Origin: Bigelowiella natans CCMP2755
Taxonomy: Eukaryota; Protista; Cercozoa
DNA: 64,000 bases
NCBI GenBank assembly: GCA_000320545.1
Contig: ADNK01002058.1
Span: 62,001-126,000 of the forward strand
Reading direction: 5' to 3'
The notes under the pieces were generated by a model. It did not search any database, was not told the DNA's origin, and saw nothing but the letters and a program-made list of their open reading frames with translations. Both the position numbers and the translations under genes were made by a program. This document shows positions 1 through 64,000 of the stretch, piece after piece. The first letter of the stretch is position 1; each line of letters starts with the position of its first letter.

Positions 1-98
1 CGTATGACGCCTGTCATCTTTGTGTAGCCCCCCCCCCCCCCCCCAAGTTCCTGTTCGTTCATGAGAAACGCTATTGCTTTTGCGTCTACTGCTTGCAG

Positions 99-224
99 GT
101 ACCGCACGTGGAACCTTGGCAATGGGAACCTTCACAGTAATACCTTAAGCATTAACAAAGACTCGCCCATCTTCTTTGTCGTTTGCTTGGAAATGTACAT
201 TTACATGCATGTGCTGGTCTCTTT

Positions 225-306
<82 letters not shown>

Positions 307-846
307 GCTTAAACGGCAAGGGTCATTAGTATTAATACTTATCTTCGCGTCTCCCTCAAATGTCATTTCTTTTGCTATTTGCACGTTATTCTCATCAAAC
401 CAATAGATCAGGGGGGGGAAACAGATGGTGCTGCTGGGGGCATTAATAAAAATGAAAGCAAGAAGGTGGAGAGTAAAATGACGATTACCGTGAATAAATC
501 GTTCGCTCTCCCAAAGAAGGACTCTACTGAGGTATGAGATATACATTAAAAGCAACACACAAAAAATAGAATACGAAATTTCTGTCAATTTTTGATTTCG
601 GAGAGTATGAGCGCTTTGATACTGAAGATTGATACGCTTCTGGGAAATATTATTAATATTCTGCAAGCTCACAATCATATTGATGTCGTCATGCAGCATC
701 ATGGATGATGTGCACCATTGCTACAGACTTGGCCTTCAGGCTTCATGGCGTCAGATCATCGTCCAATAGTTTCTGAGTTTCATTTAGGACTGCTGCACAA
801 TGATGATGACAATCAAGATGCACGTTCACAAACATCCTCGTCATAA
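99..846 (+). CDS. 3' exons of an endonuclease/exonuclease/phosphatase (EEP) family gene; the gene starts upstream of the window
   Basis: Phase-consistent GT-AG exons at about 99-136, 303-321, 407-531 and 727-846. The last exon reads TWPSGFMASDHRPIVSEF...*, which contains the EEP C-terminal SDHxP motif. Confidence 0.55.
225..300. repeat. Compound (CT)n(GT)n microsatellite in an intron; representative of many in the window
   Basis: Read directly. Similar tracts lie at about 10207, 18641, 22886, 23773, 24923, 45570, 59557 and 63704. Confidence 0.95.
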
Positions 847-1511
847 CCACCACTGCGATGCATCCACCGATAAGAATAATCGGAACGATTGTTTTTTCGA
901 AACAAGTTCAATCGTTGTCAAGCCCGAATGCAGCTTGGGCAGCACATGTGCGTGCAAACAAATAAGTGGAACGTGTGCACATGACACTTGATCAGCGCAG
1001 GAAAGATCTCACAAGGCACAAAACTCGTGTTATGCATTGAAAACCACAATAATGTGGTGACGCACAAGCTTTGCATGTGAGATGGATGCAATGTGAACAT
1101 GCCAATATAAATGTTTTCAACGGTCATCCTGATGTAGCCATGACACACAAGCGCATGGCTAATTACTACCCTGCTTGACTTCATCTAATCATCTAATTGT
1201 GTCGTCATTTCGCCACCGTCCTGCTGCCATTGTGTTTAATAATTTAAAGCTCACACACTTGGCAGCGTCTTAGGACCCCTGTGGTATGTGCGCACGTTGC
1301 ACAACATGCACACGCTAGATCGCATGAGCCAACATATCATGCACAGCATCCCCATGCTAGCACATAGCACGTGAGACCACCAATCTAGACAAGTGCAACT
1401 CATGGCAATGATTTGCACAATAAGTGACAAGCACTTAAATGCATTGAGAAGCTTCACATGTTTCATCCCATGAATGAACGTTCTGAAATGCGTGGTGTCG
1501 AGTCGACAATC

Positions 1512-4500
1512 CTATGCATCTTCTTCGAACTTTTTTGTACGCATGGCATCCATCGCATCCTTTGCCCGTACTATTAAGTCGTCTAGCTCGTCTTCTTTGC
1601 AGTGCAAAGTTCGCTTCAATGTTTCACGCATATCAAGGGAATTTCTCAAGATATCTTCTTTGAGATCCTTTGCAGCCTTTCGCTGTTTGACTGACGCCGG
1701 CCGGGCCGCCTTTTCCTCAGAGATAGCCTTGCCTTTTTCCACTATCTTCATCTTGACACTTCCGACGAACTCATCGAGCAAGTTCGTCTGAATTTTCAGC
1801 TCAGCAGCGTCGTCGTCGAAAGAGAATGACTTGAGCTTAATAACGAGATCTTCGTAGCCATCGAGTTGCGATGATATCCATTTCAAATCCGACTCCAAGG
1901 GCTTGAGCCCCTCCTCCCTCAACTCAGCTTCGATCTCGCCGCGCATCTGCCCCCATTGGAGTCCCTGAATTAGCTTGTTGTAGTTCATTATGATATTTAA
2001 GTGGCTTTTCTGGTCTTTATTGAGCGACTTGTGGGTATTTCCCACCAAACTTATCACGCAGTGAATCATATACCGTACAGATTCGTCGAAAATACAGTTT
2101 GGAGCTTCCAGAACGAGCTCACGATATTCAGGCTCTGTAGCGGTGGTACTGGGTCTGCTATTGCTTATAGAGAGTTGTTCTTCATCAGTCTTTCTCTTCT
2201 TCTCTTCCTCTGTAGGCGTCGGTTCATCTTGTCTTTTCACCTTGGACTCCTCCTGGACAAGTAGGAATGCTAACATCTCCATGAAGTCAATTTGTCCGTT
2301 ACCGTCAATATCTATCTTCTCCACGAGTTCAGAGAGCAGCGATGGGTCTAGATCTTGATTCAAGCTTCGCATAATAGGGACGAGTTCTTCCATATCCAGT
2401 TCGCCGCTTCCGTCCGTATCCATCCTGTCGAATATTGCCTTGAACTCGATCGCACGCTCCCTGGGGAGCACTCTGGCCTGGCCATTTTCGTGAGTATGGT
2501 ATGTGTAGTTTCCTGTCTCCGTATCATACCTCAACGAGTTAAACACAGTATCTGCCATGGCTTCGTCGAAGTTGACTGCCTTCTCCTTAGTGACTTTTAT
2601 GATTTCCTCAAGAACTTCACTCACCTGGATTTCCGGCCTGTGTAGATTCCATGTGCGCACGAGGAGCTGAGCGGCGGGAGAGCCCTCTTCATCTATCTTG
2701 CGATCCTCCTTGTCATTCCTCGGCCTCTTTTTCTTAAGGACGTTGGTTTCCTGCCATGACCGCACATTTGAGGGAATATGTGCTGCAAGAGAGAGATAGT
2801 TGTCCTCTATAGCAGTGCCAGGCTGCCCTTTCCACTCCCAGAAATAAGGTATTGCCTTTGGGTTGAGAAGCAGATCCGACAGGCAGCCAAGGACCATCGA
2901 ACGCATCTCTGGAGCGCACACGCACAAGGTGTCCAGGAGGAGATCCAAGCCGTTAAGCCGCAACCAATGTGCCTCGTTTCTAGGGTTTCCGATGATCGCG
3001 TATGACACGCACTGGAGGACGGAGAGGAGCATCTCAACCTCTGCCCCCCCCTCAGATGTCAGGGCCTGCAAGGCGGATCCAATAGCTTTGATACCGCCCT
3101 CCTTCCTAAAGATGCGCTGGTTGTATGGATGATGATCGCACAGCAGTCCTAACACTAACACCGCGTTGGCTCTATCCGCTGGAGAGTTCTCAGAATCGTT
3201 GAACAGCGTGAACATGAGACGGAAATCGTTGCGATGAATGTGCACGTTAGTGGTGTCTGCGTGGTAAATAACTTTAACTAGGGTCTGAAGCACAAGGTTG
3301 GTGAGCCGCTGCGTCACCTCTAGGTGCTGTAACCCATCCACAGCGCGCTCGATCTGGACCAGGATGAACGCCATAAACTTTTGGTGTATTTGAAGGGCGA
3401 TGAAAAGTCGCGGCGCTCGTGGCAGCAGTTTCATGAAGAGGTGGAGCGCTCTCCTCTTGAGTTCAATTTTCTGCTGGCTATTCAGTAGTTGCAGCGACGG
3501 ATGCTCTTCCATTTCGGGGTCAAGATGGACTAAGAGAGCATGAGCTATTTTGTTTTCGATAATGATTGAGAGGCCGAGATCGCAATACACCATCTCCTGT
3601 ATAAAGGCCCAGAGAGTATTTTTATACTCGAAGTCGGACTCCGAGAGCGACATGCTGGCGAGCTCCTCTTGCCCGAGCTCAAGCTTCGTTGACTGGTGTA
3701 TTGCAATGGCTAGGCATTGGTTCAATACGAGCATCATGTGGTTCCCTCTCTCTCGAGCCAGAAGGCAGAGGACGACTGCGAGCTCATTTCGAAGCTCCTT
3801 ATCCTTGAGCCTGTAGCAGTCCTCAAGTCGGATGAGCAGGTCACTCAGCGCCTCAAAGTTCGCGTCTTTACTTCCAAACATCAATGCGGAAGGAGGGTGG
3901 ATGTCCAAGATGTTCCAGATAATCTCCACGGCGAGCTTAACGAGTTGTGTGCGATGGTCATGTCGCAGCACCACACCAAGAACAGAGAACGCCCCCGACT
4001 TCACAATCAGCTGTGCACATCCCTGATGAAAGCTGAGCTCGCGAAGAGCTTCCAGGATTGAAAGCGTTACAGGCAGATAGCCCTTCGACCAAGCGAGCGC
4101 CCGCTCATTGTAGCCGGCCTGCAGATTCAGGGCCTGTTTTTCCTCAGCATCCCCCAAATGCTGCGAAAGATGATTCTGATCTCTAGTTTCGTTTCCTGAG
4201 AAAGCTGCGTCGCTATAACTTCTTCTGCTCAGAGTACTATCGGTGTCACTTGGCTTCCGCACATTCTCTACGATTTGTGTGTTGACAGCGTGTTGTAATT
4301 GCGTCGTTAGCCGTTCGATTATGCCCCCCTCAGCTATTATCTGATGTATGATGACGCACCACAGGAGCACGGCAGACAATGAAAGAAAAGAATTTTGGGA
4401 GAGGGAAAGAATGGGCTTAGAAGGTCATTATTATAATCATCTCCTTGCTTTTATGTAGATTTTGGAAGCTGTTCTCAAATTCATTACTATATTTTATTTA

Positions 4501-5570
4501 ATTTTTTTAAAGTCACAATCATATATGCGTACATACGGAGTGTAGTGCCCTACCCCCCCCCCCCCCCATCTTTCCTCTCTTTCAGTTGGAATACTAACCG
4601 AGAAGGGCAGATGCTTCTCTTGTGCGTTAGTGGAATATCCCTTGGTTGCCTGTATGGCAAAACGAGAGATGGCTATTGCTATCTCTCTCTGGATCTTCAC
4701 ATTTTCGATACACATAGCTCGCCTGCAGAGTTATGGAATGTAAGAACAAGATAGGACAGGAGATGAATAAGGGATTACCCTATTGTGGAAATTGCCGCAA
4801 GTTGCGCCTTCGTATACTCAAGCGCTTCGAAGCTCTTGTACCGCACAAATGGGTATCCGTGTATCTCAATCAGTTCGCGTAGAGGCTCGAGGAACAAATC
4901 CACCCCTGAAAATCAGCATTACTTTAATGCAAAGAAGACCCTTATGGGGACCCATTCCCGTTATTTGTATTCGTCTCGAATATGGAGAATTTTCACATTT
5001 TGTTTTTTCCCTTCGCTCAATCCGGATAAGGAGAGCGTGAGAGGAATTGTATGGTAGAGAAGAGGTGGAGGGGTGGAGCGACAATAGTCACCTTGTAATA
5101 TGCCTTCTATGAGCAAATTGGTGAGCTCTGCAACTTTATGAAGGTGCCATACAGGAAGCCCTTGATCCCTGCAGAAATGAAAAATGGGGGAAAGGAAATA
5201 GTATACCAGATATAATTTGTTGATCTCCCTGTCAGTCGTAATGTTAATTTAATTGACTGTCTCCGAAAATTCACTTCATCCTCATAACATTTCTATATAT
5301 TTTCATACGAATCTCTGCTAAACAATGTCGAACAGGAGAACATCGAGTACTGACCTGCATTCTCGGCATAGCTTCTTCACTGCCCCTGCCTATTCATCAG
5401 ACGGAAGAATTAAGCTTTTATCATGCCGCTTTGTCTTAGTCACATATAATTTTTGAACGTATTCGATCAAGGTAAAACCTGGCGAGTGTGCAGCTCCCTG
5501 GTGGTAGGATCTTTAAACAGCTTGATCCCATCTTCCAAGATGCGAGCCACTCTTTTCGAGTACCCAAGCT
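1512..5570 (-). CDS. CFAP69: Cilia- and flagella-associated protein 69 (ARM-repeat) with an inserted EF-hand pair; start codon not located
   Basis: Large exon 1512-4340 plus upstream exons: GIKLFKDPTTRELHTRQ (~5478-5570), AVKKLCREC, DQGLPVWHLHKVAEL, LFLEPLRELIEIHGYPFVRYKS and ENVKIQREIAIAISRF. Motifs YRLKDKELRNEL, DFEYK and VLGCLSDLLLNPKAIPYFWEW resemble CFAP69. Confidence 0.8.
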
Positions 5571-6641
5571 GAGCAAGGATATAATCTTAATATACTTCTA
5601 CACCGCTAATAGTATGACGCTTCGTAGCATTTCATGATAGGTAGTTAAAACGTTTCTCTCTCCTAATCCTTTCGAAGAGAGTTTGAACACATGCTCATTT
5701 TTGTTTTTTCGATCGGCGCTGTTCACTATTCATTGGTTTGTGATGTTTCGTGTAGATGTTTATTGTTTTTTGCCTCCCAGTCATTTATACAACACAACTA
5801 CAAGATGAAAATCCATTTTTATGTTTTCCAGTGTTCCCGTGCAGAGGCATGGGGTGGGTGGAGACCTCCATATCGCCGTTACTCGTGGGCGTTTTTGGTC
5901 GAAGGGGTTGGCAGCGTAGTGTCGTTCGATATCTGTTCAGATGTAAAATATGTTGTCGTAGGATAAAATCCACTGGTTATTTAATTGGAGAATCTGGATG
6001 AGTTACAGTTTCTACGACATCCACTTTCCGAGATTTTAGGACGGATGTACCGGTAGATCTAGATCCAGCGGTCCAGCCAGCTGTCTGCGTTTTGCAACAC
6101 ATTGCACCATGCGATTACTCCTCGATAAACCCAAAATGATGTTGTCGTATTTTGAAAACTCCTTGTTTTTTGGTCGTCGAGCTGGCAGTTACAGTGGGAC
6201 TTGGACGTTGTGACAAGCAGAATGCGTTGTGTTTTCTCCTTGCGACAACAGTAAATGAAGGCGCACAGAAATAAAGTACCACGATTCCTCTGATCGTCCA
6301 ACTCTACGAATCAAACAGATCTGAATCGAGTTGTCGCTCCCCCCCTTCCGGAAACTGCTACGTTCGCCCACGTTTAGCAGAACGTACAGAGAAGTTTCAA
6401 AGATTTAACGTTTAAGAGATAACTTCGAATCTGGGCAGTCGTCAACGAATAACAGTTCTGAAGTCGAACACCGGAACCCTGACCATTCCTTCATCGACTG
6501 AGGTCTGCACGAGAACATTCATGCTGACAGCTGCGATTCGGTTTCATCAGCATTTATCATTCACATTTATCATTTTGGTGACCTATTCTTAGCACTTTAT
6601 TTGAGCTGAGGAAAAGAAGCAAAAGGTATAGTGGAGGGACA

Positions 6642-8053
6642 ATGCCAACGTTACAGCAGCAGCAACAACCAACATCGCCTGCTTCGAGTAATGGGCATCG
6701 TCATGCAGAGGGACGTCGTCTCGTAGGTATGAGTGTGAATACTTTGTGGATTCACCCTGATTTTCTTGTAAAATGGAATGAAATAGTATGCCATCTGTTC
6801 GCTCTCCCGTCCAATCTTACTCAGGTCGCGTTAGTCGCAATCACGCAGGGCCTTCGTCAATTCCATCAAAGTTTGAAACCATACTCTTCCATGGTCAGAA
6901 GGAGGTACGTTAAAATGGTAAAGTTAGTATTTAGGGAAATCCTCTGCCGTGTGATAGTATGACCATTACCGTTTTGATGTAGGCTAAGGGTTTCATCTCC
7001 GGTAGCCTGCGATTCAAGCACGACAAAGCATACGAAGGGCCCGGCCCTGGGGCTTATTCGGTTGGAGGCCTTTCTAGCAAATCCACAGAATCCTTTTCAA
7101 AAAAGGGATATGGAAACTTAGCAAGTAGTTCGAATAGATTCCACGGGCCGCGCCCTAGCTACTATCCCGGTCCCGGTGAAAACAACTGGCTCTCCTCAGT
7201 AAAAGGAAGTCGTGTCCAAAACCACCGCCATGTCTTCGCCTCGAAGTCCCTGAGAATACCCCAAGCACGACGTGATAATACAGTTGGGCCGGGACAATAC
7301 TACACCCGCCATTCTCCAACAAAGGTTTATGTTTATCGAAGCCCAAGCGGTGGGAACCCGAGAAATAACCCGAAGGCTGCTGAATTGTTAAACCATGAGC
7401 AGCTGAACAGCGGCGAGGCGCTTCGAGAAAGAGAGATGCCTATGATGCAGACTGGATTTAACATGTGTGATTCCAGATTCCCAAAGCGGAAAATCGTCAA
7501 ATCACCCGAACCAGGAACATATGATCCCATTCCTGTGTCCTCTAGCGTCAACCCTGCGCATAGCTCGTTCAAATCTACAAAGCAAAGAAATTTCGAGCTT
7601 ACACGCACGCCGAAAGACATGATGCTTCACATGAGGCCCTACTCTAATCCTGGACCAGGGAGATATGATGACGGGCAGTACTGGCGTCTAGTTCGGGACA
7701 AGAAACCCCAGAAGAACTTTATCAAGAATCACAGCGATCGTTTCGGACGGCCGTTGCAGCGTAAATCGACTTCAATGCCGCCAACGAAGTATCCTGGCCC
7801 TGGACATTACAACCCAGCGGTGTCAGTGAGCAACAGTGGGAACTCGAAGATGGCGAAGTCATGGATAAATAGGGTTCGGATGAAGTCTCGACAAGAAGTA
7901 CGAAGGAACGATTCCGTCTTTGCATCGAAAGCCATAAGGGCGACTTCCTCTCCTATCGTCAACGCCCCTGGACCAGCCTATTATAAGCTAGGTTCGAACA
8001 AGAAAAAATCACACAATGCGCATGCAAACGCCTCTAGGGTGTGGGTTAGTTGA
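6642..8053 (+). CDS. STPG1: Sperm-tail PG-rich (SHIPPO) repeat protein, STPG1-like
   Basis: Spliced exons give SSIPSKFETI / KGFISGSLRF..GPGPGAY..SFSKKGYG..SNRF..YPGP and further PGPGxY repeats (PEPGTY, PGPGRY, PGPGHY, PGPAYY) in ORF 7385-8053. Confidence 0.75.
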
Positions 8054-8820
8054 GAGTTACCAACATGTGATATATCCTCCTTCGCAGATTTACAATGTTA
8101 ACTTTAACTAAAAGAGCGATACAGTTCTCCAAATGGTATTTTAGCAGGCAGCGTTCCCTATCTAGTATGCATGCTCGACCCTTATTTTGCATAGCTAAGT
8201 GCTTTGTTGCGAGCCTAGACTAGCTAGAAACGTAGTATGCGAGTCATGCAAGGAATGCAGCTGACCAATGAGCAAAACTCGTTGGCTCCTTCGATCCTCA
8301 TATTCGCTGGCATGTGCCATTGCATGCAAGATCGAAAATGCCGACTACAAGTCCAAGGAAATATACAACGTGTGTTGCCGTACAGATTTGTAAGATGGCT
8401 TGTCTACCAGTTCATGTTCAAGCATTACATGTCCCCCACCCGCCCTCTATAGCTAGCTGTATTACCATCAAAAGAATACGATAATGACGAATGTACGTAA
8501 ATGGGGAAAATACGCGTTGCGCTGGAGCCGAAGCTAATAAGAAAAGCTTTTTTTTTTTTTTAGCACAACGAACAATTATAAATTCAAGCTTAGAGCCTAC
8601 ACAGATTGCGGCACGCGCTCTGCGGCGCTACCGCCGCCGCATGCCAGATTTGCCCGGATTATGATGGCTACTATTTGCCTTGGCGTGCAATCAGATGCAT
8701 GCGCAGACATATTAGTATATGAGCGCACAAAGGAATGTGAGATTTAACAATGATTTATGATGCGTACGTTACGCACATTGTTACTTAAAATACATCGGTT
8801 GTCATTTACACTCTATTCTT

Positions 8821-10202
8821 CTACCCCGTTGCGCCAAAAGGCTGCGCTACTTTTTCACCAAATTTTGCTAAATGGAAGGTATTGTACACGTCGTAGATTG
8901 GACGAATTGTGAGATGATGTATATAAGACCTGACGAAAATATTTTGGGAGGATGGGTTATAATTCTGTCTCATTTTAATTGCTATCGGATGACAAGAGAT
9001 ATTTAATGCAATGGATAGATTTGGGAAAAACGATCGACACATGTGCAGTTACAGATCAAGTTCGAATACGTCAAGCAGAAACTACCGGCAGCCATAACAC
9101 CAGAACGAGAGATCTGCTGTTCCCATTGTAATGTGATGCTCGGTGGCCTTTTTGTTGTGCAAGACCATGTGCTTGTTAGCAAACCGCCCACACAGGACGC
9201 GACGGCTTTTCAGGCACACCCAATTTTCCTTCTTGTTGTTACACCCCTTCCACGTACATGACTTAGCGGCCTGGCTGAGGATGCCTTTCGCCTCATCGAC
9301 GGTAAGCTGTGAAAGTTCTTCTTTGATAGCATCTACATGCGGGCAGTCATGGATTGCATGCGCGTAGCCGCTAAGAGAACCCACATCAGGGTCGTTGGGG
9401 CGTACTAGCCCCTTCTTGTCGCCATGGAGCTCAGCATTATATATCACCAAGGGTAGTTGCTCGAGGTCACCATTGACCGCCGCCTCTACAAACCACGAAC
9501 CCATTGTCTTAGTGATACCATCTTCGCCCGGAAGCTGAACTCTATAGTGGCCTTGGTTGTCTTTTCCCACTATGCTCGCTACGTCGTTCTCGTACCTACC
9601 ACCTGTAATCATGACTTTTGTCCCCTTCCTTAGATCCCACTTTTCTCTATTATCGCCTTTTTGCTTGGCATCCCCTGTCTTCTTGCCGTCCTTCTGCGAA
9701 TAAGGGACAAGGAAGACGTCCTCTTTAGGTTTCCACTCCCGAGGAACTCTCGCGGCGTAGAGCTTAAATTTGTCCATTTTTATCTGCATTTCTTTGGCAA
9801 GTTGGGCAAAAACATCGTCGAGTCTTGCGAAGATGCGGAGTTGGCAAAGGTTATCGTGCTGCGTCTGCTGCAGCGAAATGATTACGGACCCCAAACACCC
9901 GTTTGTGCCTTTCAGGGCTCTCTTGGCTGCGGCGATTACTGTACGATCGGCATTCATCCCGACTAATGATGTTCCTAAATAGTGCATGAATATATATCAC
10001 GTGTGAAGGAGCAAGATGTCGCAGAGCTGCTAACTTTTGATCCATTAATCTTGTATTACCAAGACAAAGGCAGAGATCAGTTTTCTGTTGCCAAAGTGTG
10101 AGGTCCTTGAATAGATCATAGCGTAGAGAGCCTGACATCGGTACTACAGGGTTCGATGGATCATACCATGCTCCATGAATCTGCATTCCCAAAACACACG
10201 CA

Positions 10203-10261
<59 letters not shown>

Positions 10262-10900
10262 TCATTTTTTGAGGAGTACATATATGTTTGGGATGGAGTG
10301 AGACATCTGTCAGAAAATCCACCTCATTTATTGCTTTTTGAGGAAGCCCTGCTTTCTGAGGCAGGCCATCATGGTTCTGCTGTATCCATCGTTTTAGTTT
10401 CCCAGCTTTGTAGAGTTCCACTAGCACTCGGTGGGAAAGCGTGGGCAGCGCATCAAATGGCGATGTAAGCTTCCTCTTCATTTTTTCTTCGGAGCTTTGC
10501 TGGGAAACAGACTGCTTGGCCTAACGATTCCATGAGAGAATGCATGGTGACCGTAATGTAATATCTACTGTTTCAGTGATGAACCTTTGTAGCGTAGTCG
10601 TTGATGCCGCTTGCCGTACTGATTCCTGCCCCAGTGTATGCCAGGCAGTGCTGACTCTTATTGATCATCTCTGCAAGTAGCTTTACCTTTGCCTTGAGAA
10701 CTTCAGGTGTGTCTAAGTATTCGTGGGCCTTTTTTGTTGCATAACCAGGACGAGCATCCTCGTCGCATTTTACTGCTATTTCAGGTTTCGGCCAGGAACT
10801 GTCACCTGTACACAGATAAAGATAAGCAAAATATAGGCACAGGATCTTCGACGCCTCGCATACCGTTCGTTCCGTGCCACATTTGCAACGTCTTCAACAT
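8821..10900 (-). CDS. Atypical sirtuin (Sir2 family) with a C-terminal KOW/SH3-like segment and an HDAC6-type ZnF-UBP domain
   Basis: Exons at about 10864-10900, 10585-10805, 10323-10520, 10060-10180, 9086-9975 and 8821-8929. Sirtuin motifs: YTGAGISTASGINDY, PTLSH, QQNHDGL, EIHG, LGTSL. ZnF-UBP: CPH...ENWVCL...CGRF..KHMV.H...DLSFWCYGC.SYIHH...KFGE. Confidence 0.85.
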
Positions 10901-11039
10901 TGTTATCGTTTCGGGTTATGAGGATCAAGTCGGATCTGAGATGGGTGATTGTTACAGATTTGAAGAATTTTCTCAAGTAATTCCTTGGCCAAAAGGCACA
11001 AATCGCTATTTTACCCATACGACATGTACGAGGGCAAGT

Positions 11040-11102
11040 CGCATCCGATAAGCCGCATCCGATAAGCCCGTAACAATTTTTATCCTAACTCAACCAATCA
11101 GC
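11040..11102. promoter_or_regulatory. Divergent sirtuin/PPR promoter with a tandem 14-mer and a CCAAT box
   Basis: CGCATCCGATAAGC x2 at 11040-11067 and AACCAATCAG at 11092-11101, within the 425-bp gap between head-to-head starts. Confidence 0.4.
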
Positions 11103-11325
11103 TTTCCCGAATCCGAAGTATTTTTGTCAAGGCCTTTTTTCCCTGCGACAAGTGGGAAGGGGCGAATTGGGGCCGCTTTTTATGAAAGAAAATATGAAAC
11201 AGGTGCATAGGAAGTTTATCGGGTAAGAAAATGTCTAAAATTAACAGATTTGCCATCGTTCATTCCGAGAGTGGGCAGGTTAGTTCGGCAGTGTGGAAGG
11301 GGGTGAGGACGGATCTATCCTTAAC

Positions 11326-12065
11326 ATGCGTCCTCGCGCTTCTGTTGGGAGGAGGGCCGTTGCACTTGCTGGTGACAAGCGACGTCTCTCTACTACTACC
11401 TCCACCTCCTCCTTTTCCGTATGCCGTCTCTTGCGAACAATAACTCCCCAGACCCCCATCCTCAGTGACTCAAGAGGACGGGATAGGTTCTTTCGCCACT
11501 TTGGCAGCAGGGGCCAAGGCGTGAGTACAAGAAGACTTCTATTATGTCAAGGAAACAGTGATAGCTACCATGATTTCAAAATACATACAGATCTGACCAG
11601 GTCAGTTTTCAGATATATCGTGATGTTTACTCCCAACCCCGCATTTGAATCGTCGTTGCAGCCCCCCAACCTATTCCTTATCGCTGATTTTGATGATTGC
11701 ATAGAACCGAGGTGGTGAACATGCGGCCAGAAGAGCTCCTCGAAGTACTATCCGATAGGCACCTCCATCACTCCTGGGTCGTTAATCTCGCAACAGAAAC
11801 ACTCTGCGCAAAGGGAAGTATCCCAAGTATCATGGAAGGCTTTCGCTGCTTTTCAGAGCCGTCCGATCATGTTTTCAGGTGCGTTCTCGGTGCACTAAAT
11901 CGACGAAACGCTTATCTACAGGCCTTGGAAGTCGCGGCGCTGGCGAAAAAGAGCGTTCAGCTGTGGGACCTGACTCTTCTCACCCTGACCTTCCGTGCAC
12001 TTGTCCACGCGGACAAAGAGGACGAGGCAATGGAGCTCTTCTTAAAAATCCGACGAGATTATAAT

Positions 12066-12096
<31 letters not shown>

Positions 12097-14422
12097 GTAG
12101 CAATAGCAGTGTGATGATCCAGATGGAGGAGATGAACGGGTTGTTGATGGACCACTACGTGGATATGGGTTACGGCCACGATGCAAGAGTGCTGTATGAC
12201 GAACTCAAGAGAACATCGTCTATTACACCGACGGTGGTAACGCAAATGTTGACACTTTGCAGGAAGGAAGGTCACTATGCAGAAATGGCGGACGTGCTCA
12301 AAGATTTGGAGCAGACTCCCTGCAAGCCAGACAGCGCCGTATTCTCCGCTCTTGTTGCAGCCCAGATATCTTTAAATAGCCTCGGCGGGGTCATCGAAAC
12401 CCTGCAATGGATGATGCGTGAGAAGGTGAATGCTACGGCATCGATTCTGTCGTCAATTCTGGCCGCGCTAATCAAAGCGAAGGACCAGAAAAAAGAGGCG
12501 GATGAATGCCTCAGAGTGGTGTCCGGGATGATTCGTGACAATTCGTCCAACATCCGCCAGCAATCAGAAAGGGGAAAACTACGCAGTCTCGTGAAGCTAC
12601 TCGCTACACTCGCAATGCGAAGCAAAACGAATGGAACCCTCATTCTGCCATTGTTCCCTGATCTCGACAAGGGCAACATGTTCATCAAACCAAGCATCTA
12701 CCATGTCCTTCTCAAGAACCTTATCGAAAAGCCCTCGGAGATCGAAGCGCGTCTAGAGCTAACAAGGAAGGCGGAGATTCTGCACGAAGTGGCTCTGCAC
12801 GCTTCCAAGGCTTATTCCGCCGCCGTTTGCGAGCCGGAAATTCAAGAAGCGAAGCACAATCTTGCCCGCGCCAAGGAGATCAACCCGGACATCCTCAATA
12901 ACCTGAGTGTCGTTCGTAAATTCCACGCCGACTTACATCAGAAAGGCTTTCTCCAGGATGACATCGAAATCAACGCCATCTTTGCACAGGCCGTTTCCAG
13001 CCTTGGCGACCGCGAAACGTTCCTCAGCGCCATTGACCGGTACAACCTTGCCGACATCAATTATTACGTCTCCCCCCGAAAGCAGAAGACAAAGAGGGGT
13101 TTGGCAAGTGACAATCACGTCGATATCATTTGCCGGATGATCTTTCATCTGTACCTTCACGGCTGCGACTCGAGGGCCTTTGAGTTGTTCAAAGGAGCCA
13201 TTGAACGAGGCATCAAGCTTGACGTGAGGACATTCCGGATCCTAGCGAAAGTCTCAAGGTCAGCTGAGCAGACCAACACGCTTCTTGAGGCTGGAGTGAG
13301 GTGCGGGATATCGAAGAAGCAGATATGCACGCAGCTCTGTATTAGCCACTTGGATGGGGGCAGGTGGGAGGAAGCTTCTCGCTTATTTCAGCAGGTAAGG
13401 AAGAGGCCTTCCAACGACCTTGCGGAGATTGCTTTGCGTGCAGTACGAGACAGGCTCATGGAGAAGAGGGAGGAGGAGGAGGAGGAGGAGGAGGAGGAGA
13501 GACTAGACTCTAATAAAGGAGGACAGGGAACGAAAGCTGCGTTTTCCCAGAAGGAGTTCATCAACCTTTGCATCCTAGTACGTCATTCATTCGATAGCTG
13601 AAAGTAAAGGGTTGTAGAAGAGGAGGAGGAGGAGGAGCCTCGGTCTCCCTCTCGCTCTCTTTCCATTTCCCTTTCCCTTTCGTTCTCCCCCCTCCCACCC
13701 CTGAGTGTAGGTCGTCATCATCATCATCATCATCACCATCATCACCACCATCACATCGCCACCACTCCCTCTTGTCCTTCTACTGCATTAACCCATTTTT
13801 GGCTCCATTCCTCTAATCCTGAACCAGAAACTCTCATTTGAACAATTTTGCTCCTGTCCATTGCTTTACACTTCCATTAGGAATATACGACAAACGTCTT
13901 CGTCGACCTCAGTGACCCTGTAATATCCGCTACGTTTATGGTGCTGATCCAAACGCTGCAGCTGCAGGAGATAGATAAATTGAAGAAGACGTGGCCAGTG
14001 ACTGGCCAAGTGCTCGGAAATATATACAAGCTTCAAGCTGCAAGAGATGCGAATAGCAGTCTCTCCAATGCCCGTTTGGCGGTTACTTTTCTATCGAAAC
14101 ACCACCTTCGCCATTCGTCAAACAGGGTAGGAGCGCCTTTCCCAATTTCCTCGGTTTTACATAGAGATGATGCTTTGATCATTCATTGACACAATGAGCA
14201 CGCGCCATTGATACACTGTTTTGTTAAAATAGGTCTGGAAGATCTCACGTTTATTCAGGCCGTGGGCATTTGGCACTAGGCCTCTACAAGAACTGGTTTT
14301 GCAGAGCAGAAGATCGGACACCACCTTCCAACTACTCGTGGACTCCTTCAGAGACGAATGTAAGCGAGCGGATGAACATCATCAAGATCACCAGCGAAAG
14401 AAGCTGGCCGGCGAGGAAGTTG

Positions 14423-14455
<33 letters not shown>

Positions 14456-15570
14456 TATCGTTATCTTCCTCCCCTTACGCCTTGCCATCATCATCAGCAA
14501 CAACAACATCATCATCATCATCATCATCATCACCATCGCCCTTGAGATCATCACCGTCCTCCTACTCCTCCGGCACCATGCTCGCAGCAGAGACGCAGGG
14601 CTTTGACCCATTCGCCGAGATTATAACGTTTGTTGGCGAGACAACTGGGAGAAGTGGGGCGAGAGGGAGCAGCAAGAAGAGGCCAGGCAGGAGAAGGTTT
14701 CACTTCACGCATGAGCTTAGCTTCATGGGTGAAATGCTTCATCTCCTCCGAAAACGCCCCGGTGTAATGCCAACCGCTCAGTTTTGCAAACTGGTGTTGA
14801 ACCAGGCACTTGCCGCCAAGATGTCCGCCATCCAAGCGCAAGATCTCCACGATTTTGTTGCTCTCGAGGAGGTGGAGGAGGAGGAGGAAGAGGAGGGAGA
14901 GGGAAGGAAAGAGGACAGCAAACAAGCAGCAGTTCCCGACAAAAAGGCTGTTGTCGCACTCCTCGTTGGATGTTGTGAAGCAATCATTCGACTGATGCAG
15001 TGTCGCGCTGTTACACCGGACATCGAAATCTTCGCCTCTTTGATTGCGCTGACATCTTCTTCCTCTTTTTCGCCATCGGCTCCGCGTGGTGAAAGTGCTG
15101 CTGTTACTGATGGTGAGGAGGAGGAGGAATGCCTAGCTTCCGCTGTGATGTTGGACCTTGCGGAAAGAGCAGTGAGTGGAATCGGTTTTGATGGATATGC
15201 ATTCAGGAGCAAAAGCGACTGCAGTCCTGATAGCGCCGTTGATGAGGGCAAAAGTGACAATGGCGATCATTGCGGCTCGGTTAGCGAATTCGATGAGATT
15301 TGGGTGTGCTCGTCGTGCGGGCTGCACAACGCACTGCACTTAGAGGCATGTTCAAGATGCGATGGCGAGGAGAGAGAGCAGAAGCGCCACACCTTCCCTA
15401 GCATACAGGAACACGGCCAACATGGGAAGCGAATGCAAAGAAACTTGTCCCACATTGAAACGATACTGCGGTGCATAGCCGAAAACAAAGGCAGTCAGAA
15501 TCGAGATGCAGATCATTGGAAGACAATCGTCAGCTGTCTTCGTGATTCCTTACCCCGGCAATGGTGCTGA
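11326..15570 (+). CDS. PPR-like helical-repeat protein with a probable mitochondrial presequence and a C-terminal RanBP2-type zinc finger
   Basis: R/S/T-rich first exon (MRPRASVGRR...). ORF 11697-13601 has PPR-like units (CKPDSAVFSALVAA, ERGIKLDVRTFRIL, GRWEEASRLFQQV). ORF 14299-15570 has AVTPDIEIFASLI and WVCSSCGLHNALHLEACSRC. Internal splicing is only partly resolved. Confidence 0.65.
14424..14532 (+). repeat. Coding (TCA)n microsatellites giving poly-Ser tracts
   Basis: Read directly within ORF 14299-15570. Confidence 0.9.
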
Positions 15571-16430
15571 GGAGTCAAATCGTATGTATCTCGACATGAG
15601 CTTGCTTCTTTGACTCACCTAGACATATGCCTACGGATCGTTGAATCTATTTATTAGCAATGTAGATCGAAGGTATTACAACGTTGAGGCTTTCGGTGGC
15701 AACAACATACAATCATGTGTTCGCTGCAAAATATGAAACGCGCGCTAATATTCCAGCTAGCAGACGCGTAAAATCACTCCCATGGGTACACAGACGCACA
15801 ACGACACTGCCTAGCATAGATGCGTGCACCCAATTAGCCAAGTGATGTATGTCCTGGCAGCAAGGCGGTTATACGGTGTTGTATGATCGAAGGGATTTGC
15901 ACATGTGCGCTGGTCTAAGTAGTGCTAGGGACGATAATAATTTGGCCTGCTAGCCGATATCCTGCTGCTGCAATACTATGCTGCTGAACTTAAATCGACT
16001 TATGGCACTGTACAGTCTTTAGCGGTATGCTCGTACGTGCAGTAAGTCAAAGACCACGGCGCATAGCGTAAATAATCGCTAGCACTAGAGCAATAATGAC
16101 GCAGCTTATCAAAACCATACAATTTTTTTACGTGCAATGCATTGATCAGCGCCTTTCTCTATGTCCTACGCTTCGAGCAAGGGTGCTGTCGTACGTGATC
16201 TTGCAGCCGTTTCTCCATGCACGACAATCAATTTGATTCATTCTATCGTTACATGGCTCCAGGTATGAGGTTTCATTTCGACATCGACACGCCATCCTTT
16301 GCCTTCAGCGCAAAGAAAACGTTTGTGCCTGGCAATTAAACGGGGAAATAAAGAGTAGTTAGAGGCCGATAAGGGATGGCTTGCACGCATGACTGATGCT
16401 TGGGTTTAAAATAAGAAAGTAAGGCCGCCC

Positions 16431-17588
16431 CTATTTGTTCGACTCGAGAATGAAAAAGGAAGAAGCACCGAGGACAACTGCAGACGTGAGAGCGAGTGAA
16501 TGGGAGATTGACGTAGCTTCTGCAAGCATTCCTAACCCGATTGGACCTACGAGAAACGCCAAATCCCCAGCCTGCGAATATGGATGATGCATTTAAGGAA
16601 ATTCGATGATAATTTTGCAGAGCTTGTAGTAGTATGTATGTATGTATGTATGTATGTATGCAGTGACTAAATACATACATTCAACGGAGAGGAACGATGT
16701 GTTGTCATGTGTCTTTTCTCAAATAACACGTAGCCAACAAACAAAACTGCCAACAGCTGCTACCTGTCTTGTAAGGGACAAGACCGAACCCTTCTGCGAT
16801 TCCGGGGCTAATTGATTGTATAATAACGATGATCAATGGTGACTGGTGATAACGACGATGATGGTGCTCAGACCCAAGCGCCGCTCAACGGAAGCTAAGT
16901 AGCCCGCTCCCCCCCCCCGCCCTCTTCATTCACTCTTATCATCGTGGTGATCGCCATGTTTGATATAATCATGGGATGTGCTACTTACACCTGCTATTAC
17001 TACTCCTCCTACTATTTATTACCCAGATCTACTGTGAAAGCAGTCAAGCCTGGGGTGAGCAGCGAGTTCCCTACCCCCCATAGAACCACTGCAGCAAGAA
17101 ATGGCGCATAAGACTCCACCATTGCCATGGCCCCCGCACCACCAGCCTTGAGTAGAAAAGAGCATGAGCAAGAGTCGAAACGGACAGAAATTCAGCGACT
17201 TTAGTAACACTCAGCAGGACACACACGTATACCGCGGGAGGCGGGGGTGGAATGAGAAGAGATAAAACCAAAAGAAATGCAATTTCAAATGTATTTTCGT
17301 GTTAGTGCACGGGATTAGGGTTTGGTAGTTTCTTGGCCTTACGATGCATAGAGCTGAGGGAACAACGATAGCTTTCCGACCGAACTTATCAGCAGCCCAT
17401 CCTCCCAGCGGCGTGGCTATAAATCCCAACGCGCTTACGCCGCTAAAGAGGGCCCCAATCTGTCCCTGTATATATATATCATACATATTCAATCCTTGTC
17501 TACTAAGCCACGCCGTGGAAGAAACACGTCGCTAGAAATTGCGGGGTCAATCAGCCAGATGAACGACGTAGCGATGTGTTGTGTTGTG

Positions 17589-17621
<33 letters not shown>

Positions 17622-18638
17622 TTGTACCGCTGTCGCGCCCCATATCTCGGCCGCATGCAAGGGAAGAACAGTCAACATGCTCGCATATCCTAACGACGAG
17701 CATACAAGCAGAGTGAGCGGCATTGAATAGATGACGTCTCTTGTCGAGGAGGAGGTCACAAAACTCGAAGAATTATGACCTAGATAAAGCGAGAAGTTGA
17801 CGCTGGTCGCTGCCGCAAGGCTCGGAGAGGCACGGAGCATACTGATCCACGAGTTGTTATTCGAGGACGACGATGACGACGACGATGATGATGATGATGA
17901 TGATGATGACGGAGACGAGGAGGAAGAAGATGAGGACGATGAAGGGTCAGTATCCGAAGCTGAGGATGATGAGGGCAGGGAGGAGGTGTTATTGCTCAAA
18001 CTAGCATTGACGTGACTGCTACTTTTGAGTTTCAGAGTTTCCTTGAGCATTGAGTAGCCGACGCAGCAGGAGGCTGCCGCGATTGCGGAGGAAAAAAAAG
18101 CCATGCGCACACCGAACAGCTCGGTCAATATCCTACAGTACAGAGCATCAGACACCAGTCGCATACGTAATGAGATTTATACTGATTATGATGTTTCTTA
18201 GTAAGGTGCCGTTTGCCACCACCAGGGATCACAGCATACATAGGAAAAATAGCCTCTTTACAAACGAGAAGTACCCGCCAAGCATGGGACCACCAACAAA
18301 GGCTGCTGTGACAGCGGTTTGCTGTAAGCCCATGAGCTGTGCTCGGTGAGAAGGAACATTGGCGGTCAGATCTGCCATGTAAGCCTGCAATTGATTCGTT
18401 GTAAGCTTCAAGAAGAACAACTACAACAACGACAAGACGATGATGACGAAAAGGAAGTACTAGCCGTTTCTATCATCTGGTCATGAATTCATGGAGCAAT
18501 TATGTTGTCCAGCAATTACTTGTGAGCCAGCTGTAGCAGCGGAGGTCCCCAAACCCATCAGTAGGCGGAAGGGAAGCATTGTCATGAAGGTCGTTGCAAG
18601 GCCTGTGCCGACACTGGAGGCAGCCATTATTAGTGTAC

Positions 18639-18685
<47 letters not shown>

Positions 18686-19266
18686 TTGAACAGGTGACCC
18701 CATTTGTTTTAAGAGACAGAATCGTACATCTGTTTTAACTACCTGTGACCATGAGAGGCTTGCGGCCATATTTATCAGCAGCTTGACCCAGGGCTTGATT
18801 GACTAATATTCTCGTGATGGAAGGTGATGACAGAATCAGCCCAACCCCCGTCGCACCCATCCCGAGTTCCGCTGCAAATGACGGCAGCACAGGGATGACA
18901 AAGCCGAAACCAGAATTGACGATGAATTGAGATGTCACTAGGACTGTGACGGACTGCAACACAAATAAACACAGATTCATCAACATTCGTGACTTTAAAC
19001 TAATAAGATTGATGTCCCAGAATATGGAGAGTTCTAACAAATTCGCATGATACCCGCCATGGTATCTTTCCTTCCGTCTTTTCCTCTTTGTTTGGTTGGA
19101 CAGAATGGAATCGAGGGCGGAACGATATCAGCGTTTCCGAGGCGTTCGGAGGAGGTCTTCTCCGTCGCCCTCCTCCTCTTCGTTGCCGCAAGCCATTGTT
19201 CAGGGACGCTGGCAAGAGAGAAGCACTTCGGTGGCAAGTGGCGACCCGCTGCACAGCCGTGAGCAT
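16431..19266 (-). CDS. Major facilitator superfamily transporter (DHA1/TetA-like)
   Basis: Multi-exon. MFS motif A occurs twice (GQAADKYGRKP; GWAADKFGRK). Also GFGFVIPVLP, AYMADL, GGPMLGG, and a last exon AGDLAFLVGPIGLGMLAE...ESNK* ending at 16431. Confidence 0.85.
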
Positions 19267-19730
19267 CCCTTCTTCAAAAGGGGACCAGAGGGGGGGGGGG
19301 TACGACGTCGCCTGCTGCTCTGCTCTGAAATTGGATTATGGTGGATCCGTTGTATTTAGGAAGAAAATACAGCGAATAATATCCTAAATATTTCTTTTCT
19401 ACGTCGTACCCTCTAGCTGCTTCGAGTTTGCCGCTCCGCAGAGACATATCAGTAGAAGCTCAGATATTGTCACGTGTATCTGCATGCCAACGGCAGAGCC
19501 ACAGCGGCGGGGGTTTCCAGCGTCGGCCCCCACTGGAACCTGTGAATTCTCTCAGAATGCCCTTTATTTACACGAAAAAGACAAGCACAAGAAAGCCGGG
19601 AATGATAGTCGCAGGAGTAGAATTGAGGCTGTTTTTGTCAAAATAATCGGAAAACAAACCGGCGTGGTTTGCCCGTGGAGAATCAGGACAGCCAAGCTAC
19701 AATTCGGGACCCCTCTCCCATTCGACAACG

Positions 19731-20385
19731 ATGGCGTCTTCGGTGAGGAAGATTTGCGGGAAGGTCGTTAAAGGAATCAAGCCGCAGTATCTTACAGCGT
19801 TTCACCAAGAGTTTGTTGACACCTTTCTCAAGCCGAGGAGGGGGAAAAATGGTGTATGGTTTCGACCAGTGCTAGGTGCCATGCAAGTTGCCGCGCTCAG
19901 AAAGGTGCTAATATTTGCTTCATATGCTGTACATTACCTCAATGAAGTACTAACATTTTTTAATTGAACAGGAGACTCTTATGGAACATGGAGTATGGCC
20001 ATACGAAAAAGAGAGACGTCCTCAACAGTTGCGTGTGAAGTTTAAGGTGCACCTCATTTATGGGATTACCGTTGTAGATTTTGACGGAACAATTTCTTTA
20101 TCTCAGGGTCGAAGGCATGAATTAGGAAAAGAAGAGAGACAAGCGATGATAGAAGAGAATCTGAAGGATATGGATGAGAAAATAGCCGCACATAAGAAGG
20201 TAAGGCTTCAACAAATCAGTTTCATTACCCCACCCCGTGTCTTACAACCCCCACTAATTTTGAAGGAGTTACGTGATGCACGACCGAAGATGGACACGAT
20301 GTACAATGCAATGAAATTGTTCGAAATAGAACCTGCCCTTCTTGAAAAGGAAAAGGGAGGGAAGAAGAAAAAAAACAAGAAATAA
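19731..20385 (+). CDS. Mitochondrial ribosomal protein mL59 (yeast Mrpl25-like)
   Basis: Four short exons: FLKPRRGKNGVWFRPVLGAMQVAALRK / KFK / GRRHELGKEERQAMIEENLKDMDEKI / ELRDARPK. The KGxxHE...R...I...L..M..I pattern is typical of mL59. Confidence 0.65.
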
Positions 20386-20924
20386 CATGAATCTGTTCTG
20401 AACTTCATCATCTGTAGCCATTAAATAAAAAGCCTTATTTGAGTACACAAATGTATTAAGCTTGAAATGAGCACCGAGTATTGCATAGATAACTTATATC
20501 GGAGCATCAGCTGGGAATACGCAGTCGATCACGAAGCATTCTTGCTACGCTCGCATAAGAACATGCTACTGTCTACTATACGCTACACTAGTAGTACGAA
20601 CGCGATGATGCATCATGCTGCAATTGATTGATTTCAATTATTCACATGCAGCGTGTGGCAGCAAATGTGCATGAACAGCATTCAACATGTCATTGCGATT
20701 TGGTGACTTAAGATTTGGAACGTTCATCTCGCGCGTATTATTAGCGTACGTAGCCATAGCGGTTGCAATTGGATCGCTGCTACTAGACATGGAAAATTTC
20801 GTCATCATTACATGCTAGCGCAGCCAGCCATCACTAGATTGTGTTACAACTCATGCAGATCTCATCTCGAATCGTGTCGCACTATTGTATGCTGTATGGC
20901 ATCGATCAGCTATCGATGAGTAAA

Positions 20925-21061
20925 TTATAATAGACACAGTAATAGCATATATAGTATATATATGATATTACATGTCTATAATAAGTATCCCCGAGCTATA
21001 CTTATAACAGACACAGTAATAGCATATATAGTATATATATGATATTACATGTCTATAATAA
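20925..21061. repeat. ~60-bp near-perfect duplication (period 77 bp) just downstream of the TTF2 stop
   Basis: AGACACAGTAATAGCATATATAGTATATATATGATATTACATGTCTATAATAA occurs at 20932-20984 and 21009-21061. Confidence 0.9.
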
Positions 21062-21086
21062 TTTGGTTGCATGTTATCATCATCGG

Positions 21087-22881
21087 TCATGAAAACAGCA
21101 TTTGCATGTCTTCCAAGGTTAGCTTTTGAGCCGCAGCACTGCTCCCAGACTGCTGTTTCCGCTGAGCATCTGTAACAACTGCCTCGAATAGCTTGCGTTT
21201 GCGGTCCTGGAGAGCCTCGACGCGGTCTTCTATGGTGCCATGACATAGCAACTTGTGTACGAATACCGGCTTCTTCTGCCCCACTCGGAAAACACGGTCG
21301 CACACCTGAGCTTCCATCGCAGGGTTCCAATGAATATCAAGAAGGATGAGATGGTTGCCTCCGATCAGATTTAAACCCACGCCACCGGCACCTGTCAGAA
21401 ATACATAGAATTCAGACGCAACATGCAGCATTGATGTCAAGTAACATGCGATAGAAGATTATTTCTCTCTCCCTCTTTCTTTTTCCTTCTCTCTCTTTGT
21501 GTGTGTGTGTGTGTGATTGTGTGCGGCCCAAAGTCTTTCTCGACGAACCCATCGATAGTAGCATGAGCTCTGCACCAGCAGGATTCTTGTTAAAGTCAGA
21601 GATGATGTCTTTGCGGTGGTTGGGAGGCACTGTTCCGTCGATGATGACATATCGCCATCCCTGTCATTATATATAACACATTCTGAAAATACAATTCGTT
21701 GCCTCTCCCCCCCCCCTTTTTCCTTTCTCCTCTTTCATTAACAAGATTGTTACTGATGTCTATGCCAAAGAACGTTATATGCAAAACCTCTCTTTGCAGA
21801 TGAATCTCGAGTATCTTGAGCAGCGACGTCCATTGGCTCACAATCACGACCTGCAAGGTTGAACGAGGTCACACCACGGCATGACGACAAGATACAGCAT
21901 GCCAAAATATATCATTCATACAGCAGCTTGCATCATTTTGCTATTCTATTGCTGCTCCCTTATGCGGCGAAAAGCGTAGCTGTTTAATTTTTAGTGATCA
22001 CCACGCACCAGCTATATTTCGTCAGAATTCTCACACGTATTATCATACCTTATCGCCGGGCCTAGTTGTTCTCACATCTGTGAGCAGCTGGAGTGTGTAT
22101 GCGAGCTTGCTGCTCACCCATGACCTATCAGCAAGTACCCTTGCCTGTACACAGTAGCCGATGATGATGATGGTGAGATGATGTGATGATGATGAGTGAA
22201 TACCTGTGGATGGGGGTTTAAATAACGAGCTACATCTTCTTCATTCTGCTGCTGCTCCTTCTTGATGCTGCGGTTGTCGCTATTATTGCTGCTTTTTCCA
22301 GCGCCCTCATTGATATTCCGGTGATTATCTTCATTATCACTACCATCTTCCTTCCCGTGCATTGTTTTATCATCCTCTTCCTTGCTACTACTTTTCTGAC
22401 TCGCCTTCATCGTAGCAGTCGATGATGGCTTCGGTCCTTCATCGTGCCCCTGTTGATCGTCGTTTCTTGTCACCCTTCCTTGCTCGCCGCGTTCTTTGCT
22501 GATTTTCAACTCCGCCAGGGCCGAGGCGACGGATGCAGAATCGATTTCCTCCCGTAAAAGCGCTGGGTGGCAGCACGCCTGTCGCATGCGTAGCAGCGAG
22601 CACAGAAAACTAGCATAAGAAACCCCATCACCGCCATCATCACCGTGATCATCGCCGAACGAGCCACTCATGCCTCCTCCTCCGCCATTGTTGTTACGGC
22701 GACGCTGCACGATGTAGCGCCGGAAGAGCGCGCGTGATCGATTGTTGAGAGTGTCGTGTATGGCCTTCTCGATAAGGGTGAGATTGAGTCTGTGCAGGGT
22801 GAACGTGCGGGGAGGTAGCCGTACTAATGGCTTTCCATCAGTTCCATTCATACGCCTAAAAGAAACAGAAAGAGAGAGGGG

Positions 22882-22925
<44 letters not shown>

Positions 22926-23764
22926 AGCATGGAAATAGCAACGTGATAGCATGAGACGAGATAGGGTGATGATAACACAACGACAGCATGCTAACAAACA
23001 AGAAAAATCTGGATGACATCTCCTCCTCCTCCTCCTCCCGGCTTGCAGGGCGAAAATGTCATAAGCGCTCTCGCCGATCAATGCTGCATTCAGCTCGACG
23101 AATGGAAAGATAATAAAAAGACACGCAGTTATTAGCAGCTGAGGGAGGGAATGACTACGAGTCGCACTTTGTTCGACGAATCATCACGCCCCGGAGGAGA
23201 TTGCTAGCCCTCTGCGTGGAGTTCCTGACGCAGGAGTCCCAAACTTGCGAGTTATTGAACGGCGTGTACTGCAGAAACCGCATCAGGGAAAAGAGTTCTC
23301 CCATCTCATTTTGCAATGGGGTTCCTGTGACAGCCCACCGCGCCCTTGCTGACAAGGCACACACTGCACGTGCACGCCGACTCACAGGATTTTTGATCAT
23401 GTGCGCTTCATCCAAAACGACCCTGTCCCACATTACTTGCAGCAAAGGTGAAGGGGGGGGGGAACTTCCTTCTGCGTCATCATCGTTGTCTTCTCCTCCT
23501 CCTTGCTTGCTCTTGGAAGAGGAAGATGATGGGGGGTGGGGGAAAGGCCCCATGACGTCGCGTACAAGTGTCTCGTATGTCGTAAGGACGATATCTCGTC
23601 GAGATAGCTCCTTGGCGTCCTTGGTCCGTTGAGCGCCTATTCTCCGTTCGATTGACCAGAATGTGACAGCAAAGCAGCATCAGGGATATTATGGTACACC
23701 ACAACACAGCATTTAGCATGAACAGCAGATTTAACGATTTTATTCCTCGGCCTTCTCTTCCTTC

Positions 23765-23857
<93 letters not shown>

Positions 23858-24912
23858 TCCATGTTCGCTTTTTTTATCGACGTCTACTCAGAAGGCTGCT
23901 ACCGTAGTACACGTAAGTGTCAAGGAGCTTCAAGGAGCATCTAGTTGTAATCTCCTCTTGCCATTGATGAATTAGAATCGCTGGACACACAACAATCGTT
24001 GGACCGCGGAGACCTGTAACAGGAACAACAGAGTCATCACTCACCATGCTTCCACAACATGTGCTGAGTGCGCGTAACTATGGAAAAATTTGGATATCAA
24101 AGCACTGACAATTGCTATCGTTTACAATGATCTGTTTGCCTCTGCTCCGTCAATCACGTAAGTGACAGCGACCGCACACTTCCCTTCTACAACTGTAAAT
24201 CCCCCCCCCCCCCCCCCCCCCAAATTCCCCCCTTCTTCAATGTTTCTCCTACTTTTCAGATCAGCCTGATATCGTTCCATGAGTCTTATATTGAGCTCCT
24301 CTTCTTTTCCCTCATACCCTTCGGCGACATCGCGGATCCAATCATGCCGCTCGTGCATTGATTGGTTATACTGCCGATAGAAGTTTGTCAGCCGTGAATG
24401 GAGCTCCGCCACCCTCGCTTCCCGTGTTGGTAGCGACGCTATGTGAGCGGCGTTTCGACGCATTCGAGCGACGATCAAGGAGATCATCATCATTGTCTTT
24501 CCCAAGCCCATCTCGTCAGCCTGTAGTAGTAGTGGATGTTGTTGATGATGATGATAATGATGATGACGACGATAATGATGCTCGAGATGGAGAGAAGACA
24601 CGTACCAAGACGCCGCCCGTTGGTGTTTGGTTCTCACGCCATAACATCCAAGCGAGAGCTTGTCTTTGGTGAGGGAGCAGCGACACCTAGAATGGAAATA
24701 GAGAGGGGAGGACGGAATAGAGAGGCGTGTGTGTATATGAGAGAGAGAGAGAGGCGAGTGAGAAGAATGGGGCGAATTTGATTAACTGATTGAAAAATGG
24801 GGAAGGGAGATGGGAGCAAATCACAGCTTACGGTTGAAACTGCATACTGGCTAGGCATGTTGCGAATTTGTCTTTTGCCACTGCTTCCGTGCATAAACAA
24901 TGATATCATCTC

Positions 24913-24957
<45 letters not shown>

Positions 24958-26562
24958 AGCTACTACTACTACTACTACAACAACTACTACGACTACTACT
25001 ACCATAATGCCCTCAGGATCTGGCACTTCTGTTGAAGCATTGGGAGCTGACTGTAGCGACTTGACCAGTCGTGATATTGCGTCGCGCACTTGAAAACTTA
25101 TTGCATCGTCCTATGAACGAGAAAGACAATCAACCATTATAACAACAGAATGAAAATGCTCAATCAACGAATATAATCAACCGTTATAACAACAGAGAAG
25201 AAAGGGGGGGCGGGAGAAGGGTATTCTACTTCGCCGGTGGTGTCATATCATATTTATTACATATATTTACGTATCTATGATGAAGTTTATAATTTGAACA
25301 TTCAATTCGCACAGCGTCTACTACCTCTAATTTGGGTTCTTCATCCAAAGAAGCTTCTGCTTTGTCACTGTTCTTCTCTCGCGGCTGCTTACGCCTAGAT
25401 GACTACACGTGCACACACAAACCAAAACAAAATAAAACAAGATGAAACCTCGAGAGATAATGTCTTCTATGTATGAACGCTTGTCCAATATGTGCTCTTT
25501 AATGGTGGTGGTGGAGGTGATGATGATGATGATGATAATGGTAATGCTGATGCACACACGCACGCACGATAGGATTCGCCATGATCATCATTCGTTCCGC
25601 TGCCTCGTAGTCGCTCTGCTCAGGTGATGGTGAGGCCATTGCAATGCTCCTGGGAAACGATGATGATGATGATGATGATGATGGTGATGATGGTGATGGT
25701 GATGATGATGGTGATGGTGACGACGATGATGATGATGATTGTGGTGATTCTTATTGCAACGGGAGGAAGAAGGGGAGACAATTAGCAAACAAATGATAAA
25801 CAGCAAGATACTGAATTCCGTGTATTTTTCTATATCTACCCTCACCTCATTCCCAAGGGCCTTGAGGCGATGTTGTGATGCTCCATCTGCCGAAACCCCA
25901 TTAAATACGGCTGCATTTGGCGACGATGCGATTGTGTTGTCGCAGTCAGTGTGCGGCCAGGAGAAGCTGCTCTAAGAGCTCCGAGAAGGGAGTGATGGGG
26001 GGGGCGTGCTTCTGCCGTCTCCATCAGAATCGTGAAGGGAGGATTGAGAGATAAGAACTTTGTTCTCCAGGTGCTTGGATCGATGATCTCGCCACCCACA
26101 CCAACGAGCCTGTCACCACGCCGCACACCCTGCGCGAAGGCCTCAGAACCTAGAGTTCGTGGGGAGGGAGGGGGGGAAGGAGGAGGAGGGAGTCGAATCT
26201 AATAGCCACCTGCATGCAGGCCCTCTTCTCCAATTTCTGCGACTCAAGATGAAACTATTGATATTGACTTTGCAGGTATGCTTCGGGCTGTTTTTTTATT
26301 ACTCTCCTTTCTTCCTTTCTTGCATTTTCTCCTTCTTCTTCTTCTTCTTCTTCTTATTGTTGTTGTTGTTGTTCTCCTCACCGGCTTGCACTCCAACAAC
26401 TTCTAGACCCCCTTTGCGTATCGACATGCCAAATGGTACGTGTCGCACCCAGATCGTTCGTGCAGGAGGCGGCTCTCCTTGCAATCCAAATCTGATAGAG
26501 AAGGAACAAGATGACGATGCTGCCGATGAAGGGTGATACTAATGACAAGTGACAAGATCAAT

Positions 26563-26602
<40 letters not shown>

Positions 26603-28900
26603 GAAGAATATCAATGCATACTGCAAACACACATTTCAGCTTCCCCTTAATATATCACTATATATCACCTTGACCGCCAACGAGCGAGTGCAGATTCTCT
26701 CACCCTTTGCAACCAGTTGGAGGAGGCCGATGAGGATGACGAAGCTTCAGAATTAGGAGGAGACTGCAGTGCTTGGCCCTTCTCCGCTGGTGATGATGGT
26801 GGGGATTGGCCTTCTGCATGATCAGGCTGTTGTTGAACGCCTTTAATTATATCGCTGCTGCTGCTGCTGCTGCGACTAATCTCCTCCAGTTGTGAGTTTC
26901 CGTACCTACGAAAGAGCACAGTGTTGAAGAAGGCGCTGATGCTGCTGATGCTGATGCTGATGCTAGTGGTGGTGGCGGTGGTAGGGTTGAAACGCTAATG
27001 TGCGGCATAATTGAAGCTTATCAAAACGACAAGGAAGAATGTTGCTGCTGCTGCTGCTGCTGTTGGGAAAATGAAACGATGACGCTACGACGATTTTGTA
27101 AAATAATAATAAAGCATTGTATCATTATCATCAGAGCCTGCAGATGTGAGATGTTACACGCATTATTACAGCTGAAGGGGAAGGAACAGATGGCGACCGT
27201 TGCGTATCGTCGTTTTCACCTGAAGGGATAGCAGTCGAATGAGGCTTGCTGTAACACTTCGATGCAAGTACAAATGACGCCCCCAACACACGCGAATGAT
27301 TGAAAAAGGGGGGGGGGGAGGGGGTGATGGGGAGACGGGAAGAAATCATCCCGACAATCAACGCTGTCGAATATTTGCCGTGCTTCATTTCCACCATCAG
27401 ACTATAGAGATGGTGAATTGAGTACCCATCCGCCCTGGGGAAGGGATGAGGCTTCTACAACGCTGTTTTGAGTCAGCCAAGTCACTCCACGCCTACGCGA
27501 TCGATAGGTTTGATTCAATGCAGAAATTTAACAGCAACGACGACGACAAGCATGACGACGATTATACTGATGAGCAATCTATTCTATAGGAAGAAGGGAG
27601 GAGGTGGCTATTGTAGTGGCAAAATGCAACGCAGGCGTGCGTGTGCAAGAGAGTAGTGCGCAAAATTACTCTTTTGATTTGATTCTGTCGAGTCGTGCCT
27701 CCAAGCGAGGTTCGGTTCGAAAAGCTAAGCCTCTTGGATCCAATACGCGATAAAAGCTCTAAATAATAAATAAGATTGACAATTAAAAAAGTGAAGAAGA
27801 TAGAGACAAAGAATAATGATAAAAACGACGAGTACCAGTACTACTACCTAACGTTGTTTGAGCTAGATCATTATATATTAATGGAAGAGTAATTTCACTA
27901 CCAATACCGTATTTCGGAATAGCTCTTTATTGACATTCTCCATTGTCGGTGAAGGAGCTCTAGTCTCCTTGTCCTTATCTTTGGCATGACCGTCATCACC
28001 ACCACCATCCTCATCATTATTATTATCGTCATCTTTTCCTTCTATCGTCGCCTTCGTAACAATACGCGACTTCTGCATCGCTCTTCCGATTTGTTGGGCG
28101 ATTGCTCGCCTTCTGTCTCTGCTACTGGACTCTAAAGAAGGAGGGGGGTCTAAGGCTTCGCCTGTACATTTGTTCTTCATTTTGAGTGTTGCGTTGTTTT
28201 CTTGTGCGCTTGTATTGTCTTCTTCCGCCTCATAAAATTCTCTTTCATTTCTTCCGCTCCCTCGTCGTTGCTCTCCCTCTTTCGCGTTTGATGCATCCGT
28301 CCGTCGATGCTGCTGTCTCTCGTTCCACTTCTAAGATAATGATGGCAGCGCAAACAACAAAAGATCCCCTTTTTTCAACTTATTCTGAACGGATAAAATG
28401 AAAGCAGAGCAGTATCATGCACAAACGAGCCAACGCTGCTGGAGTGTGAAGACACATGAAAGAGTTCAGTATGCAATATGTCTCTTTGTGTCGAACTACG
28501 AGCTAGCTGGTTACAAGTGAAATATTTACTGAATTCTGTATCTGGTGTGTATGTGCAAGCATACCATTGCTGATCGTGCTCTTGGAGAGATGAGAGGTGT
28601 GCGGTAAGGCTGCTGGGTTCTTGTCATCGTTGAAGATCGCGTAAGAGACGGCACTTTAAGACTTGCTCGAGCGGCAGATGGGGCCCGGCGAGGAGGGGTA
28701 AGAGGTGCCATGATTACGTCAGATGGGGAACGCAAGCCATAATTTTCCTCCTCAGGGGAAGGAGACGAAGGAATCTTCACCGATGTTGTTGTCATTTCGT
28801 CCTCCCCCTGCTGCTGCTCTGCGACAGCGCAGCAACTCGACAAGCCGTGTAGCATAAAGAAGTATACAAGCACACGAGAAACATGTCGCTTGATGGACAT
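21087..28900 (-). CDS. TTF2: TTF2/Lodestar-like SNF2 ATPase with a long N-terminal extension containing a PDZ-like domain; 5' end uncertain
   Basis: [18 protein letters not shown] / [34 protein letters not shown] / [10 protein letters not shown] / [10 protein letters not shown] / [11 protein letters not shown] / VIVSQWTS / [37 protein letters not shown]. No RING finger was seen, which fits TTF2. Confidence 0.8.
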
Positions 28901-30234
28901 GTTTTATTACACTCTCACTAGCCTTGGAAGCCCTAATTTCGTAATCGTCTCTATCGATGCTCCGAGGTTGTTACCGCCTTATCTCGGGTGAGAGGACGCA
29001 ATCATCCCAAAAGCACCAGGGTTAGATGCCGAGAGCAGAGCAACAGAATCAATGGAACTAATTGTCCGCACGATTATTTATGTTAATACTAGGTCGTAGG
29101 AGAGCACACAGTGTTGAGGAGGAGGGTGAGTGTGATTGTCAGCCCTGAAAGGAGTCCATATTTTACCCGAACAACATAAGCGCGGGTAAGCGTTGCCGAC
29201 GTGATCCGCTGCTATCGTATATTTTCTCTGCTTTCCACCTCTATTTCGATATTTTTTTGAAGAATCCCGTTAGTGACGGTAATCGCATGATTTGGCTCAG
29301 TTCAAAGGATGCCCTTGATTTGCTATCTTGCGACAGAAATTTTTTCATGTCGGACGGACAAGAGACTTTCCGGACTTCCGAGCTCGGAAGAATACGTGAC
29401 CAAAATTAACATACGGGAAGGAAAATGCAAATGGTTTTTATCCGACGACAGAGTATCTTTGCTGTCGCAATGACAGAATGTTCTTTTTTTTTTTATACTC
29501 GCGGATGATGATCTTCTGGGGCTTTCCGAGGAAGGGGCGCTCGTGGGTGATGATCCTTAAACCGCCCCATTAGAATCAATTCATTCACTCAATCATTCAT
29601 GTATAGATGTATACACCTAAATTAAGCGATGTGCAAAGGTTGCTTGTCAGCTTCGAGCTTGGAAACCATTCCATGAACAATTGTATGAAATCAAGGATCG
29701 GACGCACTCGCATTTTGTACAAGCGTCAAAAGGAATGTAGCTTCAATTTGCGCAGTAGCAGAATGTGAAAGAACGAAATGCATGAGAAGAGCTCATAGTC
29801 CAATTGACATTGCATAGCAAGTGTATTTCTAAAGTCTCACAGTAACAAATGATCTTCAGCTTGCAGGAAATGTTTGTTCGGAGATCAGACTGCAGAACAA
29901 CGTGCACAGTGCACCGTTCTAGCGTTGATGAATTTTGTCCTGGCCGCAAAATGAGTGCAAAACAGCAGGCATCACAAGCTCTTGGCGCACGTGGCCAACG
30001 TAGTACTCCTCTCCGAAACACAAAACACCTCGTGGAAATTGTGCCTCCTGGGATTGATGTAATCCCTAAACTTCTGTGCGCATTTCGAAGCCCGTTGCAT
30101 CATTACACACACAACTAGACAACATGCGCTGCGCCGTTGAGGACTCGTGACTGGGCTCGCACAATACATTGTACAATACATGTACAATTAAAACTAAAAT
30201 CATTGAGTTTCTATTTCCTTAACACACAAATTAC

Positions 30235-32565
30235 TTAAAAGAACTTCCTTCGAGAGACAAGCGCAACAAAAGTAGCAAACACTGTGATTCTACATATCAC
30301 ACTGATTAGTTTCCCAGAGCTTCGGTTCTTAATGTAACGTCGTTCAAGTAAACCCACCCATGAAGGGAGAGGCGAGCTGGCTTCCTGCTCCATAAAATAC
30401 GAAGAAATAAAATGATAAGAACGATGGAGACACTACACTTAATGTTGGCAGCGATTTAAGCATCATACACATACAAAATACTTTTGTGCGTATATGTACG
30501 TGTGCGCTGATCTCTGTCTGGTGTATTGCTTTAAACATATGTCTTAAACACATTAAGACATGCGTATTATCAACATATGTCAAGATTACATCAATTGTTC
30601 TCTCAAACATCTTCAATTCCTGTGCACCGTATGCAGCCTGATAAAGTACAATCGAGAAACTACTTTCATCCTAATGGCCAAATCAGAGCTTTTAGCACTC
30701 ATTATCAGTTTAACCTTATAATCTCCCGACTTTCCTTTTCGGATAAATTTGAAGTCACCTCGCCACCGGACAGTCGTCGGTTGGAATCTGCGCCAAAAAT
30801 GCACAGTCTTTGTGAACGACATCACTGCGATCATCATCAATTCAAAGATAGGCCACATATTTGCTATATTCCACACAAACTGTTGCTACATACACAATTC
30901 AAAGAAAGTGAAAGCTTGTGCTAGAGAACGAAGAAGATATGCATATGTACATATAACTGTAAATACATAAATATGTGTATTTAATATTTTGAAACAAGGC
31001 TTTACTGCTGTGAAAGGACCTTTCGATCCTCTGCTTCATCCATGAGAAACTGAAAATTATACACACGCTCTGTATCGGTAGGCTGCATAGTACGTGTTGC
31101 ATCTTATCATGCATTTCCCTCTCTTCTATTCTCCCAGCATGTACATTAGTGCGTGCAATCTTATCGTAGAATCTATTCAATGTTGCGTTATATGTTTTAC
31201 CTGAAAGTTTCCACGCGGGCCTTCATTGTATTCTCGCTGATGCTTATCCCGAGAAAATTAACGATCTGAATCGTTTTTAGTTCAGTTCTTGTGATTACAC
31301 GAATTAACAAATCTCACTAAGATATGCATTGTATAACTGATGGGAAAACAAACGACCGAAACTTTATCGTGAATACCCGTGAAACTTCGCGTTCCAAATT
31401 TTGCCTTAGATCCTCAAATTTCACAAATAAGATGCGCTTACTCTCAGCTCTTGACCATCCCAGAGATGAAGTACAAAATGGAGCAATGTAAAACAACAAG
31501 AATAGTTTATGTTAATACAGCCTGGAATTTTGGAAGATCGCTGATTTGGATTATCATGATCGTTTTCCAATGGCGATTACACACGCAACACAGTCCCGTG
31601 TGTTTTTGTGTACGAGTAAGATTAGGTACTAAAATTGTACAGTGTTATTCACAATGCAAGTATTTGTTACGTCAGGCACCTACCTTGCAGCGTCGAAAGA
31701 CATAATATGATCCACCTAATTCATCCAGAGGCAGGCATATAATCAAACGCAGATAATCCAATTTATCTCATTTACTTTTTCCCAGACTGACGGTGCAACT
31801 CCATGTTTTTATAGGTCATACATATTGCACTGGATTTGTATTACGATATCATTCACGAATATGCGAGATAAAAACTATGAGCGCTTAGTCCTACAATCTA
31901 CCCATTTCCCATACGGCATGGATCCATCAACGAAACGCTCGTGAAACCTACAATACACCACCATGTTCGATTTAAAATATAATTAAAACAGCATACATTC
32001 GAGGTAAATTGGAAACTATTCATGTGATATCCACGCATACACATGCATGCGAACAATTGTACACACAACAATCGTACACGAAGTGTGCCAAATTTTTGTA
32101 AGACACGGATTATAGTAATCAGATTCTGCTGATTATACGTTACTTACTCGGCAAAGGTGCTAGAAACTATAGGTTCTGTTTCGGATCCGACTTTGAGCTG
32201 ATGCCTGATAATAACAAGAAACAAACACTCTTTTCAGTTAACAGAAAATAAACATTCTAGGCGATGTATTGATGGATAAACTCGCACTTTCGCGCAAGAT
32301 TAGTCGTCATAGTAGAGTATTACGATAGATGCTTGAAGAAGGAGACAGCAGCATCCCTTCCATCCCGAACAACGTAAATATACCTACAATATGAGACATA
32401 AGCTTCTTCTTCTTCTTCTTATGTCTGTATTTCAAAGCTATTATATTTGTCTTCCCCCCACCTTGCCTCCTGGTGTTTCGGCAAGTACCTCCACCAAAGA
32501 TGTGTGTTGAAGACACGCCAACCCATCTTTGTTACAACAACTTTATCAGCACACAAATATGCGCG

Positions 32566-32608
<43 letters not shown>

Positions 32609-33503
32609 TATCACACATGTATATATTTTCCACTCACATTTCAATGTCGAAATATATCATGGTAAACAAACACGCATGCACAGAATGCCCTTCCATGAGC
32701 GAATTGTACGAAAGCTATGTAATATCATCGTTACCTTATGGTGTAATTTTGAGACTTTCACCTTGATCGTAGGACTTGGTTTATCTACCTCCCAGGTCGA
32801 ATCCGCTTCGTAAAATGGTGCAAGATCGCTAACATGCCCTATGTTCCACACAGAAGATAGAAAGTAGAATCTTGATGCTGTTTCGTTGTTGATCACCAAT
32901 ACACTTCATGTTGGCTGCTGTCATGTTTCGCATTGCGCTCATCATATTCTCTGTGTCCTTTTTTCACTGTCATCCATAATTTATACAGGCAGGATTACTC
33001 CAAAAGATACTCGTAATAATCGTTGGGCTTGCTACATACCCTTGTGCAACTTCGGCGCGAGAAGACTTTATTATTGATCCGCATTCCAAACAGCACGGTC
33101 GTCATTCCATCAGAATAGAAAGAGGTATAATAAGTAATTGTCATCATCCGAGAATTGAAGCAAAAATTACACAAACAAAAGTCAACGATGGAAGTCTAAT
33201 TCCTATTTAAACCTGAGATCATTGTGACCTATACACGCCCTATTTACCGCAAGACTCTTTTACCTCCTCACCCCTCTTCAGCATTACAATACCTTAGGCA
33301 TATATGCTGCATCCATGTCGTTCCAGATTTGGGATAGCTACAAATAAACAAGTCTCGTAGACCCTCGGCCCTCCCCAGCAATCGACAGCGATTCTAACGC
33401 AAAGGGTAAACATCGCTGCATGGAAAATCTATTCTCCATAAAAATACGATACCAGTGTTTCTTTGGATGTAATGTCGAGAAGGGGCTGTTCCTCGGTGTC
33501 CAT
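30235..33503 (-). CDS. Cytosolic-type (SULT) sulfotransferase with many small exons
   Basis: 5'-PSB motif DLFICSYPKSGTTWMQ (~33310-33355), NTHL, 3'-PB motif YIYVVRDGRDAAVSFF (~32330-32383), PYGKW, LFVKFEDL, FIRKGKSGDYK (~30716-30750). The last exon (30235-30384) is inferred. Confidence 0.85.
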
Positions 33504-33881
33504 CTTCGGTTGCGACGACGATGGTAATGATGATAATGGATGACGGTGGTGGTTCGGAGAGGCAGAAGAGGCCGACGGACCGAGAAATTTCGCGCAGAAA
33601 ATGTACCGTGTTTCTTACTCGCGACAACCCAACAGCAGCTTTTTCTGTTTGGAGATACGACCATTTTGGGCAGGAAATTGTAGGATATTCTCCGTACTTT
33701 TGGTGAGAAAACAGACAGCAGCAGCGGGCTTACACGACCCTGCCCCCTCCCTCGACGAACCAACACGTTCCAGGAAAAAAAGCTGTACGCGTTGGCCTTC
33801 TGTCTTCTACTCTTCTTCTCGACGAGGGCAACTATTGCTGATGAAATTGTAGATCTTGGCCTTAGAGGAATTCCCTCACCA

Positions 33882-35400
33882 ATGGAGGCCGATGCGAAGG
33901 AGAAAAGAGCATTATCGGCAACGAGCAGCTCCTCCTCGGATTTTTCAGTTGAACAAGTGCTTCCCTTGGAAGGAAAACGCGAAGGTTTCAGCCTAGTCGC
34001 ATTTCGAGCAGCGATTATAGAACCGAGAAGCGCCTCTACCCTTCTAAAGAAGGTCCACGATTCATATATAATCATCAAACGACGAATGCTCTGTTCTGAC
34101 TGCCTACTATCTTCCGCTCGGTGCTTTGTTTCGTCATTGCTGGTACTATGGTAGGTGAGCGAAGTGCTTCCAATACCCAATTTCAGACATCTAAAGCGCA
34201 TCCGAAAGAAAACAACAGCGACGCAGGATGACAAGAAGAAAGCGACTATGCTGATGCTACTGCTCTGCCCAGAAGATAACTTCAATCTATTGGACGGGGA
34301 CCTTCGCTCGGAGCTGCAGGTAGTAAGATGGTGCCGTTAGGTGTATCACTGTGCTTTTGAATGGTCAAGATGACAGGTGTGATCCTGCTGTCACACAGAA
34401 ATTGACTCCAACGCAAGAATCTGTGAGAGTTCCCAGCCATCCACCAGAAACCGATGAGGTGTATACTAATTTAGAAAAAATTAGAGCAGCTACATCCTCG
34501 CTCGTTTTCTCACTTTGGGGGGGGTGGAGGGGGGCTTGGCGTTTTATTATCCATTCTATAACAAATTCTCAATAGGAATACCGTGCGTACGGCAAGCACT
34601 GGCCGATAAGCAGTCGACCTCGCCCAGCGCAGAAGAAAGAATTCTCTGAAGATGAGAAAAAGATTATGATTTCCCACATGAGGGAGGCTATATCTGTGGG
34701 AAGGTATTGGTCCAATCGTCATCATTAGGAAGTGGTAGCTGAAGCGGAATCTCCTTTTTCGAATTAGACTCGGTGCCAGTAAGAATGGAGGCCAGCTTCC
34801 GATTGGATGTGTGATCGTGGATCCGAAGTAAAGACCACAATTCAAGTTATAGTGATGTTGGTGATGATCTCAAAAGATATTATGACAATATTGTTTACTT
34901 GATGTGCCAACAGGTCCAATAGAGTAGTTGCAAAGGCGTACGATAGACGCCGTAGGCGAACTGAGATCACATCTGGAGAAGCTTCTTGTGGCCACCCTTT
35001 GCATCATGCCACTATGAATTGTATCAGCGCTGTAGCGGAATATGATCGTGCAAAATGGCCTCCAAACGAGCAAAGAAAGAGACGTCGAGACGACGGCAGT
35101 GGTGTGGAAGATGCGTTATCATCCAAGCCGTATCTTTGCACTGGATATGATATGTATGTGACGCATGAACCATGTGTCATGTGCTCAATGGCAGCGCTCC
35201 ATTCTCGCATAGGGCGGGTTTTCTGGGCTGTTGAAAACACTTACGATGAGGAGACAGGTCTCGGAGGAACTTACATGCTTCACTGCGACAAAAGGCTAAA
35301 TCATCGCTTCGAGGTTTTCAAAGGTCTGCTAGCAAACGAAGTAAAGGAGGACCCTCAGTCCTTTCATGTTCTTGCAAAAGATCGCGATGAGATACGCTAA
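33882..35400 (+). CDS. ADAT3: tRNA adenosine-34 deaminase non-catalytic subunit ADAT3/Tad3
   Basis: HLKRIRK, VPSHPP, HWP, GCVIVDP, HPLHHATMNC (HAT instead of catalytic HAE), YLCTGYDMYVTHEPCVMCSMAALHSRI and LNHRFEVF. Confidence 0.92.
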
Positions 35401-36059
35401 TTGGCTATCTACATACGCCTCGCCTGCGAAGACGCTAGTACATATCTAGATACACAGGGTAGACCGTGATTCTTAGCCTGTATGTGCCTGAAGTTTGCAT
35501 GTAATAATGCGAAACAAGTGCAATTCGCATCGTAGTATGATGCTTACGCAGCTAGCGAACGTTATGCTACGTCATACATGCCGTGCCGTCGATCATTTCA
35601 ACGAACAAAGATTCGCTAGAAAGCGTGCATGCACGAATAATCATCAATCCACAAATTATCGCGCGGTTGAGATGCATCAAGCCAGCGACTATATTGTAGC
35701 GTAAAGTAGTAAAGTATACGCACATGATCAAGTCGAATGAATGTGCGATTGTGTCAGGAAATCTAACAAATAAGGGCATGGCGACGATGACATAGTTTCT
35801 TAGGCACTACAAGGAAATCAGAGCACAGTGCAAGGCCGCTGCTGCAGCTTATGAGTCTTTATGATCGCATATACAAGCATACCAATGATACGACCAAAGG
35901 TAGACTACGCTGGTGAGAGAATGCAGAGGTTTTAATAACATTAATTCTGTCTGGATTTGCAAATATCAAATTATCGATCATATAATCGAGATTGTGGAAG
36001 GGTAGCCATCTACTCACCAGCATCTTTCTTCTTCGCGATGAATGATTTGACTCCATCAG

Positions 36060-38394
36060 TTACCTGAGAGCAAGTTGGCTGTCATGAAAAAGATAGATGA
36101 AATGCTCTCGTACACCGACCTCTTTGTGCAAAACCGGGTTACACGCCTTGGAGTTTTCCAGATACATGTGATGCCCCTGCGGAGTTTGTTCGAAACGCTC
36201 ATAATAGAACACATAGTATACTGAAATTCATACACACGCACCCCTTTGGGAATAATGTAAGGCTTCGAGACGTATTTAGACATCTCTGAATCTACAGAGA
36301 ACTGATGTGCTGCGGTAGGGTCCATCCAGTCATTTTTTCCATATATGAAGACCGTAGGAATCTAACGAGCAAATCGCAACACTAAAAACGACGACATGAC
36401 GTCGACATGTCGACGATGTAACAACAATATTTCTCTCTTGCTTTTTATGATCGGAATCGCTCACGGCACCTTCAAATAAGATTTTATGCGGTTTAGAAGA
36501 GGTACTCGAGCCCAGGCCCCAAACTGAATCGTAACCGCAGCATTGTCATTAATTTGTGTGTTAGAAAGGCGATAATGATAGTATACATTTGTCAAAGTAG
36601 TGCTGTTATAACCAACTAAACTTACTTTCAGAATGGTGCTGATACAGTCTTCCCCAGATCTAGGAAGAATTGTGATGGAATGCAGGTATCTGCCGATGTA
36701 TGCATGATGACAGAGATGAGGCGTCGAAAACTCAACTCCGATCTTAGATTCAATATTTCTCACTCAAATTACCCGGCAATGCTCTTTTTGGATTCGGCAT
36801 CAAAGTCCGTGTGCTACATAAAGAAAATAAAAAATAAAGCGACCTTCTGCGCAAAACTTCCTGGACATTGTTTTAACCTTGAACCTCCGCTCAACGATAG
36901 AGGATGTAAACCATCGTGAAGCCCCAATCCACCCGAAATTGCGAACCAGCTGATGGAAGGTATACAAATCAAGTTTGTTATTATCATGCGTGCTGTTCCT
37001 TCCTCCTCCTCCTCCTCCTCACTTGTTGCGGGGTTGTGCCTCCCTCCCACAAGCTCTTTGCCCATCTTAGGCGCCAGTCGCCATCCATTCGTTCTTGAAA
37101 TCGACGCTGCTTGTCCGGAGGTACTTCCGGCACACCAACAGGTGACAACAAGATTAACTTTATCAATTTCTCTGGATTTTGCAAACCTATTACGAGCATG
37201 AACCACCCAATGAGTCGTCGAGATGATGTTCGTGATTATTCGCAGTTCTTTTTCGGGTGGGAACATGTTGTTTTGTGATGGTGTACAGTAGCTGCTCGCC
37301 AAATATCCCCCCAACGAGTGGCCAATCAAGATCATTTCTCCTATGCCGACATTCTGAAAAATAAATATACAAGTAAAAGTATTGCAGCTAATCACCGTCA
37401 ATCCCTTCTTCATTCTCCCCGAAAGCTCGAATATAAACAAGTGAGATCTTCTTCTCTTGTCATATTCATTTTGTTGGTTACCTTACGCCATTCTTCAAAC
37501 GGCTTTAAGAAAAAATCCTCCGCATCTTTCACGGCCTTCTTTTCCTCCGCTGAAGCGTTCCATATATCCACCTTCTTCAAATCTGCTTGCTGGGCCTTGG
37601 CGCCGGTGATCGTGCCTTTGTTTTGGCGACTACTTGCCCCTCCATCACGGATGACATCCGATATTGGGAACGGCACTCGGGAGGATCTTCCCATTCTGTT
37701 TCAAAGCAGGAACAGGAGCAGCATGGTCAGGAAGCTGTGATTTGACGTATGGTATAATAGTATAGATAAACACCATAAATTGCTCACCCGATCCAGTCAA
37801 TCGCATATAGTCTAGTGCCAGGTATGTTGGCTAAAGTGTCCAGATTTTGGTAGAATATACCCAATCCAGCGCCATAACCATGTGCAAGTACGATCTAACA
37901 CAACAATTGGGATGGTGATGTTTGCTGTCGCAGCGAGCACAAGTTTGTTTTGCCTAACAGGAATATCGTCGGCCTTCGAATCTGCAGCCTCAAATACCAA
38001 AGTGTTCATGTACCTACACACATAGCAACACCGACTCTCATTGATTGACAACAAACCAAATTGATATGGTGGACGCAGGTAACACACATCGGCTTTCCTT
38101 CGACGTCCATTCCGCATTCGACCCAAACGGACTTATACGGAGTCTTGACGCTTTCTAGAATCTAAGATACATTAGATTTAGTTCGAATTCTCGGAATACT
38201 CCCTCCTCCATCACCTTTTGCTCGTCCAACTGTGCCTGTTCCTCTTTCGTGGGGTACCATTTTTGAGCTGCGGTTGAGATGCATTCCTGCTCGAAGACTT
38301 TTTTTCTGGTGATATCATCCTTCTTCTCGTCTTTATCAACGCCATTGACGGTTCCTGCGCCATTTCTTGGTGCGTCCTTCTGTACGGAAGCCAT
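36060..38394 (-). CDS. Alpha/beta hydrolase, ABHD4/ABHD5/Cld1/Ict1-like lipid hydrolase
   Basis: LAHGYGAGLG, YAIDWIGMGRSSR, LIGHSLGGYLA (nucleophile Ser present), LILLSPVGVP, FIYGKNDWMD and GHHMYLEN across GT-AG exons. The exact stop is uncertain. Confidence 0.85.
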
Positions 38395-38690
38395 CGTGGC
38401 GTGTAAACGAAGTCTTCTTAGTGCCGGCGGAACCCTGGACAGGGCACGTGCAACGCTGCTGGTGGCACGTATGTTTGCGGATTCTGCCCAAAACTTTCAG
38501 TCGTAGGTGGGTAAAAGCATCGAATTAATCGAAAATTCGAGGAACGAAACATTTAGGATTTTCCGTCTTGAGACATCACATTTGGGCTGGCATACCTCGA
38601 ATTTAGCCTGCAAATGTGTCGGATCGAGACGAGAAAAAAACTCACCACCCCAGATCATGATTGCAAGATGTGTGCCAATTGATGTGTGGT

Positions 38691-38724
<34 letters not shown>

Positions 38725-39224
38725 CTAGCTAGACAAGCATGCCAGCATGCCAGAATTGCCATCTAGCTAGATCCATCGATGGCATTCGATTGCCAGATTG
38801 TGGCATCACACATCCGTCTCACACGCACGCAAGTTCAAAACACGTGATTGAAGAGTGTGTGTGACAAAATCATTGGATTTTTCAATGATTTGCACAAACT
38901 AGCAAAAATTGTGCTTGTGTGTGCGCACGTGCATGCTAGCTGGCATGTCGTCTGTGTATCTAGACGTCTAGTCAGTCTGCAGATGTGTCAAATGCGAGTC
39001 AACGAAGTGACATTGAACAGAGAAATCTCCAAATCTCCATTGGACATGACTAGATGCATGCCTTTGCGGCGCATATTATGCATGGAATGGATGCCAACTA
39101 GCTAATATGGACAAGTGTGTCTCACATGCCAGCATGTGTCTCTCTAGCTAGCTAGCTCTGCAAATGGGCATGACAGTGGAAAGCCAAACAAACAGATGTG
39201 ACCTGACTAGCTGAGCTGATGAGT

Positions 39225-39415
39225 GCTGTAGCCGCAGCATTTGCAACAGCTACGATGCATTGGGATGACAATTGAAAAGATTTCATCAATTCTTTGTATC
39301 CATCTCATGCGTAACAAGACAGCGTGACAACGTAATGAGAACGGACAGATGCAATGAAATGATTGTATTTTTTCAATGGCATCCTAATGTAGCCATGCAG
39401 AACAGCGGCTACAGC
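39225..39415. repeat. Degenerate inverted repeat (arms 39225-39278 and 39370-39415), part of a dispersed repeat family
   Basis: GCTGTAGCCGC...GGGATGACAATTGAAAA is complementary to TTTTCAATGGCATCC...GCGGCTACAGC. The right arm also matches 1114-1142. Confidence 0.6.
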
Positions 39416-39669
39416 GTCAAAAATCCGTCTCACATGCTAGCATGTGCACATGTACATGCATGACGATGTAAAAGCTGTAGTACATGTTCAGTGTACACCA
39501 TGTCTATTGTAACACTCGGCGAGTGATCTATATAATGATAGTAATTTGTGTTTGTTAAGTGTGACATCTATGTCAGTACATAGCTAGCTCAGTAGTCATC
39601 ATGCATAAAATGTGTGTAAGCCAAGCACCACTTGTAAGTTTAATGCAATCCGTATTTATTTTCAACAGA

Positions 39670-39743
39670 GTAATACTTATTAAGGACAAGCACTTAAATA
39701 TAAAGGGTAATACTTATTAAGGACGAGCACTTATATGTATAGG
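39670..39743. repeat. 37-bp tandem duplication just downstream of the SCCPDH-like stop
   Basis: GTAATACTTATTAAGGAC(A/G)AGCACTTA... occurs twice, starting at 39670 and 39707. Confidence 0.85.
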
Positions 39744-39767
39744 GTAGCTCAGCAGAAAGTTATTTTC

Positions 39768-40219
39768 TCATGAGCTACGGATTTCAAAGGTGCAGCCAGT
39801 TGCCACAAGTCTATCGAGTAGTCCTGCTCCCAAACAAGCAGCAGTGGTCCATACTCCACCATCTTGAATTCTGAGCTTATCATTTTCCAACGCGAGCATC
39901 AAACCGGACTCAACAAGCATTCTGCCCGTATCTGCATACCTGAATAAACGTATGGAAGCTGAGTTATTCCAACAACACAGTGATGACATGTTGGATGTAG
40001 CATTAGTATGCGTTCATGAGGCTGCTACTCCAGTAGCATTATATACCCTGGATCTTTGTAGAATCCCAGGACTGAATGCACCTTGGCCCCCTTCTCCCCT
40101 GTTCCAACTGCGGCGACCTTGAGATATCTGAAGAAAAAGAAGAAGAAAACTTAAAAGAAGAAGAATCCCAAGACCGTCACAATATCTGTGAAAATGAATA
40201 AGCTCATGGATTATATATG

Positions 40220-40264
<45 letters not shown>

Positions 40265-42110
40265 AGTTCTCCTCCGGCACACCCAACTACCCACCCTTTG
40301 TCATGGTCTCCACCAGAGCCTTGTCCAGGTTTCGGAAGAATAATCTCTCGGAAGATGTATCCAAGAATGGGGTTGAAAGCCGCAACAGCGAGCAAAATAG
40401 TGGAGAAACTAGCTACAAAAGCCGCCATAAATGAAGGATGGGTCATTCCCTCGCAGTACCTACAGATCAAGGAGGGAAGGAGGAGGATGATGACCAAATA
40501 ATAAGCTTGTAACAGAAGAGAGAAGCGCGATGAATCGTCGTCATCTTACTGGATGGATTTTCCATATTCACAAAGGATATTGGAACGCTGAACGAGCTTT
40601 CCATTCATATCGGCCATGAGAAAGAGACCAGTCCACTCATTAGAAACATTGCTCCAACTGACGAATTTGATGTTACTGAGCTTGCATTTGTAGCTGTCGC
40701 AACGTTTGCCGTCTTTGTCTGCAAGCCACGGGTTGAACCCAAAGGGGGGTCTCGGGAGCGGATTTTGAATCAAATTGAAGATCGTTTCGATCGTTCCACC
40801 ACTGATGTTTCCTTAGCGATATATCATGGTTTATCAGGACAAGGAAGGTAGAAGGAAGGAAGAAGAAAGAAGGAAGAGGGGAAGGAGGGAGAACGTATCG
40901 CAGCAGGAGCATCCAACAGCATCCTACATAAACCCGGTACTACAAACCCCGTTGCTTGCTTTCATGCTTGGGATGACTACCTCGAATCTCATCCACGATC
41001 TCAATTTTCTTGAGGTCTTGATTGTGCTTCTCCTTAAGGCGTAACGCGTGCTGCTGCACGGTCAGATCCCACGGAATACAATCGTGAGCACAAAAGTTGA
41101 CGATTCGAGACCCTGAAGCTTTGGCCGTTGGAGTGACTCGCGCAATGATGTGTTTTACCCAATCAGCTTCACCGGTAGTATCAACCTTCAATGAATGCAA
41201 AATTGGTGAGAGGTAGAGGGGAAACGGTCCAATGAGAAGGAAGAAGGGTGAAGGCACAGGATGATAATAATAGTCTGATAGCTTGTTAGATTACTTACGT
41301 AGTCGGTTCCGCAGGAAGCACACATGCCAACAAGCCTGCTGCCGTACTTCGCAAAAGGACCAACTGCACTTGCTACCACCATCGTTCTCTTCACCTACGT
41401 AATTATTACGCTGATGAAGTGGTGAATGAGGATCAGCAACTGAACGATAGAAAGATACTGATGATGATGATGATCATTTCGCATACCATTGCCTCGAGAG
41501 CCTTTGAATCGGACGAATCAGCAACAATAATCGAAAGAGAACTATTCCCTTCTTCAATTTGTACGAGCTCCTCCTTAACCTTTTCCAGCTTCTTCGGGTT
41601 TCTGCAGGTTTTTCGTATGATTTTTTTACCATTGAATTATGCACAAGAAGGCATCTGGCTTACCTTCCTGCAATAGCCCACCGAACATCTTTTCCAGCAT
41701 ACTGTTTTGCCGCATATCTTTCATGAAAAATAAAATGGCTTAAACTCATGTGAAACAGTTATCGGTACTGTTCGAAACTACTACCTTGCTGCCAATTTTC
41801 CTGTGTAGCCTGTCGCTCCATAGATGACCAAATGAAACTCGCGCTCATTCTTCTTCTTCAATCCCTTTTTCAGATGGCCCTTAACGTCATCTTTTTCTTC
41901 ATCAAAGAACACAGGTTCCTTTGCCTTCCCCGTCTTTTTGAAGAGCAGGAACAAAAAGGTGGTTGGGATTATGATGACAATGAAGAGTGGAAGCACTAGG
42001 AGCAGCATGAAAAGGAAAGGGACAAGAGGGGACCAGCCAGCCATCTGACGTCTCTTGCCCATTTCTCGAAACTTAATGGCGAAAGAGTCTCCTGTAGTTT
42101 TGCCCTCCAT
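39768..42110 (-). CDS. SCCPDH: Saccharopine dehydrogenase-like oxidoreductase with an N-terminal membrane anchor
   Basis: VIYGATGYTG, WAIAGR, VGPFAKYGSRLV, YVDTTGE, CAHDCIPWDL, SGGT, DPGY and GGVWTTAACLG. Hydrophobic N-terminal helix. Confidence 0.85.
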
Positions 42111-42407
42111 GTTGCGGTGCGTGAGAATTGCAATGGGTACGTCCGAAGTCGGTGTGTGATTGGGAATCTGTGACGATTTTTGTCTCTCAGTGTAAACGTC
42201 CTTGCCTTTTATTTCTGCGACATCACAAGTTATCTCTTTTTCATCAGAAAAATGGCTTGCGGCAGGCCTTTCTAGGAAGGACTGAAGTTGTGCTCTTTGT
42301 CATTTTTAACATTTTTAGGATAATTTTGATGTCGCAAGTACTAATTGGGGGCTAAACAGCTACTGTTCGGTATTTCACATAAGGAGGACCCGAGTGTGCT
42401 ACTCGAA

Positions 42408-44168
42408 ATGGCGTACCACGCCGACCATGACAGCGATACAGAGGCATTGCAGATTGGTGAAGAGGACGGAGAGTCGCGTCTCGATCTTCAAGCCGGGGAC
42501 TCTTCAATAAATGACTTTGCACACAACGCCTCTTCCCCAAAGCACATTGCAGGACAGCGCAGCCATCACAAGCCATTGGCGGAGGAGGAGGATGAGGAGA
42601 TGGACGTCAAAGAGGGGAGGAGGAGGAGGAGTGTCAGTGAACACTTTCCCAGAGCAAAGCCTATAGGATCATTTGAAGCGTATATGCATCTAGTAAGGGG
42701 GAATCTAGGACCCGGAGCGCTGAATCTACCTTATGCGTTTGCAAGGGTAGGGTGGCTACGGGGCTTGCTGATGCTACTTGTTGTCTCTGCGCAAGGTAAT
42801 TTCAACCGATTTTGAAAGTATTTGGTATTCGTGGAAGCCTTTCTAACTTCAATATACTTTCACTCATGTTCGATGGAAGGCCTCGCTCGCTAATTGTTGA
42901 TTTTTCACCCAGGAATATATAGCATGAATACTTTGTTGCGGTGCAAGCGAGCGCTGAAGAACAATCACCGTAGCCCTGAAACGTACATGGACGTAGGATA
43001 TATGGCACTTGGAAAACCAGGAAGAGCAGCCATTCAGACATTAGTGGCAGTTTTGCAATTTGGAGTCTGCTGCGTGTTCTTACAACTAGTATCTACAAAC
43101 CTGGAAGCAGGGTTGCAGGCCATCGATCATCCTATTGCTGGTCCTGTGTGCACGCTTATCGTCACAGGAGTCATGATAGCTCTCTCGATGTTGCGAAGGA
43201 TTCAAAATATGAAATGGTTGACGATAGCGGCGAACGCTATGATGCTCATTGCATTGTTTTCAGGAACAATCGAGGCATTTGTTGTGCTTCATGACACGAA
43301 GTCCAGGGGGACTGGCTCTGGCTCTGCAACTGACGTGTTTTTTTTCCTTAGCAGCTTGTTTTATGCATATGAGGGAATAGCAATTATCATGCCAGTAGAA
43401 AATAGTTTCTGCAGGACTCTCGAGAACTCGCTGGAGCGCAGTCACAGCTTTCAGAATATTCTCGTTGCCGCCATGGCCACGGTGGCATTCTTGATGCTCA
43501 TCGTCGGGGCCTCTTGCGGTGCAGCATTCCCTGGCATTGAGAGCGGATCAATCACAGCTTATTTGTCGTCTGAGAGGAATAATCCTTGGTTTAAAGTCGT
43601 CAACATTTTGACACTAATTGCGGTGTTGATGACATTTCCTCTACAGCTCTACCCTGCTGTCGAAGTCATCAACGAGTGGTTCGGCCCAAGATGCAAGCCT
43701 ACATGCTGCCAAGACAGAGAGAGAAAAGCTCCTGGCGGTGGTGGCGGCGCAAACAGTCTGAATGATCATAGACGAATCCCTGAGTCGGAGGTTGAGCAGC
43801 AGGACACCACGAACGCTAGTATGAGCTCCTCCTCTGCCTCGTCTGCTTCTGGCGTGTCAAGGAGCAGTGCCAATGCAGAGTGGATCATCCGGCGGATAAT
43901 CATAGTAATGCTGAGCGCTGCCGTGTCGTTGGGAACAAATAACCTGGGTTTGCTTGTCGCTCTTGTTGGTTCTGTTGGATCCCCAGGCCTAGTCATGATG
44001 CCGAATATCATCCATTTGCGTCTTCAGTTTTCCGGACAGATAGCAATGTCTTATCTGGCCGTGATTGGTGACATCCTCGTCATTACATTCGCGTTGATTG
44101 TTGGCGTAGCTGGAACGTATTTCGCGATCACTCAACTAGTAAATGCCCATAATTCCCCGGATATATGA
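42408..44168 (+). CDS. Amino acid/auxin permease family transporter (SLC36/PAT-like), one intron at about 42796-42912
   Basis: HLVRGNLGPGALNLPYAFARVGW, FYAYEGIAIIMPVEN, TFPLQLYPAVEVI and LVGSVG, with about 11 hydrophobic segments. Confidence 0.9.
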
Positions 44169-44974
44169 CCAAGCCGTCCAGTATCGAAGTGATACACAAT
44201 TAATATGAAACAGAGCTGGCTATCTAAATAATAAAGACAGTAGAGAGTGAATCGCATTTGGTGTACAGTGTACATATGCAGAGCGATAAAGCTTTGTTTT
44301 TCAAGGTATTGTTTTAATGAGTCGCAGTAGATTCACGCAGCTAGCGCTGCAGCAATGTTGATACAAATTAAAAGAAAAGTCAAAGCCGAATAGACACAGA
44401 TATTATTATTATCTCATGCGTTGTATGTGCAGAGTAATAATGTGGACGTAGCATCTAGATAGAGATTGCGCACACGCACCTTATTCTCGTTAACGCTATT
44501 GCTTTAATAAAAACAACGCTATACACACAGCTGCTGCCTACCTCATATGCTAGCAGTATGCTGACAGTGTGCGGTTGCATGAGCGCTCATTATGTAGCGT
44601 GTAACAAATAAATCAAGATGCATCACAGCAGGCACCACGAGTCACACAGTGGCTTGCTCTACAACATACATACACTATACTGCCTTGCTAGCTTGATCAA
44701 TCATCACTTTTGAGCATGTATGTGCACAGTGTGCATGCGCGTGTGTATGCTTAGATGCGATTAGACGAACGGCGCGGTTAGTCGCGCGTGCGATGCACAA
44801 AGCACACATGAAAACAAATAAGCTGCGCAAATCCAAACATCTAGACATGTGCGCTGCGCACATTCATCATGACATCTGGTAGCTCGTCATACATCGTGAA
44901 CATCGATGATTAAGCATGACGCGACCTCTGAGAGGAAGAAAATGCATCACGATTGATGATCTAAGATCTGCAAT

Positions 44975-45422
44975 TTATTTCTTTTTCCTCTCTGCCATTT
45001 CCATTTCACTTCCTCCAACAGCTCCAGATCCAATCGCAAACTTCTTCTCCCTGTTCATGCGCTGAGAAGAACGGGAGATTGTTAAGGGCATCAAGCGTAT
45101 ACATTTTACACATATCTAAATATACATACAAAACCGAGTTGACAACATTCCCTATTCCAAGCATGCTAGCATGCTGTTGAGCTATCTAGCTATACCGGGA
45201 GAACAACAACAACGAACGACGAAAAAGATGCTATCTCTGCATAAAACTTCATCGTTGTCCTATTTTAAATGTATATTATCCGCGTCGAAGTTGTGCTGGT
45301 GTTTTTGCCAACCTGAACCATTTCTTCGCTTCCTGCAATGAGACCGAATATAATAAAAATACACAGATTAGATGATAGCTGGTTCAGCGCTGGTGTTGTT
45401 TTGATGTCAACATTTGTTGTCG

Positions 45423-45459
<37 letters not shown>

Positions 45460-45566
45460 TGTGTCTGTTAACCCTTGAGCACGGTGTACTTCGAGATTCG
45501 GTAAGAGAGGTCGTCCTAAGACAAGTAACGATACGAAACAACATGTTAGTTACTGCTACTATCTAC

Positions 45567-45604
<38 letters not shown>

Positions 45605-45769
45605 CCAAGAAGAAAAGAACTTACCATGACGGAATATGGAAAGCTCACATCACGTACACGTAGCACCTCAACCGAGTTTCTCTTACTCGCCTCCACGTAG
45701 ATCGGCTTAAATTCCTACGATTTTTCCGACGAAAAAATAACCAATCCGCTTCATTCTTTATATTTCTAT

Positions 45770-45811
<42 letters not shown>

Positions 45812-46413
45812 CACATACACATACACATACACATATACATATACATATACATACACGTACACACACGTCCTAGATACTATAATCAACAACATTTTGATAC
45901 TAGCATTATCTGGACGCTTGTGTTGAAATAGCTGTATGCGATGAGATGATTACAAATAAATAAATAAATGTTGCCGTCAATTCTCGAATCGTTCGTTTGG
46001 AGCTATGTTTGGACCTTTCCGTCTTTTTCGCATTGTTCCTTGCGCTTCTTCACCACACTGGGTAGTATTTAAATCACGACGCATGACATTGTAAGGAATA
46101 TGGCCGACTACCAGAGTCACTCTCTTACTACATACATGGATAGCAAATGACGATGACGAAAATGCAACGCAAGATACTACATCTTAAGAAGGGCCTCTGC
46201 CTCTTTGCACAGCGGTTCCAGCGCTTTGATCCCCTAAAAAAACGAAGAAAAAGAAGAACAATGTGAAGACTGGGTAAATGAATAGCGAATCCATCATCAA
46301 TATCCAACTGATCTCTGGCCTCCCCAACGTGCCACTACTCTAATACTATTCGATATTGTGTTTCACGGCAATGCAATTCCTCCCCAATGATATTTGGTGT
46401 AAGCTGTCTTACG

Positions 46414-46454
<41 letters not shown>

Positions 46455-49068
46455 GCGCGCACGCGCGCGCACACACTCGCTCACCTTGGCAGTGAGGAGC
46501 GCCGACTTCAGCTGTTTTTCATCCTCAGAATTTAGTGCATCAACTGTCAGCAGAGGAGAATCATCAAAAAAATAATTAATTTGACACAGCGAGGGTGTGT
46601 TATAATGTAGGGTAAATGTCTTTCTTCGATGCTCCGTCCTTTCTCTTTTTAATACTTAAGCCGAACCAATTCTCTTGCGCTCCTGCTTGATCATGCTAAC
46701 ATCTGCAGAAGCCTCGCAATGCAACACCTGCGGGGACAGACAGAAGATAAAGATAACAGAGTCAACATAAGTACGATAATACCAAACGATGCGCCCGACG
46801 ATGCTTCGGGAACCTCTCCCCCCTTTTTTTCCTCGAAATAAATATTCTTTCCTTTATTCTTCCAAATACAATGCATGCTGCTAGTTTATTATTAATAGTA
46901 TTACCACAGTCCCCACTCCGAGGCACCTGTAGGCAAATTCACAGAACAATCCACGGGATGGAAAAAAGGACAAATAGTCGTCAGGTACTGGTGCTGCACA
47001 ATGTTGAAACGTGTGTTCTAATCATCGTGTTTAATTTGTTGATTAGTGGATGCATAAATGTGTCTCATCTCTCTGGTAACTACTTTAAAACAACAAGCGT
47101 ATTGTACTTATTCTTTCTAAACGGCATGCGAAAACACACACACGCACGCACATTTGGACGCAAGATTGCTCCACTGAGACATCCATAACCATATCATAGT
47201 CCGTTTGCTCCACCTATGGTTATTATTATTATTATTATTATTATCATTTTCATTATTCTCAAATAATGCATTCTAGATCCAGAGTTGAACAACTTAAATA
47301 AAAATCTTACTATTCATCGACGTCTGACCTGCTTCGACCAGCAGTTGGTAAGATATCCGTACCACCCCCTCCTTTTAACATCGAGAAGAAATCGGTTTGA
47401 GATGTGATAGAAACACGTGAATAATAATATCTTAAGTGTGTTTGTGTGTGTGTATGCATAGATACGCACATCAACAAATATAACATATGTATATATATAT
47501 ATATATATATATATGTTTATGTTTGTGCGAACATGAGTGCTTGATAATATTTATTACTACCTTTCGCCATCCGTCGAGTATATGATACGCTCGCTTGTAA
47601 TCTTCCCATAGTGAGGACAGCATAACATTCGGTAGAAGTAGCTGCATGGACGCACAAAACATACGCATACACATATGCTATTAGAATGATATTTCATAGA
47701 ATTTCTCATGACGTCTGTCTGTTAGAGATGTATTGCAATTGAGAGGCTCAAATAGTAATTATTTGAAAAAAAAAATGGTTGCATGCATATTAATATACCA
47801 TTTATTGCATTATTATGTACCCTTGCTCAGATGCACCGTCATAGTAGACGAATTCATCGTGCCTAGGGAATTAAGAACACGTAAGAATAATGATTAATAT
47901 GAAGAAACAACTTCTGTTCCAAAATTCTCAACAGTATTCAGGGCATCGAGAAATTCACAACCTCTCGATAATAGACTGCTCCTTTCGTCGAAGAGCTTCT
48001 CGTCTTGAAAGCATTGGCAAACACATCATTACACAAAACATATTATTTTAGCTGTGGTGACGTCAGAAATGTTATCAGGTTTTCTAATGTCGTCGAGCGT
48101 AGGTAGTTTTCCTTTGTGAACATCATATTTTCATATGTATTTCTCACTTTGCGTTGAGCTCTTTATCGAATTTGCTATTCATGTAGTAGCTGAGATACAA
48201 CACTGCGAAGATGCTTGCGCAACCGAACACCTGTAAAAAGTAGTGGTAGTGGTACATGTGTAAAAGGAAAATCTTGTCAAATGATTCCTACATAAAGAAG
48301 GCCATAAATCTTAGGTAAGCTTACCGCGCCTATAAGAAGACCCCACATGACGTATCTTAGATCCACATCTGCCGCCTGCAGAGTAAATACACCACACACA
48401 CACACTCAAAATGACTGTTGGGTTCGTTTCTAGCGATCACACGTCATAAAGACGATAATACTAAAATTCAGTACGATATGGAATTGGATGAAGAAAATGA
48501 TGATTAATCTGATATCTCCTCTCCTTAGAAAGATAAGACCTGGAACGCAATGGATCCACATAGTGTTCCTATCAAGGCCCCAACAAGACCCCCGATGACA
48601 ACGTAACTCACCTGTATTCAATAGCATCGGTTTGAAATATTTCCCTTCTATTTTCTAAATCAGATTAAGTTTACCTTCACGGTTCGGCCGAATGAGTATT
48701 TCTGATTATAACTAAAAACAGAACGCAAAAAGTAAGTTTCTTATTACTTGACTAGAAAGCTTGTGTGCGTACCTATGTTGGTACGCTTCGAGGTCCGCCT
48801 CTGTAATATCTGGGTCCTCGTCGCCCACTGCAACATCCTCTGCAATTCAGGAAAAGAATCATCTTGAGTTCAATTACTCTGTTGATCTTAAGAAAGGATA
48901 TATCCTACGCTTTCGATATTGATCCATCCCGTTCGGGTAGAGCCCATGTTGCCTGTGGCCATAACGGCCATAACCATACCCACCCCCTCCCCCCATGGGG
49001 TACGTTCTCCTCCCGTTTTTAACATAATTGTGTGCGTCGGATGGATTTAAGGGTTTGGCAGTAGACAT
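44975..49068 (-). CDS. Uncharacterised multi-exon protein with two TM helices followed by a PH-like (bacterial-PH/DUF304-like) region
   Basis: More than 12 phase-compatible small exons: VSYVVIGGLVGALIGTLCGSIAF, YVMWGLLIGAVFGCASIFAVLYLSYY, CCPHYGKITSERIIYS, WSKQVEQTDYDMVMDVSVEQS and CLGVGTV. The gene ends MAERKKK* at 44975. Confidence 0.6.
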
Positions 49069-49270
49069 CGTTCCTGAAGTGGCTTGGTCTGGGGTAAGTG
49101 TCGCTGCAGTAGCAGTTTTAAGACAAAACTCTCACTGAAACTGCTGATTTCAAACGAGTGGGAAGAGCGTTTTTCATTAATCTGCAACCTTTCTCCTTGT
49201 CGTCTAAGGATTTCGGAGGTTGGCTTTTGTCGACGTATACTCCATTTAAAATATCTGAAGTTTCTTGTTT

Positions 49271-49342
49271 TAATCGTAACGGTTGAATTTCGCTAACGCT
49301 CTCCCTTTCAAACCTGCGACTAGGTCGAAAGCTATTTGAGGG
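49271..49342. repeat. Copy 1 of a ~72-bp direct repeat (weaker similarity extends ~60 bp leftward)
   Basis: TAATCGTAACGGTTGAATTTCGCTAA is identical to 51708-51733. By manual alignment the copies differ by 6 substitutions and 1 indel over ~73 nt. Confidence 0.9.
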
Positions 49343-49667
49343 TGAACAGAGGAGCACTGACCGCTTAAAACTGGCCAAAGAGCTTACCCAAATTGTTGTT
49401 TTGTATGTCGCACTGCAGGTACACCCCTGACTTGTAAGAAAGTTGCTCTATCTACTGACAGTAGAACACTTCTTAAAAGTTTCTAAAAGTATTTTGTGAC
49501 ACTAGATATAGATCTAGATCTATCTCAACTTCTCATATCTGAAACGTCCTGGTACTCATATCCATTTACACTCTCGTGAGGTACGCGGTAACTTTCAGAG
49601 GATGAACCTTATTCATCTTACATTCGGGTGTTCTCCCCCTTCTCAGGTGGAAACATTTTGCGCAAGC

Positions 49668-50629
49668 ATGGTCAGTGGTGCATTCTTGGTCAGAAGTACG
49701 CCTGAAAGTTTGCCTGTGAAATTCCGCAAGCTTCCAGCTGCGTTTGACAAGGGTTGATTGAGTGCGTTTGCTTTAAATTCGAAAATCAACTCACATTTTA
49801 ATGCTATTGGCCAGGCCTGAAACCATGGAGCAGCAGGTTACCACGCTGGGCGAAGATGGTGTGTTACATTCTTCTCAGCACACTTACCACTGCGTCTTTG
49901 CCCATCACCATCGCATTTTCTGATTCAATCCTCCAATTTGTAATGATTTGGGCCATTACTTACTTTGGGGTTTCCGCCGAATTCGTGGTTGGTCACGTAT
50001 ACGTGCATGACGATTTCATGGATGTGCTCTACAATCCAAGTGAAGCGGTGGACCATGATGGTGTCAAATTTGCCTTCGTTCATCATTACCTCGACATTCG
50101 ATGCTTTGATAAGTTTTGGCTCGAGTACAGGGTCATGTACTTTGGAGTGGGAACCCCGTACATGATGTTTCTTTTATATCCATGCTATTTCCTACTCGCC
50201 AAGGTTTTGAGTGCAAGCTACGGCTTTGCGCTGGCCCTCACCCTTGCCCGGATGACCTGGTGGCATTTTCAAACGGTGACACACGAATGGTATCACTGTC
50301 CTGAGTCGAAGAGGCGAACTTACTGGCTTATCACCCGCATGATATTTCGCATCGCCGAGACGATGAATATCATTAACACTATGGAGCATAAAGTGCATCA
50401 CAAACACGGTCTGAATAATCCGGAAGATGTTGAGCAATGGACCGACACGTGGACCTTCAAATTCTTCGACAGCTACGGTGACTGGATTTGGAAACGCCTG
50501 TTGGAAGAACGCAAGGCAGGAAAAAAAAAGTCACTGTTCAATCTTTTTGAAACGCAGCTCAATTTTGCTTGGGTTGGGACGATTGCAGTTTCTGTCACTC
50601 TCAAAAAATTGCTAAGCGTATTATTGTAA
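49668..50629 (+). CDS. His-box membrane lipid desaturase, TMEM189(PEDS1)/CarF/FAD4-like
   Basis: Short exon 49668-49751 is spliced to 49815-50629. His motifs HVYVH, FAFVHH, HEWYH and HKVHHKH are separated by hydrophobic helices. Confidence 0.6.
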
Positions 50630-51707
50630 ATGCTTGCTACATCAAAATGCTGTTCTGAATATGTGCACACATACTGTGAGTGTGCACCAAAAATCCCATG
50701 TCAATTGGCGAGCCCCTGCACCCACACATGCAAAAGATGTTGTTACAACAGTCATCATTGCTGCTACATATCGAGTGTACGTTGCATTGGCAATGGCACA
50801 ATCTTATGCCCACCTATAGACACAGCCATTACTAGACCACAATGCATCGCCAGTTCATGTTTTTTCATGCATGTGTTGGGCGGGATTGTGCGTGCAGCGA
50901 GGCAGTGATTGCAACGTGAGACAGAGACACAGGCTAGCAACATGCTTGTCATCATCACAGACGGCCACAAAACTAAGACTATATACGTGTCGGTTTCGGT
51001 GACTGTGATAATCCTAACTAGCTAACTAGTCAGAGGGAGAAACAGTAACGAAATTGCACTGTGATTTGGAAGTCGGAAGCTCCGATTGGATAGTGTTGGT
51101 ACTTCATCGGCAACAATTCGAACACCTTCCCACATCGCGCACGTAGAATAATGAGTTAGCACTGGTGGTGAAAAGCAACGGTTGCTGCTGCTTGGACAGT
51201 CCACTGGATATCTTGCTGCTATCCATGTATCGATGAAAGCAACGGTGTGTTCCGTGGGTTCTGTGCAGGCGTCTGAGCTAACAATCTTGGCGATGATGTT
51301 GACAGTCAACTCCATTCGTGCTTTCATCCATTGGGGTATTCACGGATTTTCTAGGGAATGTGATGGCTTTCACCGGAAAGATTTCCCCGTTACGCACAAA
51401 AAGTCCACGAGAGTTGTTCGGAAGTATCTCGAACACCGGAAATGCTGACGCCTGGCCTGGCACAATTTGGGGACGAGTAGGTCTCACAATCAGTCCCAGC
51501 ATCCCATGGCTGAATCTCAATAGTCACAAAATCTAGCCATACTCCTTCGAGGCACGTTTCTAGATTGTAAAATCCTGTGAATCAGTTTGGATTAGGTGTA
51601 ATCATCGTGAGATGCGACAACAGGATTGCGGGAATTGTTTTTGGTCGACGTCGTAGAGTCTAGGAACGTAGATCTACTCCATTGTTAAGCTATTAAGAAT
51701 GTTTTTG

Positions 51708-51780
51708 TAATCGTAACGGTTGAATTTCGCTAATGCTATCCCTTCCAAACCTGCGACTTAAGTCGGAAGCTTTTTGAGGG
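51708..51780. repeat. Copy 2 of the ~72-bp direct repeat
   Basis: Matches 49271-49342 in the same orientation. Confidence 0.9.
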
Positions 51781-52245
51781 AGATAAATAATCTCCAGTGG
51801 ATCTCGAGAAGGTTTTTATAATCCGTTTTGTGCTTTTGCTGTTCAGAGCGAGAGACTTTCCCGCAAAATTTTCGACCGCAAACCCTGTCTAAAAAGTCTT
51901 GATACTCATTTGTGCTTGCGCGAGATGCGTGGTCGCCCACACGAAATGGCATCATATTTCATATTTCGAGCGATGTGAATTCGAGCATCTACCCACTGAA
52001 ACTCCTGAAATAATGGACAGAGTTCACCGAAGAGAGAAATCGGCTGCGCTACCCTTTGTGCATAAAGAAACGATGCTATTTAGTATTAGCGACTTCGAAT
52101 ATAGGGTACATAGTATCGAAATGCAGGGCATTTTCATCGTAAACTGACGGTCTTTCCGTCCTCCTCGGGGTCGGCAGAGGATAAACAACAGACTTCGAAC
52201 GAAAAGGAAACGACGAAAGGGCCAGCCCCGGCCTTCATCACAAAA

Positions 52246-53513
52246 ATGCTCCTCGCCCCCCAAACTGTATTTCAGTCCTTACGTCCCTCCTCACGGGACG
52301 AATGGTTGCCAGAGGATGATGGTTGCCACGGACTTTTCCAGTTTGACCAGACGGAAAAAGAGGAGGGTTGCGGAAACGACGACGATCATTGGTGCAGCTG
52401 CCAAGATGACAGAGGATTTGACGACATGCTGGACATGCAAATGTTAGGAAAGAAGAAGATAGACACTAAGGAGAGCAAGTACCGAGTAGGCTCTGTTCTC
52501 GGAATCGGTTCCTATGGAGAGGTGAAATCATTTTACTTCATTGGCCAAACCATTCATAACGACGTTCTTTAAAACAATAGGTCCGCTATGCGACGAGAAA
52601 GAAGGATGGGCTACCTGTAGCGATGAAGATTGTCGATGTCAAATGCCAAGGGTCTTTGGTCAATGCAATGATGAAGCGAGAGATTGAACATCTTCAAGAA
52701 TTGGACCACCCAAACGTGGTCAGACTGGTAGAAATCCTCACAAATGAGCCTACCAATGGCACCTGGTGCTCCCTTTGCGCATGTTCGGAGTGCAGATGGG
52801 ATGACAAAGGACAGTGTGTCCACTGTAGTCACGAAAGCTACTATCACGAGGATCAGGTTCAATCCCGTGAAGTGCTTATAGTTGTCCAGGAGCTTGGGAT
52901 AAATGGAGATTTATTCTCATTTCTCACAACACTGGGATTCTTCCCGGAGACACTAGCCCGAAAATTCTTCAAAGATCTTATTTCTGGTTTGGAGCATTGC
53001 CATTCCAAGGGCATCGTTCATAGAGATATAAAGCCAGAGAACATGGTTCTCGACGAGAACTACAACCTGAAGCTGATAGATTTTGGTCTGGCTGCAAAAA
53101 GCTCTAAAGCTGGAGCTACCTACCACAGCGGTGTTGGCTCACAGCCTTATACTCCACCGGAAGTTCTCTATAATATCGAGGAGGGAAAGAAGAAAAGAGC
53201 TTATCGAGGTGAACCAGCAGACCTATGGAGCTGTGCTGTCAGCTTATACGTCTTTCTCACAGGCTACCATCCTTATCGCCGCCCTCTCCTAAAGAGTTTT
53301 GGTGATAAGCCAGAACAGCAGGCTTGTCCTCATTTTGCTGCACTATTGAGAGGCGAATCGTACGAAGGAATCTCGAAAGAAGCAAAAGATCTTCTAATGG
53401 CGATCTTTCGGCTAGACCCGGAGAAGCGACTCAATATCAGTCAAATAAAATCTCACCCATGGATGAAGGGGCCAGTGAAAAGCTACCGTCAGATCCTAAT
53501 GTCAATTAGTTAG
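52246..53513 (+). CDS. CAMK-group Ser/Thr protein kinase (possible extra 3' exon to 53638)
   Basis: LGIGSYGE|V, VAMK, HPNVVRL, HRDIKPEN, DFG, GSQPYTPPE, DLWS and HPWM. Intron at about 52522-52580. Confidence 0.92.
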
Positions 53514-55127
53514 ACAATAATACTACCAAGAAGAAAAAGAGAGAGGTCTATACATTTCTCGAAGAAGAAATGCATAGATGTACAGATTATCCCAGCAAAC
53601 AAGAGCCAGAATCACCTCATAGTAGTGGAGATTCCTAACATTTGCAGTGGCTCATTGCACCTTAACCTCCTTGCTTCTATTAGCCTTTGCACATTCATCA
53701 CACGGCGAGAGAAATATTAGACTATGCACTCGATTTTACAATCGATTATTTCGGCAAGCTAGACTCTCCTTACATGGTTTCAACCTTACAGTTGCTAAGA
53801 ATAAATATTAGCAGTTTAAACTTCTGCACTGAGGATAGATGTCATTTAACACAGAATTAATCACTCCTAGTGCCTACAAGTGGAATCATCAATATTCCTC
53901 AACATTTCCTATTTTTATCACCAACATATCTATAGACATAGCATAGCAAGCATGCTAGCATGGCAATTTTAGAATTTGCGCAGCCGTACCCTGCAGCATC
54001 TAGCGCGTGTGCAATACAGCAATACAGTGCACACCGTACAATGATGTGAAGGGTGTTACCTGTAGTCGATTATGAGACGCACGGATGTTCTGATCGAAGT
54101 GATTAGATCTTTCAATTATCATCCTTGTGCAACTGTGGGATGCTGCAACTACAGCGCGCTATGCGTATATGATGATTTCATTCATTGTCTTCACATTTGC
54201 ATGCACATTCGAGTGCATGCACAATCGACATCTAGCTAGCTAGACATAGCTGCTAGCTACTCTGGTACGCACTACCACAGCAGATCGATACGACAGATCT
54301 AGAGATCAGCGCAGCAATGCAGCAATGCTAGATAATGTATTGCTAAAAATAGCTAGCTAGATAGCCTTTATCAGCGCGTGAACGCTCATTGTCATTTTCC
54401 TTTTATAATTAATTGTTTCTTTCATAGCACTGCAATGCCAGAATGCGCGCATGAGATCGTGTGGCAGGTCGTGATGCATGTCATCGCATGCATACATCTA
54501 GATGTGCGGCCGCCGCAAACATATTACGATGATGGCCCGCAGTACGTCTATAATTTATTCATGCACATGCTAGCAGACATGTGCATGTATCTGGGTGTAT
54601 CGTATTCTAGTTTTACTATTCTGCACTAGTAGTAATTTGATGCTCGTACACTGTACCTTTTTGCGAGCTAAAAGTATCTCTCAGCAACACGTAAGAAATA
54701 TTATTTTCCGTGTGACATGGAGGAACTGCTACTATCAACTACATTATACTACTACTACTAATTCCACTACTACTTCTACAACAATTATACTACCACTAGA
54801 CTTCTGACTGCTTTCATAAGATGTTGTGATACCGTTATCACCACAAAAACTACTATGAATATTACAAATGAGTTGGCGGTTATATAGATAATGATAACAG
54901 TTCTAATGATGCTAACGATAATAAGGATATTGATTAACAGGAATGATAACGACGATGACAATAGGATAATTATACAGTTGAACGAGGGAAAATAGAAGTC
55001 ATCTTGTCGGTCAGTTAATGGTAGCATGAGTGCACATACCACGCACGTGGTGGTGATGTGTGTGGGGGGGGGGTTGTCGGAAGGGACGGCTGTAGTTCAG
55101 GCGACATCTCCTCGCAACATCTTCCTC

Positions 55128-58100
55128 CTACACATGCATAATTTTGCTGTTCTCCTTATTGTCTTTCAGATCTTTAATTCCCCCTTTCTGCTGTTTCTTT
55201 TTCCCATTCCTTCCTTTCTCCTGGGAATCCTCCTGCTTTTTTCTTTCTTGTTGGCCAGCCGTATTGTCGCAATCGTCACTAACCCCCTTCTCCTTCTCCT
55301 CCAAGTTCTTTTCTACCATCAGGCGCTTCCTCTTCCTCCTCCTCCTCCTCCGACATTGCCTCCACCAGCGAAGTATGATCATAGCAGCCATCCATTTGAA
55401 AACATCCCATGCTATTATCTCATTAGAGGAGCAGGAAGAAGAGGAGGGGGACTCCTCCTCCTCCATGGAACAAAATCCAGTAGCTGATACTGCAGCGCGG
55501 GGTGGGGGTTGGGTCGGTGGATGAACGTTCTCCGCACAACATAGAACTAGCTTGGTAATAGAATTGATCATATCTGTGTAGTGTACGTACCAAGGTCCCC
55601 CCTTCTTCCCTATTATCCTCGTTCGGAGCATCTCACAGCGCTTGAGGAAGAGGATAAGGCGGCGTCTGGCAAAGAGATCAAATGCATCTACATCGCGCTT
55701 TACGTCCTCAGTGCTACGGATCGGTCGGCGACTGCTCTTAAAGATATCAGTGCAGCACTCGCCACTGAGAAGTGTCTCTCCAAATCCAAAGCGCTGCGGG
55801 GCCGTGAGGATGACGGCGAGGAAGTAGCGGACAGGGAGCTTTCCAGAATGGGTGCGGTCAAAGTAACTCCAGGCACTGCGCCACATATCCACCGTTCTGA
55901 TCTTTTGACTCGTTTCGTCAAGATGACTTTCTGCAAATTTCTCCAGCACAATTGCTACAAAGAGATTGATGAGCAGTAATCCCCCCACCAGCACAAAAAT
56001 GATGAAGTAGAAGGCAGCCCACGGGGTACCACAATCGCCTCGTTCCATGCTGCAATCGCTGTTGCCTTCGTGGATCATCGTTCCATACATAACCAGCTCC
56101 CACATATCCCCAGTCGAGACTCGAAATAGCGTCAACATGGCGTTTGGGAAATCGGAGAAATTGGCGTGGTCTTCGAGACCACGCTCCATTAGCATTATCT
56201 TCCCAAAAAATTGCATTCCAAAGATAGCGAATATGAAAAAAACCACGAACATCACCGTAGCAACGTTGAAGGAGGCGAGCGCGGAGATGCTGAGCGTCTC
56301 AAACATTGCTTGGAGTTTCTTAAACTTCTTAATGAATCGAAACATTCGGAGCAAACGGAAAAGCCGCAGGATGTTGAAGACGACTGTCGGGCCGGAGCTC
56401 ACGAAGACAGATACAGAGGAAGCTAGGGCTAGGATGAAATCAAACACGTTCCACCAAGATCGAAAATACCAGATATCCCACGCAATGATCTTCACAACCG
56501 TTTCGAATGCAAACACACCCGTAGCGATCAATCCCACGTAGAACTCCGCATCGACGAACTCAGAGGGCTGCCCGTGGTGTTGCATGCACACCGTGAGCAT
56601 GTTGATGAGAAGGATGATGGTGATACACATTTCAAATGGATGTGTCATGTCCAAACCGTCACCACAGAGCTTGAAGAAAAATCGTCTTATCCGATGAGAT
56701 GGAGCTGGCGCTCGGAATGGCAGCAGCTTCTTATGTCTGATGACGTGCAGGGCCTGCATTAAAATGGCTTGATATTCGGTCATCAAGAACTTTCCTTTGT
56801 CCTCCAGTACTTTCTTATGCTTATTGAAGGCTCCTATAAGCGCTCCAACCAGCAGATTGATCATGAAGAAACCGAGGACGAAAACCGCAAGGATGAAGAA
56901 CAACCCTGCCCATTCATTGAAGTTTTTCTGTGCATTGCGATCCACACCTACAGCGTCAATAGCGCGGTACATGATCTCGTTCCAGTCTGAAAGCGTTGCA
57001 AGCTGGAAGAGAGAAAGCATTGCACGACCCACATTGTCAAAGTTGGTGTCATGCACACGCCAAAAACCGTCTGGGCATTCTGAGCGGGGAGCTCCTTGCG
57101 GAACACTGCTGTCCAGACAGAACCCAAACTTACCCATGAATAGACTTACTCCAAACACCGACATGATGAAGAGGAGCACGGTACCAAAGACCAAGACGGG
57201 GGCGATCGCTGGAATAGCATACTTGAAGCTATATATTACCACACGCATCTCTTCCACCTTTCCTACAATGCGAAGAGGGCGCACTGCACGCAGCGACCGC
57301 ACGGAATTGAACCCCACCCAGCTACAAATAACGACGACAAAATCGATGACGTTCCAGCCATTTCTCAAATACGCCTGATCGGATTCCCAATACACCCCGA
57401 AAGCGATGAATTTAAAAATCAATTCTGCTGTGAAAAGCACCTCGGTGACAAGGTCAATATAGGCATAAATACCGTCGTTCACCGCGGAATGTGGGTTGTT
57501 AAGTGCCAACACGGCACAGTTAAGTACCACAAGAATTGTCATTGCCATCTCAAACGCAACATTCTTCCTCACCATTGTAAACACAAAGAGCCTCACCCAG
57601 TTTGTTGGTGAGAGAAATCCAATAGCGTGGCCTTGAGGATCTTCCCTATCTCTCGTCTCTTGATGTCCTTTATCGTCCTCTTGCTTCTTTCGTTGACGCT
57701 CCTCCACGCATGTTTTCTCCTCGTTCATCTTCTCAGCCTTATATCGCTCAAGGAGATACCCAATCATTAATTCGTATACTGCTACTACTTGAATATTGCT
57801 CTCTTCCACTTCCACCTCGGGTTTCTCATTTTTATCATTATCATTGCTTCTGTCATCATTGTCATCATCATTATCCTTGAATATCATCATCTGCCTTAGA
57901 TCATCATCTTGTCGTTGGCTCTTGTTCATTTTCACGCTCGCCTTTGCCGTGTTTTGCTTTATGGTGTTTGATGGTGTTGGCTGCTGCTCAATAGCATCCA
58001 AAACGGCCTTTCGATCACTGTTATCATCACCACCACCATCTTTGTCCTCCTCGTTCGCATAACCACCCTCTTGAAACTGCTGTTTTTTCTTCTTAATCTT

Positions 58101-59565
58101 CTTCATCCTAATCATATTCTCACCACCACCACCACCATTGTGGCGACTATCACTACTGCTGCTACTACTTCTATCTCTTCTTCTTCTCCTTCCCTGCCTG
58201 TTCTTCTCTTGCTGCTGTTTCCCCCATCCCTTACTCTCCCTCTTTCCTCCTCCTCCTGAGGCAGCATCATCGTGGTATATGAATAGTACCTCTCCTTTGT
58301 GACCTTCCAGCGGAAAGGACGTTTTTCCATCAAGCACATTGACATGAGCCACTTCTTCCATCTGCGACAGCCAATTCTTAATCTTGCGGAGCACCACCAC
58401 CTCAACGTCCTCCTGCCCTAGCTGCTCCAAGAGCGCAACGACGAAGATGTTCATTATCATGAACGTGCCGATTAAGTAGAGGAATACACTGTAGAATATA
58501 GCTTGCCGGATGGTAGCTCCAACCATGACCCACGTAACATCTGGCCAAGAATCGCCTGAGAGCATTTGATACACAACAAGAAGACTTCGATAAAAGGTGT
58601 CAAAGCTTTGCCGTGGCTGTTGGTCCCCGAGATCATCAAACTTGCCGGCGAAGAATTGCACTCCAAGCACAGTGAAGATGAAGATAAAAAGAACCATTAA
58701 CACTCCTATGAATAGCACCTGCTTCAAGGAGTCGTTGAGGGTAATCAGCAGCTCACGAAATCTCTCCCAGCGACTAGACAGGAGAAATAACCGTAGAATA
58801 CGAATCGATCGCACTTGAGCGACAAGGTTCAAATCCCCCAGCGATAGCTCCACAATGGATATTACGAGTAGAATTACTTCTCCACAGCGATACCAAGCGA
58901 CGAGGTGGTAATGCACCCCGGTGGCAAGAACCCTGATTATCACCTCCAGCGTGAAGAACACGGTGTTAGCAATGGCAATTTGGTGCAGGACCAACGTCAA
59001 GGAATCCGACATCCCTGCGTGATAAGCGCTGCTGATGGCGGTGTCAAGTAGAATTGCTATCGAAACAATCCAAGAAAATGCATGAGATTGTATCACATTG
59101 AAGAGAAATCTCCGCATACGGTTGAGCTGTGGGCTGCTGTTATCCGGTGATAAGTGGAGAAGCAATGGGCGTTGTCTCGATTTCCACTTGAGAGTCGCGG
59201 CTTGGATTAACGTGACAACCTTGGTTCTTTCCCAAATTAAGTCAACCCATTCCTTCTGGAGCTCTCGGCGAAGTTGCTTTAGTTTCACCAGATCTCTCCG
59301 CGTCTGCTTGAGCCTAAACAACTGCAGCCTGGTCTTCATACGCACCATCTTACTTTCTAATTCAGCGCTCGAGCTTGATGTGTTGTGACGTTCTACAAAG
59401 TCACTGAATGGTGCCTTATCGTTGTTGTTGTCGTTGCGAGCTTTGTGTGTATTCCCGCCCTTATATTCCTTGCCTTCATGTATCTCACTTCTGGTACTTA
59501 GCTCTCGCAACGTTGCAATATCAACCATGAGTCCTTAAGGTAAGAAGGGGAGGGGAAGAGAGAGA

Positions 59566-59609
<44 letters not shown>

Positions 59610-60357
59610 GGAGGATGGATTCAAAACTTCCTTTTTATATATGTATTGTTGGGGTGATGATTGTTTTGTCTTAGGACAAGCACTGTTGTTACTACTCTGC
59701 ACCTCCTTCGTATGAATGATCATTAACAAATCTATCATCCACAAGTTATACAGATATGTATATAATAATATGTTATATATATTATAGCGTGTGTGTTACT
59801 ACCTAGGCTTGGGAGGGATTCTCTACGGCCGTTTCCTCCCCCTCCTCCTTCTCTTTCTCCTTCGGGCATTACATCGAGGAACTTTCGTAATTTTTTATGC
59901 TTATAGTCGAGACAGGGATCCTGCAACCTCCCTCCTCCCCCTTTCTCCTCCTCCTTGTGCTTTTCTTCTTTGCTCTGGTTCTCCTTGCTCTGTGGGGCGA
60001 GCAAAATAGTTGGTGATAGCGATAAGGGAGGCTGGTGCTGTAAGCGGCTGTTCGGGGACGAAGTAGTGTTTGGGGGGGGGCTACGAGAATTACGATGAGC
60101 AGATAGAAAGTGATCCTGCTGGTTATAGCTGCTACTTGTGCTTTGAGTGCGGTATGATGTGGGAGAGCACCAGGCTGTACTTTTGTTATCATCTGGGGGA
60201 TGAAGAGGATTCTTGTAACTGCCTCCTCCTTTCCCCCCTCCTTCCTTTCCATCATCGTCATCACCATCTCCGCTGCTGCTGCTACGGATGAGAGCATTGG
60301 TGTTGTCATCTTGGAGGGGTAACTTTTGGGTATCATTCATGGTGCCTTGTAAAGAAC

Positions 60358-60394
<37 letters not shown>

Positions 60395-62087
60395 TGAGAA
60401 GAATGAAGTTACTCCTACATTGACTACTACTAGCACCGACACAACACCACCACCAACAACAACAACTACTACTACTACTACGTATTACCCGAACTACGTA
60501 AACTACGTAGTTGTTTGCCGCTATTGTAATCTTCCTCTAGGATGCTGAGAGCACCACTGTTGCGATTATTGGCAAAGAGGGTAACGCTACTATCTCCACG
60601 TCCTCCTATAGACGAACTTGCAGGCCGCGTAAGTTGGGAGGGGGGGCGACTGTAACGTAGTAGCAAAGAGAGGAATGATGAGCATGATGTTTCTATAGAA
60701 GATGATGATAACAATGATGATGATGATGAGAATACCTTATTTCGGCGGTAGAGGTTGTGTTTGAGGCGTTAAGATTGGTTAAGGAAGAGGATTGTAGAAT
60801 CAATGTAGGTGGGGGGCGACGATGAAGTTGCTGCTGCTGAGTGCTGGTGGTGGTGCTGCTGCTGATAGTGGTGGTCTTTGTTATCTTCTTCTTCTCCAAG
60901 CTCTCATCATAAATGGAGGAGCTTCTTATCACCTGTATATTTTGAAGAGAAATGTAATTATGACATCATGATGATACATATACACGTAACACCACAGGTT
61001 GCGCCATGTTACTGTTACTACTACTACTACTACTACTTCTACTACTACTACGACTAGCAGTACCTCGTTGACTAATGGCTTGACTCCTGCAGGAAGGTGG
61101 CGAATTGAAAGCAATCCGTCATCATCATCGTCATCATCGTCCTCGAGCATCACCCCCCCCCCCTTCCCGGCATCACTAACACCTTCTGCCATGGCTGTAT
61201 TTGATTTACACGCACTGAGGTAAGGGCTACCTTCTGCTCCTCCCCCTCCCCCCCCCCCCCTTTTTGATGAGGCTGCTGAGAATGCAAGAGTGGCACCACT
61301 ACCCGAAGCTCTTCTTATAAGATGCTTTTTCTCTTCAATAATAGCATGGCGTTTTTCCTCCTCCTCATGCTCGAGCTCTAGACGTAGGAACTGGGGGTTT
61401 ATTGGGGCTTCAAGCCGTCGAGCCTTGGTTGTATCATCCTTTCCGTCTCTCGTCAGCTGGTACTGGGGAAGAGGAGGAATATGAGTAAAATGAGGAGGAG
61501 GAGGAGGAGGAGGAGGATTTGATGCTCTTACCCATCCGTTGTTTATTTGCTCCATCGCTAGCTTGGCCTCTCTTTCTATGATACGGATGCCTGCTTTCTG
61601 GATTGCAATGGCTGTTCCATCGAGAATCCCAGCCTGATGATGAAGAAGTAGAAGAGGGGGGTGGGGGAATAGCAATCAGGTTTTATTAATCCCTCTTATT
61701 ATCATTATGCTCCTCCCTTTCTTTGTTGTGTTATTACTTCTTCTCCTTGAGAAAGCCATTTGTTAAAATCATCATCGTTGCCCCGTGTCTTCTCCTTATC
61801 TCGCTGCACGAGCGATGAGTATCTGTGTACGTATTGCTTTGTTTGTTTGAATGCAGATAGTTGCGGAAGGGGGGGGGGGGGGGGGGGGGGGGGAGGGGAG
61901 AATGCAACACAGCCTAACAATCTTCTATCTAATGATTACTCGTCAGCGACGACGGCAAGAACGAGATTGATGGCAGTAAAGCTGACGATGAAGATAAAGA
62001 AGATGAAGAAAAAAGCACTGAATGGCGAGATCGCGTCCATTGTAGCGTACATCACCTAATGAGCAAAATGAAGAACCAAAAACAATA

Positions 62088-62123
<36 letters not shown>

Positions 62124-63700
62124 AGATCTCCATCATTGGTACATCATCATCATCGTGATCATCATGACTACATCCTGTACTACTACTCTACTACTACTAC
62201 TACCATTATTACTAGTACTACCCTTACTATTACTAGTACCGGGTCCCACGTAGTGAGCGTCATCACCCAAAACAAGGAATACGAAGCATCGAAGAAATTA
62301 TCGAAGCTTATTGTGCCAAATCTGTGTGTTTATCATCAAGCGTGTTGCGCATATATCAGCATACCTCTCATTATCATTATCATCATCATCATTATCAACA
62401 CAACACGATATGGATGGAAGATAAGGCGGGGGGATGTGGGGTCACACCTTGGATTTCCAAAGTCCTCCTCGCAAGTCGAATTACTGGGACATTGGAAGAA
62501 ACCGAATCTAGTGAAATTAATGAGTGGATAAAGGAACCAATGACGAGAATCAATTAGCTTATACTCAATTCGTAGAAGAGTAATCAAAGAAACTAAAGTC
62601 GGTCGATGACGCAATATTATATCAGTACAACTAACAGCACCCAGTCGAGTCGCAGGGACGGTCCTCCAAGCCTTCCACAATATTGCCAGAGAGCTTATCA
62701 ACACATCTTCCATGCAAGCCGCCCATAAACAGCGACAAGGAGACGGATGTGGCGATCATGAAGAGGAATGCTAGGACTAAAAACACTTCCAAAGACTTTG
62801 GTATGCTCATCAACAGCGTCTCTGTAAGTCGTCGCAGCTCTGGAAATCGCTGTAGTAAAGTACGTGTGTGTGTTGATTGGTTGGCTGTTGGCTGGATGAT
62901 AAGTCGTCTATTTGTTCATCAATTCATCCATCATGTGCCATATGAAAGGAAAGTCTTCAAACGGTCTGCCATCATTATCATTATCATCATCATCATCATC
63001 AATCATTCCTATACACATACCCACACACCACCTGTATTGTTCTTAGCGGTCGTAACAGACGAAATGCCCTTAAGACAGAGAGGATTCGCGAACCTCCAGA
63101 AGCAAGTGAAATAAATCCATTAACCACGATTATAAAGTCCAGGATGTTCCAATAGCTGTAAAAGTAGCCAGCCTCCATGTAAGACTCCTTCTTGGAGGTC
63201 ACCAGCACGTCATCAGTGAACGTAATGCTGCTTCGAGGAGGATGATTGGAAGGTGAGGCGCCATCTTCATTGCCTTTCTCTTCATCTACAGTACTTTCTG
63301 CTGCTGCTACTCCTCCTCCTCCTTTCTTGTTCTTCGATAACTCGCTGCTAACATAGAGAAACACCAAGCAACGTAAATGACTGATGGAAAGTCAAAGAAA
63401 AAGTTGGGGGGGGGATGGTAGGATCTAACTACGAATCATACAGAGGACTGATTGATGCTTCATTTTGTATATTTGTATAATACTTAGTGTGTGTGTGTGT
63501 GTGTGTATCTTCAATTGACCGATGGCTAGGAGCAGCTGGAGCAGCATCATCTCCACCTTCCGACTGCAAGAGACATGGGGGGGGCATACCGCATCCCAGG
63601 CCAAATGCTATCATCTTCAATGCAGCCTGAAAAACGCATTAATGATGACAACGATATACATAATAATCACGATCGTTTTGACAATGAATATTTGTTTATA

Positions 63701-63750
<50 letters not shown>

Positions 63751-64000
63751 TTCTTATGAGAATGATGCGTATGACAACATTCGTGTATGGGGGGAGGGGG
63801 TGGCATGTATGCGTTGGTAAAATGATGATAGTATAGACAGCACCTCTAACCCAAAAAGGATGACGAAGAGGAGATCCAGTGTCACAATGGCTCTCTGAAT
63901 TAATAAAGTCAAGGAGTGAGTACAATTAAGAGCTCATCTTTCGAAGCATTATTGCCACAAAGAGTTGTAGGTAGTAGTTGTTGTTATTGTTGTTGTATTA
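55128..64000 (-). CDS. Four-domain voltage-gated Na+/Ca2+-family channel alpha subunit; the 5' end lies beyond the window
   Basis: ORF 55128-59528 encodes domains II-IV with S4 RxxRxxR helices and P-loops. Domain I S2-S6 lies in exons at about 61940-63890 (LRAFRLLRPLRTI; FDNFFDASYSLFWVMTLTTWD; INLVLAVVAD). Confidence 0.92.

Follow-up and report, generated by a model that had tools for sequence, protein, structure and literature searches.

Gene structure

The window, the whole 64,000-nucleotide stretch of Bigelowiella natans DNA analysed here, holds an intron-bearing channel gene on the minus strand (Table 1). Repeats DII, DIII and DIV lie together in a single 4.4-kb exon that is open throughout and free of Ns, and DI is broken into about eight exons that continue past the window end. 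The first-pass annotation gave the gene a span of 56097-62263, but it is larger, extending from 55128 to outside the window. An AG acceptor with a polypyrimidine tract stands immediately upstream of the large exon, and every resolved DI exon is bounded by AG/GT and in frame. An intron-less kinetoplastid gene with a broken DI is ruled out by these regular GT-AG introns and in-frame exons.

Full-length transcripts of orthologues, matched exon by exon, confirm the DI P-loop exon proposed earlier, although its bounds are 62240-62321 rather than 62240-62311. It is spliced to the DI S6 exon, and the junction (W-D-P/V-M-Y-A-T-M-D, with the slash marking the splice site) is the same in three orthologues, two of which are transcript-derived. 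The acceptor of the DI S3-S4 exon falls within 63200-63347, where a polypurine run contains several frame-correct AG sites. The DI exons lie upstream of the DII-DIV exon in the same orientation, and the orthologues carry four Ion_trans stretches each. We infer the continuity of DI with DII, as well as the N-terminus, one acceptor and the I-II linker exons.

Table 1. Parts of the channel gene and its filter codons, in window coordinates unless stated otherwise
Feature	Position	Strand	Evidence or content
Large 3' exon: end of I-II linker, DII, DIII, DIV, C-terminal tail to stop codon	55128..59533	-	1466-aa ORF, three Ion_trans stretches
DIV filter codon	56106-56108	-	GAT (Asp) within TGDMW
III-IV linker with Nav-like G-K-F-L-M-T	56700..56790 (approximate)	-	motif read from sequence
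DIII filter codon	56988-56990	-	TCA (Ser) within TLSDW; Asp at n+1
DII filter codon	58551-58553	-	GAT (Asp) within SGDSW
I-II linker region: predicted low-complexity coding exons and introns	59534..61939	-	open frames 59735-60442 and 60929-61675
DI S6 exon (VMYATMDA...LAVVAD)	61940..62055	-	AG/GT boundaries; contiguous with P-loop exon in orthologue proteins
DI P-loop exon (FGTISFDN...TLTTWDP)	62240..62321	-	82 nt, AG...GT; orthologue matches
DI filter codon	62252-62254	-	ACT (Thr) within TLTTW
DI turret exon (FGFFQCPSNSTCEEDFGNP)	62448..62507	-	tblastn of P0124, P0275 and P0123; AG/GT boundaries
DI S4-S5 linker and S5 exon	62641..62849	-	orthologue matches, exon boundaries
DI S3-S4 exon, 3' part	63032..63196	-	Pfam Ion_trans 1.5e-10; 55-65% identity to orthologues
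DI S2 exon b (AALKMIAFGLGC)	63590..63626	-	AG/GT boundaries
DI S2 exon a (RAIVTLDLLFVILFGLE)	63844..63894	-	exon reading
DI S1 exon	64002-64061 (extended coordinates, outside window)	-	upstream of S2 exon a

Searches were run on single exons or on database orthologues. In the I-II linker region no similarity to the orthologue linkers was found, and Rfam gave no RNA gene within 50-64 kb. The introns are rich in microsatellites and the linkers are of low complexity. Public protein sets represent the gene only by a 448-aa fragment (P0125), which is 100% identical to residues 663-1110 of the large-exon ORF. The neighbouring genes encode a protein kinase and an amino-acid transporter and give no functional hint.

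Channel architecture and class

Pfam Ion_trans matches the large exon in three stretches (1.2e-136) and a DI exon in addition, and the best solved relative is the Cav1.3 structure 7uhf (E 2.6e-119), which bears out the earlier proposal of a four-domain channel. There are four tandem 6TM repeats, each with Arg or Lys at every third S4 position (five charges in DI, three to four in DII, five in DIII and six in DIV); the DI S4 reads R-x5-R-x2-R-x2-R-x2-R. As judged from its sequence, the gene encodes a voltage-gated cation channel of four domains (4 x 6TM).

Its ring fits none of the animal classes, as the first-pass annotation had suggested. The gene shares the 4 x 6TM plan, charged S4 segments, pore helix and T-x-x-x-W frame of human Cav1.3 and Cav1.2 (7uhf, 8we6), but the filter ring is T/D/S/D instead of the E/E/E/E of HVA Cav channels (Cav1/Cav2), and it belongs to a separate clade in our trees. 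Moreover, neither PF16905 nor PF08763, the GPHH/IQ module at the Cav C-terminus, matched the large exon or the full-length orthologues. Neither the E/E/D/D ring of LVA Cav (Cav3) nor placement in the Cav3 clade was found. The III-IV linker is short and carries a hydrophobic triplet followed by Thr, a likeness to the inactivation motif of animal Nav1 and Nav2: it reads G-K-F-L-M-T here, G-A-F-L-M-T in the orthologues and D-I-F-M-T in Nav1.7, and this FLMT motif is missing in HVA Cav channels. The non-acidic DIII residue is also shared with Nav1. Beyond this, the gene differs from Nav1 (DEKA) and Nav2 (DEEA), as its ring has no lysine, has Asp instead of Ala at DIV, and the gene lies outside the Nav clade. 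NALCN structures reached only about 125 bits, whereas Cav and Nav reached about 400; unlike the charge-poor S4 segments of NALCN and fungal Cch1, those of our gene carry their full charge, and the E/E/K/E-type ring of those channels is absent (the tree was built without NALCN sequences).

Selectivity ring

Each repeat has a P-loop consisting of a pore helix and a T/S-x-X-x-W signature, and all four filter codons of the T/D/S/D ring lie exactly where they had been annotated. The register was set by ungapped alignment to EEEE channels, with T(n-2), W(n+2) and the F-D-N start of the pore helix as anchors. HMMER aligned the DII Asp and DIII Ser to filter Glu of Cav1.3 (7uhf), and BLAST mapping from EEEE references aligned the DI Thr and DIV Asp to Glu. 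In this register the ring is non-canonical, and scanning the locus loosely for P-loops turned up no other candidate for DI. The additional Asp at DIII+1 that had been pointed out earlier is present and kept in 4/4 orthologues, and in every repeat the Trp is followed by an acidic residue (D, PD, NE, E; outer set D/D/E/E).

The pentamers TLTTW, SGDSW, TLSDW and TGDMW are identical in three orthologues with 45-49% identity over DIII-DIV: one from Amorphochlora (P0124; MMETSP / UniRef A0A7S0DM40), annotated as two separate proteins, one from Gymnochlora CCMP2014 (P0275; complete transcript ORF) and one from an intronless metagenome scaffold (P0123). Complete orthologue transcripts are known from both Amorphochlora and Gymnochlora. 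The orthologues were recovered by a full HMMER search with a three-sequence profile. In a word-index protein search they were absent; the best among the matches listed had 31% identity, and all were EEEE channels. Because the pentamers are identical at this level of divergence, the T/D/S/D ring is real and not a chance feature.

The x-D-S/T-D clade

The B. natans genome contains four paralogues with related rings, namely A/D/S/D in C3151 and C3642, S/D/S/D in C3204 and ?/D/T/D in C1167, in addition to two EEEE loci. All x-D-S/T-D channels form one clade, both with FastTree (20 rows, support 97) and in an IQ-TREE quick search over DIII-DIV from which both pentamers had been masked out (SH-aLRT 97 for 18 rows), and the latter gave the T/D/S/D orthologue group a support of 100. 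Our gene has the Asp in DII, the Ser/Thr in DIII and the Asp in DIV that define the clade, and it groups with the ring carriers when the filter is masked. The clade includes sequences from Paulinella and Symbiodinium, and the DII-DIV residues are kept across its lineages at <40% identity. The DI residue varies (T/A/S/D/E/V), the DIII filter residue is never acidic, and members have 2 to 5 carboxylates at n and n+1. No clear rule emerged across the clade for compensation of DI acid loss by n+1 acid gain.

Since the x-D-S/T-D channels form one clade with the filter masked, the ring is, on sequence grounds, a conserved subfamily trait and not a one-off. Conservation in orthologues, paralogues and the whole clade makes a distinct functional class plausible, in line with the earlier suggestion; the selectivity itself is something we infer. 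Other genes share the ring, which is one version of the x-D-S/T-D type.

Many unusual protist rings, including SESE and TEND, have already been reported in surveys (PMC6259924; PMC5824947). The algal rings that PMC6259924 quotes from Verret et al. 2010 are SESE, TEND, TDEE and RSDD, of which SESE, compared by ring letters only, shares the alternation of hydroxyl and acidic residues but has Glu where the B. natans ring has Asp. Pozdnyakov et al. 2018 included the chlorarachniophyte four-domain channel Lothag1 of Lotharella globosa in their survey, and its ring is not discussed in the text (PMC5824947). The published DIII and DIV S4 segments of Lothag1 agree with those of the A/D/S/D paralogues. 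A member of the clade has therefore been catalogued before, but it belongs to another orthologue group than the T/D/S/D channels. The supplement of PMC5824947 does not contain the S4 strings of our gene, which places the T/D/S/D orthologue group outside that survey. Literature searches on x-D-S/T-D-type rings as selectivity filters gave nothing relevant, and those on chlorarachniophyte four-domain channels gave nothing.

With DI similar to DIII (TLxxW) and DII similar to DIV (xGDxW), the character of the filter is two-fold, not four-fold. This is reminiscent of two-pore channels, whose first domain is like DI/DIII and whose second is like DII/DIV (PMC6259924). Unlike our gene, two-pore channels are dimers of two-repeat subunits with Asn-rich filters, and TPC2 is a distant sequence match only (E 3e-12).

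Selectivity and gating

Explanations of how four-domain channels choose their ions usually rely on a few animal rings, namely EEEE, EEDD, DEKA, DEEA and EEKE. DIII is the position most important for the choice between Ca and Na in animal channels, and mutagenesis has established that Cav pores losing a filter Glu, or DEKA pores losing their Lys, become weakly selective for cations. Animal rings that are Ca-selective or non-selective are all acidic at DII and DIII, and Na-selective animal rings have Lys at DII or DIII (PMC6259924). The T/D/S/D ring has neither an acidic residue nor Lys at DIII. We consider it somewhat probable that the gene is intact and encodes a conserved x-D-S/T-D subfamily channel that would be voltage-gated and inactivating, and would pass Na+ and Ca2+ with weak discrimination. 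Depolarisation would open the channel and the III-IV linker motif would inactivate it in a Nav-like manner. With only two ring carboxylates, in the diagonal repeats DII and DIV, neutral hydroxyls in DI and DIII and the extra Asp at DIII+1, the filter should have a far lower affinity for Ca2+ than EEEE, so that both ions would pass. In sea water, the channel would mainly provide a fast depolarising Na+/Ca2+ conductance, rather than act as a Ca2+-selective channel.

The following considerations speak against such weak discrimination. Selectivity is not set by ring composition alone, as bacterial EEEE-type pores are Na-selective and the selectivity of snail Cav3 depends on turrets (PMC5824947), and the DIII+1 Asp with the outer acidic set could restore strong Ca2+ binding. 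By analogy with engineered bacterial TLDDW-type pores, the Asp residues of DII, DIV and DIII+1 together with the post-Trp acids may suffice to keep the channel Ca2+-selective. The conservation of the DIII+1 Asp and of acids behind every Trp, the importance of n+1 acidic residues for Ca selectivity (PMC5824947) and the closeness of Cav channels among solved relatives fit this possibility. We nevertheless regard it as unlikely, as several clade members, C3642, C3151 and P0122 among them, retain D/S/D with no more than two carboxylates at n and n+1, no member has an acidic residue at the key DIII position, and IQ and GPHH domains were not found with Pfam.

The TLxxW motifs in DI and DIII resemble the bacterial Nav TLESW, and DEAA-type Nav mutants are non-selective. 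The first of these would agree with an algal functional analogue of Nav1 in which Na+ selectivity evolved in the absence of a filter lysine, as would the Nav-like FLMT motif, the four charged S4 segments, the neutral DIII and the marine, high-Na+ habitat. The mutants argue against it, and no four-domain channel is known to be Na-selective without Lys (PMC6259924; PMC5824947), which makes such a channel improbable. A decaying or mis-assembled copy, with an odd ring due to relaxed constraint, is extremely improbable. The short public fragment, the microsatellite-rich introns, the low-complexity linkers and one unplaced acceptor might suggest it, but the large exon is open, the resolved DI exons are AG/GT-bounded and in frame, the pentamers are identical in three orthologues with <50% identity, two of them expressed, and the ring is conserved clade-wide.

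The first-pass annotation also suggested a role in the flagellum; a flagellum-specific channel would be comparable to Chlamydomonas CAV2. B. natans is a swimming uniflagellate (PMC12730881), and four-domain channels act in cilia or flagella of other protists (PMC5824947). However, complete orthologue transcripts come from Amorphochlora, whose cultures are amoeboid and in which flagellates have been unseen for two decades, and from Gymnochlora, of which G. stellata is benthic and amoeboid (PMC12730881). As the orthologues are expressed in amoeboid species, and neither the sequence nor the neighbouring genes point to the flagellum, the suggestion is unsupported and a flagellum-specific channel seems very improbable.

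The combination of a conserved DII-DIV ring and a free DI points to selection for pore chemistry beyond the published rules, since DIII is neither acidic nor lysine. A more speculative possibility, which we think doubtful, is that the x-D-S/T-D channels represent an ancient selectivity class of their own among four-domain voltage-gated channels, present in chlorarachniophytes, Paulinella, dinoflagellates and uncultured marine protists. Their filter, two-fold symmetric through a diagonal pair of Asp and a pair of small or hydroxyl residues, would support fast, inactivating and largely Na+-carried depolarisations without the filter lysine found in animals. If true, these protists would have solved the Nav problem independently. 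The clade may help to explain Na+/Ca2+ excitability in marine protists, and it offers a compact natural sequence set with which to test the number and the repeat positions of the carboxylates that Ca2+ selectivity requires. The annotations of the B. natans gene, present as a fragment, and of its split Amorphochlora orthologue need correcting.

The T/D/S/D selectivity filter

The voltage-sensor and pore architecture of the minus-strand channel gene on contig C1679 is complete, and its selectivity ring is unusual and conserved. Its filter codons read ACT (Thr, within TLTTW) in repeat DI, GAT (Asp, within SGDSW) in DII, TCA (Ser, within TLSDW) in DIII and GAT (Asp, within TGDMW) in DIV, each exactly where the first-pass annotation had placed it. 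The concern raised there, that a register shift might restore a canonical ring, is ruled against by the alignments. Alignment with EEEE channels is ungapped over the whole frame, which begins with F-D-N where the pore helix starts, includes Thr at n-2 and ends with Trp at n+2. HMMER places the DII Asp and DIII Ser on the filter Glu of Cav1.3, and BLAST mapping from EEEE references places all four ring residues on Glu. The register is therefore not in doubt.

The proposed DI P-loop exon with its Thr is borne out by three T/D/S/D orthologues (P0124, P0275 and P0123), which align exon by exon with the window and read through the junction, TLTTW-D-P-V-M-Y-A-T-M-D being unbroken where B. natans has its intron. 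A loose P-loop scan of the locus found no alternative DI P-loop exon. As to the limits first suggested for this exon, the start at 62240 stands, and the end at 62311 gives way to a boundary at 62321.

Gene structure

The channel gene is eukaryotic and intron-containing, and its locus is free of Ns (see table); GC content is about 45% over the window. In one large open exon, coding for 1466 aa, Pfam finds three Ion_trans repeats (1.2e-136), and the small upstream DI exons have AG/GT at every resolved boundary and keep the reading frame. In the DI S3-S4 exon, the obvious AG acceptor at ~63347 leads into a frame containing a stop; an open frame is obtained from several AG sites within the polypurine run 63200-63347 (GGAGGAGGAG, GCAGCAGCAG). 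The introns are packed with CT, AT, CA and GA microsatellites (59535-59600, 62090-62130, 63470-63510, 63700-63760), and the coding linkers hold many poly-Gly, Ser, Asp and Lys runs.

Parts of the channel gene and four-domain channel loci of the B. natans genome
Feature	Position	Strand	Basis or ring
DI S1 exon	64002-64061, past window end	-	L015, extended stretch (contig C1679:121001-131000)
DI S2 exons	63844-63894 and 63590-63626	-	AG/GT boundaries
DI S3-S4 exon	3' limit at 63032	-	Ion_trans hit, similarity to orthologues
DI S4-S5/S5 exon	62641-62849	-	AG/GT boundaries
DI turret exon	62448-62507	-	AG/GT boundaries
DI P-loop exon	62240-62321	-	AG/GT boundaries, orthologue alignment
DI S6 exon	61940-62055	-	AG/GT boundaries
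I-II linker, long, low-complexity	59534-61939	-	region between S6 exon and large exon
DII, DIII, DIV and C-terminal tail	55128-59533	-	single open exon
C1679 (gene under study)		-	T/D/S/D
C3151	~14.5-23.1 kb		A/D/S/D
C3642	~60.6-66.9 kb		A/D/S/D
C3204	~36.6-47.2 kb		S/D/S/D
C1167	0.2-4.2 kb		?/D/T/D
C3708	~156.5-162.1 kb		E/E/E/E
C3424	~138.9-145.1 kb		E/E/E/E

Orthologues and public annotation

Searches with this gene used single exons or database proteins as queries. A word-index protein search returned EEEE relatives only, at identities of at most 31%; a full HMMER search, with a profile of DIII-DIV from the gene and two paralogues, gave much closer proteins, and the ring was read from each of the best 150 hits. 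The orthologues are P0124, an MMETSP protein of Amorphochlora amoebiformis (2132 aa, UniRef A0A7S0DM40), P0275, a complete transcript ORF of Gymnochlora sp. CCMP2014 (2108 aa), and P0123, an intronless marine metagenome gene (1989 aa). All four filter pentamers are identical in these proteins, while identity to the C1679 gene is just 45-49% over DIII-DIV. The P0123 locus lies at 1719-7688 of a 12-kb scaffold (L027, ENA ERZ23491473 scaffold_5762) and adjoins a DOMON/cytochrome b561-like gene.

In public protein sets the C1679 gene is represented by a fragment only, since the sole entry, P0125 (EukProt, MetaClust), is a 448-aa piece that spans DIII S1 to DIV S5 and matches residues 663-1110 of the large exon (window 56199-57542) at 100% identity. 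In the NCBI annotation the Amorphochlora orthologue appears as two proteins, GAB5357680.1 (967 aa) and GAB5357681.1 (453 aa). This split and the P0125 fragment both look like annotation errors.

Paralogues and phylogeny

Four-domain channels are encoded at seven or more loci of the B. natans genome, a lower bound with 32 of the 46 candidates scored. Beyond the C1679 gene, four loci have Asp in DII, Ser or Thr in DIII and Asp in DIV (x-D-S/T-D), and two have E/E/E/E. DI is missing from the C1167 locus because the contig begins within the gene. In C3151 (19460-19653, L016) an intron splits the DII filter motif (...CVT / GDSW), so that this pentamer is put together by splicing.

With one exception, all carriers of the D(II)-S/T(III)-D(IV) pattern form a single group of 20 rows with support 97 (FastTree, 154 DIII-DIV segments). 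The same group was recovered with 18 rows and SH-aLRT 97 in an IQ-TREE quick search (LG+C20 PMSF, 60 rows) in which the two filter pentamers were masked, and there the T/D/S/D orthologues received support 100. Among the named members, Paulinella micropora has E/D/S/D and V/D/S/D rings and a Symbiodinium cluster has S/D/S/D; the others are chlorarachniophytes. The DI residue varies within the clade (T, A, S, D, E or V), and DII, DIII (always Ser or Thr) and DIV are fixed. The ring noted in the first-pass annotation is confirmed, and it is a stronger observation than first stated, as the ring is kept in orthologues, paralogues and the whole clade. A distinct ring class is real, and the distinct selectivity proposed for it would be a further step. 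P0005, a ciliate-type D/D/S/D channel (EukProt, 2190 aa), is nested in an EEEE ciliate group outside this clade, and its D-S-D pattern may have arisen a second time by convergence, with a placement made uncertain by its odd amino-acid composition.

Many odd rings are established for protist four-domain channels (PMC5824947; PMC6259924), and those from Verret et al. 2010 include SESE, TEND, TDEE, RSDD and RADD (listed in PMC6259924). One clade member has already been catalogued, since the DIII and DIV S4 strings of Lotharella globosa 'Lothag1', taken in by one survey, match the A/D/S/D paralogue type of B. natans; its ring is undiscussed in the text of that survey, and the S4 strings of the C1679 gene are absent from its dataset (PMC5824947). 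Our literature search found no paper naming or testing a T/D/S/D or x/D/S/D ring.

Predicted gating and selectivity

Among solved structures, Cav1.3 and Cav1.2 (E ~1e-119) and also Nav1.7 match best, the NALCN match being far weaker (~125 bits). The Arg/Lys ladder is kept in all four S4 segments. In the III-IV linker, G-K-F-L-M-T (G-A-F-L-M-T in orthologues) shares with D-I-F-M-T of Nav1.7 a hydrophobic triplet plus Thr, a motif viewed as ancestral (PMC5824947). No IQ or GPHH domain was detected in the gene or in its full-length orthologues. Depolarisation would be expected to open such a channel and the III-IV linker to inactivate it. The pore would present one diagonal pair of Asp carboxylates (DII and DIV) and one extra Asp at DIII+1, with uncharged hydroxyl groups in DI and DIII.

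In animals, a ring that is Ca-selective or non-selective is acidic in DII as well as in DIII, and a Na-selective one carries Lys in one of these two repeats (PMC6259924). The x-D-S/T-D clade falls outside both groups because its DIII residue is always Ser or Thr. Cav channels that lose a filter Glu and Nav channels mutated to DEAA both become weakly selective cation pores, and by analogy with these we somewhat favour weak Ca2+ binding with mixed Na+/Ca2+ permeation. Ca2+ selectivity might instead be retained through the n+1 and outer acids: acidic residues follow the filter Trp in all repeats (D, PD, NE, E), and the extra DIII+1 Asp pointed out in the first-pass annotation is conserved in all four T/D/S/D orthologues. 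With Ser or Thr at DIII, we consider this unlikely. True Na+ selectivity achieved without lysine appears more doubtful still. Should recordings reveal Na+ currents through a lysine-free filter, or some other novel kind of selectivity, interest in the channel would be high.

Possible role in the flagellum

B. natans is a flagellate, and a role of the channel in the flagellum had been proposed, for which we found nothing in favour. The neighbouring genes, open frames for a protein kinase domain (52623-53513, +; Pkinase 7e-50) and an amino-acid transporter (42894-44168, +; Aa_trans 2e-46), are uninformative on this role. Orthologues with full-length transcripts belong to Amorphochlora and Gymnochlora. 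A. amoebiformis, a species in which transient transformation is available, is amoeboid and has shown no flagellate cells during two decades in culture, and G. stellata is a benthic amoeboid (PMC12730881).
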